64,000 nt of DNA, from assembly GCA_051294905.1 (NCBI GenBank), contig CM119373.1, positions 33,852,001-33,916,000 of the forward strand, written 5' to 3'. The stretch comes from Botryllus schlosseri. Lineage: Eukaryota. How positions within the stretch are numbered: position 1 is the stretch's first letter; each line of letters opens with the position of its first letter. The notes under the pieces are model-generated. The model had not been told where the DNA came from, did no database searches, and saw only the letters and a list, made by a program, of their open reading frames with translations. This document shows, in pieces, positions 1-64,000 of this stretch. Both the position numbers and the translations under genes were made by a program.

Positions 1-27
1 CAGTCGATAAACTCCATGAATACCACA

Positions 28-51
28 AACAACAACAACAACAACAACAAC
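28..51 (+). repeat. (AAC)8 microsatellite
   Basis: Perfect AAC run read directly. Confidence 0.9.
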
Positions 52-658
52 ATACGTTAAAGCTTAAATGAATGTGTGATGTATATTGCGGGACATAGGT
101 GACTGGACCCTGATTTAAAGTTAATTGCATCATGCATATAGTTTTCATAGTTCAAGTACTTAAAATTATGGAAACTAGACGAATTCCATGAAAATATACT
201 ATACAGTGTACTAGAAGGATAACTCAGATTTTGCGAATAAGCAAATCCGTGGCCACTGATAACTCCCCGCAAAATATTTGCAGCCTCGCACTCAAATAAC
301 ACCCCTCTTTAACTCATTTGTGCCCGAATATCTCACTGCTGTCTACCTACAGTGTATTCACACCGAATTAACATGTAGCCACCTGCTTACAAAGTACCAT
401 TTATCCTTCCTTCTGAAAGACGTAGAAACGGTAGATTACATGGAAAACTTGTATTTCAAATCAGTTACGTCACGTGGCAGTAAACCACAACAAACAAACA
501 AAAATTCACACAATTTCTCGAAATCACATTTCGACAAGTAGCAATTTAACGCCGCGCAAACGGAGCCGGCAATCACAGACGCGAAATTATGAAAACCTTC
601 TGTCCAGAGGATTTGGATTCGACCTTCATCCGCCCGGCTTGAGTATCTCTGAAACCAT

Positions 659-832
659 CTACTCCTCATAGGTAAATTGACATAAAGCACGTCTGAAGGC
701 ATCTCTCGGATGAGCTGCGATGATCTCGCTGTTCTCCAGCTTTTCGCTGATTCTCATCACCAACGGAGCATTGTCTAACCCGATGGATTTCATATGGTTC
801 CATGCCCAGTAATTATTTCTCCATGTTTCGCC
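659..832 (-). CDS. Secreted C-type lectin-like protein, exon 4 of 4 (terminal)
   Basis: Acceptor catctcttccag then GETWRNNYWAWNHMKSIGLDNAPLVMRISEKLENSEIIAAHPRDAFRRALCQFTYEE*. Phase 0 matches exon 3. Ends with CTLD-like ALCQ. Confidence 0.8.
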   Translation of the reverse strand, partial: GETWRNNYWAWNHMKSIGLDNAPLVMRISEKLENSEIIAAHPRDAFRRALCQFTYEE

Positions 833-1343
833 CTGGAAGAGATGCAAGTATTGTACGAAATTGTTTAGAAATAGCCTACAGCCCGTTTAAGAACAGCAAT
901 ACGCAAAAAATAAGGATAGTATTATAGACAATATTGGACGAAATTAGGCTGTACAAATTAGCGACATTTGACAGTATAATGGAATCTAGCAAACAGTGGA
1001 TGTCGCATCCCTCTCAAAAGAAATCCAACAGCCAAAATCGAGTATGTGGATGCAACAGGACTTTGCCTTGTAGAAATATATACATAGAGCCACCAATAAC
1101 AGGTGTACTATCAAAAGACAGCAACAAATTTCTCATTACAATAGAGTTACAATTCTTTGTCTTTTCAGTTGCGTGCTTTTGTCGTAATTACATTCTGGGC
1201 CTTTTTCTCATTTTTGAAACTTCACCTGTTCACGAACTGAAAAGTTTGAATACACTGGTGTAGCCACCCCGAGTTTTCTAACCGCGTTATGTTGTTTTGC
1301 ATTCTCTCTATTCAATGCAATCAAGCTAGCTGTATTGACTTAC

Positions 1344-1465
1344 GTTGTCTCGCATTCCCAACAAGATGTACCGATTGCGGTCCATCATCACGGTAGTGCT
1401 GCCGATGATGTAGCAGCGCACGACTTCAAATGTCTTTTGGTCGGTGATAGTCGCCAGATGCGCAT
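1344..1465 (-). CDS. Secreted C-type lectin-like protein, exon 3 of 4
   Basis: Acceptor ttttttcgtacag, donor gtaagtc. Encodes (N)AHLATITDQKTFEVVRCYIIGSTTVMMDRNRYILLGMRDN, matching the CTLD HLAxI and (W)IGLxD motifs. 122 bp, phase 1 to phase 0. Confidence 0.85.
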
Positions 1466-1689
1466 CTGTACGAAAAAAATATGTTTAATGTGTTCGAGAA
1501 TTGCATATTTTCCCGGTTAGTAGTGAAGCACCTATACTTTTTTCGGAGTGCTCAAGTTAGCTTTACATGCTTGCACTGCATGCTCAAGGGGTTATGTTTT
1601 TAAGCCATATGCATCCACTTCTTCAAATAGTTTTGTAAGCACAGACTTGCTTTGACACTGCGTCTTTTGAAAGTATAGAGTATAGTTGT

Positions 1690-1944
1690 GCGATGAGTGC
1701 GTAATGGTGGAGCGTCTGACTTTTTGATCGGAAGGTCGTGGGCTCGATCCCCGGCCGGGTCAGGCCAAAGACCTGTTTAGTAACACTGGTATCTATGACG
1801 CCCCTGCTTGGAGCTCGTGCATTACTGGGATAGCATGGAGGGGAGGTGCAATACTTAGAAAGCCGTAAAAGGCTATATCTAGACCTTCCTTGTCCAGCGG
1901 CATAAGCACAAAATGATCCCATGGTATGCATATGCATATGCATA
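1690..1944 (+). mobile_element. tRNA-derived SINE
   Basis: tRNA-like head with A-box-like TGCGTAATGGTGG and B box GGCTCGATCCC (1741), a body with CCGGGTCAGGCCAAAGAC...CCCTGCTTGG resembling invertebrate SINE central domains, and a (CATATG)n tail. Confidence 0.75.
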
Positions 1945-2196
1945 GATCGCGTGAATTTATATCACGAGTCGGTGTATATGCCGCAAAAATCATCTAGGAC
2001 AAAAATAAACTACGTCCTTTCCTTTCATAACGACCGCGAAAATCGACCTTGAATCACGGTTACTGTATATAATTCCGAAGCTTATAGATTTTTGACTATC
2101 TTTCGGGTCATTATTCATTTAGCAATAGTCGTGAGGATACGGGATCTAATTACGGAAGTAGAGCCAACTCCAGTTAACTGCTTAAAGCATGCGACC

Positions 2197-2768
2197 CAGG
2201 GTTGTAATGACTCGAGTCATGACTCGACTCGAGTCAGTCTCGAGCCACGATTTTCGGATGACTCGACTCGACTCGAGTCATTTTCTCAAAATACGGAAAT
2301 GACTCGACTCGACTCGAGTCAATCTGTGTATTGACTCGACTTGGACTCGAGTCATTGCGCATGACTCGAAGCAAGTCATTGACTCGAGATTCAGACGGCC
2401 AAGACCGACATTTCACTGGAGTTTCGAAGCCAACACACTATTGGGATTTCGTTTGTTGGTTCTGGTGCTTGAAAATGCGACCAGAAACTGCTAAAAGGGA
2501 GGAAAATTGATATATTATAAATGCGAACCATTCAATATCACCAAACAGAGTTAAAAAGTGGGTTTACGAAGACTTTAACTGGAAACTGAGCAGTCAACAC
2601 AATGACTTGGACTCGGACTCGAGTCATAATACCATGACTCGGACTCGATCCTCTGTTCGCTGACTTAGACTCGGACTTAACTCGGTGGGAAGTGAAAATG
2701 ACTCGAGTCAAAAATATAAAAATGAGATTGATTGTGACTCGGAGCCTTGTGACTTGGTTACAACCCTG
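2197..2768. mobile_element. hAT-type MITE, GACTCGAGTC-motif family
   Basis: TIR CAGGGTTGTAA/TTACAACCCTG, many subterminal GACTCGAGTC motifs, flanking TGCGACC(C) duplication. Confidence 0.85.
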
Positions 2769-3479
2769 TGCGACCCCCCAACCAAATTTACTTTTTGAGA
2801 CTACACGTGAATACTTTTCAAAACTTTCAAGTAGTTCTGACACGTCTTGAAAATTAATACTTCTACTCATATTTACCTACTTGAGTAGCGACGCTGACCA
2901 TATATGTACATGTGTTACGCATACACCTCACACTGCAATGCAGTACAACTTCACAATGCTACGATTAGTGCGGATGATTCCATTCTCTTGATCAGTGATT
3001 CCCAAGTGCGGCCCCGAGGGCCGCATGCGGCCCCCAGATAGCCTTCCTGCGGCCCCCAAAATATATTCAGAAATCGATTTATGACAAAAAATAAAATTTA
3101 TATTTATAAAATACTCTTTTGCTAGGCTTGGCCTCTGTAGTTTTTAATTATACAATTGCAGGAAAGTTGTGAGTATAGACTGCTAACGTCACGTCACTGC
3201 TGTTTCAATGCAATGTGCCCTAAGTTTCCAGTTGAACGAGCAGTAGCTATAGATATAAATAGGTATTGATAACTTTCAAAACCGGAGGAAAATCCTGAAA
3301 AAAATGGTAAATTTTTCCTACTTCGTGGTCGCTTGACTAAAAAAGAAAAAGAGGCTTAACTCCCAGAAAATACAGTTTTACTTTCACATTAACAGGTTAT
3401 TGACTGAAAAAAAAGGTAAACTTTCCGGTTCAGCTCCCGAAATATAGCCGCCGTAGCGTTCCTACAGTGCTGACTTAAT

Positions 3480-3633
3480 GTATATTAGTCGAATTTGGCC
3501 CTATATGTAACCAAAATCCTCAAAAAAGAAGACAAAATCTCAAAAAAGAAGACATTTGGACGTCCTCCGGGGAGACTTTAAAAGAAATCAAAAAAGAGGA
3601 CAAATCATCTTAAGAGGACGTATGGTAACCCTG
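3480..3633. mobile_element. Orphan right end of a hAT-like element
   Basis: Ends AAGAGGACGTATGGTAACCCTG, related to the TAGGGTTGCCATACGTCC end at 12658. No partner end found. Confidence 0.55.
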
Positions 3634-3680
3634 TGATAACTAGATGTGCAACACGGGACTCACGGTTGAATACGCCGTGA

Positions 3681-3788
3681 CAGACTTGGACAACTAGATA
3701 ATTCTAGCTGTCTAATTTCACTAAATTAGATCGAAATGCCAGTAATCTAATTTGGAAAAGCTGAAATTTTTCTAGTTGTCCAAGTCTG
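3681..3788. mobile_element. 108-bp hAT-type MITE
   Basis: 18-bp perfect TIR CAGACTTGGACAACTAGA; flanks CGCCGTGA/CGCCGAGA (7/8). Confidence 0.8.
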
Positions 3789-3845
3789 CGCCGAGATGCA
3801 TACTGCTTAGCCGGCTAAAAGCATCATCATCGGTAGTTCTATAGT

Positions 3846-4665
3846 CAGGGCCGTAACTGCCGCACCCCAAACCCCCCAATTGAGGGGGGCCGAGCTCGAA
3901 GGGGGCCCAAAATTATTTCGTGAATTAGCATAAATTATAGAGTATTTTTTGAAAATTTATGCAACTTTTTCAGAAGTTTTCCGCGCCATGCGCGATTTCA
4001 ATTCGCCACATATCTTGATTATTGGGTACTCTTCCCCAAGAAAAAATACGTAAGATTTATAGAAATGGGCATATCAGCATTGGCCATGACCGCACCACAA
4101 CGCACCAAGACATATAAAGTTTTAGGCCATGTAACATGTGACTCCAAGAAGTGTGTCAGAGCGATCGGCAGCGAGAAAGCCTTGGCCGTAAAGGACTGCT
4201 TTTATGCAGATTAAAAACTTCGAAATACCAAAAAACTTTGTTATATATACAAAATACATATAGGTTTAATTGTCCATGTAGGCGCCTAAATGACGGCGCC
4301 GAATTTTCTTGTCTTGGCAAACTGAACCTCACAAGACAATTACCATCCCGCAGTAAAGACAATTATATGCCAGTGAAGAAATGCCAATCTGAAATCGTGT
4401 GATCTTTCAGTTTAGTAGGTTTGGGCAATTCTACATTCTTTTATATAGCGGACAGGAGGTCACGAAATAACATTATGTAATGAAGTCGTACCTAGGGGTC
4501 CGCCCGCCCGAAGATGTTTAATTTTACGGGGTCAGCAGTTTCAAAGACACCTCTCACTCAGCTCTACCGGTAAATCTGATTATGTGGGCAAAGAGGACAA
4601 TAATGCAATTCCCGATCTTATTCACCGATTTTATCATGAATTATGGAAATATTCGCACGACGCGC
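3846..4665 (+). repeat. Dispersed repeat (element X), interrupted by the foldback element and resuming at ~17074-17460
   Basis: Starts CAGGGCCGTAACTGCC with GGGGGCCC motifs and aligns with 27474-28460. The module cacctcactcagctctacc...gaaatat occurs at ~4550, ~17235 and ~28150. Confidence 0.6.
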
Positions 4666-7600
4666 TAGTAGTATATAGGATCGGTCGCGAATCGCCATTG
4701 GTTCTTATGGGCCCGCTCGCACATCGCCGTGAAAACTCGTGTTGGCATATCGCGCTTTTAGACCCCCCCCCTTCCGCTCGCACATCGCCGTTGGTTCTTA
4801 TGGGTGCGCTCGCATGTCGCACTTTCAGGTATAGGCATCTCTCGCACATCGCCGTGAAAACTCGTGTTGGCATATCGCGCTTTTAGACCCCCCTTTCCGC
4901 TCGCACATCGCCATTGGTTCTTATGGGCCCTCTCGTGACTTGCCGCGAAACTCGTGTTGGTGACCACACCCTTTTAGACCCCCTATCGCTGGTGACTTGC
5001 CATTGTTTCTTATGGGATCTCTGGTGACCCCACCCTTTCAGGTATAGAGCCCGCTCGTGACTTGCCGCGAAACTCGTGTTGGTGACCACACCCTTTTAGA
5101 CCCCCTATCGCTGGTGACTTGCCATTGTTTCTCTGGTGACCCCACCCTTTCAGGTATAGAGCTCGCTCATGACCTGCCGTGAAAACTCGTGTTGATGACC
5201 ACACCCTTTTAGACCCCCTATCGCTGGTGACTTGCCATTGTTTCTTACGGGATCTCTGGTGACCCCACCCTTTCAGGTATAGAGCTCGCTCATGACCTGC
5301 CGTGAAAACTCGTAGTGATGATGGTACCCTTTCAGACCCCCTATCGCTCGTGATGTGCCAATGGTTCTTATGGGATCTCTGGTGATGTGTCATTGTTTCT
5401 TACGCGGTCTCTGGTGATGTGCGATTGGTTCTTATGGGATCTCTGGTGATGTACCATTGTTTCTTATGGTATCTCTGGTGACGACACCCTTTCGGGTATA
5501 GGCTGCGTCGGTGATGTGCCTGTCATGTATTCTTACGGGATCTGTGGTGATTCGCCATGTGTTCTTGTGGGTGTGGCGGTGATTCGTACTTTCGGGTATA
5601 TACATCTCTCGACCGGTGTTGAATATGTATCAAGTAAATAGTCATGTGAATGAATCTTTGTTAATGTGTATATCGTGCCGCACAAACGGAAACGCTGTTT
5701 GTTGTGAGGATTAAGCAGTGCGACCTATATTTCGAATGACCTGCGCGCTGAATTGTTTCCGTGCAGTCGTGTGCTACTATCGATTATTACACTAATGCAG
5801 TCAGTGCGAAATAGTTTGCTAAATCTAGGAATCAGTCGCATGGTGTTACTTTAGTAATTAGTTTACCACAGAACCGGCGTAGCCGGTGATTCGAATACCG
5901 ACAAATTTTCACTTATTTCTGACCCAACCCGAATCCTCTGCGAAGTTGACGCTTATTCAAAAAGGTGTGAAATAATTGTAAAATCCTAATCCGAAACCGA
6001 TTATTTCGTCTTTGGCGTAGTGTGCATTGAAATAGGATTGACAAACATGACTAGCAACTTCCCCACAGTCCCGTTTCGATATTATACACACATTGATTTG
6101 AAACAAGTAATGTAACATTACAACTCTATTCCCGATCCAGCTTTCCGTTTGTCAAAGAGACATTTTAACATCTTACCATACTCAAAAGAATTATTCACAA
6201 CATTAACAAGTGTTTAAAATCTAGTTTTCACTTACTTGGCTATATCAGTACAACTCGCAAACTTGAATTAATTCATCTGGTTGTATTGATAGGACCGATA
6301 ATTTTTATCCAACTGTAAAGTTCGTTATACTATTCTGTAAGACAGAGTATTTACTAATCGGTGCATATACGATTTGACTTGGGCATATTATATTTTGAGT
6401 ATACGAGATTTGAGTGTCAGAACAATAACTGAGAATTAAATTATCACAATTGAATCCATATACGACAGCGTAAAAGATATTGGGATGTCAGCATCTCTTT
6501 ACGGTTATAGTTACAACCACATTACCTAATTTACCCGACCAACTCGTCATGATCATTCCCGAAATCAACACAAACATGACTACTGACTTGAGTCAACCAC
6601 AAAACAGCATCAAGTTTTAAATCCGCTTGTAGCTTACGGCTTATTTGAATGCGGTTTATGTTTTGTTGTAATTAAGTGTACGGAAATAGTATTACGTCTC
6701 GACATCTCACCATCTTACCATACTCAAAGAGTCAACCACGAAAACATTTTCAAGTAAATCCGTTTGTAACTTACCCAACCAACTCAAACAGTATCAGTAT
6801 GAAAAACAGCCAAACATACACGAATCCATACAATCACTAAAACCTAAAATCCATAACAAGCCTGGTTGTATTCATATATCCCTACACATCTTTTTTTATT
6901 CAGCTTGAAAAGTCGTTACTATTCTGTAAGATAGAGGAATTACTACGCGGTATATTCTGCAAGACAAACTAATTACTACTCGGTATATTTTGTAAGACAA
7001 AAGTAATTACTTCTCAGTGTCGGCGACTTGAGATTAACATAATATGTTTGAGTATACGAGATTTGAAAGTCCGACCAACGTAGTTGAGAATTCATTTCTT
7101 ACAATCGAACGATGGTGTTATATTCAAAGTTATCATGCTGTGAACATAAGGATTGACACATTGATTTGACATATGAGATTTGTAATAGTTGATCATTACT
7201 TTATTATAAAATTATTTGCGTTAATTAGACCCGGCGTTGTGGTAAATGTTATGACAGCAACAGACTTTTCAGTACCAATGTTATTAACATATTAAGCTGT
7301 AAAACTATGTGTGTCTGAAATGTTCTTGATAGGAAAATTGCTCCACCTTGGTAAAAATCACTCTGCGTATCGCGGATATCAGAAAATATTTCCAGTAACC
7401 AAGACTAAAGATGAAACGACAATATCGGTATTATTACATTCAACAATCAGTACAATTATTAAAATCTATCGTTTGCGATAAACAGCACTAAAGATGTAAT
7501 AATTCCAGTATTCATACATTGAACATCCGATACAAAATGCTTTATTATCCCGATTCCCAACGGGTAATTGAAACGACTAAGTGTAGAATCAGTATATCAA

Positions 7601-8702
7601 AATATCGTTACTATTGAATCCAACGATTTATTGTCGGAATTTGTGACAGAGAATTGAAACATATGCACTTTACAGAGTGTGAAAATATCACTTTGAGTAT
7701 CGAGTACCGTTCGAAGCTAGCGATCAATTCTTAATCATTTCAGTAACTCCCCATTGTGCGTGCTAAATGTAAAATATCGCGAGGTTATACACTCTAAGAC
7801 TTTGATTATTGCAAAAGTAAATTGTGATATGTTTGTTAGATGCATCCAATTCAACTAGAAGTGTCTAGTGCCCAACACTCGTAATATCGAAAAAGTACTT
7901 GCCACACTGTTATTTGCTAAACGTGTTTTGCATTGTTGTTCATTTCTAGTATTGATTGAAATCATTCTCGAGCCCTCAAATAATAATTCCCGACATGAAA
8001 CCAAGCCGCTGAAAGTCGTCACCATCACGAAGAAACAATGTGTACGATGTTTGTCAAATGTGTCCTACCTGACCAACAGAAAACAATTTTCACTCACTCG
8101 AAATGAAACCAATGTGATGGTCTCCATTCGATATTTTGTTTGTGTCAAATACTTTGCAATGAACACATTTGCGTGGTTGAGCTTTACATCATCAAGCTGT
8201 TATTTGTAAATCAAGATTTCAGTAAACTTGTAAATGTATCGTTTAACTAACCGACATTTAGTGATTGGGGAACATACCAAACGATACACATCCATCTCCG
8301 AAATACTGCATTGATCTTAATTTCCATCATCGTGATAATCGAAGTACATTTCTTTCGAATTCGTAACAACCGGTGTTTCTACGACACGATAAATTTTTGA
8401 CAAGTTATGCTTAGAAGATTGGTTGCATATCGCGAAAAAAATAATATACCTCTCATATTGACACTGTTACTCCATTGATCGATATTTTCAAACGAGTAAA
8501 ATTTATTACTTTAGTTTCTCCGCTTAATGTAAATGAAAACTCAGCCGTCTTTTAACATCACAAAGACATTGATAAAAAGTAGGCAATCAAACACAACACT
8601 TTGTACGACACTAATTATTGTTCCACACATCTCATTTCATACTAAGTGTATACGAAAGATATTCACGACACACGAAAATATTCCCATGCTACAAACCTGT
8701 AC
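4666..8702 (+). repeat. Left arm of giant inverted repeat
   Basis: Inner end ...ctacaaacctgtac pairs with gtacaggtttgtag at 11147. Confidence 0.9.
4690..5560. repeat. Modular ~26-33-bp minisatellite in the outer arm (mirrored at ~16030-17050)
   Basis: Shuffled monomers such as tcgccattggttcttatggg, gaaaactcgtgttgg, cttttagaccccc and ctttcaggtatag. Confidence 0.85.
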
Positions 8703-9509
8703 CTTGTAATGTTACAACACGATAACACCATCGAGTAAATCAGTGAACGGTGCCAAAATATCGATGTAATAGCGCGGACTCAGAGTCATTGCAATGTGGC
8801 TTATTGGTATTGTTATCGGGTGTGATGACATTCGATCTACATCAAAACTACCGGCTATGATATTGTCTGTGGATCGATGTTTGTATACCAACACATTGCA
8901 TGCAATGTCACACACCTCCATTTACGCGTATACTGATGTGGGCAAACAAGCGCGACGTATGTCTGGATGGTATTTTTTCGTGGAAACACAGGGTGTAACA
9001 TGTTTACTTTGAATATTGTTCATTGGTTTATCGATTCAGAGTTGATATCCGGATCCGGTTACATACTTTATCAGGGTTTCCGATTTCAAACTGAATGTCG
9101 AGACATACATGACCAACAAAGACACAATATAGTAAACACGCGGGGGAAAACTCGACCTGGAGTTGCTATCGCGATGGGTGACATAAATCCAACCGTTATC
9201 CACATACCAACCATCGTCAAGGAGGTGTTTTATTCAGACATTTTGACTCTGGAAAATCCAAAGCACGAACCCGGACATCACAGAACTATCGAAGCCTATT
9301 GTCCAATTTTCCAAAAACATAAACGTCGATGTACAACAGCACATTGCATGTGGGTAACCGATGATTTTGATGGGTTGCATCAGCACAAGTGAATATGCGA
9401 TTACACAAATGTATTGGAGTTGTTGTTGGTGTATATTTTGTCGCTATCCGTTGTAACAATATACAAAAATATCAAATTGTCAGGTGTGTTTGTCAGATTT
9501 CAAAACGAA

Positions 9510-10015
9510 AAGGCTATTGTTACCCAGGGAAAAGATAGATTTCCAAGTGAAAACGGTATTGGTACTCGGGTAAACGACAGATTTCCAAGTGAAAATGTAT
9601 TGTTACAATGGGTAAACGCCAGATCTCCAAAGAAAAATGATATTTTACTCAGGTAAACGACGACCCGCCGAGTGAAATGGTTTGTTGCTCAGGGAAAAAA
9701 TATATTTCCAAGTGAAAATGGTCTGTTGCTCAAGGAAAAAATATATTTCCAAGTAAAAATGGTCTGTTGCTCAAGGAAAAAATATATTTCCAAGCGAAAA
9801 AGGTTTGTTACCTGGGGGGGGGGAAATATATTTGCAAGTGAAAAAGGTTTGTTACCCAGGGAAAAATAGATTTCCAAAGGAAAGGGGCTTGTTACTCTTG
9901 GAAACGATAGACCCCCAAGTGAAAATGTTTTGTTACTCTGATTAAACGATAAATCTCCAAAGAATAATAGTATTTTTACTCAGGTAACGACTGACCTCCA
10001 GGTGAAAATGGTAAT
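9510..10015 (+). repeat. ~41-42-bp minisatellite (~12 degenerate units) in the foldback spacer
   Basis: Repeating ttgttactcngg(t/a)aaa...agatttccaagtgaaaatg. Confidence 0.8.
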
Positions 10016-12657
10016 TTTACTTGGGTAGGTATCGTATGTTTAGTGTCGTTGGTGTTGTTAAACGTAGCTGTCGAGTTGTACAATATACTTGTCATGAGTC
10101 TACAATTACGAAAGGAGAGAATGAAATTGCTATTATGAGTGCCAGAAGGTTGTTGTATGTAGATTTGACAGTAACCCTATCATTCGCATATGACAAACAC
10201 AATCATGGTCATTAACTAACTTGCTCGGTCTCGATCAATGCCAAAGAGATGATTAGTTTTTTGAAACCGTAGCGAAGACCACATGTAAATCTATGCGATA
10301 GACTTCTATCTCCTTACATTCAGTCGCGTCGTGTCCATTTTAATACGGATCCCACATATATGACATGCACACACTAACGCCGTAAACAGAAGTCGATGAT
10401 TTTGATTAATAAAAATATTTCTTGACTACATCGGAATGTCTATGTTGTAGAAAGTAAATACTTTTATGGTGTTGTGTGTTTAATGAAAGCGATTGGTTAC
10501 AAGTATGTTTTGGCGGAATAAAATTTATTTTTCTGTATGTGACAGTTTGTGAGGAAATGAAAATAGATTCGTGGTTTTAATTGAATTGTGACTGTGTTGT
10601 TTTAATGTACGTTTCAACAGGTAGACTTGACACTGAACAACAATTCGACACACAAAACATATTCGTTGTATGATTTGTCACAGGTGCTCAAAGGGTTAGG
10701 AATATTTTTGTATGATAATATCTTCTAGCTGTTTTGTTGTGAGGGCAATCATGTGATGACTCAGCACTTTTCGTTAGCAAAGTAGATTGATCTATGTGAA
10801 AGATGGAAGGACCGTGACTAGAAAACATATGTACTTTCTTGTTGGCGTAGCTGATTTACTGCTATGGTATTGACATAACCCTCTGGAAGTGAGTATGCTT
10901 TTCTTCCACGAAAGTTTACGTGGTTCCGTTGTAATAAATTTGTGTTAACTAAACTCGGATGGATACCGCAATTGTGCTGGACTTACACATGGTATTCGCA
11001 TACTGTACACATACAAACTTTTGTGTAAACAACTCTGATGTTTCTGTTAGTACGAGTTCTGTGTTGATTATTAAGATACATGAACACCCGTTCAGACAAT
11101 AAAGTTCTTGTGATATCGAAACAGTTTGTAAGCACCACCAATCATTGTACAGGTTTGTAGCATGGGAATATTTTCGTGTGTCGTGAATATCTTTCGTATA
11201 CACTTAGTATGAAATGAGATGTGTGGAACAATAATTAGTGTCGTACAAAGTGTTGTGTTTGATTGCCTACTTTTTATCAATGTCTTTGTGATGTTAAAAG
11301 ACGGCTGAGTTTTCATTTACATTAAGCGGAGAAACTCAAGTAATAAATTTTACTCGTTTGAAAATATCGATCAATGGAGTAACAGTATCAATATGAGAGG
11401 TATATTATTTTTTTCGCGATATGCAACCAATCTTCTAAGCATAACTTGTCAAACATTTATCGTGTCGTAGAAACACCGGTTGTTACGAATTCGAAAGAAA
11501 TGTACTTCGATTATCACGATGATGGAAATTAAGATCAATGCAGTATTTCGGAGATGGATGTGTATCGTTTGGTATGTTCCCCAATCACTAAATGTCGGTT
11601 AGTTAAACGATACATTTACAAGTTTACTGAAATCTTGATTTACAAATAACAGCTTGATGATGTAAAGCTCAACCACGCAAATGTGTTCATTGCAAAGTAT
11701 ACAAAATATCGAATGGAGGCCATCACATTGGTTTCATTTCGAGTGAGTGAAAATTGTTTTCTGTTGGTCAGGTAGGACACATTTGACAAACATCGTACAC
11801 ATTGTTTCTTCGTGATGGTAACGACTTTCAGCGGCTTGGTTTCATGTCGGAAATTATTATTTGAGGGCTCGAGAATGATTTCAATCAATACTAGAAATGA
11901 ACAACAATGCAAAACACGTTTAGCAAATAACCGTGTGGCAAGTACTTTTTCGATATTACGAGTGTTGGGCGCTAGACACTTCTAGTTGAATTGGATGCAT
12001 CTAACAAACATATCACAATTTACTTTTGCAATAATCAAAGTCTTAGAGTGTATAACCTCGCGATATTTTACATTTAGCACGCACAATGGGGAGTTACTGA
12101 AATGATTAGGAATTGATCGCTAGCTTCGAACGGTACTCGATACTCAAAGTGATATTTTCACACTCTGTAAAGTGCATATGTTTCAATTCTCTGTCACAAA
12201 TTCCGACAATAAACCGTTGGATTCAATAGTAACGATATTTTGATATACTGATTCTACACTTAGTCGTTTCAATTACCCGTTGGGAATCGGGATAATAAAG
12301 TATTTTGTATCGGATGTTCAATGTATGAATACTGGAATTATTACATCTTTAGTGCTGTTTATCGCAAACGATAGATTTTAATAATTGTACTGATTGTTGA
12401 ATGTAATAATACCGATATTGTCGTTTCATCTTTAGTCTTGGTTACTGGAAATATTTTCTGATATCCGCGATACGCAGAGTGATTTTTACCAAGGTGGAGT
12501 AATTTTCCTATCAAGAACATTTCAGACACACATAGTTTTACAGCTTAATATGTTAATAACATTGGTACTGAAAAGTCTGTTGCTGTCATAACATTTACCA
12601 CAACGCCGGGTCTAATTAACGCAAATAATTTAATAATAAAGTAATGATCAACTAGTA

Positions 12658-14439
12658 TAGGGTTGCCATACGTCCGGAATTTCCCGGACATGTCCGGAAT
12701 TTCACTGAAAAATCTGCGTCCGGGAGGAATTTCTAAAATATGCCTAAATGTCCGGAATTTTAAAGGCTTGAAGCAGACTCAAAAGTTTTTCGTAAATCAA
12801 CATAAACAATATTATTTTCAAGCAGATTTCTGCTATTCAAAACTGTTCTTCGCGCCGCGCGCGAGTTAATACAACGTATAATGATATTAGTGTGTGCTCC
12901 AGGCACTACCATCGCCAAAAATGCAATCAAAATAAATATAAATAACCATCATTTACTGAAATAAGTGTGATTGTAATCGCAATTATAAGCTAACGGTATG
13001 TTAAGGCCGATTGGATGCTTCAATCACAGACATTGGTTCCAAATCTTGGGGTCGTCCGCCTTTATCTGGAGATCGCGATGACGTTGGACGTAATCAGCTT
13101 CCTAGGCCGTGAGTAAGGTTGGGCAAGCTGAATTTTTTTAGTAATCAGCTTATCAAGTTTTGAGCTTTGCCACGGAACATTTTCAAGTGGGAAATGAGGT
13201 CGCGAGCATAAAAGGATGGAAATCACCGGATGTGCAACCTGCTGGTGTATTTTATAGTAGCCTAATATATCAAAGAATCAATGTTATTGACAGAATTCAT
13301 ACATAAAATTTAACAGCCAAATGCTTATAGTAAGTGCCCAACAAGTTATATCGACTACCCTATGGTGGGCCCAAGATCAGTGCGCTTTGGACGCAAGCGG
13401 GGGGAACAAAAATGTTGTTTCGGAACTGATTAAAACACATAAACAGATAGCCGCACCGACCTAACTGTAAGGCCAGACACGACCCGCCAGATGATTTCAT
13501 CCGGCCCGTGGAGGAATCTATTGCAAACCCTAGCAAGTAGCAATCACCAGAGCTCACATTACAGATGGCCCAATTCATGACCTATGTTCCACTTCATTAC
13601 TGTATAGTGTATACCAGGGCTGGCCAACCTTTTCAGCCAAAGGGCCACTTTTGATTGACGAACTATTGCGCGGGCCACTAGCCGCGCCAAGCGCGAAAAT
13701 TTTTCGAAGTTCATAGTTCAATAATATTGTCACTTGACTATATTGCGGGCCTGCTGTAGGCTATATCGCTGGGCTCAGTTTGCAAGGAATGGGCTATTCG
13801 GCGCCCGGACAAACATGCGTCAATCATTTTGCGCCTAGGTTTCATAGTCGACGGGGTCTTTCTGTGAGCGCAAACGCAAGGTCGCATATGTTGAACGACA
13901 CTTTGTCTCGTAATCGCGAATATAGCTAGACTCAATCTGATGCAATAGGCGTTCTTTCATTTTCACAAAGGGGTAACAATATTAAAAGCAAGAAATCGAG
14001 TGACAACATGTTACGCGAAGCGTGTAGAAGTTTTTACTTCTGATAAATCTATCGCAAATTATTCTGCTATATTGTGGTGTACGAAGATCTACCAAAATGT
14101 GACTGGCTCATGGACCTGCCAATGCGTCGGAACTGATATTTTAGTCATCACATCTCAAGTGTGGCGGCCAGACTAATCAAATTTTTGTTTGGCCTTGCAA
14201 GTTCACAATCGGTGCAATCCATTTTTGATAATATTACTAATTTCGAAAATTACCTCGCGGGCCACTCAAAACCTTTTCACGGGCCACGGGTTGGCCGGCA
14301 CTGGTGTATACAGTCGATGGGCAATGCTTTCCTAGTGTGACGTCATATTGACGGTCAATGTGTTACATCTCATTTTAAAATCCGCTAGTGGGCGCTAAAG
14401 AGCGTCCGGAATTTGCTTCACAAAAATATGGCAACCCTA
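12658..14439. mobile_element. Non-autonomous hAT element inserted in the right arm only
   Basis: TIR TAGGGTTGCCATA/TATGGCAACCCTA and perfect TSD AACTAGTA. The empty site is visible in the left arm at ~7180. Confidence 0.92.
13615..14303. mobile_element. hAT MITE nested inside the 12658-14439 element
   Basis: TIR CAGGGCTGGCCAACC/GGTTGGCCGGCACTG, GGGCCAC motifs, perfect TSD GTGTATAC. Confidence 0.92.
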
Positions 14440-17400
14440 AACTAGTACAAATCTCATATGTCAAATCAATGTGTCAATCCTTATGTTCACAGCATGATAA
14501 CTTTGAATATAACACCATCGTTCGATTGTAAGAAATGAATTCTCAACTACGTTGGTCGGACTTTCAAATCTCGTATACTCAAACATATTATGTTAATCTC
14601 AAGTCGCCGACACTGAGAAGTAATTACTTTTGTCTTACAAAATATACCGAGTAGTAATTAGTTTGTCTTGCAGAATATACCGCGTAGTAATTCCTCTAAC
14701 TTACAGAATAGTAACGACTTTTCAAGCTGAATAAAAAAAGATGTGTAGGGATATGAATACAACCAAGCTTGTTATGGATTTTAGGTTTTAGTGATTGTAT
14801 GGATTCGTGTATGTTTGGCTGTTTTTCATACTGATACTGTTTGAGTTGGTTGGGTAAGTTACAAACGGATTTACTTGACAATGTTTTCGTGGTTGACTCT
14901 TTGAGTATGGTAAGATGGTGAGATGTCGAGACGTAATACTATTTCCGTACACTCAATTACAACAAAACATAACCCGCATTCAAATAAGCCGTAAGCTACA
15001 AGCGGATTTAAAACTTGATGCTGTTTTGTGGTTGACTCAAGTCAGTAGTCATGTTTGTGTTGATTTCGGGAATGATCATGACGAGTTGGTCGGGTAAATT
15101 AGGTAATGTGGTTGTAACTATAACCGTAAAGAGATGCTGACATCCCAATATCTTTTACGCTGTCGTATATGGATTCAATTGTGATAATTTAATTCTCAGT
15201 TATTGTTCTGACACTCAAATCTCGTATACTCAAAATATAATATGCCCAAGTCAAATCGTATATGCACCGATTAGTAAATACTCTGTCTTACAGAATAGTA
15301 TAACGACCTTTACAGTTGGATAAAAATTATCGGTCCTATCAATACAACCAGATGAATTAATTCAAGTTTGCGAGTTGTACTGATATAGCCAAGTAAGTGA
15401 AAACTAGATTTTAAACACTTGTTAATGTTGTGAATAATTCTTTTGAGTATGGTAAGATGTTAAAATGTCTCCTTGACAAACGGAAAGCTGGATCGGGAAT
15501 AGAGTTGTAATGTTACATTACTTGTTTCAAATCAATGTGTGTATAATATGGAAACGGGACTGTGGGGAAGTTGCTAGTCATGTTTGTCAATCCTATCTCA
15601 ATGCACACTACGCCAAAGACGAAATAATCGGTTTCGGATTAGGATTTTACAATTATTTCACACCTTTTTGAATAAGAGTCAACTTCGCAGATGATTAGGG
15701 TTGGGTCAGAAATAAGTGAAAATTTGTCGGTATTCGAATCACCGGCTACGCCGGTTCTGTGGTAAACTAATTACTAAAGTAACACCATGCGACTGATTCC
15801 TAGATTTAGCAAACTATTTCGCACTGACTGGATTAGTGTAATAATCGATAGTAGCACACGACTGCACGGAAACAATTCAGCGCGCAGGTCATTCGAAATA
15901 TAGGTCGCACTGCTTAATCCTCACAACAAACAGCGTTTCCGTTTGTGCGGCACGATATACACATTAACAAAGATTCATTCACATGACTATTTACTTGATA
16001 CATATTCAACACCGGTCGAGAGATGTATATACCCGAAAGTACGAATCACCGCCACACCCATAAGAACACATGGCGAATCACCAACACAACCTATACGCGA
16101 AAGCACGACATGCGAAAGTACGACGTGCGAGAGATGCCAATACCCGAAAGGGCAATTCACGGCCGCACCCATAAGAACACATGGCGAATCACCACAGATC
16201 CCGTAAGAATACATGACAGGCACATCACCGACGCAGCCTATACCCGAAAGGGTGTCGTCACCAGAGATACCATAAGAAACAATGGTACATCACCAGAGAT
16301 CCCATAAGAACCAATCGCACATCACCAGAGACCGCGTAAGAAACAATGACACATCACCAGAGATCCCATAAGAACCATTGGCACATCACGAGCGATAGGG
16401 GGTCTGAAAGGGTACCATCATCACTACGAGTTTTCACGTCAGGTCATGAGCGAGCTCTATACCTGAAAGGGTGGGGTCACCAGAGATCCCGTAAGAAACA
16501 ATGCCAAGTCACCAGCGATAGGGGGTCTAAAAGGGTGTGGTCATCAACACGAGTTTTCACGGCAGGTCATGAGCGAGCTCTATACCTGAAAGGGTGGGGT
16601 CACCAGAGAAACAATGGCAAGTCACCAGCGATAGGGGGTCTAAAAGGGTGTGGTCACCAACACGAGTTTCGCGGCAAGTCACGAGCGGGCTCTATACCTG
16701 AAAGGGTGGGGTCACCATAGATCCCATAAGAAACAATGGCAAGTCACCAGCGATAGGGGGTCTAAAAGGGTGTGGTCACCAACACGAGTTTCGCGGCAAG
16801 TCACGAGCGGGCCCATAAGAACCAATGGCGATGTGCGAGCGGAAGGGGGGGGGTCTAAAAGCGCGATATGCCAACACGAGTTTTCACGGCGATGTGCGAG
16901 AGATGCCTATACCCGAAAGTGCGACATGCGAGCGCACCCATAAGAACCAACGGCGATGTGCGAGCGGAAGGGGGGGTCTAAAAGCGCGATATGCCAACAC
17001 GAGTTTTCACGGCGATGTGCGAGCGGGCCCATAAGAACCAATGGCGATTCGCGACCGATCCTATATACTACTCTCGCTGTCTCACTAAACAGTACAAGTT
17101 TAATTTCGTGGCACAAGCGAACAACGTGATGCGGGGTCAGTATATCACCCTATTTGAGCCCGGGGTCCTGACGAAGTGCTGTTACGTTCCGGAGATGTTT
17201 AATTACTATTCAGGGGGCCTAAACCTTTTCAAACACACCTCACTCAGCTCTACCAGTAAATCAGATTACGTGAACAGAGACAGGATGAAAATTGATAGCA
17301 ATAATACATGCAATTCCCGATCATATTGACCGATTCAGTCATGAAACTAAAGAAATATCTCGCGCTTCGCGCGTTTAGGCGAGAAAAGCTGATTCACTCA

Positions 17401-17756
17401 ACGGACACCCAATGCAGCAGATAATTAGCGGTAAACAGTGTACAGTTTTGAAATCTCGCCAGGGCAATAAAACTACTCCGAAATAGCCATGATGACTGTT
17501 TGGGTCCGTTTCATAGCCGTAGTATTCGTGCGGCCCCGACCGTACTCTGAAATTCTAAATTTGGCCCTCACACCGAAAAAGTTTGGGAACCACTGCTCTT
17601 GATGGTTACAAGCCTGATGTGCGATGGTCTTCATATTACATGTGAGGGTTGGGTCGTTCAGTGTCTCGACACACACAAGAAGGTATGATGCATTTTGAAT
17701 GCGCGTCCGTAGAATGACATAGACTCATAGACTGACATAGAATGACATAGACTCAC

Positions 17757-17903
17757 TTCCATCTCCGAATTGTGTCTTGCATCGCAGAGATAACTTGTCA
17801 TAAGTTGTTGTCCGTCGCACGTCGTCTATGATTTTGAAGCATTCCATTTTCCCATTTATTACCAACTGAAGCGGGCATTTGTCGTCCAATATTGAGAAGC
17901 GGC
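17757..17903 (-). CDS. Secreted C-type lectin-like protein, exon 2 of 4
   Basis: Acceptor tattttaatatgcag, donor gtgagtc. Encodes (C)RFSILDDKCPLQLVINGKMECFKIIDDVRRTTTYDKLSLRCKTQFGDG, the CTLD N-terminal C..CF..C pattern. Phase 1/1. Confidence 0.85.
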
Positions 17904-18209
17904 CTGCATATTAAAATAGAATCTAGACCTGGACTAGGCAACTTCGACATCGCAAAGAGCCATTTTGACCCATTTTTGACTAAAAAAACTTTCGTTTGAT
18001 CCCGAAAGTGATGCGTTCAGTCCTAACACGGCATTTGTGTAGGTAAGTATAGGTAATTAGATTTCCATCTCCAACTAGCCGACACGTTAAATTAACGTAT
18101 AGAATTCACGATATTCAGTAACAGAGGTGTGCAAGTGAAAGCCATACGATTTAAGATACATTCCACCAATAAGATACCACTGCTGAGATGAATGAAAAGA
18201 AATACGTAC

Positions 18210-18291
18210 AGTTATTATAGATATTGTGGCAGCCGTAGTCTTGTGCAGCCGCACAGTGGAACGCAGCAACCAGAGTCAGAAACAGTAACAT
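18210..18291 (-). CDS. Secreted C-type lectin-like protein, exon 1 of 4 (signal peptide)
   Basis: ATG then MLLFLTLVAAFHCAAAQDYGCHNIYNN, a hydrophobic signal with an AxA-like cleavage site. Donor gtacgt; phase 1 matches exon 2. Confidence 0.8.
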
Positions 18292-18685
18292 ACTTAAGCT
18301 TTTGTTGTCTTAAAACTGAATTTCCTCATCCCAAGAAATGTATCTGTATGTCATATATATAGTTATGAAGCCAGGAGGACTTGAAGGTTTGTAAACGACA
18401 TTTTCATTTCCCTTGGACTTATAATCTTCCGAGGAATATGCTTGGGAAATCGTGCGCCTGATTTCGTAACATTCACGGGATAACCTATGGTTTTACTTCG
18501 CCGACAGGTTAGACCAGTAGGAGGAGCAGCATTGCATGGCCCTGGTTGCCAAAGCGTATTTGCGTAAAGTAACCGTCGGCATTGATGAATCTCAAGCGAG
18601 GCAAATAATAGGCCTACATATGATTGAAATGTCAATGTCAATACTGTCATGCTGTTCTGGCTGGTTATATATGGTATATATTAAT

Positions 18686-18950
18686 CAGAGGTGGTCGAAG
18701 TAGTCACGGTCGCTACTCAAGTAGAAGTAGAGGTAACGCCGGAATTTCTACTCAAGTAGAAGTAGGAGTGGTGGTTCACAAGTAAGTAAGTAAGTAGATA
18801 TTCTACGCTTATTTTTGCCTACAAAACTGAAAACTGTCAAGTAGAAGTAGAAGTAGTCTAAAATCATAACTACTTAAAAGTAATTTGAGTAGGCAAAATC
18901 TACTTCAAGTACTTCAAAAATTAGAAGTACTTCGTTACTGACCACCTCTG
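18686..18950. mobile_element. hAT-type MITE with GAAGTA/TACTTC internal motifs
   Basis: TIR CAGAGGTGGTC/GACCACCTCTG; flanks ATATTAAT/ATATTATT. Confidence 0.85.
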
Positions 18951-19109
18951 ATATTATTATTATTATTGATTTTTATTCTCAGTAAAGTTGGTAAATCAAC
19001 AAAAAATCCTGTCCACGAATAAAAATGTACAGATTGAAGTAAGCTTGTAAAATTTCAGTATAATTAAACTGCGATTTTATTATTGTTATGAGTTTTGTAT
19101 TAAACAAGG

Positions 19110-22100
19110 TCGGTTGAATAGGATCCATCCAGTAAAGATATTCCAAATTGCTTCTCTGCTGATCAAAGTCTCAAAGTATAACCTTGTAATGTTTTACATT
19201 TCACGCATTCGACAGAGAGTGTGAACAAGAGTTTGACACGGATTAAATGACGCCGCCCCGGAGTCCAAAGTGATATTTTCGTACTGTGTCATCATCATCA
19301 TCATTGGTTTATTAGCAATTTTATCAGTTCAATACACCACAAATAATGCGATACAATGAAAAGACAGGAAGATGTCGAAGCGACAAGGAGTAGTCTATGG
19401 AATCGGACACCCACCATGGCCTAGGCGATGTAAAGAGGAGGCATGCACATTGAATGAAAGTAAAGAATATAGTATAGAAAAAGAAAGCGACAAGAAATAG
19501 GGCGGCATGTCATGGGAAGCGAGATCGATAGGTCATTCGTGGTCCGGTAATCTTGAGAATGGACTGTATTTATTTAGTAGTAATTGCTTGTATTTCGACT
19601 TGAATGTGGACATGCTCGTCGACTGTCGGATGGCCGGCGGGATACTGTTCCACACATCAGGTCCGGCATATTTGATGGAGCGATGATCTTTTCGGTCGAT
19701 CATATGACATTTGGACGACGTCGACGCGCGTGTGTTGTACTTGTGCGCTTTTGATTCAGAGGTAAAGAAGTCATTGAAATATTCGGGGCAACGACCGCAG
19801 TGAAACTGATACATGAACTTGTAATGTGCGTATGTTTCAATTCGATGTCGCAGATTCCGACAATAAAGTATTGCACCTGTTGTTAATCAGCAAACGAAAT
19901 TGTTGTTTCATCTTTAGTCTTGGTTACTGGAAACAATTACATTTGTAAAATATTTTCCGATATTCGCGATACGCAGAGTGATTTGTACCAAGGTGGAATA
20001 ATTTTCCAATCAAGAACATTTCAGACACGCATAGTTTTACAACTCAATATGTTATTAACAATGGTACTGAAAAGTTTGTTGCTGTCATAATAATCTTTAC
20101 CACAAAGCCGGGTCTAATTAACGCGAATAATTTAATAATCAAGTCATGATCAACTATTACATATGTCAAATCAATGTGTCAATCCTTATGTTTACATCAT
20201 GATAACTTTCAATATAACACCAGCGTTCGATTGTAAGAAATGAATACTCAACTGCGTTGGTGAGACTTTCAAAACTCGTATACCCACACATATTATGTTA
20301 ATCTCAAGTCGCCTGCACCGAGTAGTAATTACGTTTGTCTTGCTGAATATATCGAGTAGTAATTACTTTATCTTGCAGAATAGCCCGCGTAGTAATTACT
20401 TTATCTACAGAATAGAAACAACTTTTACAGTTGAATAAAAAAAAGACGAGTCCTTGGAATATGAATACAACCGAACTTGGTATGGATTTTAGGTTATAGT
20501 GATTGTATGTACTCGTGTATGCTTGGCTGTTTTTCATACTTATACTGTTTGAGTTGGTGGGGTAAGTTACAAACGGATTTACTTGACAATGTTTTTGAGG
20601 TTGACTCTTTGAATATGGTAAGATGGTAAGATGTCGGGACGTAATACTATTTCCGTTACTCAATTGCAACAAAAAATAACCCGATGACTTGTTCAAGATT
20701 TCTTTTGTTCCAAATCAATATGTGAATAATCAGCTATTGTGACAAGTTGAAATGTCGTGCTGAAATTGTGAGCGGAAACAGTAGGCGATTGTGTAAATGT
20801 GAAGACAGCGAGATAGTGATCGTGTGAATATATTAATCTGAAATGCAACGGAGGGAAAGTTTGCGAGCATGTCTGACAAGCCTACTTCAAATCGCGATAT
20901 GACAAAGTAGGTTGAAATACTTCGATTCTAATTCAACTCATCGCATTGCAACTCGATCGCGTTATGTGCAAGCCGTTGTCAAGTTGGAAATGTTTACAAC
21001 AACGGGCGATATTTCATTGATTCTATTGTGTGTAGCAACACATTAAAATATCGCGATAGTATTTACTGAAACTCTATTTGACAAACGGAAATCTGGATCG
21101 CGAATAGAGTTGTAAGTTTCAAGGATTGTTTCAAATCGATATGCGTATATTCTTGAAATGTGACTGGATGAAATTTGGTAGTCATGTTTGTCAAACCTAT
21201 TTCAATTCACACTATGCCAAAGTCAAAATATTTCATTTCGGTTTATCTCAATTTATCTATATAGTACATCTCGCGAATGGATTCCGACGCCTGGATTATT
21301 TGGTGATGCTAGAGTTGGCAAATGATAGGATGTGTGTATCTGATGAGAGTTTGATTTCAAGTTGACAAATTAACAAAATGATTGAATATTTTCGATAAAG
21401 AGATAGTTGGTATTGATTTTATAGGTGTGCAAACAGCGGCGCGAAATGTGTGAATAATCCGATGCGGCTGAATGTTGGAGTCAGTAATATTCAGGTTACG
21501 TTCGATTCAACAGATCGCGTTAAAAGGATTTCTCAAAGGATTAGAGTGCTACCGAATTAAAACATTCAGATACGAATCAACTTCAGTTGTGTAGTGAGTT
21601 TCATTTCCAGTTGACAAATTAACACATTGATTGAATATTTTCATGATTCTTATCACACAACTAAAGCCAACCTCTATTCCAGAGGTGCGAAAACACTGAC
21701 ATAGCGATCGCCAGAGAGTGTCAAATTCTTGGTTTTCGAATCACCATCTGCGACGGTTCTGTGACAAACTAATTACCAAAACATTACCTTGAGAATAAAT
21801 CATTACCCTGTAACACCAAATCATGAGAGATGGTCATGTCTGAGGTGTTATCTTGTGAGTGATCGTAGGATTTTACAAATATTTCACACCTTTTTGAAGT
21901 TTTTGTTTGTGGACGCGGTTATTGTTGGTTTTCGAATCGCCGTCTACGCCGGCTCTGTGACCAATTAATTACCAAAATATTACCACGAGAGTGATTCCTA
22001 GATTTAGCAAACTATTCCACACCTTTTTTGCTGAAAGTACGACATGCCGCCGCGACCATAAGAATAACGATATATTGGAGTAGCACTCACCGTAAACGTT

Positions 22101-22487
22101 AGGATTACCTCGAATCGGTCATATATAATAATTTGGGATATACACATTAACTGAGGATCAATCACGTGACAATTTACTTCATAATCAAAATCACATATCA
22201 TCGCCACAGCATATAACTGAAAGGGTACCATCATCGCCGCACTGGCACATCATCACCGCATGAGGGCCCTGAAAGGGTACCATCATCACCACGAGTTTTC
22301 ACGGCACATCATCACCGCGCCCTACATCTGAAAGGGTACCATCATCACCGCACCCATAAGAACACATGGCACATCACCACCACATGGGGGTATAAAAGGG
22401 TACCATCACCACCCCGGGTTTTCATGCACATCATCAACCCGCCCATTAGAGGCAATGGCGCATCACGACCGATCTGTACTACTACTA
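19110..22487 (-). repeat. Diverged copy of the foldback arm (right-arm orientation)
   Basis: Aligns with ~11990-12660 and ~14440-15800, ends in tandem modules and the terminus GATCTGTACTACTACTA. Confidence 0.7.
19289..19830 (-). mobile_element. 5'-truncated CR1/L2/Crack-type LINE 3' end inserted in the foldback copy
   Basis: ORF 19533..19814 reads ...HKYNTR...SIKYAGPDVWNSIPPAIR...FKSKYK, typical of the ORF2 C-terminus. It is followed by a 3' UTR, AATAAA and a (GAT)n tail. Host sequence resumes on both sides. Confidence 0.8.
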
Positions 22488-25040
22488 ACGTATGCAGAAC
22501 TCCGTGTTATCTTGATTGCACTTCCAGCTTTTACAATTCGAATTATAACTACACAGTTTTTTTCAAATTAGATTCTAATTAAAATTACTGAATTTGAAAA
22601 ACTTGGAAATTGAAATAATTTCGAATAAGAAAGATACACAATAAAACTCAAGTCCGGCTCACATTAAATCAGAGCTCGTTCCTGTGCATATGAGAATTGA
22701 CAATGTATGTGTGCGATGCTAGTAGTAGTATAGATCGCAGGCATTGCCATTGTCTTTTATGGGCCCGCTCGTGATCTGCCGCGAAACTCGTGTTTTCTGC
22801 TGGACAGATATGATTTGTATTTAGAAAAACGATCTGCACCGATTAGGCGACGCTGTTTAATATCCGATGAGTGAGTTAAATTTCTTAGGGGTTTGATTTA
22901 GCTAGTTAATTGTCGGCGATTCAATCACATACAAGTATGATCTTTTAGTGACTGAGTATTGTGACGTCATTTACTTTGACGAATGACAATGGGAAAATTT
23001 CCAATTTCTCTGATCGTGTGCGTTGCACAAATAGTTCTAGTACACCTAATTATAGGACACATTTAGCAAACTTCGTACAAATTGTTTCTTTGCGATGGTA
23101 ACGACTTTCGGCGGCTTGGTTTTATGTCGGGAATCATTTCTGAGGGTTCAAATAACAATTTCAATCAATACTACAAACGAACAACAATACAAAACACGTT
23201 TAGTAAATTACAGGGTAGCAAGTATTTCTTTGATATTACAAGTTCAGTGTACTAGACATATCTAGTTGAATAGGATGCTTCTAGCAAACATATACCAATT
23301 TGCTTTTGTAATGATCAAAGTGTTAGAGTGTAACCTCACGATATTTTACATTTAGCACGTTCTATAGAGAGTGTGAACGGATTAAGTATTAATCACCCCT
23401 TCGATATCTAAAGCGATATTTTCACACTGTGTAATGAGTGTATATTTCAATTCGCCGTCACGAATTCCGACAGCAACGACATTGGTGTTTCATCTTTACC
23501 TTAATTCATAAATATCGCGACAGTCGGAACGGGAATCGAACGCATGCGTACTTTCAGATAGGCGACACTATAGCGATTTTATTACACCTGTGAAATACTT
23601 GAAACAGCGATTCGTGATTGTGTTAGCTATATTCATCCTCTATATCTGCGAGCACAAAGATTTCTTAACTTTGGTTACAACTCGTTCTTAACGAATTGGT
23701 CCGTGCAATCTAGAAAAGACACAAGTTGACGACGAATGATATGATTTTAATCAACTAAAAAGTCCTTTTGTTTTGGCGTTGGGTGTAATACACTTTGTAT
23801 AACAATGAATTACTTTGATTATAATTGAGTTGTCACGATTGTTCGCATTTTCGTTAAGAGTTGATTTCAAAAATGGGTATGATGAGAATATCGGATTGTG
23901 AATCAATGTCATCGTAAAGAACTTACTTGCCACACGATATCTTACATTAAAGTATACGGATACGTCTGTGAGAAATTAATTCTCGGTTATTTTTCGGGTA
24001 TTCAAATCTCGTACACTCAATGTTAATCTCAAGTCGCAAGCATTGATTTGTAGTTGTTGCGTCGTGAAAACTATCAATCGCTTTTACAGTGGAATAATTA
24101 AATATGAAGAATACAACTGATATTGATTGTTGGATGTGGTGGTTGTACAAGTGTCGTTTGTCTACTTTTGGATACATACTCTTGTGCTATGTGAGTTACA
24201 ACGGATTTACTTGGCAGTGTTTTCATAATTGACTCTTTCGAGTGTTGTAAGATGTTGAGATGTCGAGACGACGAATAGAGTTTGCATTTCCAGTTTTGTA
24301 AAAGATAACTAGTTCGTTAATAAAGTTGTAGGGTCTCATGACTTGGTATTATTCAGATCAATATGTGAATATTGCAAGCGAGCAACACTATTCGTGGGTT
24401 CACCAGGATGAATTATTAAAGTTTACCAGTTGTAGTAATATAATCAAGTAAGTGAAAATTAGGTTTAACACATGCGAATGTTTTTGTGCTTGACTCTCTT
24501 GTGTGTTCCAAACACGGTAAAATTTCGGGGTGCAGCAATGATAGCATTTTCAGAAACTCAGTTGTAACAAAAATATTTATTGACCAATGATAGAGTTGTA
24601 AGTTTCAACGTTTGTTTCAAATCAACCAGTGAATAATCCGACAACCAAGCGATCAACATTCTTAATATTATTGATATAAGACAGAACCATGTTTACAGAT
24701 GTTGAATAATATTATCTTGATGTCAAGGTGATAAATTTACGCATTCGGGTACGATCCAACTTGAATTGGGCAGTGCGTTTCATTTCGAGTTGGTAAATTA
24801 GCACATTAGTCCTGTGAGTCTTATCGCACAGCTAAAGTCGATCGCTATTCCAAGATGTGAAAACGAATCGCCGTCTATGACGGTTCAACATTTAATAGGG
24901 GTCACGTTTCCTCAAGGGTACATGGCATGGATTGCTCTATACCACATAGCTGTTTGAGGATTCGATCTATTTCTTTTTCTTTGTCTTTATTCTCGCTTTG
25001 TTTCTATCCCTTAGTCATTCTTGCTGCTATTTCTGTGCTG

Positions 25041-26530
25041 CTACCGCGAGTTATTCGGCCGCAGTTTTAATGGTTTCGCACATGCTGGACATTCTTTTAA
25101 TGCTACTTGGTCTTGTTTTAATTTAACTGTGTTTCCACATTTTACGCACAGCTGACATGTTTTCTTGCACACTGCACACTTTCTCTTTTCTCCCTGGACG
25201 GGCCTTTGTGCGACGTATACCATCGCCCCTTCCTTGCAACATGCCTTGAAGAGGTAGTGCTTTTTATAGCATGCGAGGCATGCGCTGTAATATGACTTCT
25301 TGTCATCTACCACCTTTGTGCCACAGTCTGCACATGGGAACTCCAGTGTGTCTTCCCAAGCAGGCAAGGTCAGACTCTGATTCACCCATTCTATTGTATC
25401 GTTTGCTTCAGAGTCTCTGCTTTCTTTTTCTGATCTGCTTCTGCTGCTATTTTTCATCGACAGCTTGCTGTCGCCCGTCGTAGTTCCCGATTCAGTACTC
25501 TTTCTACTGTTATTATAGCTTTCTCCACTCGTTTCTACGTGCATTCGCTGTGGCGTCAAGTGAACTATAGATAACTAACCAACTGATTCTCCAGCCGCAC
25601 CCTGATTTTCTTCCGTTACACCTTGCTGGTTTTCGTTAGAGCGGGGTTGCTCTGCCAGTTGTTCGACTTTTCTCCCATATATGGGCGTATTGTATTCATC
25701 CGCTCTTCTGTTCTGCCTTGTTTCGGTCTTTTTCTCGTTTTTTGCCGCGCCCATCTCTACCGCGTCATCTTGCGGTGGATCGGTCCAGACCAGTTTTTTC
25801 GCAACACTGAACTGTTTTTCAGCGTTTTTTGGTTCAAATGTCTCTGCATATTTGCTTGTATTGGTGTGGATTGTACTTTGCACACTGCATGTGCCCATCC
25901 TCTCGTGGCTCTGTTCATTTGACTTGGCTGCTTCTGCGGTTTTGGCATTTTTTGGTCGCATAGTTTCGCAATATGACCAGGTCTTCCACATTGCGCACAG
26001 GTAGCTATTTGCCCTCTGTGCCTGACTGCAATTTTCGTCCCATCAATGTAGATATAGGATTTGATGGGATATTCTTCCAGCGCTTTCTTCTCTATCAGTA
26101 TACTGCGTACTCCATTTTTATATTCCATATTGTCTCTTTGTTCAAAGATACTTTTGATTAATCCGTGGTTCATCCTGAAATATTTTTCTATTCTGCTATT
26201 TTCCATGCGTATCGGCACCCAGCTAAGGTACACCGCCACGTTTTCTGCTGCGTAAAGCCAATGACAGGGCAAGTCTGCGCCCTCCTTTTACTTTTGCACC
26301 ATATTTCTGTCTGCTTGGATTACAAGTCTCCTTTCTCTGAACATTATATCGATCTGTCCACTCGGGTATTTGATCAACCCTTCTATTCCCCCTTTATCGA
26401 TTCCGGCAAGCTCGAAAAACGTCAAAAGCTCCTCTCTTTCCGATATAAATCCCATTTTAACTCCCATGTCGCATGTTCTGTCGACATTCGATATAGATCC
26501 AGCCTTATTGGCATACGTTGTTTCTTCCAT
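25041..26530 (-). pseudogene. Decayed Tx1/L1-like ORF1 (gag-like CCHC zinc knuckle) with a C-terminal multi-CxxC domain, ~495 codons
   Basis: MEETTYANKA...VYLSWVP...KNGVR...IKSYIYIDG...VRHRGQIATCAQCGRPGHIAKLC. In-frame stops at 26288 and 25575 and one frameshift, probably in the A-run just after the knuckle. Confidence 0.75.
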
Positions 26531-26577
26531 TTTTCTTTTCTTCAACTGTATAGAATACGTTATCCGAGACCACCAAA

Positions 26578-26631
26578 CTAGTTGGCGTCCCCCTTTCCAA
26601 GGCCCTTGCTACCTTTTCCACGTCCAGACAT
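26578..26631 (-). pseudogene. H4: Histone H4 N-terminal fragment (17 codons plus stop)
   Basis: ATGTCTGGACGTGGAAAAGGTAGCAAGGGCCTTGGAAAGGGGGACGCCAACTAG = MSGRGKGSKGLGKGDAN*, 14/17 identical to H4 MSGRGKGGKGLGKGGAK. Confidence 0.85.
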
Positions 26632-27324
26632 GCCTGCTTGTTTTTTCCTTCTTTTTCCCGACAAAAAAGAATTTACAGTAGCGAATCGCCGTCTATGACG
26701 GTTCTGTGACAGAGTAATTACCAAAATATTACATTGTGAGCGATCGGTATCTCTGTATAACACCAAATCACGAGGGATCGCTATGTCTGAAGCATTATCC
26801 TGTGAGCGTTCGTAGGATTTTCAAATTATTTCACACCTTTTTGAATAAGCGTTAACTTCGCAAAGGATTACGGTTAGAGTAGAAATAAGTGGCAATTTGT
26901 TGGTATATAGGTCCCGCAGGTGGCGGTTCTGTTATTCGTCACTCATTGTACTTATCATGCAATTAGAGTTAGAACATAAAGCATCAAGTTGTTGTTTTCG
27001 AATCTTGATGTCGAGGTGATAAATTTACGCATTCAATTACAATTCAACTTCTGTTGTGTATTGAGCTATAGATCGATACGCCAGAAGTTGTATCTTGTGA
27101 GCGATCGTAGGATTTGCAATCTATTTCACACCTTTTTGAAGTGTTAGTCCGATACTCAGGAAATTGGGCAACAAACTGTTAAAACTGGATAAAATTACTA
27201 TATTATGAATGTAAGCCATTCTATATCACACGAGCAGAGTTGCAAATGTAGGTTGAAGCAGACGGACTGAAAACTGAGCATAATGGCATGGACTCAAGTC
27301 ACAACACTATAACTCGAACTAGAC

Positions 27325-27455
27325 CAGTGGTTCCCAACGTGGGCGATATCGCCACCCAGGGGGCGATTTGTCGGTCCAGGGGGGCGAAAATAGCCAAGGG
27401 GGCGATAGGGGGCGAAACGGACGACGGGGGCGATAGGGGGGCGATGGCGCGTTGA
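27325..27455. mobile_element. Left part of a hAT MITE (GGGGGCGA-motif family, same as 45129-45513)
   Basis: CAGTGGTTCCCAACGTGGGCGA plus repeated GGGGGCGA. Preceded by AACTAGAC, which recurs at 28515. Confidence 0.7.
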
Positions 27456-27473
27456 AATGGCTTTATTGGAGTC

Positions 27474-28460
27474 CATGACCATAACTGCCACACCCAAACC
27501 CCCAATTAGGATGGGGGACCCGAGCTCGAAGGGGGCCCACAATTATTTCGTGAATTAATATTAATTATTGAGTATTATTTTGAAAATTTAGGCAACTTTT
27601 TCAAAAGAATTTCGCGCTGCGCGCCATTTAGTGGTCGCATGGTTCTTTCTTATTGGATACCCTTCCTCCAAGAAATAATACGCATGCGTTATAGAAATGG
27701 GCATCTCGGCGTCAGCCATTATCACACCATGACCCACCAAGACATATGAAGTTTCAGGCCATGTAACATGCGACTCGGAGAAGTGTGCCAGAGCGAGAAA
27801 ACCTTGGCGGAAAAGGACTGTCCTTATGCTGACCGACTTCGATACATATACGATATACATATATATTTAATTGTCCATAGGCGCCTAAATGGCTGCCACC
27901 CAATGTTCATGACCTGGCAATCAGAACCCCACAATAATGCCATCTCGCAGAGAAAAATTAATTGCCAGTGCAGGAATACCAATTTGAAATCGTAGGCGTC
28001 TTTTAGTTTAGTACGTATGGGCGATTTGAATGTCTTTTGACATAGCAGACAGGTCACGAAATGTCATTACGTAACGAAGTCATTATACCCACGGGTCCGC
28101 CCGTACAAATATGTTCAATTATTATTTACGGGCCCTACATTTTCCAAGACACCTCACTCAGCTTTACCGGTAAATCTGAATACATGAGCAGAGAGAGGAT
28201 AAAAAATTGACAGTAACATATATGCAATTCCCGATAAAATTGACCGATTCAATCATGAATGATAGAAATTTTTCGCGCTTCTCGCGAATTAGGCCGACTA
28301 ACTAAAGAGTCCAACAATTCGTGGTGTGAAGTAGCGGTAAAGAGGTATCAGGGGAGTTTGATCTGAGGTGTGCAGAAGTTTGCTTTATCGCCCTATGGAG
28401 GGGTGGTCAAGACCAACGTATTGAAGGGGGGGGGGGGGGGGCTGACGAAGTGCTGTTACG
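27474..28460 (+). repeat. Second copy of element X
   Basis: Colinear with 3846-4665 and with the ~17074-17190 continuation. Confidence 0.6.
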
Positions 28461-28522
28461 GTCGTTTTGGAATCAAGTCGGAGAAATCACCTTTTTTGGT
28501 TAGTCAACTCACCAAACTAGAC

Positions 28523-28653
28523 CCTCTACTAGCTGTCTTGGAGTCGGACTTGAGTTAGTTGTGAATTGAAAACGACTCGACTTGACTCGAGTCATAACTA
28601 TAAAAGTGAGATTGACTTGTGACCCGGAACCTTGTGAAATGGTTGCAACCCTA
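28523..28653. mobile_element. Right end of a GACTCGAGTC-family hAT MITE
   Basis: gactcgacttgactcgagtc motifs, ends GGTTGCAACCCTA. Confidence 0.65.
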
Positions 28654-29126
28654 CCTCAAACCTGAAATGCAGTGCTTCGGACAATCATTGGTTTTGTTTG
28701 CCAGCGGCTGGATTTTGGGAGTAAGCCAGCAGTAAAGTAATCCAGACCCACATTGTGTAAGATCATCGGTATAACCAATGACTTGCTGTAGCGACCATAA
28801 AAAATATTGAAAACCTTTCAGACATTTAAATTATGCTTTTTGTCTATTTTTATCCCACTCAGTAACAATTTGATTGGCTCAAAGTAACACGAGAGCGCAA
28901 CACTATAAAATCGAGGAAAATTGGAGAGGAAGGAACACGAAGTCTGAATCGGGTGGGCTTACAGATAGTGAGAAAGCGTCATTAACACAGTTTTATAAAA
29001 CAACGGGTAACGGACAAAAAACTAAAGAAAAGAGCCATGCTTTCTCGCAAGATGTATATAAAACCAAACGCAAGATGTGTGCAAAATCACTAAAGTAAAA
29101 ATTTGATCCGTTAACGTTTTGTGGTG

Positions 29127-30741
29127 TCATAAGATGATTGCCGAAGCATGGATTCTATAATTCAGATATATCAAGTCATCACTATGCAAGTCTATCAACG
29201 AACTCAACAAATTACTTTTTGGATTGAACTCGAAGATATCATCGCAGAGCATTTTATCATTGTATCCACCACATATGTATATCTTTATGAGAATACAATG
29301 AGTTTTGAAATCCATTCATACATTCATCACTAGGTAGCCAAAGAATGTCAGCTGCATACATACAGTTCACAGTTTTTCCGCTAAGAAGGTGGATGTTCAT
29401 ATTCAAAGTACATGCACTTGCATGAATTCTCTGAACTGGCAATGATGATCCATGTGACCAAGTAGATGCTGAAAAGTTGAAACATTCCACATCCAGCACA
29501 AATTTTGATGAAAATATATCAAAACCACCAATTGCGTAAAGCTTATCCTTAGATATAGCGAAGGCAGACGCATCCACAATGGATTGCTTGTTAGGAAGTT
29601 TCGACCACTTGTTATTGATTGTGTCATATTGGGCCAAAGACTCGATCCGATTATGACTTGCTAAATAAAATTTCCCTGATTTATGTGCCACTACTTCACC
29701 GTATCGGTATTCTGGTAACGGACGTTCAAGTTTTATCCAGGGTGAATCATTTTGAAGCAAATTACGTCGGTACAAATCAGAATTGGTATCAATGACATAT
29801 ATGTAGCAGTCCATCACAACTATCGCGTTAAATCGTGTCATACTATTATTATAATTGAAACACCGTTGCTCGATCAAAGACTTTCTGTCCATGTCAAACC
29901 ACATAAAACGTTTAACTTTTCCGTTCGTCATTATAATGCCAGGAGTGCAGTCACCTTTGTAATCACTGGCTTCTACATCTGATCTCTCAGGTAGTGACTT
30001 CATGATGTACATCATGCATTCGGTGTATTTGGAAACAGTTGGTTGCTGAGATAAAAATTTACGATAGTAGACGGGGATTTTTTCCAGGTCGATGTGCTTC
30101 AGTAAATCAAAAAGTTGATCAGCACGATCCAAGTCCTCATTAACCCAAATCATTGACGCTTTGCATTTAATAACATCCAACACATGCAAATCTTCAGAGG
30201 AAATCAAATCCTCCAGGAAATCGAACTCAAGTTCCTTGAAATAGGATGTTTTCATGATCAAAGGAAAGTGATCGCGAGCAAAACTTCTGCATGCTTGCTG
30301 TAATTGCTGACAGAAATACTTCTCAGCAATATACCGGGTATCTAAAAACGAGTCTACGTCAAGATTTTCCTCCAGAAAAAGTGACATTGCATCGCATACT
30401 TTATCAATTCCAAACAAATGCGCCACATACATTAGTTTTTCCGTTTTTCGACTCAGAAAAGAAGCTTGTCCAGTGTACATGATTTCGATGCAGGTTATCA
30501 CACATTCAGGATCTACATGCTTCAAATCAACCATTCCCAACCTATTCTCTTTTGTGTCGTGATTGAGCATCTTAGCAAAATACTCAGAACTTGCGGCAAT
30601 GATGCACTTGTGAACAGAGATTTCCTTTTCTCCCGCTTTGATAATGAAGTCGCAATACTGTTGTTTGATTCTGAACTCGTCAAATTTCGATAGAAGGTCG
30701 AGGGCATGACCCGTTTTGCCAATATCCAGAAGATGCTTCAT
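29127..30741 (-). pseudogene. K1: BTB-BACK-Kelch (type A) with a 38-bp frameshifting deletion in the last blade
   Basis: 494-aa ORF 29257..30741 with BTB (YCDFIIKAGEKEISVHKCIIAASSEYFAKML), BACK and kelch GG motifs. The true C-terminus is out of frame in 29127..29315. K4/K6 contain the 38 bp missing at ~29316. Confidence 0.8.
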
Positions 30742-32106
30742 CCCAGTCGACTAGGTAGTTCCGAGTCAACTCAAAATATATAGCTGATTCAAAAACTTTG
30801 AGATAGGACACCAAAATATGATTCTGTAAAATCATAAACATGGTCAGTACAGTCGTGTGCAAGAATGAGTTTCGTCATGAAGGCATATCAACATATGAAT
30901 TGCAAAATAGATTGGACACAATACTTCCATCATTTTCCTTACAAATGTAGATGGGAGAAACTATATTCATATGTGTCAACGAAAAAACAATATCTTTAGG
31001 CTCTACAAATTTGAATACGAGTGATCGGGTCACAGTAGATACTATTAGTTGCACAAATGAAAACCTACAGAGCAAGGCACCTTCTGTGACTTGATGAAAT
31101 CTACATGTCTTGTTCTGCGGTGTATAATAAAATTCAGGAATACACGGTTGATCCGAAATACAGAAAGTTTGCCTAAAATTGTGCTAGTACTGAAAAAAGG
31201 GGCTTGGCACAATGATTTGAGTACTGAATCGACTATTATTGCTAATGATTCGAGACGAGTAGTGAGATACAGTCGGTTCAAGTACTGAAATTACCTGTTC
31301 CTGGTCACTATGAGTAATTTATCATCAGGAATTATAGTTTTAATAGTGTATATGGGTAAACTGTGAAGCCACGATCTTGTTCAACCCACACCGTTGTCAG
31401 AATGGCATGGTGAAAAAAAACGTATAATTTTTAATGTGTTGTAGAGCTGGCAATGTATTTTGTGGTCGCCTGAAACGTACGTCGTACATATTGGAATTTT
31501 TCACTTCATTCATACTTCTGTGATATAATCATCAGTGATACTTGAATACTCGACTCGACAATAAATACTCGATTAAGGACCATATCATTCCAGCACAGTA
31601 CTCAATTTCCCCCTACTAAGATGGCATGTGATGGTGCATGGAATGCAAACCGCTGCATCGAGATCAATCCCAAACCTCAAATGCAGTGCTTTGGACTATC
31701 ATTGGTTTTTGCTTGCCAGCGGCTGCATTTCAGGAGAAAGCCAACAGAAACGTAATCTAGACCCACGTTCTGCAAGATCTGCGGTGTAACCAATAATATG
31801 CTCTAGTGACCGAAACAAATATTGAACATCTTTCGGACATTTACCTTCAGTTTGAGTGCAACACGACAAAATCAAGAGGAATGCGAAAGTAAGGATGAAA
31901 AAAATTAATTAGATGGGCTTACGGATAGTGAGAAAGAGTCATGCACACAGTTTTACAAAACGACAGAATGCACACAGTTTTACAAAACGACAGATAACAG
32001 ACAGAAAACTAAAGGCAAGAGCTATGCTTTCTCACATGATGTATATAAAATCAGGGCCAAGCTATATGTAAAATCACAAATTTTTATTCGTGTACGTTTT
32101 GTGGCG

Positions 32107-33795
32107 TCACATGGTAATTGCTGCTGCATAGACTTCATGATTAAGAGATTTCAAGTCATGGCTATCCAAGTCTATCAACGTACTCAACAAATTAGTTTTG
32201 GGATTGAACTCGAGAATACTACTGCACGGCTGAAAATCACCACAGTATCCACCACATATGTATATCTTTCCGCCAATACAATAAGTACTTGAATTTGACC
32301 GCTCCAATTCGGGTTCTTTTACTGGAATTAACGTCCAAATACTTTCATCAAAGGGTAGACAAAGAATGTAGTTTACATACTCAGACTCAGACTGAGAGTC
32401 AGAGTCAAACTCAGAGTCAGAGTCAGAGTTCACAATTTTTCCGCCTAGAAGGTAGATGGTCTTATTATAGGTGCATGCACTTGCTTGAGCTCTCTTCGCT
32501 GGTAATGATGGTCCAACTGACCCAGTAGATGTTGAAAAGTTGAAACATCTTACATCCCGCACAAAGTTTGCAAATAGATCATAACCACCAATTGCGTAAA
32601 GCTTATCTTGAGATATAGTGTAGGCAGACCAAACCACTTTAGGTTGCTTGTTGGGAAGCTTCGACCACTTGTTATTGACTGTGTCATATTGTGCCAAAAA
32701 GCGGTTCGGATAATCATTTGCTAAATAAAATTTACCTGATTTACATGCAACTACAATATAGTATCTTGGAAATACACATCCAAGTTTTCTCCAAGGTGAA
32801 TCATTTTCAAGAAAATTACGACGGTACAAATCATAATTGCTATCAATGACATATATGCCGCAGTCCATCACAACTACTGCGTTGAATTTACTCATACTAT
32901 CAGTATATTTGAAATGTCGCTGCTCGGTCAAGGACTTCCTGTCTATATCAAACGACGTAAGACGTGAAACTTCCAGATTTGCCATTATAATACTAGGAGT
33001 ACAGTCACCTTTGTAATCACTGGCTTCTGAATCTGATTTTTCTGGTAGTGACTTCATGATTTGCATCATTTATTCGGTGGATTTGGCAATAGTTGGGTGC
33101 TGAGATAAAAATTTACGATAGTAGACAGGGATTTTCTCCAGGTCGATGTGCTTCAATAAATCAAAAAGTTGATCGGCACGATCCAAGTCGTCATTGACCC
33201 AAATCATTGACGCTTTGCACTTGATAACATCCAACACATTCAAATCTTCGGAGGAAATCAAATCCTCAAGGAAATCGAACACAAGTTCCTTGAAAGCGGA
33301 TGTTTTCATGATCGAATGAAAGTGATCCAGAGCAAAACTTCTGCATGCTTCCTGTAATTGTTGACAGAAATACTTATCAGCAATATACCTGGTATCGAAA
33401 AAGGAATCGACGTCAAGATTTTTCTCCAGTAAAAGGGACATAGCATCGCATACTTTATCAATTCCAAACAAATGCGCCACATACATTAGTTATTCCGTTT
33501 TTCGAATAGGAAAATATGCTTGTCCAGTGTACATGATTTCAATGCAGGTCATCACACATTCAGGATCTACATGCTTTAAATCAACCTTTCCCAACATGTT
33601 TTCTTTTGTGTCGTGATTGAGCATCTTTGTAAAATACTCGGAACTTGCGGTAATGACGCACTTGTGAACGAAGATTTACTTTTCTCCCGCTTTGATAATG
33701 AAGTCGCAATACTGTTGATTGCTTCTGAACTCGTCAAATTTCGATAGAAGGTCAATGGCATGACCCGACTTGCCAATATTCAGAAGATGTTCCAT
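32107..33795 (-). pseudogene. K2: BTB-BACK-Kelch with a distinct propeller (type C) and three nonsense codons
   Basis: In-frame TAA at ~33676, ~33490 and ~33070 where paralogs have E, E and C. Acidic SDSDSEFDSDSQSESE insert. Confidence 0.85.
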
Positions 33796-34294
33796 CACAG
33801 TTGACCAGTTTATAGCCAAAATATATACTCCACTCAAAATCTTTAGAATAATATCTGTAACTGTAACATCATACATACGGTGAGATTAGTTGTACTACAT
33901 TGATGCAACGGTATCATCATATTCCTAACATAAGGATAGGAAAGAAAATGCAATCCCACATGTAAGCAAAGAGTGATATCCTTGCGCTCAGGTGACAGAA
34001 GATAGACTTAATCAAAAAATCTAATGGTACAGGGCCAAGCACATATCTGGGTCTCAACAAAATCTACAGAAAGCAACAAAACACAGACATGTACACTTGT
34101 ACAGTGGACACAAAACGATGGCAGAAAAGTACGTACCAAGTAATAGCCTAGCACCTGGGAAATCAATGCCAAATCGCATCACAAAAACGTACTATAAAAT
34201 TGTAGTTTGTGATGCTAAACCACAGTTTCAGGAGAACCGATTTATAGTACTTGAACGAGTTACATATTTTGCAGCATCCACTAACAAGTAGTGC

Positions 34295-34800
34295 TGAGCA
34301 CAATTTAGTTCAGTTCAATAATAATTCTCTTCAATCCAAAACACGACTAGACTGCGATACAATGAAAAAATGGCAAGGTATCGAAACAATTTGGAGTAGT
34401 CTTTGAAATCAGACACCCACCCGGGCCTAAGCGAAGTAAATGGAAGGCATGCACACTGAACGAAGAGCAAAAGAATATAGTACAAAAAGACAAGAGACAA
34501 AATGAGGTGGCATGTGACGGAAGGCGAGATCGATATGTCACTTCATGGTCTGGTAGACTTGAGGACTGACTAGTGTTCCCTCAGTATAAATTGATTGTAT
34601 TTCAACTTGGATATGGACACGCTCTGGGAATGCCGGATAGCCGACGAAATGACGATTCGAATGCTTTAATCCAAACCATGTAACAAATGTTACGATCTGA
34701 GGTGAGAAGTGACAGATGTTTATTTTCTGAGTACGGTACTGAGATCGTACGCCCCTTTCCATGAAAAGGTATATCGTCAACGAGAGTTTGACGCTCTTTT
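34295..34800 (-). mobile_element. Degenerate LINE 3' end upstream of K2 (copies at ~41635-41960, ~49090-49590, ~56395-56720, ~63480-63990)
   Basis: Aligns with the 3' UTR and ORF2 tail of the LINE at 19330-19720 (gcgatacaatgaaaa...ggagtagtct...gacaccca...gaaggcatgcacactgaa...gcgagatcgata). Confidence 0.75.
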
Positions 34801-34971
34801 CTCAATGTGGAAGCGTCAAAACCGAATTCACAGGATCCAAAACTCATAGCACAGAGCTACGCAGGTTACTGATGATTAAATTTCAGCCAAGTCATAATCA
34901 ACCCACAGCATTATCACAAAGTGAAATGAAATCCGCATGGTCACAAAATACCATTTATTTACCACCTAGGC

Positions 34972-35354
34972 CAACGGTTCTCAACTGGTGGGGAATTCGA
35001 TGGTTGGTTTCTGGTGGGCTATAGACACATTTGTAAAAATAATATACAGGATAGTCCACCACACATGCGCGATTACCGTTACCAGTTAACTACTCTGGAC
35101 TGTATGAATCAAAACTCATAAATTGAAAGTGTCATCGAAGGACGCCTTTAGTCAACACAATACTATCGGTTGACAATTTTCAAAATCACCAGTTTTCTTG
35201 AAGCTTTCAGAATTCATAACAAGAGTCCTATTTTTGGGATCTCAAAATATGGTAACCTATTTCAAACGGTATATAGGAGTTTTGGGTAGCGGGGAATAAA
35301 GACTCGGAATAAATCTGAAATGGGAAATGAAGACAAAAGGGTTGGGAACTACTG
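34972..35354. mobile_element. hAT MITE (paralog at 49765-50158)
   Basis: TIR CAACGGTTCTCAAC (CAGTGGTTTTCAAC in unit 2) / GTTGGGAACTACTG; flanks ACCTAGGC/ATCCAGGC. Confidence 0.7.
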
Positions 35355-36022
35355 ATCCAGGCCTACATGAGGTGTAAAAGTGACGTTACATTTTTTTGTG
35401 GCTGCATTTAAGTTAGCCGACATATATTAACATAACCAAGGATTATAGTTCTATGATGCTATATTAAGTGATAGTTGAATAAACACCTGATTCTCCATCT
35501 CCTAACTCAGGTACTCGATTTTTCCAAGCCCTACTAACAACCATAAGAAAAACTTCAATAGTTTTTAAGCATGAGTATGATACTTGTACGCCTACACGGA
35601 CACAGACCAAGAAACACAGTCAGATAGCATGAAAATGCACAAGCAATAAACAGAGAATGATGGTATGAAAAAGCAATATAAATGCCGCTACATAGTTTAG
35701 TTGCTTGATAACAAAACTTGCTTATCGTGAAGATGTCAATGAATGCTGTGATACTACCTGCAACCAATAACTATAATTCAACAGCTTACTGTACTAGCTA
35801 GTTTCAAGATATCTCTCACAGTCTTATAGAACTTACAATTGAATTTGAAGAAAACGGTGAGTGTACTAAGTTCAATAACTTGGAAGTTAAGTTCATCCTT
35901 ACAAAACCAATGTGGTGCTGGTAAAGGTAAAAATAGATGCAACGCTGTAAATTTTATGGAATTACAAGTACAGTTAGCAATATCTAAGACATGTCAAAAC
36001 TAAAAATGACTGATGACACAAG

Positions 36023-36477
36023 CTGGGTTGATATGACTCGAGTCGCGAATTTCCGTCGACTTGACTTGACCTTGCAATTTTCTGTATTGACTTGCATAAT
36101 TCCCACGACTTGTGACATTGTATATGGCTTGATTTAAGTCTCGTGATCATGGACGATGCCCAAAAATAAGCTCGGAACCAGTGTTTTTGTTTATTTGAAG
36201 GGACATAATGAGATTGATAAAAACAAGGGTGTTACGAGTTGGAGCCATCGAAATCACCAAAGAACTTTAGAAATGTGACTTCAACGTGACTTGAACCCTA
36301 TAATAAACAAGGAAGACTATGGCTTGGACTCGAGTCTCAAGACTGTGACTTGAAGTCGGCTAATTTTTCTTAGACTTGGACTAGGACTAGACCAGGTGGT
36401 GAGTGGTAAATGACTCGCTTTCACTCGAGTCAAAGCTAAAAAAATTAATACTGACTCGTGACTTGGCTGCAACCCTA
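36023..36477. mobile_element. GACTCGAGTC-family hAT MITE (paralogs at 50823-51280, 42900-43359, 57643-58109)
   Basis: Ends C(T/A)GGGTTGA / GCAACCCTA; flanks GACACAAG/GACACAAC. The same insertion site is seen in all four sub-units. Confidence 0.8.
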
Positions 36478-37093
36478 GACACAACACAGAATAGTCTTTA
36501 AAAAAAGAATCCATCGATATATATTGTCGAATCCATGTGGTTTACATGACAATTTCACTCATAAATGTGGTAAAGCTTATTTCAAATTACTTTCAATTTC
36601 TCAAAATCCAAATTGTGAAAAGTAATAATTTTTACCTAAGATTTGTTAAAGTAGAATGAGTCTGAAAAGGACGTGGGAAAGTAGCACAAGTAACCTAAAC
36701 CTAAGCCTTTAGTACACTACACAGTCCACACCAACTCAAAAATATTCTACAACTGTAAAACAACGATGATACAGAACTCAGGGTGATTTGGTTTACGACA
36801 TGCAGACAACGCCTTACCTATAGGTAAAACCGTAATGTAAAACAACGATGGAATAAAAAATAAGAAATGTTGAGAAAACTAAGAGACTTTCATCCAGCAA
36901 AAGGCATGCAGGTTGGCATATTCTAAATGCCAAGTCAAGTAGATGACCAAAAAATATTATCCAGCATATTTAATATAGACATGCATATAGATTCCCCATG
37001 CATGCCACTTCACATGACATAAATGTCATGTAAGGCTTAATTCCGGTAAATTGAAGTGTAAATATAATAAGGTAATTCTTCCATACTCAAAAG

Positions 37094-38377
37094 TTACTTT
37101 GTGTCAAAATGGGCTCGCATGTGGTTCCTCAAACAGGAACTCCTGACGAATAACTTTCCGCATATTTCACACCCATAATCTTTTACGTTCAAATGGCTCT
37201 TCATATGTTGCCTCAGAGAATGTTTTTGAACAAACGCTTGACCACACGTTTGACATTTGAAATCTTTTAGATCCAGATGGATACGCATATGCCGATTCAA
37301 AGAACATTTTTGGTTAAATGAAAGGTCGCATCTCCCACATTTAAAATCTTTCACGCCATAATGGATTAGCATGTGTCGCTGTAGGGATAGCTTTTGACTA
37401 AAATATTTGCCACAGACTTCACACTCGAATTTCACAGCAAAATGGATGAGAGTGTGATTTTTTAAATACAGCAGTGTGGAGAACGATTTTCCACATGTCT
37501 CACACTCATGTCTCTCATCGTTAGTGCGTGAATGGATGAGCAAGTGGTTAGCTAAACCTTCCCTTCGCTTGAACGATCTTCCGCATATTTCACACGAGAA
37601 ATTATTCACATCCAAATGGATCGCCATATGCTTTCGCAAACCATCTGTCCTCCTATGTAATGAGCCACATATGTCACACTTTAACTCTATACCATCAGTG
37701 TGCATCCTCGGAAGATTTCTTAGAGACTGTTGATGCTGGAAAAGTTTACCGCATACTTGGCATTCAAAGCTTTTTACAGCAGAGTGGACGGACATATGTG
37801 ATTTCAAAGCTGTCTTTGAGCGGAGCAACATTGCGCAAATTTTGCACTCAACTTTTTTGATAGCGGATGCATTATGGACGATCTTTTTATGTTTTCTCAA
37901 ATCTTTCTTTGTAAAGAATGATCTTTCACAAATTTCACATTTGAAACTTTTAACGTCAAAATGGCGCAGCACGTGATTCTTCAAACCTCTCATTTCTTTT
38001 AGAACTTTGCCGCAAATTTCGCATGTAAAATTTTTTGTACTCGAATGGAACTGCATGTGCTTTTTGAGATCATCTCTTTGTCCGAAGGGCAAATGACATG
38101 TTCGACAGGTCACAGTTTCCGTAGCAGAATGAAGCAGTAGGTTCTGACTCAAATTCCATTCAGAGGACAATGATTTGAAACAAACTTCACATTTGAAAGA
38201 CTTTACGCCAGCATGGGTCAGCAAGTGCTGACCTGAACTGGATTCATGCGCTAGGGATTTAAAAAAAAGTTCACATTTGAGAGGCTTCACCGCACGAGTG
38301 TGAATTAGCAAGTGAATTTTCAGATGACTCTTTGTGCTGTAAAATCGACCACAAACGTCACACTCGTGGTATGGCAT
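37094..38377 (-). CDS. ZA1: C2H2 zinc-finger protein, 427 aa, 15 finger units
   Basis: Tandem CxxC-x12-HxxxH units with non-TGEKP linkers. Finger 2 is degenerate; fingers 3 and 8 have lost the first His (N, L). Confidence 0.85.
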   Translation of the reverse strand: MPYHECDVCGRFYSTKSHLKIHLLIHTRAVKPLKCELFFKSLAHESSSGQHLLTHAGVKSFKCEVCFKSLSSEWNLSQNLLLHSATETVTCRTCHLPFGQRDDLKKHMQFHSSTKNFTCEICGKVLKEMRGLKNHVLRHFDVKSFKCEICERSFFTKKDLRKHKKIVHNASAIKKVECKICAMLLRSKTALKSHMSVHSAVKSFECQVCGKLFQHQQSLRNLPRMHTDGIELKCDICGSLHRRTDGLRKHMAIHLDVNNFSCEICGRSFKRREGLANHLLIHSRTNDERHECETCGKSFSTLLYLKNHTLIHFAVKFECEVCGKYFSQKLSLQRHMLIHYGVKDFKCGRCDLSFNQKCSLNRHMRIHLDLKDFKCQTCGQAFVQKHSLRQHMKSHLNVKDYGCEICGKLFVRSSCLRNHMRAHFDTK

Positions 38378-39459
38378 GGAATGGTGGAATGAATAAACAG
38401 GGTTCCTTGTGACCAGCTTCCGCGAGTAATAACTTTACACAAATTTAACAAAGCATGTTCAACTGCGCTCTATGATGAACTTGCTGCGTGTCTTGTAACT
38501 AAAACTAGCCCAAATCGTCCCAATGCTCAAATTAGTCCGAGTTTGAAAATTCGAGGCAGTGATGAACGATGATAGAAGCAGAGCTGCCACATAGGTATCA
38601 ATCTATAAATTTCAATGCATCAATCTGAAAAAGTAAGCAGGACTATTAATAAATCAGTGTAAATATAGCTTGTGGGAACTGACTACAGCCATGATCAAAT
38701 GATGTTCATATTTACCGCTTACATGCTGACACAACACAACAATATTTCTTTTTGAATTGACTGCAAAAAGAGCAGTGTGTCCGTCACATTTCTTTGAACT
38801 CGTCAAAAAATGATTAAAACACGTTAAGGCAGTGGTTCTCAACCTTTTAAACCCCAAGGCATGCTTTCGAAATGAAAAATAGTAGGGTACACACCAGCAA
38901 ACTACCAGAATACTTAGCAGCACCCACTGTAGTAGTAACATTGATTAATGTGCCAATCCAAAATGCTTCCGTATTAAAAGTTAAGAAGTTCTCACGAAAA
39001 CAAAACAATTCGTTGAATTTCATCACAAAGAAAGTCAGCGCAAGATTCGTTCTTGACTTCTAGCGCATATCTTTTCAATGTGCGGGCACTCATAGGATAA
39101 TGCAATTTTCATCTTTTCTTCACGATCACCACTAACGAATACGGAAGAGTGGGAGCGAAAGCAATTCAATGCATTTTCACACAAATCGTTTAGCATGTGC
39201 GTGAGGACTGAGGATAACCATAGCTCAATAGTACTACTGGGAGGAACCGGCAGTTCAATTCCACTGACACGACATGATACTCTTATTACAATATTTGAAA
39301 TTGTCAAGACAAATGCATAATGAACACATTCAATATATTATATCAAGTCTAGATCATGGGACGACGTAAAATATTAGTTTTTAGTTCCACTTTACCTGAC
39401 ACCTCTTGAAAAACACAACTGCTTGTGCAGAAAGAGTACTACAAAGACCTCATGCATCA

Positions 39460-41082
39460 TCACAAAATAATTCCTGCCGAATAGACGTTGAGATCCAGAG
39501 ACTTCACGTCTTGCGAATCGAATTCTATCAACGTATTCAACAAATTCGTCTTGGGGTTGAATTCGAGCATACTCGTGCATGGTCTGTTAGAAAAGAACCC
39601 ACCGCATATGTATACCCTTCCGCCAACACAATAAGTCACAAAATATGAACGTTGCAAATTGGGAAGTGGGATTTGCGTCCAAATATATGCATCATGGGGC
39701 AACAAAAGAATGTTGCTTCCATACTGCGACTTGCCACTAAGACCACCAAGAACGTAAATGGTCTTATTCAAGGTGCATGCGACTGCACCAGTTCTCTTAT
39801 CCGGTAAGGATGGCCCAATTGACCAAGTGGATGTCGAAAAGCTGAAACATTCCACATCTTGTATATAATTATTTAGTCCATTAGAGCCTCCAATTACATA
39901 AAGCTTATGCTGGGAAATAGTGAAGGCAGACGAAAGAGTTCTATATTGCTTGTTGGGGAGCTTTGACCAATGGTTATTATTTATGTCATATTGAGCCAAA
40001 CAGCAGCTCGGATATTCATTTGCTACATAAAATTTACCCGATTTACAGGCAACTACACTGCTGTAATATGGAAATGAACGTTCAAGTTCTTTCCAGAGCG
40101 AATCATTTTCGAGAAAATTACGATAGTACAGATCATATTTGAGATCAATAACATATATGTAGCATTCCATTATAACAACTAAGCCTGGTATATAATTGAA
40201 TGGCCGTAGCTCAGCGACCGACTTTCTGTCTATGTCAAACCACATGAGACGAGAAAGATAAACATTCACCATCAAAATACCAGGAGTACAGTCACCTTTG
40301 TAATCACTGGCTTCTAAATATGATTTCTCGGGCAGCGATTTCATGACGTTCGTCATGCATTCGGTGGATTTGGCAACAGATCGTTGCTGAGATAAATATT
40401 TACGATATGAGATGGGTATTTTTTGCAGGTCAATATGCTGCAATAAGTCAAAAAGTTGATTGGATCGATCCAAGTTGTCGTTGAACCAAATCGTCGCGGC
40501 TTTGCACTTGATCACATCCAACATCTTCAAATCTTCAGAGGAAATCAAATATTCCAGGAATTCGAAATCAACTTCCTTGAATTCGTCCCTTTTCATGATC
40601 GTGTGAAAGTGTTCATGAGCAAAACTTCTGCATGCTTGCTGTAATTGTTGACAGGAATACTTATCGGCAATATTTCTGGTGTCGAAAAACGAGTCCACGT
40701 CAAGATTTTCATCCAGGAAAAGTGACAATGCATCGCATGCTTTATTAATTCCAAACAAATGTGCCACATACATCAGTTTTTCCGTTTTTTTAATCAAGAA
40801 GGAAGCTTGTCCAGTGTACATGATTTCAATGCAGGTCATCACACATTCAGGATCCACATTCTTTAAATCCACCATTCCAAACCTGTTCTCTTTTGTGTCG
40901 TGATTGAGCATCTTTGCAAAATACTCGGAACTTGCGGCAATGACGCACTTGTGAACGAAGATTTTCTTTTCTCCCGCTTTGATAATGAAGTCGCAATACT
41001 GTTGATTGATTCTGAACTCGTCAAATTTCGACAGAAGGTCGAGGGCATGGCCCGTCTTGTCAATTTTCAAAAGATGTTCCAT
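39460..41082 (-). CDS. K3: BTB-BACK-Kelch protein (type B), 540 aa, intact
   Basis: Uninterrupted ORF with ATG at 41082 (MEHLL), BTB, BACK and kelch blades with YVIGG, YVLGG and YICGG. Confidence 0.9.
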   Translation of the reverse strand: MEHLLKIDKTGHALDLLSKFDEFRINQQYCDFIIKAGEKKIFVHKCVIAASSEYFAKMLNHDTKENRFGMVDLKNVDPECVMTCIEIMYTGQASFLIKKTEKLMYVAHLFGINKACDALSLFLDENLDVDSFFDTRNIADKYSCQQLQQACRSFAHEHFHTIMKRDEFKEVDFEFLEYLISSEDLKMLDVIKCKAATIWFNDNLDRSNQLFDLLQHIDLQKIPISYRKYLSQQRSVAKSTECMTNVMKSLPEKSYLEASDYKGDCTPGILMVNVYLSRLMWFDIDRKSVAELRPFNYIPGLVVIMECYIYVIDLKYDLYYRNFLENDSLWKELERSFPYYSSVVACKSGKFYVANEYPSCCLAQYDINNNHWSKLPNKQYRTLSSAFTISQHKLYVIGGSNGLNNYIQDVECFSFSTSTWSIGPSLPDKRTGAVACTLNKTIYVLGGLSGKSQYGSNILLLPHDAYIWTQIPLPNLQRSYFVTYCVGGRVYICGGFFSNRPCTSMLEFNPKTNLLNTLIEFDSQDVKSLDLNVYSAGIIL

Positions 41083-42014
41083 CACTGCTCACCAGTTTAT
41101 ATCCAAAATATATAGCTCACTAAACAACTTTGGAATAAAACTGTAACTGTAACATCAGATACAGGGTGAGTTTAGTTGTAACATATTCATGCAACGGTAT
41201 CATCATATTCCTAACATACAGATAGGAAAGAAAATGTAATCCCCCATGTTAGCGAAGAGTGATATCCTTGGGCTTAGTTGACAGAAGATAGAATACTAAG
41301 GAACAAATTGAATATTATAGGGCCAAGGACATTTTAGGGTCTTTATCATAATCTAAGAAGAAATACCTTCTTTATTCTACAGAAAGCAATAAAACACAGA
41401 CATCTACAGTGGACACAAATAGATGGAAGAAAAGTACCAACCAAGTAACAGCCACACCGAATCACATCGGAAAAAACTTTTTAGCGTACATAACAAAATC
41501 GTACTATAAAATTGCAGTTTGTGATGATGAACCACAGTTTTTGGAGAACATACTTATAGTAGTTGAACGAGTTACACAGTTTGAAAATTTACACAGTTTG
41601 AAAATTTTCTAGCATCCACTAACAAGTAGTGTCGAGCACAATTTAGTTCAGTTCATTAAGAATTCACCTAAATTCAAAACACCAAAAGACTGCGATACAA
41701 TGAAAAAATAGCAAGGTGTCGAAACGATTAGAAGTAGACTAGTCTTTGACACCAGACACCCATCCAGGCCCAAGCAAATTAAATGGATAACATGCACACT
41801 GAACGAAGAGTAAAAGAACATAATATAAAAAGACAAACGACAAAATAAGGTGGCATGTGACGGAAGGCGAGATCGATATGTCAGGTCATGATCTGGTACA
41901 CCTGCGGGAAGACTAGTGCTCATGCTCATTTAGTAGAAATTGATTATACTTGAATTGAATATCGATACACTTGGAGCTTTGGAGCCGGAGCCATGCATTT
42001 TCACTGGAGCTCAA

Positions 42015-42335
42015 CATGAAATCGTGTGACAATTAAACACGCGAAGCGTGAAGAAAAATCTCACTACTATTTTAGCTTATTGTAATGTACGAAGATTTAC
42101 TAAAAATGTGACTGGACCCTGGATCTGCCACTACGTCGGAACTGATATTTCAGTCATCAACATCCCAAGTGTCGCAGCCAGACTTGTTATTTTTGGTTGG
42201 CCTTGCAAGTTCATAATCTGTGCAATTCATTTTCGATAATATAACAGGAAATAAAATAGGAAATTATCTCGTGGGCCACTCAAAACACTCTCGCACGCCA
42301 CATTTGGCCCGCTGGCCGCGGTTTGGCCACCCCTG
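42015..42335. mobile_element. Right part of the 13615-14303 hAT MITE family, inside a GGAGCC-motif repeat (paralog at ~56770-57091)
   Basis: Aligns with ~13985-14303 and ends GGTTTGGCCACCCCTG. Confidence 0.7.
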
Positions 42336-44523
42336 ATATAGACAAACCCATTCGATAATTTTCAGAGCCGGAGCCGGAGCTAATGTATGAGGGAAGAAGG
42401 CTCCGGAGCCGGAGCTGGAGCAGTTAAAATTTACGCTGCTCCAAAGCCGTGCATGTAGGTCCACATGGAGCATAGAGCGAGAAAAACAGAAATATAGTAT
42501 GAAAATACACAAGAAGAAAACGGAAACATGGTACGAATATGGTCAAGCAATATAAATTGATGCGCACATGAATCTACAGAGTTTTTTTGCCTTGATAACA
42601 AAACTTGCTTATCGTGAAGATTTGAATGAATACTGTGATCCTACATGCATCTTGTATCTGTATTTCGACAGCTTTGCATACAACTTAGCTAAAAGATATC
42701 TCTAGCAGTTCTACAGATCTTACAATTGACTTTAAAGAAAATGGTGGAGGAACTTAATTATAATAACTTTGAAGTTTGTGTTCATCGTTTCACTACCGAT
42801 GTGGTGATAGTGGAAAAACCCCAGTATATTTTGCTGAATTACAAATAGAAGTAGCATTATCTATGACACGTCAAAACAAAAAATGACTGATGACAAAACC
42901 AAGGTCGAGATGAATCGAGTAGCAAATTTCCATTGACTGGACTTGACTCTGTGGAGTCATTTTCTGTGTAGACTCGAATTTTAGTACAGTCATTAAGAAT
43001 GACTCAAACAAGTTATAAGGCTAGAGACTATATATATGGATTGATTCAAATCTCGTGTATCAGGAACGATACCAGAAAATAGGCCGATATCAATTGCTTC
43101 GTACGTTTAATTAGACACATTGTGACTTGATAAAAACAAGTTTCTTTTGAATTGGGGCCTTCGATATTACCGAGGAGCTTTTAAAAAGTTGAGTTGAACT
43201 CGGAGGCTTGTAGTTGAGTCTCAAGACTATGACTCGACTCAACCATTTTTTCTTCGAGCCGGACTAGGACTTGGCCTGGCGGTGAGTTTTAAATGACTCG
43301 ACTTCACTCGAGCAAAATCTCTAAAAGTAATATTGACTTGTGACTTGGCTACAACCCTAGACACAACACAGAAGAGTCTTCAAAAATAGAACACGTTGAT
43401 AAATCCATGCGGTTATTATGACAATTTCACTCACAAATGTGGTGTAACTGTACAACCACAACAATACAGAACTCACGGTGATCTGTATCACGACATGAAG
43501 ACAATGCCTTATCGGCATCTTCGAAAAAGAACATATTATCTATACGTGGTGTTGAACTGCCCGTTTTTTCTTTGTGGCTGAATATGAGTTGCATATATCA
43601 ACATTATGATCGCTGTTGTTCTATGATGCAATATTAAGTGTTACTCGAATACACACATTCGATGCGCAGTCTATTACTCAGGAACTAGATTTACCCAAGC
43701 TCTACTAACAATCATAGAACGGACTTCAAATTTTTCAAGCATCAGTATGATCCATGTAGGCATACATGGAACACAGAGCGAGAAATACAAGAACATTGAA
43801 AATGAAAATCCACAAGCAACATAAATTGACAGGCACGTGTCGCTACAGAATTGGCTTGATCAATGACAAAACGGTACAGTGAAGTGAAGTAAAGTCGGCT
43901 GCATATCCTAAATCAGCTGATAAACACCAGGGGAAGATTGAGAACCGTGGTATTAACAATGCCTTGATGAAGGCTTGTATCGCGAATAAGATGTTGCCAG
44001 CATCAATAAATTGACATCATACTTTGTGAAACAATTGTTGTTTATACAATGTTCTTTCCATTTCTCTACTAGTTGCTGAAGATTACCCCTGACAAGTGTC
44101 AGGCGTAAATATTCAGGTTCATTTCAATATGAATATACCACTTAATTGTATATTGAAGTTTTGTACCTCCAAGAAGCTCTTAAAAACTGTTAAACTACGA
44201 AAATAACGAATTCACGGTGATCTGGTTTACGACATGAAGAAAATGCCTTACCTATAATACAGAGACCATAATGCAAAACAATAATGGAACAAAATACAGA
44301 AATGTCGAGAATGTTAAGAGACATCTATCCTGCAAATTGCATGCAAGTTTGCACATTCCAAATGCGAAGTCCAGTATATGACCCGAAAATATCATCCATC
44401 ATATTTAATTTAGAAAAGCATGCAGATTCCCCATGACATGCCAATTCACATGACAATGAACGTCATGTAAAGTTTAATTCACGTAAATTGAAGTATTAAT
44501 ACAATAAAGTAATCGTTACATAC

Positions 44524-46029
44524 TCAAAGTTCCTTCGTGTCAAAATGGACCTGCATGTGGTTCCTCAAACAAGAACTCCTGACAAATAACCTGCCGCATA
44601 TTTCACACCTAAAATCTTTCACGTCCAAATGGCTCTTGATATGTTGCCTCAGAGAATGTTTTTGAACGAACGCTTGACCACACGTTTGGCACTTGAAATC
44701 TTTCATATTCAGATGGATACGCATATGCCTATTCAAAGAACACTTTTGGTTAAATGAAAGGTCGCATCGCTCGCATTTAAAATCTTTCACGCCATAATGG
44801 ATGAGCATGTGTCGCCATAGGGATTGCTTTTGACTAAAACGTTTGCCACAGATTTCACACTCGAATTTCACATCAAAATGGATGAGAGTGTGTTTTTCCA
44901 GATACAGCAAGGTGGTGAACGATTTTCCACATGTCTCACACTCATGTCTCTCATCTTTAGTATGCGAATGGATGAGCATGTGGCGCGCTAAATCCGGTCC
45001 TCGCTTGAAAGATTTGCCACATATTTCACACGAGAAATTGTTCACATCCAAATGTATCGCCATATGTCTTTCCAAGCTACTCTCCATGCTATATAATGAG
45101 CCACATATTTCACATTTGAACTCTATACCAGTGGTTCCCAACGTGGGCGATTTGGCGATCTAGGGGGGCGAAAATGACGAAGGGGGCGACAGGGGGGCGA
45201 AAATGGACAAAGGGGGCGACAGGGGGCGAAAATAGCGAAGGGGGCGATAGGGGGGCGATGACGCGTAAAAACGGCTGACCTTTTTTTTTTTTTTTTTTTT
45301 TTTTTTAGTCATCCACCTAGCAATGCGGAGCGAAAAAACGTTATTTTCAGCTCTGAGCGGTAAAAGATGACCTTTTTTTTTTTTTTTTTTTTAGTCAACC
45401 CGCCAGTGATAACAGTCTGTATGCCCAATTATCGGTGCAGAAAATTTGGGGGGCGATGATCGGTGTTGACCTTGAAAAGGGGGCGATGGGTCGAAAAAGG
45501 TTGGGAACCACTGCTCTATACCATCAGTGTGCATCCTCGAATGACTTCTCAGACAATTTTTCTGTCGGAAAAGTTTACCGCATACTTGGCATTCAAAGCT
45601 TTTGGCAGAGTGGATGAGCATATGTGATTCCAAAGTCGTCGTTGAGCAGACTAATTTAGCGCAAATTTCGCACTTGTATTTTTTGATACTGGTAACGGTA
45701 TGGACTTTCCTATGATTTCTCAAATCTTTCTTTGTGAAGAATGATCTTTCACAAACTTCACATTTGAAACCTTTCATGTCAAAATGGTGAAGCACGTGAT
45801 TCTTCAAACCTCTCATTTCTTTCAGAATTTTGCCGCAAATTTCGCACGTGAAATTTTTAGTGCTGGAATGGAACTGTATGTGCTTTTTCAGATCATCTCT
45901 TTGTCCGAAGGGCAGAGCACAAGTTCGACAGGTCACAGTTTCTGCAGCAGTATGGAGCAGTAGGTGATGAGTCAAATTCCATTTAGAGGACAATGATTTG
46001 AAACAAAGGCCACATTGGAAAGGCTTCAT
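44524..46029 (-). pseudogene. ZB1: C2H2 zinc-finger gene split by a hAT MITE
   Basis: ORF pieces 45391..46029 and 44524..45141 rejoin into the ZB2 sequence when 45129-45513 plus one TSD is removed. Confidence 0.88.
45129..45513. mobile_element. 385-bp hAT MITE in ZB1
   Basis: TIR CAGTGGTTCCCAAC/GTTGGGAACCACTG, perfect TSD CTCTATAC, absent from ZB2. Confidence 0.95.
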
Positions 46030-46944
46030 GCTAGCATTTATCCGCGAGTGTTGATTTTAACTGGATTTACTGGCAGAGGGTTTACAACAAAATTCACATT
46101 TGAAAAGGCTCACCGTATGAGTGTGAATCAGTAAGTGCTTTTCCAAATCACTTTTTGTGCTGTAGAATCGACCGTAGATGTCACAATTCGTGGTATGATG
46201 TGGCGGAATGTATATACAGTGTTCCTTGTGACCCGCTTTCTAGAGGAATGACTTGCCACAAATTTGACAAAGCGTCTTTATCTGTGTGCTCCTCTACGGA
46301 CTTGCTGCGTGTCCTGTACCTAAAACTACCGCCAATTGTTCCAATTCTTAAGTCAGTCAGAGATTGAAAATTCGTTGTATTGACGAACGACTATGGAAGC
46401 AGAGCTGCAGCAGAGATATGCCAATCTGTTAATCTTTACGCAATAATCTGCAAATAGTAAGCATATCTATTAATAAAATTGTGTAAATTTTGTTTATGGA
46501 AACCGACTGCAGCAGTGATCAAATGATATTTATATTCAGGGCTGACATAACACGGTAATATTCCAATTAGAATTGACTGCAAAAGTTCAGTGTGACAGTC
46601 GCGATTTTCCAGCTCGTCAAAAAACGGTCGAAACACATCAAGGGGTGCCAAGAAGTTGACAAATCTCAAAGTTTTCTCTGTAACGTCAGTAACATTTTGA
46701 TTGGCTCAAAGTAACCCGTGAGCTCAACACTACAAAATTGAGGGAAATTGGAAAGGAAGGAACACGATGTCTGAATCAGCTGGGCTTACAGATAGTGAGA
46801 AAGCGTCATTAACACAGTTTTATAAAACAACGGATAACGGACAAAAAACAAGATCCATGCTTTCTCGCAAGATGTATAAAACCAAAGGCAAGATGTTTGC
46901 AAAATCACTAATTTTGAAATTTGATCCGTTAACGTTTTGTGGCA

Positions 46945-48597
46945 TCACAAGATGATTGCCGAAGCATGGATTCCATTGTTCAGATATTCCGGGTCATCAC
47001 TATGGAAGTCTATCAACGTACTCAACAAATGAGTTTTCGGATTGAACTCGAGGATATCATCGCAGAGCATTTCATCATTGTATCCACCACATATGTATAT
47101 CTTTCCGAGAATACAATGAGTTTTGAAATCCATTCGCTTCAATCCGGGTTTTTGAACTGGAATTATCGTCCACATACTTTCAGCACTGGGTAGCCAAAGA
47201 ATGTCGGTTGCATACATACAGTTCACAGTTTTTCCGCCAAGAAGGTAGATGGCGTTATTCAATGTACATGCACTTGCATCAGTTCTCACAACTGGCAATG
47301 ATGGTCCACGCGACCAAGTAGATGCTGAAAGGTTGTAACATTCCACAGCCAGCACAAATTTTGATGAAAAGATATCAAAACCACCAATTGCGTAAAGCTT
47401 ATCCTTAGATATAGTGAAGGCAGATGCATCCACAATGGATTGCTTGTTAGGAAGCTTCGACCACTTGTTATTGATTGTGTCATATTGGGCCAAAGACTCG
47501 ATCCGATTATGACTTGCTAAGTAAAATTTCCCTGATTTATGTGCAACTACTTCACTGTATCGGAATTCAGGTAATGGACGTTCAAGTTTTATCCAGGGTG
47601 AATGATATTCAAGAAGATTACGACGGTATAAATCAGAATTATTATCAATGACATATATGTAGCAGTCCATCACAACTATTGCATTAAATCGTGTCATACT
47701 ATCTTCATAATTGAAATGCCGCTGCTCGGTCAAAAACTTTCTGTCCATGTCAAACCACATAAAACGTTTAACTTTTCCATTCGTCATTATAATGCCAGGA
47801 GTGCAGTCACCTTTGTAATCACTGGCTTCTACATCTGATCTCTCAGGTAGCGACTTCATGATGTGCATCATGCATTCGGTGGATTTGGCAACAGTTGGCT
47901 GCTGAGATAAAAATTTACGATAGTAGACGGGGATTTTTTCCAGGTCGATGTGCTTCAGTAAATCAAAAAGTTGATCGGCGCAATCTAAGTCGTCATTGAC
48001 CCAAATCATTGACGCTTTGCATTTAATAACATCCAACACATGCAAATCTTCTAAGGAAATCAAATCCTCCAGGAAATCAAACTCAAGTTCCTTGAAATAC
48101 GATGTTTTCATGATCGAATGAAAGTAATCGCGAGCAAAACTTCTGCATGCTTGCTGTAATTGCTGACAGAAATACTTCTCAGCAATATACCTGGTATCAA
48201 AAAACGAGTCTATGTCCAGATTTTCCTCCAGGTAAAGTGACATTGCATCGCATACTTTATCAATTCCAAACAAATGCGCCACATACATTAGTTTTTCCGT
48301 ATTTCGAATCAGAAACGAGGCTTGTCCAGTGTACATGATTTCAATACAGGTCATCACACATTCAGGATCTACATGCTTTAAATCAACCTTTCCCAACATG
48401 TTTTCTTTTGTGTCGTGATTGAGCATCTTTGCAAAATACTCGGAACTTGCGGCAATGACGCACTTGTGAACGAAGATTTCCTTTTCTCCCGCTTTGATAA
48501 CGAAGTCGCAATACTGTTGATTGCTTCTGAACTCGTCAAATTTCGATAGAAGGTCAATGGCATGACCCGACTTGCCAATATTCAGAAGATGTTCCAT
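46945..48597 (-). CDS. K4: BTB-BACK-Kelch protein (type A), 550 aa, intact
   Basis: Uninterrupted ORF. The conserved start is MEHLL at 48597; the track's 27-aa extension overlaps a likely intron end. Confidence 0.9.
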   Translation of the reverse strand: MEHLLNIGKSGHAIDLLSKFDEFRSNQQYCDFVIKAGEKEIFVHKCVIAASSEYFAKMLNHDTKENMLGKVDLKHVDPECVMTCIEIMYTGQASFLIRNTEKLMYVAHLFGIDKVCDAMSLYLEENLDIDSFFDTRYIAEKYFCQQLQQACRSFARDYFHSIMKTSYFKELEFDFLEDLISLEDLHVLDVIKCKASMIWVNDDLDCADQLFDLLKHIDLEKIPVYYRKFLSQQPTVAKSTECMMHIMKSLPERSDVEASDYKGDCTPGIIMTNGKVKRFMWFDMDRKFLTEQRHFNYEDSMTRFNAIVVMDCYIYVIDNNSDLYRRNLLEYHSPWIKLERPLPEFRYSEVVAHKSGKFYLASHNRIESLAQYDTINNKWSKLPNKQSIVDASAFTISKDKLYAIGGFDIFSSKFVLAVECYNLSASTWSRGPSLPVVRTDASACTLNNAIYLLGGKTVNCMYATDILWLPSAESMWTIIPVQKPGLKRMDFKTHCILGKIYICGGYNDEMLCDDILEFNPKTHLLSTLIDFHSDDPEYLNNGIHASAIIL

Positions 48598-48656
48598 CAC
48601 AGTTGACCAGTTTATAGCCAAAATATATACCCCACTCAAAAACTTTAGAATAATAT

Positions 48657-48691
48657 CTGTAACTGTAACATCATACATACAGTGAGATTAG
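48657..48691 (-). promoter_or_regulatory. Probable 3' splice site ~60 nt upstream of the Kelch ATG (also at K2, K3, K5, K6)
   Basis: Minus strand ctaat...gatgttacagttacag, a branch-point-like motif plus AG, conserved in five paralogs. Confidence 0.5.
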
Positions 48692-51600
48692 TTGTACTAC
48701 ATTGATGCAACGGTATCATCATGTTCCTAACATAAGGATAGGAAAGAAAATGCAACCCCACATGTTAGCAAAGAGTGATATCCTTGCGCTCAGGTGACAG
48801 AAGATAGACTTGATCAAAAAATTTAATGGTACAGGGCCAAGCACATATCTGGGTCTCAACAAAATCTACAGAAAGCAACAAAACACAGACATGTACGGTG
48901 GACACAAAACGATGGCAGAAAAGTACGTACCAAGTAATAGCCTAGCACCTGGGAAATCAATGCCAAATCGCATCACAAAAACGTACTATAAAATTGTAGT
49001 TTGTGATGCTAAACCACAGTTTCAGGAGAACCGATTTATAGTACTTGAACGAGTTACATATTTTGCAGCATCCCCTAACAAGTAGTGCTGAGCACAATTT
49101 AGTTCAGTTCATTATTAATTCTCTTCAATCCAAAACACGACTAGACTGCGATACAATGAAAAAATGGCAAGGTATCGAAACTATTTGGAGTAGTCTTTGA
49201 AATCAGACACCCACCCGGGCCTAAGCGAAGTAAATGGAAGGCATGCACACTGAACGAAGAACAAAAGAATATAGTACAAAAAGACAAGATACAAAATGAG
49301 GTGGCATGTGACGGAAGGCGAGATCGATATGTCACTTCATGGTCTGGTAGACTTGAGGACTGACTAGTGTTCCTTCAGTAGAAATTGATTGTATTTCAAC
49401 TTGGATATGGACACGCTCTGGGAATGCCGGATAGCCGACGAAATGACGATTCGAATGCTTTAATCCAAACCATGTAACAAATGTTACGATCTGAGGTGAG
49501 AAGTGACAGATGTTTATTTTCTGAGTACGGTACTGAGATCGTACGCCCCTTTCCATGAAAAGGTATATCGTCAACGAGAGTTTGACGCTATTTTCTCAAT
49601 GTGGAAGCGTCAAAACCGAATTCACAGGATCCAAAACTCATAGCAGAGCTACGCAGGTTACTGTTGATTAAATTTCAGCAAAGTCATAATCAACCCACAG
49701 CAATATCACAAATTGAAATGAAATCCGCATGGTCACAAAATACCATATTATTTACCACCTAGGCCAGTGGTTTTCAACTGGTGGGGAATTCGATGGTTGG
49801 TTTCTGGTGGGGTATAGACACATTTGTAAACCGTAATATACAGGATCGTCTACCACACATGCGCGATTACCGTTACCAGTTATCTAGTCTGGACTGTATG
49901 AATCAAAACTCATAAATTGAAAGTGTCCTCGAAGGACGCCTAAATGTCCTTCTAGTCAACACAATACTATCGGTTGACAATTTTCAAAATCACAAGTTTT
50001 CTTGAAGCTTTCAGAATTCATAACAAGTGTTCATTTTTTGGGATCTCAAAATATGGTAACCTATTTTTAAGGGTATATAGGAGTTTTGGGTAGTGGGGAA
50101 TAAAGACTCGGAATAAATCTGAAATGGGAAATGAAGACAAAAGGGTTGGGAACTACTGATCCAGGCCTACATGAGGTGTAAAAGTGACGTTACATTTTTT
50201 TGTGGCAGCATTCAAGTTATCCGACATATATGAAAAAACCAAGGATTATAGTTCTATGATGCTATATTAAGTGATAGTTCAATAAACACCTGATTCTCCA
50301 TCTCTTAACTCAGGTACTCGATTTTCCCAAGCCCTACTGACAAGCATAGAACAAACTTCAATATTTATAATGGGTATGATACATGTACGCCTACAAGGAC
50401 ACAGACCAAGAAACACAGAAAGATAGCATGAAAATGCACAAGCAATAAACAGAGAATGATCGTATGAAAAAGCAATATAAATGCCGCTACATAGTTTAGT
50501 TGCTTGATAGCAAAACTTGCTTATCGTGAAGATGTCAATGAATGCTGTGATACTACCTGCAACCAATAACTATAATTCAACAGCTTACTGTACTAGCTAG
50601 TTTCAAGATATCTCTCACAGTCTTATAGAACTTACGATTGAATTTGAAGAAAACGGTAGGTGTACTAAGTTCAATAACTTGGAAGTTTGAGTTCATCGTT
50701 ACAATACCAATGTGGTGGTGGTAAAAGCAAAAATAGATGCAACGCTGTAAATTTTATGGAATTACAAGTAGAGTTAGCAATATCTAAGACATGTCAAAAC
50801 TAAAAATGACTGATGACACAAGCAGGGTTGATATGACTCGAGTCGCGAATTTCCGTCGACTTGACTTGACCTAGCAATTTTCAGTATTGACTCGCATAAT
50901 CCCCATGACTTGTGACATTGTATATGGCTTGATTTAAGTCTCGTGATCATGGACGATGCCCAAAAATAGGCTCAGAACCAGTGTTTTTGTTTATTTGAAG
51001 AGACATAATGAGATTGATAAAAACGAGGGTCTTACGAGTTGGAGCCATCGAAATCACCAAAGAACTTTAGAAATGTGACTTCAACGTGACTTGAACTCTA
51101 TAATAAACAAGGAAGACTATGGCTTGGACTCGAGTCTCAAGACTGTGACTTGAAGTCGGCTAATTTTTCTTAGACTTGGACTAGGACTAGACCAGGTGGT
51201 GAGTGGTTAATATTGACTCGATTTCACTCGAGTCAAAGCTAAAAAAATTAATACTGACTCGTGACTTGGCTGCAACCCTAGACACAACACAGAATAGTCT
51301 TTAAAAAAAGAATCCATCGATATATGTTGTCAAATCCATGTGGTTTACATGACAATTTCACTCATAAATGTGGTAAAGCTTATTTCAAATTACTTTCAAT
51401 TTCTCAAAATCCAAATTGTGAAAAGTAATAATTTTTACCTAAGATTTGTTAAAGTAGAATGAGTCTGAAAAGGACGTGGGAAAGTAGCACAAGTAACCTA
51501 AACCTAAGCCTTTAGTACACTACACAGTCCACACCAACTCAAAATATTCTACAACTGTAAAACAACGATGATACAGAACTCAGGGTGATTTGGTTTACGA

Positions 51601-51895
51601 CATGCAGACAACGCCTTACCTATAGTTAAAACCGTAATGTAAAACAATGATGGAATAAAATATAAGAAAGGTTGAGAAAACTAAGAGACTTTCATCCAGC
51701 AAAAGGCATGCAGGTTGGCATATTCTAAATGCGAAGTCAAGTAGATGACCAAAAAATATTATCCAGCATATTTAATATAGACATGCATATAGATTCCCCA
51801 TGCATGCCACTTCACATGACATAAATGTCATGTAAGGCTTAATTCCGGTAAATTGAAGTGTAAATATAATAAGGTAATTCTTCCATACTCAAAAG

Positions 51896-53179
51896 TTACT
51901 TTGTGTCAAAATGGGCTCGCATGTGGTTCCTCAAACAGGAACTCCTGACGAATAACTTTCCGCATATTTCACACCCATAATCTTTTACGTTCAAATGGCT
52001 CTTCATATGTTGCCTCAGAGAATGTTTTTGAACAAACGCTTGACCACACGTTTGACATTTGAAATCTTTTAGATCCAGATGGATACGCATATGCCGATTC
52101 AAAGAACATTTTTGGTTAAATGAAAGGTCGCATCTCCCACATTTAAAATCTTTCACGCCATAATGGATGAGCATGTGTCGCTGTAGGGATAGCTTTTGAC
52201 TAAAATATTTGCCACAGACTTCACACTCGAATTTCACAGCAAAATGGATGAGAGTGTGATTTTTTAAATACAGCAGTGTGGAGAACGATTTTCCACATGT
52301 CTCACACTCATGTCTCTCATCGTTAGTGCGTGAATGGATGAGCAAGTGGTTAGCTAAACCTTCCCTTCGCTTGAACGATCTTCCGCATATTTCACACGAG
52401 AAATTATTCACATCCAAATGGATCGCCATATGCTTTCGCAAACCATCTGTCCTCCTATGTAATGAGCCACATATGTCACACTTCAACTCTATACCATCAG
52501 TGTGTGTCCTCGAATGATTTCTTAGAGACTGTTGATGCTGGAAAAGTTTACCGCATACTTGGCATTCAAAGCTTTTTACAGCAGAGTGGACGGACATATG
52601 TGATTTCAAAGCTGTCTTTGAGCAGAGCAACATTGCGCAAATTTTGCACTCAACTTTTTTGATAGCGGATGCATTATGGACGATCTTTTTATGTTTTCTC
52701 AAATCTTTCTTTGTGAAGAATGATCTTTCACAAATTTCACATTTGAAACTTTTAACGTCAAAATGGCGCAGCACGTGATTCTTCAAACCTCTCATTTCTT
52801 TTAGAACTTTGCCGCAAATTTCGCATGTAAAATTTTTTGTACTTGAATGGAACTGCATGTGCTTTTTGAGATCATCTCTTTGTCCGAAGGGCAAATGACA
52901 TGTTCGACAGGTCACAGTTTCCGTAGCAGAATGAAGCAGTAGGTGCTGACTCAAATTCCATTCAGAGGACAATGATTTGAAACAAACTTCACATTTGAAA
53001 GGCTTTACGCCAGCATGGGTCAGCAAGTGCTGACCTGAACTGGATTCATGCGCTAAGGATTTGAAATAAAGTTCACATTTGAGAGGCTTCACCGCACGAG
53101 TGTGAATCAGCAAGTGAATTTTCAGAGGACTCTCTGTGCTGTAAAATCGCCCACAAACGTCACACTGGTGGTATGGCAT
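51896..53179 (-). CDS. ZA2: C2H2 zinc-finger protein, 427 aa, 15 finger units
   Basis: Paralog of ZA1 that retains both His in fingers 3 and 8. Confidence 0.88.
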   Translation of the reverse strand: MPYHQCDVCGRFYSTESPLKIHLLIHTRAVKPLKCELYFKSLAHESSSGQHLLTHAGVKPFKCEVCFKSLSSEWNLSQHLLLHSATETVTCRTCHLPFGQRDDLKKHMQFHSSTKNFTCEICGKVLKEMRGLKNHVLRHFDVKSFKCEICERSFFTKKDLRKHKKIVHNASAIKKVECKICAMLLCSKTALKSHMSVHSAVKSFECQVCGKLFQHQQSLRNHSRTHTDGIELKCDICGSLHRRTDGLRKHMAIHLDVNNFSCEICGRSFKRREGLANHLLIHSRTNDERHECETCGKSFSTLLYLKNHTLIHFAVKFECEVCGKYFSQKLSLQRHMLIHYGVKDFKCGRCDLSFNQKCSLNRHMRIHLDLKDFKCQTCGQAFVQKHSLRQHMKSHLNVKDYGCEICGKLFVRSSCLRNHMRAHFDTK

Positions 53180-54256
53180 GGCGGAATGAATGAACAGTGT
53201 TTCTTGTCACCAGCTTCCACGAGTAATAACTTTACACAAATTTAACAAAGCGTGTTCAATTGTGCTCTATGATGAACTTGCTGCGTGTCTTGTAACTAAA
53301 ACTAGCCCAAATCGTCCCAATGCTCAAATCAGTCCGAGTTTGAAAATTCGAGGTAGTGATGAACGATGATAGAAGCAGAGCTGCCACAGAGGTATCAATC
53401 TATAAATTTCAATGCATCAATCTGAAAAAGTAAGCAGGACTATTAATAAATCAGTGTAAATATAACTTGTGGGAACTGACTACAGCCATGATCAAATGAT
53501 GTTCATATTTACCGCTTACATGCTGACACAACACAACAATATTTCTTTTTGAATTGACTGCAAAAAGAGCAGTGTGTCCGTCACATTTCTTTGAACTCGT
53601 CAAAAAATGATTAAAACACGTTAAGGCAGTGGTTCTCAACCTTTTAAACCTCAAGGCATGCTTTCGAAATGAAAAATAGTAGGGTACACACTAGCAAACT
53701 ACCAGAATACTTAGCAGCACCCACTGCAGTAGTAACATTGACTAATGGGCCAATCCAAAATGCTTCTGTATTAAAAGTTGAGAAGTTCTCACGAAAACAA
53801 AACAATTCGTTGAATTTCATCACAAAGAAAGTCAGCGCAAGATTCGTGGATGACTTCTAGCGCATATCTTTTCAATGTGCGGGCACTCATAGAATAATGC
53901 AATTTTCATCTTTTCTTCACGATCACCACTAACGAATACGGAAGAGTGGGAGCAAAAGCAATTCAATGCATTTTCACGCAAATCGTTTAGCATGTGCGTG
54001 AGGACTGAGGATAACCATACCTCAATAGTACTACTGGGAGAAACCGGCAGTTCAATTCCACTGACACGACATGATACTCTTATTACAATATTTGAAATTG
54101 TCAAGACAAATGCATAATGAGCACATTCAATATATTATATCAAGTCTAGATCATGGGACGACGTAAAATTTTAGTTTTAAGCTCCACTTTAACTGACACC
54201 TCTTGAAAAACACAACTGCTTGTGCAGAAAGAATACTACAAAGACCTCATGCATCA

Positions 54257-55879
54257 TCACAAAATAATTCCTGCCGAATAGACGTTGAGATCCAGAGTCT
54301 TCACGTCTTGCGAATCGAATTCTATCAACGTATTCAACAAATTCGTCTTGGGGTTGAATTCGAGGATACTCGTGCATGGTCTGTTAGAAAAGAACCCACC
54401 GCATATGTATACCCTTCCGCCAACACAATAAGTAACAAAATATGAACGTTGCAAATTGGGAAGTGGGATTTGCGTCCAAATACGTGCGTCATGGGGCAAC
54501 AGAAGGATGTTGCTTCCGTAAACTGACTTGCCACTAAGTCCACCAAGAACGTATATGCTCTTATTAAAGGTGCATGCGACTGCACCAGTTCTCTTATCCG
54601 GTAAGGATGGCCCAATTGACCAAGTGGATGTCGAAAAGCTGAAACATTCCACATCTTGCAATTAGTTATTCAGTCCATTAGAGCCTCCAATTACATAAAG
54701 CTTATGCTGGAAAATAGTGAAGGCAGACGAAAGAGTTCTATATTGCTTGTTGGGGAGCTTTGACCAATGGTTATTATTTATGTCATATTGAGCCAAACAG
54801 CAGCTCGGATATTCATTTGCTACATAAAATTTACCCGACTGGCAGGCAACTACACTGCTGTAATATGGAAATGAACGTTCAAGTTCTTTCCAGAGCGAAT
54901 CATTTTCGAGAAAATGACGATAGTACAGATCATACTTGCGATCAATAACATATATGTAGCATTCCATTATAACTACTGAGCCTGGTATGTAATTGAATGG
55001 CCGTAGCTCAGTGACCGACTTTCTGTCTATGTCAAACCACACGAGACGAGAAAGATCAACATTCACCATCAAAATACCAGGAGTACAGTCACCTTTGTAA
55101 TCACTGGCTTCTACATATGATTTCTCGGGCAGCGATTTCATGACGTACGTCATGCATTTGGTGGATTTGGCAACAGATTGTTGCTGAGATAAAAATTTAC
55201 GATATGAGATGGGTATTTTTTGCAGTTCAATATGCTGCAATAAGTCAAAAAGTTGATTGGATCGGTCCAAATTGTCGTTGAACCAAATCGTCGCGGCTTT
55301 GCACTTGATCACATCCAACATCTTCAAATCTTCAGAGGAAATCAAATATTCCAGGAATTCGAAATCAACTTCCTTGAATTCGTCCCTTTTCATGATCGCG
55401 TGAAAGTGTTCATGAGCAAAACTTCTGCATGCTTGCTGTAATCGTTGACAGGAATACTTATCGGCAATATTTCTGGTGTCGAAAAACGAGTCCACGTCAA
55501 GATTTTCATCCAGGAAAAGTGACAATGCATCGCATGCTTTATTAATTCCAAACAAATGTGCCACATACATCAGTTTTTCCGTTTTTTTAATCAAGAAGGA
55601 AGCTTGTCCAGTGTACATGATTTCAATGCAGGTCATCACACATTCAGGATCCACATTCTTTAAATCCACCATTCCCAACCTGTTCTCTTTTGTGTCGTGA
55701 TTCAGCATCTTTGCAAAATACTCGGAACTTGCGGCAATGACGCACTTGTGAACAAAGATTTCCTTTTCTCCCGCTTTGATAATGAAGTCGCAATACTGTT
55801 GATTGATTCTGAACTCGTCAAATTTCGACAGAAGGTCGAGGGCATGGCCCGTCTTGTCAATTTTCAAAAGATGTTCCAT
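54257..55879 (-). pseudogene. K5: BTB-BACK-Kelch (type B) with a premature stop
   Basis: TAT>TAA at 54662-54664 relative to K3 removes the last ~135 aa, which remain in frame at 54257..54661. Confidence 0.88.
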
Positions 55880-58800
55880 CACTGCTCACCAGTTTATATC
55901 CAAAATATATAGCTCACTAAAAAATTTAGAATAAAACTGTAACTGTAACATCAGATACATGGTGAGTTTAGTTGTAACATATTTATGCAACGGTATCATC
56001 ATATTCCTAACATACAGATAGGAAAGAAAATGTAATCCCCCATGTTAGCAAAGGGTGATATCCTTGGGCTTAGGGGACAGAAGATAGAATACCAAGGAAC
56101 AAATTGAATATTATAGGGCCAAGGACATTTTAGGGTCTTTAACATAATCGAAGAAGAAATACCTTCTTTATTCTACAGAAAGCAATAAAACACAGACATC
56201 TACAGTGGACACAAATAGATGGAAGAAAAGTACCAACCAAGTAACAGCCAAACCGAATCACATCGGAAAAACTTTTTAGCGTACGTAACAAAATCGTACT
56301 ATAAAATTGCAGTTTGTGATGCTGAACCTACTTATAGCAGTTGAACGAGTTACACAGTTTGAAAATTTTCTAGCATCCACAAACAAGTAGTGTCGAGCAC
56401 AATTTAGTTCAGTTCATTAAGAATCCACCTCAATTCAAAACACCAAAAGACTGCGATACAATGAAAAAATAGCAAGGTGTCGAAACGATTAGAAGTAGGC
56501 TTGTCTTTGACACCAGAAACCCACCCAGGCCGAAGCAAATTAAATGGATAACATGCACACTGAACGAAGAGTAAAAGAACATAATATAAAAAGACAAACG
56601 ACAAAATAAGGTTGCATGTGACGGAAGGCGAGATCGATATGTCAGGTCATGATCTGGTACACCTGAGGGCTGACTAGTGCTCATGCTCATTTAGTAGAAA
56701 TTGATTATACTTGAATATCGATACACTTGGAGCTTTGGAGCCGGAGCCATGCATTTTCACTGGAGCTCAACATGAAATTGTGTGACAATTAAACACGCGA
56801 AGCGTGAAGAAAAATTTCACTACTATTTTAGCTTATTGTAATGTACGAAGATTTACTAAAAATGTGACTGGATCCTGGATCTGCCACTACGTCGGAACTG
56901 ATATTTCAGTCATCAACATCCCAAGTGTCGCAGCCAGACTTGTTATTTTTTGTTGGCCTTGCAAGTTCATAATCTGAGCAATTCATTTTCGATAATATAA
57001 CAGGAAATAAAATAGGAAATTATCTCGTGGGCCACTCCAAACCCTCTCGCACGCCACATTTGGCCCGCTGGCCGCGGTTTGGCCACCCCTGATATAGACA
57101 AACCCATTCGATAATTTTCAGAGCCGGAGCCGGAGCTAATGTATGACGGAAGAAGGCTCCGGAGCCGGAGCTGGAGCAGTTAAAATTTACGCTGCTCCAA
57201 AGCCGTGCATGTAGGTCCAAATGGAGCATAGAGCGAGAAAAACAGAAATATAGTATGAAAATACACAAGAAACAAACGGAAAGATGGTACGAATATGGTC
57301 AAGCAATATAAATTGATGCGCACATGAATCTACAGAGTTTTTTTGCCTTGATAACGAAACTTGCTTATCATGAAGATTTGAATGAATACTGTGATCCTAC
57401 ATGCATCTTGTATCTGTATTTCGACAGCTTTGCATACAACTTAGCTAAAAGATATCTCTAGCAGTTCTACAGATCTTACAATTGACTTTAAAGAAAATGA
57501 TTATAATAACTTTGAAGTTTGTGTTCATCGTTTCACTACCGATGTGGTGATAGTGGAAACACCCCAGTATATTTTGCTGAATTACAAATAGAAGTAGCAT
57601 TATCTATGACACGTCAAAACAAAAAATGACTGATGACAAAACCAAGGTCGTGATGAATCGAGTAGCAAATTTCCATTGACTGGACTTGACTCTGTGCAGT
57701 CATTTTCTGTGTAGACTCGACTTTTAGTACAGTCATTAAGAATGACTCAAACAAGTTATAAGGCTAGAGACTATATATATGGATTGATTCAAATCTCGTG
57801 TATCAGGAACGTTACCAGAAAATAGGCCGATATCAATTGCTTCATACGTTTAATTAGACACGTTGAGACTTGATAAAAATGAGTTTCTTTTGAATTGGGG
57901 CCTTCGATATCACCGAGGAGCTTTTAAAAAGTTGAGTTGAACTCGGAACACTATGGCTTGTAGTTGAGTCTCAAGACTATGACTCGACTCAACCATGTTT
58001 TCTTTGAGCCGGACTAGGACTTGGCCTGGCGGTGAGTTTTAAATGACTCGACTTCACTCGAGCAAAATCTCTAAAAGTAATATTGACTTGTGACTTGGCT
58101 ACAACCCTAGACACAACACAAAAGAGTCTTCAAAAATAGAACACGTTGATAAACCCATGCGGTTATTATGACAATTTCACTCACAAATGTGGTGCAACTG
58201 TACAACTACAACAATACAGAACTCACGGTGATCTGTATCACGACATGAAGACAATGCCTTATCGGCATCTTCGAAAAAGAACATATTATCTATATGTGGT
58301 GTTGAACTGCCCGTTTTTTCTTTGTGGCTGAATATGAGCTGCATATATCAACATTATGATCGCTGTTGTTCTATGATGCAATATTAAGTGTTACTCGAAT
58401 ACACACATTCGATGCGCAGTCTATTACTCAGGAACTAGATTTTCCCAAGATCTACTAACAATCATAGAACGGACTTCAAATTTTTCAAGCATCAGTATGA
58501 TCCATGTAGGCATACATGGAACACAGAGCGAGAAATACAAAAATATTGTATGAAAATGCACAAGCAACATAAATTGACAGGCACATGTCGCTACAGAATT
58601 GGCTTGATCAATGACAAAACGGTACAGTGAAGTGAAGTAAAGTCGGCTGCATATCCTAAATCAGCTGATAAACACTAGGGGAAGATTGAGAACCGTGGTA
58701 TTAACAAGAGCCTTGATGAAGGCTTGTATCGCGAATAAGATGTTGCCAGCATCAATCAATTGTTGTCATACTTTGTGAAACAATTGTTGTTTTTACAATG

Positions 58801-59272
58801 TTCTTTCCATTTCTCTACTAGTTGCTGAAGATTACCCCTGACAAGTGTCAGGCGTAAATATTCAGGTTCATTTCAATATGAATATACCACTTAATTGTAT
58901 ATTGAAGTTTTGTACCTCCAAGAAGCTCTTAAAAACTGTTAAACTACGAAAATAACGAATTCACGGTGATCTGGTTTACGACATGAAGAAAATGCCTTAC
59001 CTATAATACAGAGACCATAATGCAATACCATAATGGAACAAAATACAGAAATGTCGAGAATGTTAAGAGACATCTATCCTGCAAATTGCATGCAAGTTTG
59101 CACATTCCAAATGCGAAGTCCAGTATATGACCCGAAAATATCATCCATCATATTTAATTTAGAAAAGCATGCAGATTCCCCATGACATGCCAATTCACAT
59201 GACAATGAACGTCATGTAAAGTTTAATTCACGTATATTGAAGTATTAATAGAATAAAGTAATCGTTACATAC

Positions 59273-60382
59273 TCAAAGTTCCTTCGTGTCAAAATGGACC
59301 TGCATGTGGTTCCTCAAACAAGAACTCCTGACAAATAACCTGCCGCATATTTCACACCCAAAATCTTTCACGTCCAAATGGCTCTTGATATGTTGCCTCA
59401 GAGAATGTTTTTGAACGAACGCTTGACCACACGTTTCGCACTTGAAATCTTTCATATTCAGATGGATACGCATATGCCTATTCAAAGAACACTTTTGGTT
59501 AAATGAAAGGTCGCATCGCTCGCATTTAAAAGCTTTCACGCCATAATGGATGAGCATGTGTCGCCATAGGGATTGCTTTTGACTAAAACGTTTGCCACAG
59601 ATTTCACACTCGAATTTCACATCAAAATGGATGAGAGTGTGTTTTTCCAGATACAGCAAGGTGGTGAACGATTTTCCACATGTCTCACACTCATGTCTCT
59701 CATCTTTAGTATGCGAATGGATGAGTATGTGGCGCGCTAAATCCGGTCCTCGCTTGAAAGATTTGCCACATATTTTACACAAGAAATTGTTCACATCCAA
59801 ATGTATCGCCATATGTCTTTCCAAACTACTCTCCATGCTATATAATGAGCCACATATTTCACATTTGAACTCGATACCATCAGTGTGCATCCTCGAATGA
59901 CTTCTCAGACAACCTTTCTGTCGGAAAAGTTTACCGCATACTTGGCATTCAAAGCTTTTGGCAGAGTGGATGAGCATATGTGATTCCAAAGTCGTCTTTG
60001 AGCAGACTAATTTAGCGCAAATTTCGCACTTGTATTTTTTGATACTGGTAACGGTATGGACGCTCCTATGATTTCTCAAATCTTTCTTTGTGGAGAATGA
60101 TCTTTCACAAATTTCACATTTGAAACCTTTCATGTCAAAATGGCGCAGCACGTGATTCTTCAAACCTCTCATTTCTTTTAGAATTTTGCCGCAAATTTCG
60201 CACGTAAAATTTTTAGTGCTGGAATGGAACTGTATGTGCTTTTTCAGATCATCTCTTTGTCCGAAGGGCAGAGCACAAGTTCGACAGGTCACAGTTTCTG
60301 CAGCAGTATGGAGCAGTAGGTGATGAGTCAAATTCCATTTAGAGGACAATTTGAAACAAAGGCCACATTGGAAAGGCTTCAT
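59273..60382 (-). CDS. ZB2: C2H2 zinc-finger protein, 369 aa from the first ATG (MKPFQC), 13 finger units
   Basis: Open frame 59273..60499. The ZA-type start ATG is ACA here and finger 1 has a frameshift and stop, so the start is uncertain. Confidence 0.75.
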   Translation of the reverse strand: MKPFQCGLCFKLSSKWNLTHHLLLHTAAETVTCRTCALPFGQRDDLKKHIQFHSSTKNFTCEICGKILKEMRGLKNHVLRHFDMKGFKCEICERSFSTKKDLRNHRSVHTVTSIKKYKCEICAKLVCSKTTLESHMLIHSAKSFECQVCGKLFRQKGCLRSHSRMHTDGIEFKCEICGSLYSMESSLERHMAIHLDVNNFLCKICGKSFKRGPDLARHILIHSHTKDERHECETCGKSFTTLLYLEKHTLIHFDVKFECEICGKRFSQKQSLWRHMLIHYGVKAFKCERCDLSFNQKCSLNRHMRIHLNMKDFKCETCGQAFVQKHSLRQHIKSHLDVKDFGCEICGRLFVRSSCLRNHMQVHFDTKEL

Positions 60383-61296
60383 GCCAGCATATATCCGTGA
60401 GTGTTCACTTGAACAGGATTTACTGGAAGAGGGTTTAAAACAAAATTCACATTTGAAAAGGCTCACAGTACAAGTGTGAGTCAGCAAGTGCTTATCCAAA
60501 TCACTTTATGTGCTGTAGAATCGACCGTAAACGTCACAATTCGTGGTATGGTGTGGCGGAATGAATATACAGTGTTCCTCGTGACCCGCTTTCTAGAGGA
60601 ATGACTTGCCACAAATTTGACAAAGCGTCTTTATCTGTGTGCTCCTCTACGGACTTGCTGCATGTCCTGTACCTAAAACTGCCGCCGATTGTTCCAATTC
60701 ATAAGTCAGTCAGAGTTTGAAAATTCGAGGTATTGACGAACGACTATGGAAGCAGAGCTGCAGCAGAGATATGCCAATCTAATAATCTTTACGCCTCAAT
60801 CTGCAAAAGTAAGCATATCTGTTATTAAAATTGTGTAAATTTTGTTTGTGGAAACCGATTGCAGCAGTGATCAAATGATATTTATATTCAGGGCTGACAT
60901 AACACAGTATTATTCCAATTAGAATTGACTGCAAAAGTGCAGTGTGACAGTCGCGTTTTTCCAGCTCGTCAAAAAACGGTCGAAACACATCAATGGGTGC
61001 CAAGAAGTAGACAAATCTCAAAATTTTCTCCGTAACGTCAGTAACATTTTGATTGGCTCAAAGTAACACATGAGCTCAACACTACAAAATTGAGGGAAAT
61101 TGGAAAGGAAGGAACACGAAGTCTGAATCAGCTGGGCTTACAGATAGTGAGAAAGCGTCATTAACACAGTTTTATAAAACAACGGATAACGGACAAAAAA
61201 CAACATCCATGCTTTCTCGCAAGATGTATAAAACCAAAGGCAAGATGTTTGCAAAATCACTAATTTTGAAATTTGATCCGTTAACGTTTTGTGGCA

Positions 61297-62949
61297 TCAC
61301 AAGATGATTGCCGAAGCATGGATTCTATTATTCAGATATTCCGGGTCATCACTATGGAAGTCTATCAACGTACTCAACAAATTAGTTTTCGGATTGAACT
61401 CGAGGATATCATCGCAGAGCATTTCATCATTGTATCCACCACATATGTATATCTTTCCGAGAATACAATGAGTTTTGAAATCCATTCGCTTCCATCCAGG
61501 CTTTTGAACTGGAATTATCGTCCACATACATTCATCACTGGGTAGCCAAAGAATGTCGGTTGCATACATACAGTTCACAGTTTTTCCGCCAAGAAGGTAG
61601 ATGGCGTTATTCAATGTACATGCACTTGCATCAGTTCTCTCAACTGGCAATGATGGTCCACGCGACCAAGTAGATGCTGAAAGGTTGTAACATTCCACAG
61701 CCAGCACAAATTTTGATGAAAATAAATCAAAACCACCAATTGCGTAAAGCTTATCCTTAGATATAGTGAAGGCAGACGCATCCACAATGGATTGCTTGTT
61801 AGGAAGCTTCGACCACTTGTTATTGATTGTGTCATATTGGGCCAAAGACTCGATCCGATTATGACTTGCGAAATAAAATTTCCCTGATTTATGTGCAACT
61901 ACTTCACCGTATCGGAATTCTGGTAATGGACGTTCAAGTTTTATCCAGGGTGAATCATATTGGAGAATATTACGACGGTACAAATCAGAATTATTATCAA
62001 TGACATATAGGTAGCAGTCCATCACAACTATTGCATTAAATCGTGTCATACTATCTTCATAATTGAAATGCCGCTGCTCGGTCAAAGACTTTCTGTCCAT
62101 GTCAAACCACATAAAACGTTTAACTTTTCCATTCGTCATTATAATGCCAGGAGTGCAGTCACCTTTGTAATCACTGGCTTCTACATCTGATCTCTCAGGT
62201 AGCGACTTCATGATGTACATCATGCATTCGGTGGATTTGGCAACAGTTGGTTGCTGAGATAAAAATTTAAGATAGTAGACGGGGATTTTTTCCAGGTCGA
62301 TGTGCTTCAGTAAATCAAAAACTTGATCGGCACGATCCAAGTCGTCATTAACCCAAATCATTGACGCTTTGCATTTAATAACATCCATCACATGCAAATC
62401 TTCAGAGGAAATCAAATCCTCTAGGAAATCGAACTCAAGTTCCTTGAAATAGGATGTTTTCATGATCGAATGAAAGTGATCGCGAGCAAAACTTCTGCAT
62501 GCTTCCTGTAATTGTTGACAGAAATACTTATCAGCAATATACCTGGTATCGAAAAAGGAATCGACGTCAAGATTTTTCTCCAGTAAAAGGGACATAGCAT
62601 CGCATACTTTATCAATTCCAAACAAATGCGCCACATACATTAGTTCTTCCGTTTTTCGAATAGGAAAATACGCTTGTCCAGTGTACATGATTTCAATGCA
62701 GGTCATCACACATTCAGGATCGACATGCTTTAAATCAACCTTTCCCAACATGTTTTCTTTTGTGTCGTGATTGAGCATCTTTGCAAAATACTCGGAACTT
62801 GCGGCAATGACGCACTTGTGAACAAAGATTTCCTTTTCTCCCGCTTTGATAATGAAGTCGCAATACTGTTGATTGACTCTGAACTCATTAAATTTCGATA
62901 GAAGGTCGAGGGCATGACCCGGCTTGCCAATATCCAGAAGATGTTCCAT
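61297..62949 (-). CDS. K6: BTB-BACK-Kelch protein (type A), 550 aa, intact
   Basis: Uninterrupted ORF with ATG at 62949; paralog of K4. Confidence 0.9.
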   Translation of the reverse strand: MEHLLDIGKPGHALDLLSKFNEFRVNQQYCDFIIKAGEKEIFVHKCVIAASSEYFAKMLNHDTKENMLGKVDLKHVDPECVMTCIEIMYTGQAYFPIRKTEELMYVAHLFGIDKVCDAMSLLLEKNLDVDSFFDTRYIADKYFCQQLQEACRSFARDHFHSIMKTSYFKELEFDFLEDLISSEDLHVMDVIKCKASMIWVNDDLDRADQVFDLLKHIDLEKIPVYYLKFLSQQPTVAKSTECMMYIMKSLPERSDVEASDYKGDCTPGIIMTNGKVKRFMWFDMDRKSLTEQRHFNYEDSMTRFNAIVVMDCYLYVIDNNSDLYRRNILQYDSPWIKLERPLPEFRYGEVVAHKSGKFYFASHNRIESLAQYDTINNKWSKLPNKQSIVDASAFTISKDKLYAIGGFDLFSSKFVLAVECYNLSASTWSRGPSLPVERTDASACTLNNAIYLLGGKTVNCMYATDILWLPSDECMWTIIPVQKPGWKRMDFKTHCILGKIYICGGYNDEMLCDDILEFNPKTNLLSTLIDFHSDDPEYLNNRIHASAIIL

Positions 62950-64000
62950 CACATTTGACCAGTTTATAGCCAAAATATATACCACACTCAAAAACTTTAG
63001 AATAATATCTGTAACTGTAACATCATACACACGGTGAGATTAGTTGTACTACATTGATGCAACGGTATCATCATATTCCTAACATAAGGATAGGAAAGAA
63101 AATGCAACCCCACATGTTAGTAAAGAGTGATATCCTTGGGCTCAGGTGACAGTAGATAGACTTAATCAAAAAATTTAATGGTACAGGGTCAAGCACGTAT
63201 CTGGGTCTCAACAAAATCTACAGAAAGCAACAAAACACAGACATGTACAATTGTACAGTGGACACAAAACAATGGCCGAAAAGTACGTACCAAGTAACAG
63301 CCTAGCACCTGGGAAATGAATGCCAAATCGCATCGCAAAAACTTTTTAGCGTACGTAACAAAAACGTACCATAAAATTGTAGTTTGTGATGCTGAACCAC
63401 AGTTTCAGGAGAACCAACTTATAGTACTTGAACAAGTTACATATTTTGAAAATCTTTCCAGCATCCACTAGCAGGTAGTGACGAACACAATTAAGTTCAG
63501 TTCATCAGGAATTTTCATCAACTCAAAACACCAGAAGACTGCGATACAATGAAAATATAGTGAGGTGTAGAAACGATTTGGAGTAGTCTTTGAAATCAGA
63601 CACCCACCTGGGACGGAGCAAAGTGAATGGAAGGCATGCACATGCACACTAAACGAAGAGCAAAAGAAGATAGTACAAAAAGACAAGAAACAAAATGAGG
63701 TGGCATGTGACGGAAGGCGAGATTGATATGTCACTTCATGGTCTGGTAGACTTGAGGACTGACTAGTGTTCAATCAGTAGAAATTGATTGTGTTTCGACT
63801 TGAATATGGACACGCTCTGGGAATGCCGGATAGCCGACGAGATGACGATTCGAATGCTCTAATCCAAACCATGTAACAAATGTTACGATCTGAGGTGAGA
63901 AGTGACAGATGATTATTTTCTGAGTACGGTACTAAGATCGAACGCCCCTTTCCATGAAAAGGTATATCGTCAACGAGAGTTTGACGCTTTTTTCTCAATG

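What the first reader, a model, noticed from the sequence alone, without database searches (positions are those of the whole stretch)
26545..26681. Histone H4 5' end fused to the head of the retroelement-like insert
Seen: the insert begins with 50 nt of leader, then ATG and 17 codons of H4 (14/17 aa, H4-specific GLGK), then a stop. An AG acceptor-like site (ttctatacag) and the ORF1 ATG follow, 101 nt downstream of the H4 ATG and out of frame. An in-frame TTTGGTGGT (FGG, like the H4 C-terminus) follows the stop but may be chance. Inference: either (a) the parent element targets H4 genes near codon 17 and is transcribed from the H4 promoter, (b) a template switch onto H4 mRNA occurred, or (c) an H4-tail-mimic uORF is part of the element. 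Option (a) would be a histone-gene-targeted Tx1 lineage.
Basis: partly seen in the sequence, partly recalled or inferred. Interest (0 to 1): 0.78.

Follow-up and report, generated by a model that had tools for sequence, protein, structure and literature searches.

The report
Histone H4 head on a dead LINE copy
The piece of histone H4 gene at the front of this jumping-gene copy is real, and is best read as a souvenir from a retrotransposon lineage that lives inside histone H3/H4 genes and borrows their promoters, a protein-coding target I found in no description of such elements.

Summary
A 1,795-bp retroposed insert (window 24887-26681) lies between exact 23-bp target duplications. It opens with a histone H4 mRNA leader that begins at the histone cap motif. 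Then come ATG plus 16 H4 codons (14/17 aa; 46/51 nt to an H4 copy of this genome), an in-frame TAG, and ORF1 47 nt further on.

The head is not a one-off. Other copies of the ORF1 family carry H4 heads broken at the same codon 16/17, or histone H3 heads. Intact full-length relatives sit inside H3 genes of two histone clusters, with 22-bp and 18-bp target duplications made of H3 codons. One of them carries nested H3/H4/H3 heads.

The window copy is a dead, off-target derivative that lacks ORF2.

Limits:
- No H4 gene interrupted in place exists in this assembly.
- RNA reads showed no chimeric transcript.
- Tx1 membership was not tested.

This scan already reached the same lineage from other DNA of this genome (s1-286532, s1-286511). 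I found no published histone-gene-targeting non-LTR element.

The parts
26682..26704 (-). Upstream copy of the 23-bp target-site duplication. Its last 5 nt (ATTCG) equal the first 5 nt of histone mRNA leaders, giving microhomology at the 5' junction.
   Evidence: Exact repeat, 0 expected by chance. 55 near-copies genome-wide, often as inverted pairs 11-20 kb apart, so it is a subterminal motif of a DNA transposon.
26632..26681 (-). Histone H4 mRNA leader (5' UTR), 50 nt.
   Evidence: Alignable to the leaders of the H4 copy L009 (C16), the head of L011 and L016.
26581..26631 (-). H4 start codon plus 16 codons (MSGRGKGSKGLGKGDAN).
   Evidence: Translation. 46/51 nt to the C16 H4 copy and 38-40/51 to the cluster H4 genes.
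26578..26580 (-). In-frame TAG that closes the H4-tail reading frame, at or within one codon of the H4/element junction.
   Evidence: A stop 0-3 codons after the histone part is seen in every headed copy.
26531..26577 (-). 47-nt spacer between the stop and the ORF1 ATG. It holds the FGG-like letters and the 'acceptor-like' letters.
   Evidence: The nearest relative L002 has only 23 nt here.
25041..26530 (-). Degenerate ORF1, with one in-frame stop and frame changes. It has an N-terminal domain, a CCHC knuckle and a Cys-rich C-terminal domain.
   Evidence: 51% aa identity to ORF1 of the intact element L070 over residues 3-198.
24887..25040 (-). 3' UTR ending in ...AAATGTT, without a poly(A). 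ORF2 is absent between ORF1 and this tail.
   Evidence: The same tail type ends L002, L014, L003, L020, L022 and L070.
24864..24886 (-). Downstream copy of the 23-bp target-site duplication.
   Evidence: Empty-site comparison.

Best explanation
The H4 head is a relic of co-transcription. The insert descends from a lineage of APE-type (L1-superfamily) non-LTR retrotransposons. Their productive copies sit, in sense orientation, in the first ~110 nt of replication-dependent histone H3 and H4 genes.

Proposed mechanism:
1. The histone promoter makes an RNA that starts at the histone cap site and runs through the leader and the first 8-22 tail codons into the element.
2. The element begins with, or soon provides, an in-frame stop. 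The short histone-tail frame therefore ends and ORF1 is read just downstream (inferred).
3. Full-length reverse transcription carries this head to every new site.
4. A copy that lands in another histone gene becomes a new source and adds a further head layer. A copy that lands elsewhere is dead on arrival.

The window copy is of the dead kind. It is an ORF2-less, already decayed derivative, mobilised in trans (inferred). Its source RNA started at an H4 promoter, and it landed in a subterminal motif of a DNA transposon with a 23-bp duplication.

What is shown: the anatomy, the recurrence of heads, the in-place H3 insertions, and the nested heads. What is inferred: residence in an H4 gene, promoter use, and reinitiation.
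For: 1. Seven independent 5' ends begin at ATTC of the conserved CATTC motif upstream of H3/H4. These are the window, L011, L008, L006, the nested leader in L003, and the H4 retrocopies L009 and L025.
2. H4 heads break at codon 16/17 in the window/L002 pair, L011, L005/L006 and the inner head of the C1 copies. They derive from two H4 allele and leader types, and the element-side sequence differs.
3. L003 and L010 carry H3 heads. L003 also has a second nested H3 leader.
4. An intact element (ORF1 plus a 1128-aa ORF2 with Exo_endo_phos, RVT_1 and zf-RVT) lies inside an H3 gene of the C8 tandem array. H3 codons 1-22 come first, then the element starting with TGA, then its ...AAATGTA end, then H3 from codon 16. 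The duplication is 22 bp.
5. A second, independent H3 insertion lies in the C1 cluster (two copies, in a duplicated 20.6-kb unit). Its duplication is 18 bp, H3 codons 3-8.
6. Those C1 copies carry H3(1-8) + H4 leader + H4(1-16) + H3(18-22) + stop + element, which records serial stays in histone genes.
7. In L002 the 3' end of a related autonomous copy abuts H4 codon 10 of the next copy's head. That is 23 nt before the head's end, as staggered cuts at an H4 site would predict. It is the only such junction in the genome.
8. H3/H4 5' regions make up roughly 3 kb of 495 Mb, so two in-place hits among about ten independent events are not chance.
Against: - All 14 full-length H4 genes in the assembly are intact, and no element 3' end is followed by the H4 remainder. 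H4 residence is therefore not seen directly. One histone array ends at a contig end and may be incomplete.
- The window-type leader occurs only in retrocopies and heads, not next to an H4 promoter.
- In 4 RNA runs, all 50 reads at H3 codon 22 continued as normal H3, and none crossed into the element.
- Insertion positions differ (H3 codons 3-8, H3 codons 16-22, H4 around codons 10-17) and many copies are off-target, so specificity is regional and not exact.
- H4 mRNA retrocopies exist in this genome, so H4 mRNA is available as an RT template.
Confidence: 0.72

Rival explanations
1. Template switch. At the end of reverse transcription the RT jumped from the element RNA onto an abundant H4 mRNA and copied it to its cap. 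This would create an H4 head without the element ever having been inside an H4 gene.
For: - The heads end at the mRNA cap site, as run-off on an mRNA would give.
- H4 mRNA is reverse-transcribed in this genome: full and 5'-truncated H4 retrocopies exist.
- The inner H4/H3 junction of the C1 copies lies in a GCGCC microhomology shared by H4 codons 15-16 and H3 codons 15-17.
- No H4 gene is interrupted in place.
Against: - The same H4 breakpoint recurs with different H4 alleles, different leaders and different element-side sequence.
- Known RT jumps go end-to-end, not to one internal point of the acceptor (established knowledge on R2 and L1 RTs).
- It leaves unexplained how promoter-less elements get transcribed.
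- The in-place H3 insertions with target duplications show that histone genes really are hit.
- The L002 junction fits a cut in H4 sequence.
Confidence: 0.13
2. Inherited functional module. An H4 head was captured once and is kept because it serves the element, either as a 5' UTR with promoter or translation-control activity or as an H4-tail-mimic micropeptide. The similar breakpoints would then reflect common descent.
For: - The heads are retained across subfamilies that are only 66-82% identical.
- The histone frame is always closed by a stop within 0-3 codons, and ORF1 starts 5-47 nt later, which looks selected.
Against: - The leaders fall into two unrelated H4 types and some copies carry H3 heads, so the heads were acquired repeatedly.
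- The tail peptide is mutated in the copies (S8, D15, N17 here; C4 and R14 in L005), so the peptide is not conserved.
- Copies outside histone genes look dead.
- No promoter evidence exists.
Confidence: 0.12
3. Chance resemblance or an assembly chimera.
For: None found.
Against: E 1e-19 to 6e-23 for leader plus head. Exact flanking duplications. The junction stretch is held by runs of at least three studies.
Confidence: 0.01

Closest known systems
Tx1-clade target-specific non-LTR retrotransposons (Keno in U2 snRNA genes, Tx1 in a piggyBac element, Kibi/Koshi in microsatellites; PMC4494074, PMC4640811)
   Same: APE-type ORF2 with a C-terminal zinc motif, ORF1 with CCHC, preference for multicopy targets, no need for an own promoter.
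   Different: The target here is the coding 5' region of protein-coding Pol II genes (H3/H4), a target absent from the published lists. Several positions are used, not one. Clade membership by RT phylogeny was not tested.
R2/R1 in 28S rDNA
   Same: Residence in a tandem multigene family, dependence on host-gene transcription, and co-transcribed target sequence at the 5' end that can help 5' junction formation (as summarised in PMC4494074).
   Different: R2 removes the upstream rRNA with a ribozyme and uses a restriction-like endonuclease. Here the host leader and codons stay on the RNA, are copied to new sites, and are dealt with by an in-frame stop.
SINEU (snRNA-derived heads) and the SVA subfamily with a MAST2 5' transduction (PMC4494074)
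   Same: Retroposons whose 5' heads come from a host gene, with recurrent 5' additions giving layered heads. Transcription from an upstream host promoter is proposed.
   Different: Here the headed elements are LINEs and their ORF1-only derivatives, the heads include start codons and coding sequence, and source copies inside the donor gene family are actually seen.
U6-L1 type template-switch chimeras
   Same: Host RNA sequence fused to the 5' side of a LINE-derived cDNA.
   Different: Those carry a whole small RNA joined at variable points to truncated partners. Here only the 5' part of an mRNA is present, and it breaks at a recurrent point.

Membership tests
L1-superfamily (APE-type) non-LTR retrotransposon | ORF2 with N-terminal APE endonuclease, RT and C-terminal zinc-binding motif | tested here: met
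   Met in the intact relative L070 (Exo_endo_phos 3e-14, RVT_1 2e-35, zf-RVT 2e-6). The nearest named hits are L1-type ORF2s at 26-29%. The window copy itself has no ORF2, so it is a non-autonomous derivative.
L1-superfamily (APE-type) non-LTR retrotransposon | Insertion by target-primed reverse transcription, leaving target-site duplications | tested here: met
   Duplications of 23 bp (window), 22 bp (C8), 18 bp (C1) and at least 14 bp (L003).
L1-superfamily (APE-type) non-LTR retrotransposon | Poly(A) or A-rich 3' tail | tested here: not met
   All copies end in ...AAATGT followed by T, A or G, with no poly(A). This suggests recognition of a specific 3' UTR.
Tx1 clade | RT phylogeny places the element with Tx1, Keno and relatives | not tested
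   No labelled Tx1 reference sequences were available in the tools. Only the architecture fits.
Target-specific non-LTR retrotransposons | Independent insertions in the same multicopy target | tested here: met
   Two independent in-place insertions in H3 genes of different clusters. The nested heads record further events.
Target-specific non-LTR retrotransposons | One fixed insertion position, with most copies in the target | tested here: not met
   At least three positions are used: H3 codons 3-8, H3 codons 16-22, and H4 around codons 10-17. Many copies lie outside histone genes (window, L002, L003, L005/6, L008, L010, L011).
Target-specific non-LTR retrotransposons | Co-transcription with the target gene | tested here: inconclusive
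   5' ends lie at the histone cap motif in seven copies. No junction-spanning RNA read was found in 4 runs.
Template-switch chimeric retrocopies | Variable junctions, each chimera a one-off | tested here: not met
   The H4 junction recurs at codon 16/17 in at least three settings.

The most novel reading that the evidence does not exclude
This is a LINE lineage specialised on a protein-coding multigene family. It homes to the tail-coding 5' ends of H3 and H4 genes and uses the host promoter, cap site and start codon. It ends the host frame with its own first codon and then starts ORF1. The histone head it carries may itself guide integration by homology, which would explain the H3-to-H4 switches at shared GCGCC/GGNGGCAAR motifs and the layered heads.
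Probability: 0.5. Interest if true: 0.82.

Novelty: new variant of a known kind. Interest (0 to 1): 0.72.

Why it matters
Known site-specific non-LTR retrotransposons live in RNA genes, spliced-leader exons, repeats, transposons or telomeres. A lineage that lives in histone genes would extend the 'safe harbour in a multicopy gene' strategy to Pol II protein-coding genes.

It would also show how an element copes with sitting inside an open reading frame, through an in-frame stop followed by restart. The layered heads would give a readable record of successive host genes.

Such a lineage could offer S-phase or germline-timed expression for free, and it might affect histone gene dosage.

The window copy adds three points:
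- The H4 branch exists.
- ORF1-only derivatives of it propagate.
- Headed RNAs also land off-target.

Tried and rejected
- **In-place H4 insertion.** I looked in three ways: an H4 protein map and two junction patterns. None was found apart from the L002 element-to-head junction.
- **RNA support.** Four raw RNA runs were laid on the C8 H3/element junction. Only normal H3 reads were found at the junction. There were a few partial reads on the 3' part of ORF1 from other copies. No verdict on expression follows from this.
- **DNA runs for the window junction.** Runs of at least three studies of the same organism label hold it. This gives no information on age.
- **Cross-species context.** The best ORF2 relative (52%) has no retrievable DNA. 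ORF1 found no relatives in the large protein set.
- **Shared nick motif.** GGNGGCAAR lies before the cut in H3 (C8 site) and in the inferred H4 site. It does not hold for the C1 H3 site or for off-target sites, so I do not claim it.
- **H4 3' fragments L038-L042** as possible downstream halves of interrupted genes. Rejected, because there is no element similarity upstream. They belong to other repeats.
- **C6:640-700 kb as a decayed histone cluster.** Rejected, because no other histone-unit sequence is present there.
- **Further loci.** The 5' ends of the L002 upstream copy, of the L022 element and of the C9 copy therefore remain unseen.
- **Literature.** No histone-gene-targeting non-LTR element was found.

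Full report
**Observation.** Read on the minus strand, window 26704-24864 has this layout:
- a 23-bp sequence at 26704-26682;
- a 1,795-bp insert at 26681-24887;
- the same 23-bp sequence again at 24886-24864.

The repeat is exact, with none expected by chance. A diverged paralogue of the surrounding repeat at window 21555-21898 has the two flanks next to each other. The segment is therefore an insertion with a target-site duplication. The 23-mer recurs about 55 times in the genome, often as inverted pairs 11-20 kb apart, so the target is a subterminal motif of a large DNA transposon. This agrees with the scan's note s1-278737.

The insert reads as follows:
- a 50-nt leader;
- ATG at 26631 and 16 further codons (MSGRGKGSKGLGKGDAN, 14/17 to H4);
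- TAG at 26580-26578;
- a 47-nt spacer;
- the ORF1 ATG at 26530.

ORF1 has a CCHC knuckle and a Cys-rich C-terminal domain. It is broken by a stop and frame changes. After ORF1 only ~154 nt of 3' UTR follow, ending in ...AAATGTT without poly(A). There is no ORF2.

**Is the head H4?** Yes.
- Leader plus head match an H4 copy on contig C16 (L009) at 82% over 108 nt.
- The coding part is 46/51 nt identical to that copy and 38-40/51 to the H4 genes of the tandem clusters.
- The genuine H4 and H3 genes have a conserved CATTC motif 55-70 nt before the ATG. From my own knowledge, this is the classical cap-site motif of invertebrate histone genes.
- The window leader starts with ATTCG, which overlaps the last five bases of the target duplication. 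That is a typical microhomology at a full-length 5' junction.
- Six other independent 5' ends start at the same ATTC: L011, L008, L006, the inner leader of L003, and the H4 retrocopies L009 and L025.

The insert is therefore a full-length copy of an RNA that began at an H4 transcription start.

**Do other copies carry heads?** The ORF1 family has few copies.

| Copy | Head |
|---|---|
| L002 (82% identical, also ORF1-only) | H4 codons 10-17, then the same AAC TAG junction |
| L011/L020 | Window-type leader, 16 H4 codons, then TAG |
| L005/L006 (one old event, later segmentally duplicated) | H4 head ending AAG TGA; leader and codon choices of a different H4 type, sharing an 11-nt block with the C8-array H4 leader |
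| L003 | H3 head MARTKQTARKSTGGK plus two codons and a stop; behind it a second H3 leader |
| L010 | H3 head MARTKQTARTKQTARKS, one codon and a stop |
| L008 | 42 nt identical to the C8 H4 leader and no histone codons |
| L004/L007/L012 | An unidentified leader |

The head is not universal, but histone heads are the rule.

**Source copies inside histone genes.** A search with the RT part of L020 found intact ORF2s inside both histone clusters.

In the C8 tandem array (5.8-kb units), one H3 gene is interrupted. It reads promoter, leader, H3 codons 1-22, and then an element that opens with TGA. The element has a ~500-aa ORF1 and a 1128-aa ORF2 (APE, RT, zf-RVT), and ends in ...AAATGTA. H3 then resumes from codon 16 and runs to its stem-loop. 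The duplication is 22 bp.

In the C1 cluster, two copies in a duplicated 20.6-kb unit interrupt H3 elsewhere. The 5' junction lies after codon 8, and the 3' end is followed by H3 from codon 3, so the duplication is 18 bp.

These C1 copies carry layered heads in this order:
1. H3 codons 1-8;
2. an H4 leader and H4 codons 1-16;
3. H3 codons 18-22;
4. TAA;
5. the same element 5' end as in C8.

This records successive stays, or at least successive acquisitions, in H3, H4 and H3. The inner H4 junction again lies at codon 16. It is independent of the window's junction, because the sequence behind it is H3 and not the element.

**How specific is the lineage?** The H3/H4 5' regions in the assembly total roughly 3 kb of 495 Mb. 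Two in-place hits plus several recorded ones, among about ten independent events, cannot be chance.

Specificity is nevertheless regional. Three positions are used and many copies lie elsewhere. I could not define a nick motif that fits all sites.

In L002, the 3' end of a related autonomous copy abuts H4 codon 10 of the next copy's head, 23 nt before that head ends. This is the spacing expected for staggered cuts at an H4 site, and it is the only such junction in the genome. Its reading is not unique.

**What is not shown.**
- All 14 complete H4 genes are intact, and no element end is followed by the H4 remainder. One array stops at a contig end, so copies may be missing.
- The window-type leader is found only in heads and in an H4 retrocopy.
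- Four RNA runs gave 50 reads at H3 codon 22, all continuing as normal H3, and none entering the element. These were small samples of bulk libraries, so this is no evidence against expression elsewhere.
- H4 mRNA retrocopies exist in this genome. The inner H4/H3 junction lies in a shared GCGCC. A template switch onto H4 mRNA therefore remains possible for the H4 heads.

I rate template switching lower for four reasons. The breakpoint recurs with different H4 alleles. Known RT jumps are end-to-end. The elements need a promoter. And H3 genes are demonstrably hit.

**Mechanism proposed.** Shown steps:
- headed full-length retrocopies;
- in-place H3 insertions;
- nested heads;
- a stop 0-3 codons after every histone part;
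- ORF1 starting 5-47 nt later.

Inferred steps:
- transcription from the histone promoter;
- termination-reinitiation to translate ORF1;
- trans-mobilisation of ORF1-only derivatives (window, L002, L003, L010);
- recognition of the conserved ...AAATGT 3' end by the RT.

**Comparison and novelty.** The architecture is L1-superfamily. Tx1 membership is untested. Functionally it resembles R2/R1 and Tx1-clade elements that rely on a transcribed multicopy target, and it resembles SINEU and SVA-MAST2 in carrying host-derived heads (PMC4494074). Published target lists name rRNA, snRNA, tRNA and spliced-leader genes, transposons, microsatellites and telomeres (PMC4640811). My searches found no histone-gene target.

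The scan's own follow-ups on other windows of this genome reached the same reading (s1-286532, s1-286511). I had found the nested head and the interrupted H3 genes independently before that look-up. This window adds three points:
- the H4-headed branch;
- its ORF1-only derivatives;
- an off-target landing with a clean duplication.

Noticed in passing
L021 6098-6470 (C16:14268097-) and L025 1470-1860 (C3:15780217-): Complete H4 mRNA-like copies run from the cap motif to ~20-27 nt past the stop, with no stem-loop. Each sits at the centre of long inverted repeats. The C16 copy has a frameshift and a premature stop. They look like cDNA captured inside foldback or deleted DNA transposons.
   Followed up: partly
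L041 1200-1750, L042 1450-2000; L038/L040: 5'-truncated H4 fragments (from residue ~27, or ~9) are fused behind a Harbinger-like transposase 3' end or another repeated unit. Each is present in at least two copies. They show no similarity to the histone-homing element.
   Followed up: partly
G000 C10:7545548-7566108: Four related LINE ORF2s (36-37% identity to the query, three with open frames of 1128-1175 aa) are spaced ~6-7 kb apart on one strand. Such a tandem pattern suggests another multicopy target.
   Followed up: no
L004, L007, L012 (C1:6.30, 5.79, 6.31 Mb): These ORF1 copies share a different, unidentified ~60-nt leader before the ORF1 ATG. It has no match in the histone cluster loci.
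   Followed up: partly
L018/L019 (C15:4.21 Mb, C1:13.85 Mb): A segmental duplication of more than 5.5 kb, 92% identical, includes an old H4-headed copy and MITE insertions. One ~150-bp MITE gave more than 1000 candidate sites.
   Followed up: partly
G000 C8:28388894-28400613: There is a second double-length gap (11.7 kb) between successive H4/H3 pairs of the C8 histone array.
   Followed up: no
L031 3050-3286 (ORF1 3' part of the C8 element): RNA run X13 has partial reads here. They show fixed differences and a 67-nt stretch replaced by 6 nt, so some diverged copy of the family is transcribed somewhere.
   Followed up: no
L022 5475-5545 (C6:645475-645543): The 3' end of a 43%-related intact element abuts a window-type H4 leader plus 7 codons. 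That piece is in turn cut off by unrelated sequence. The structure is not resolved.
   Followed up: partly
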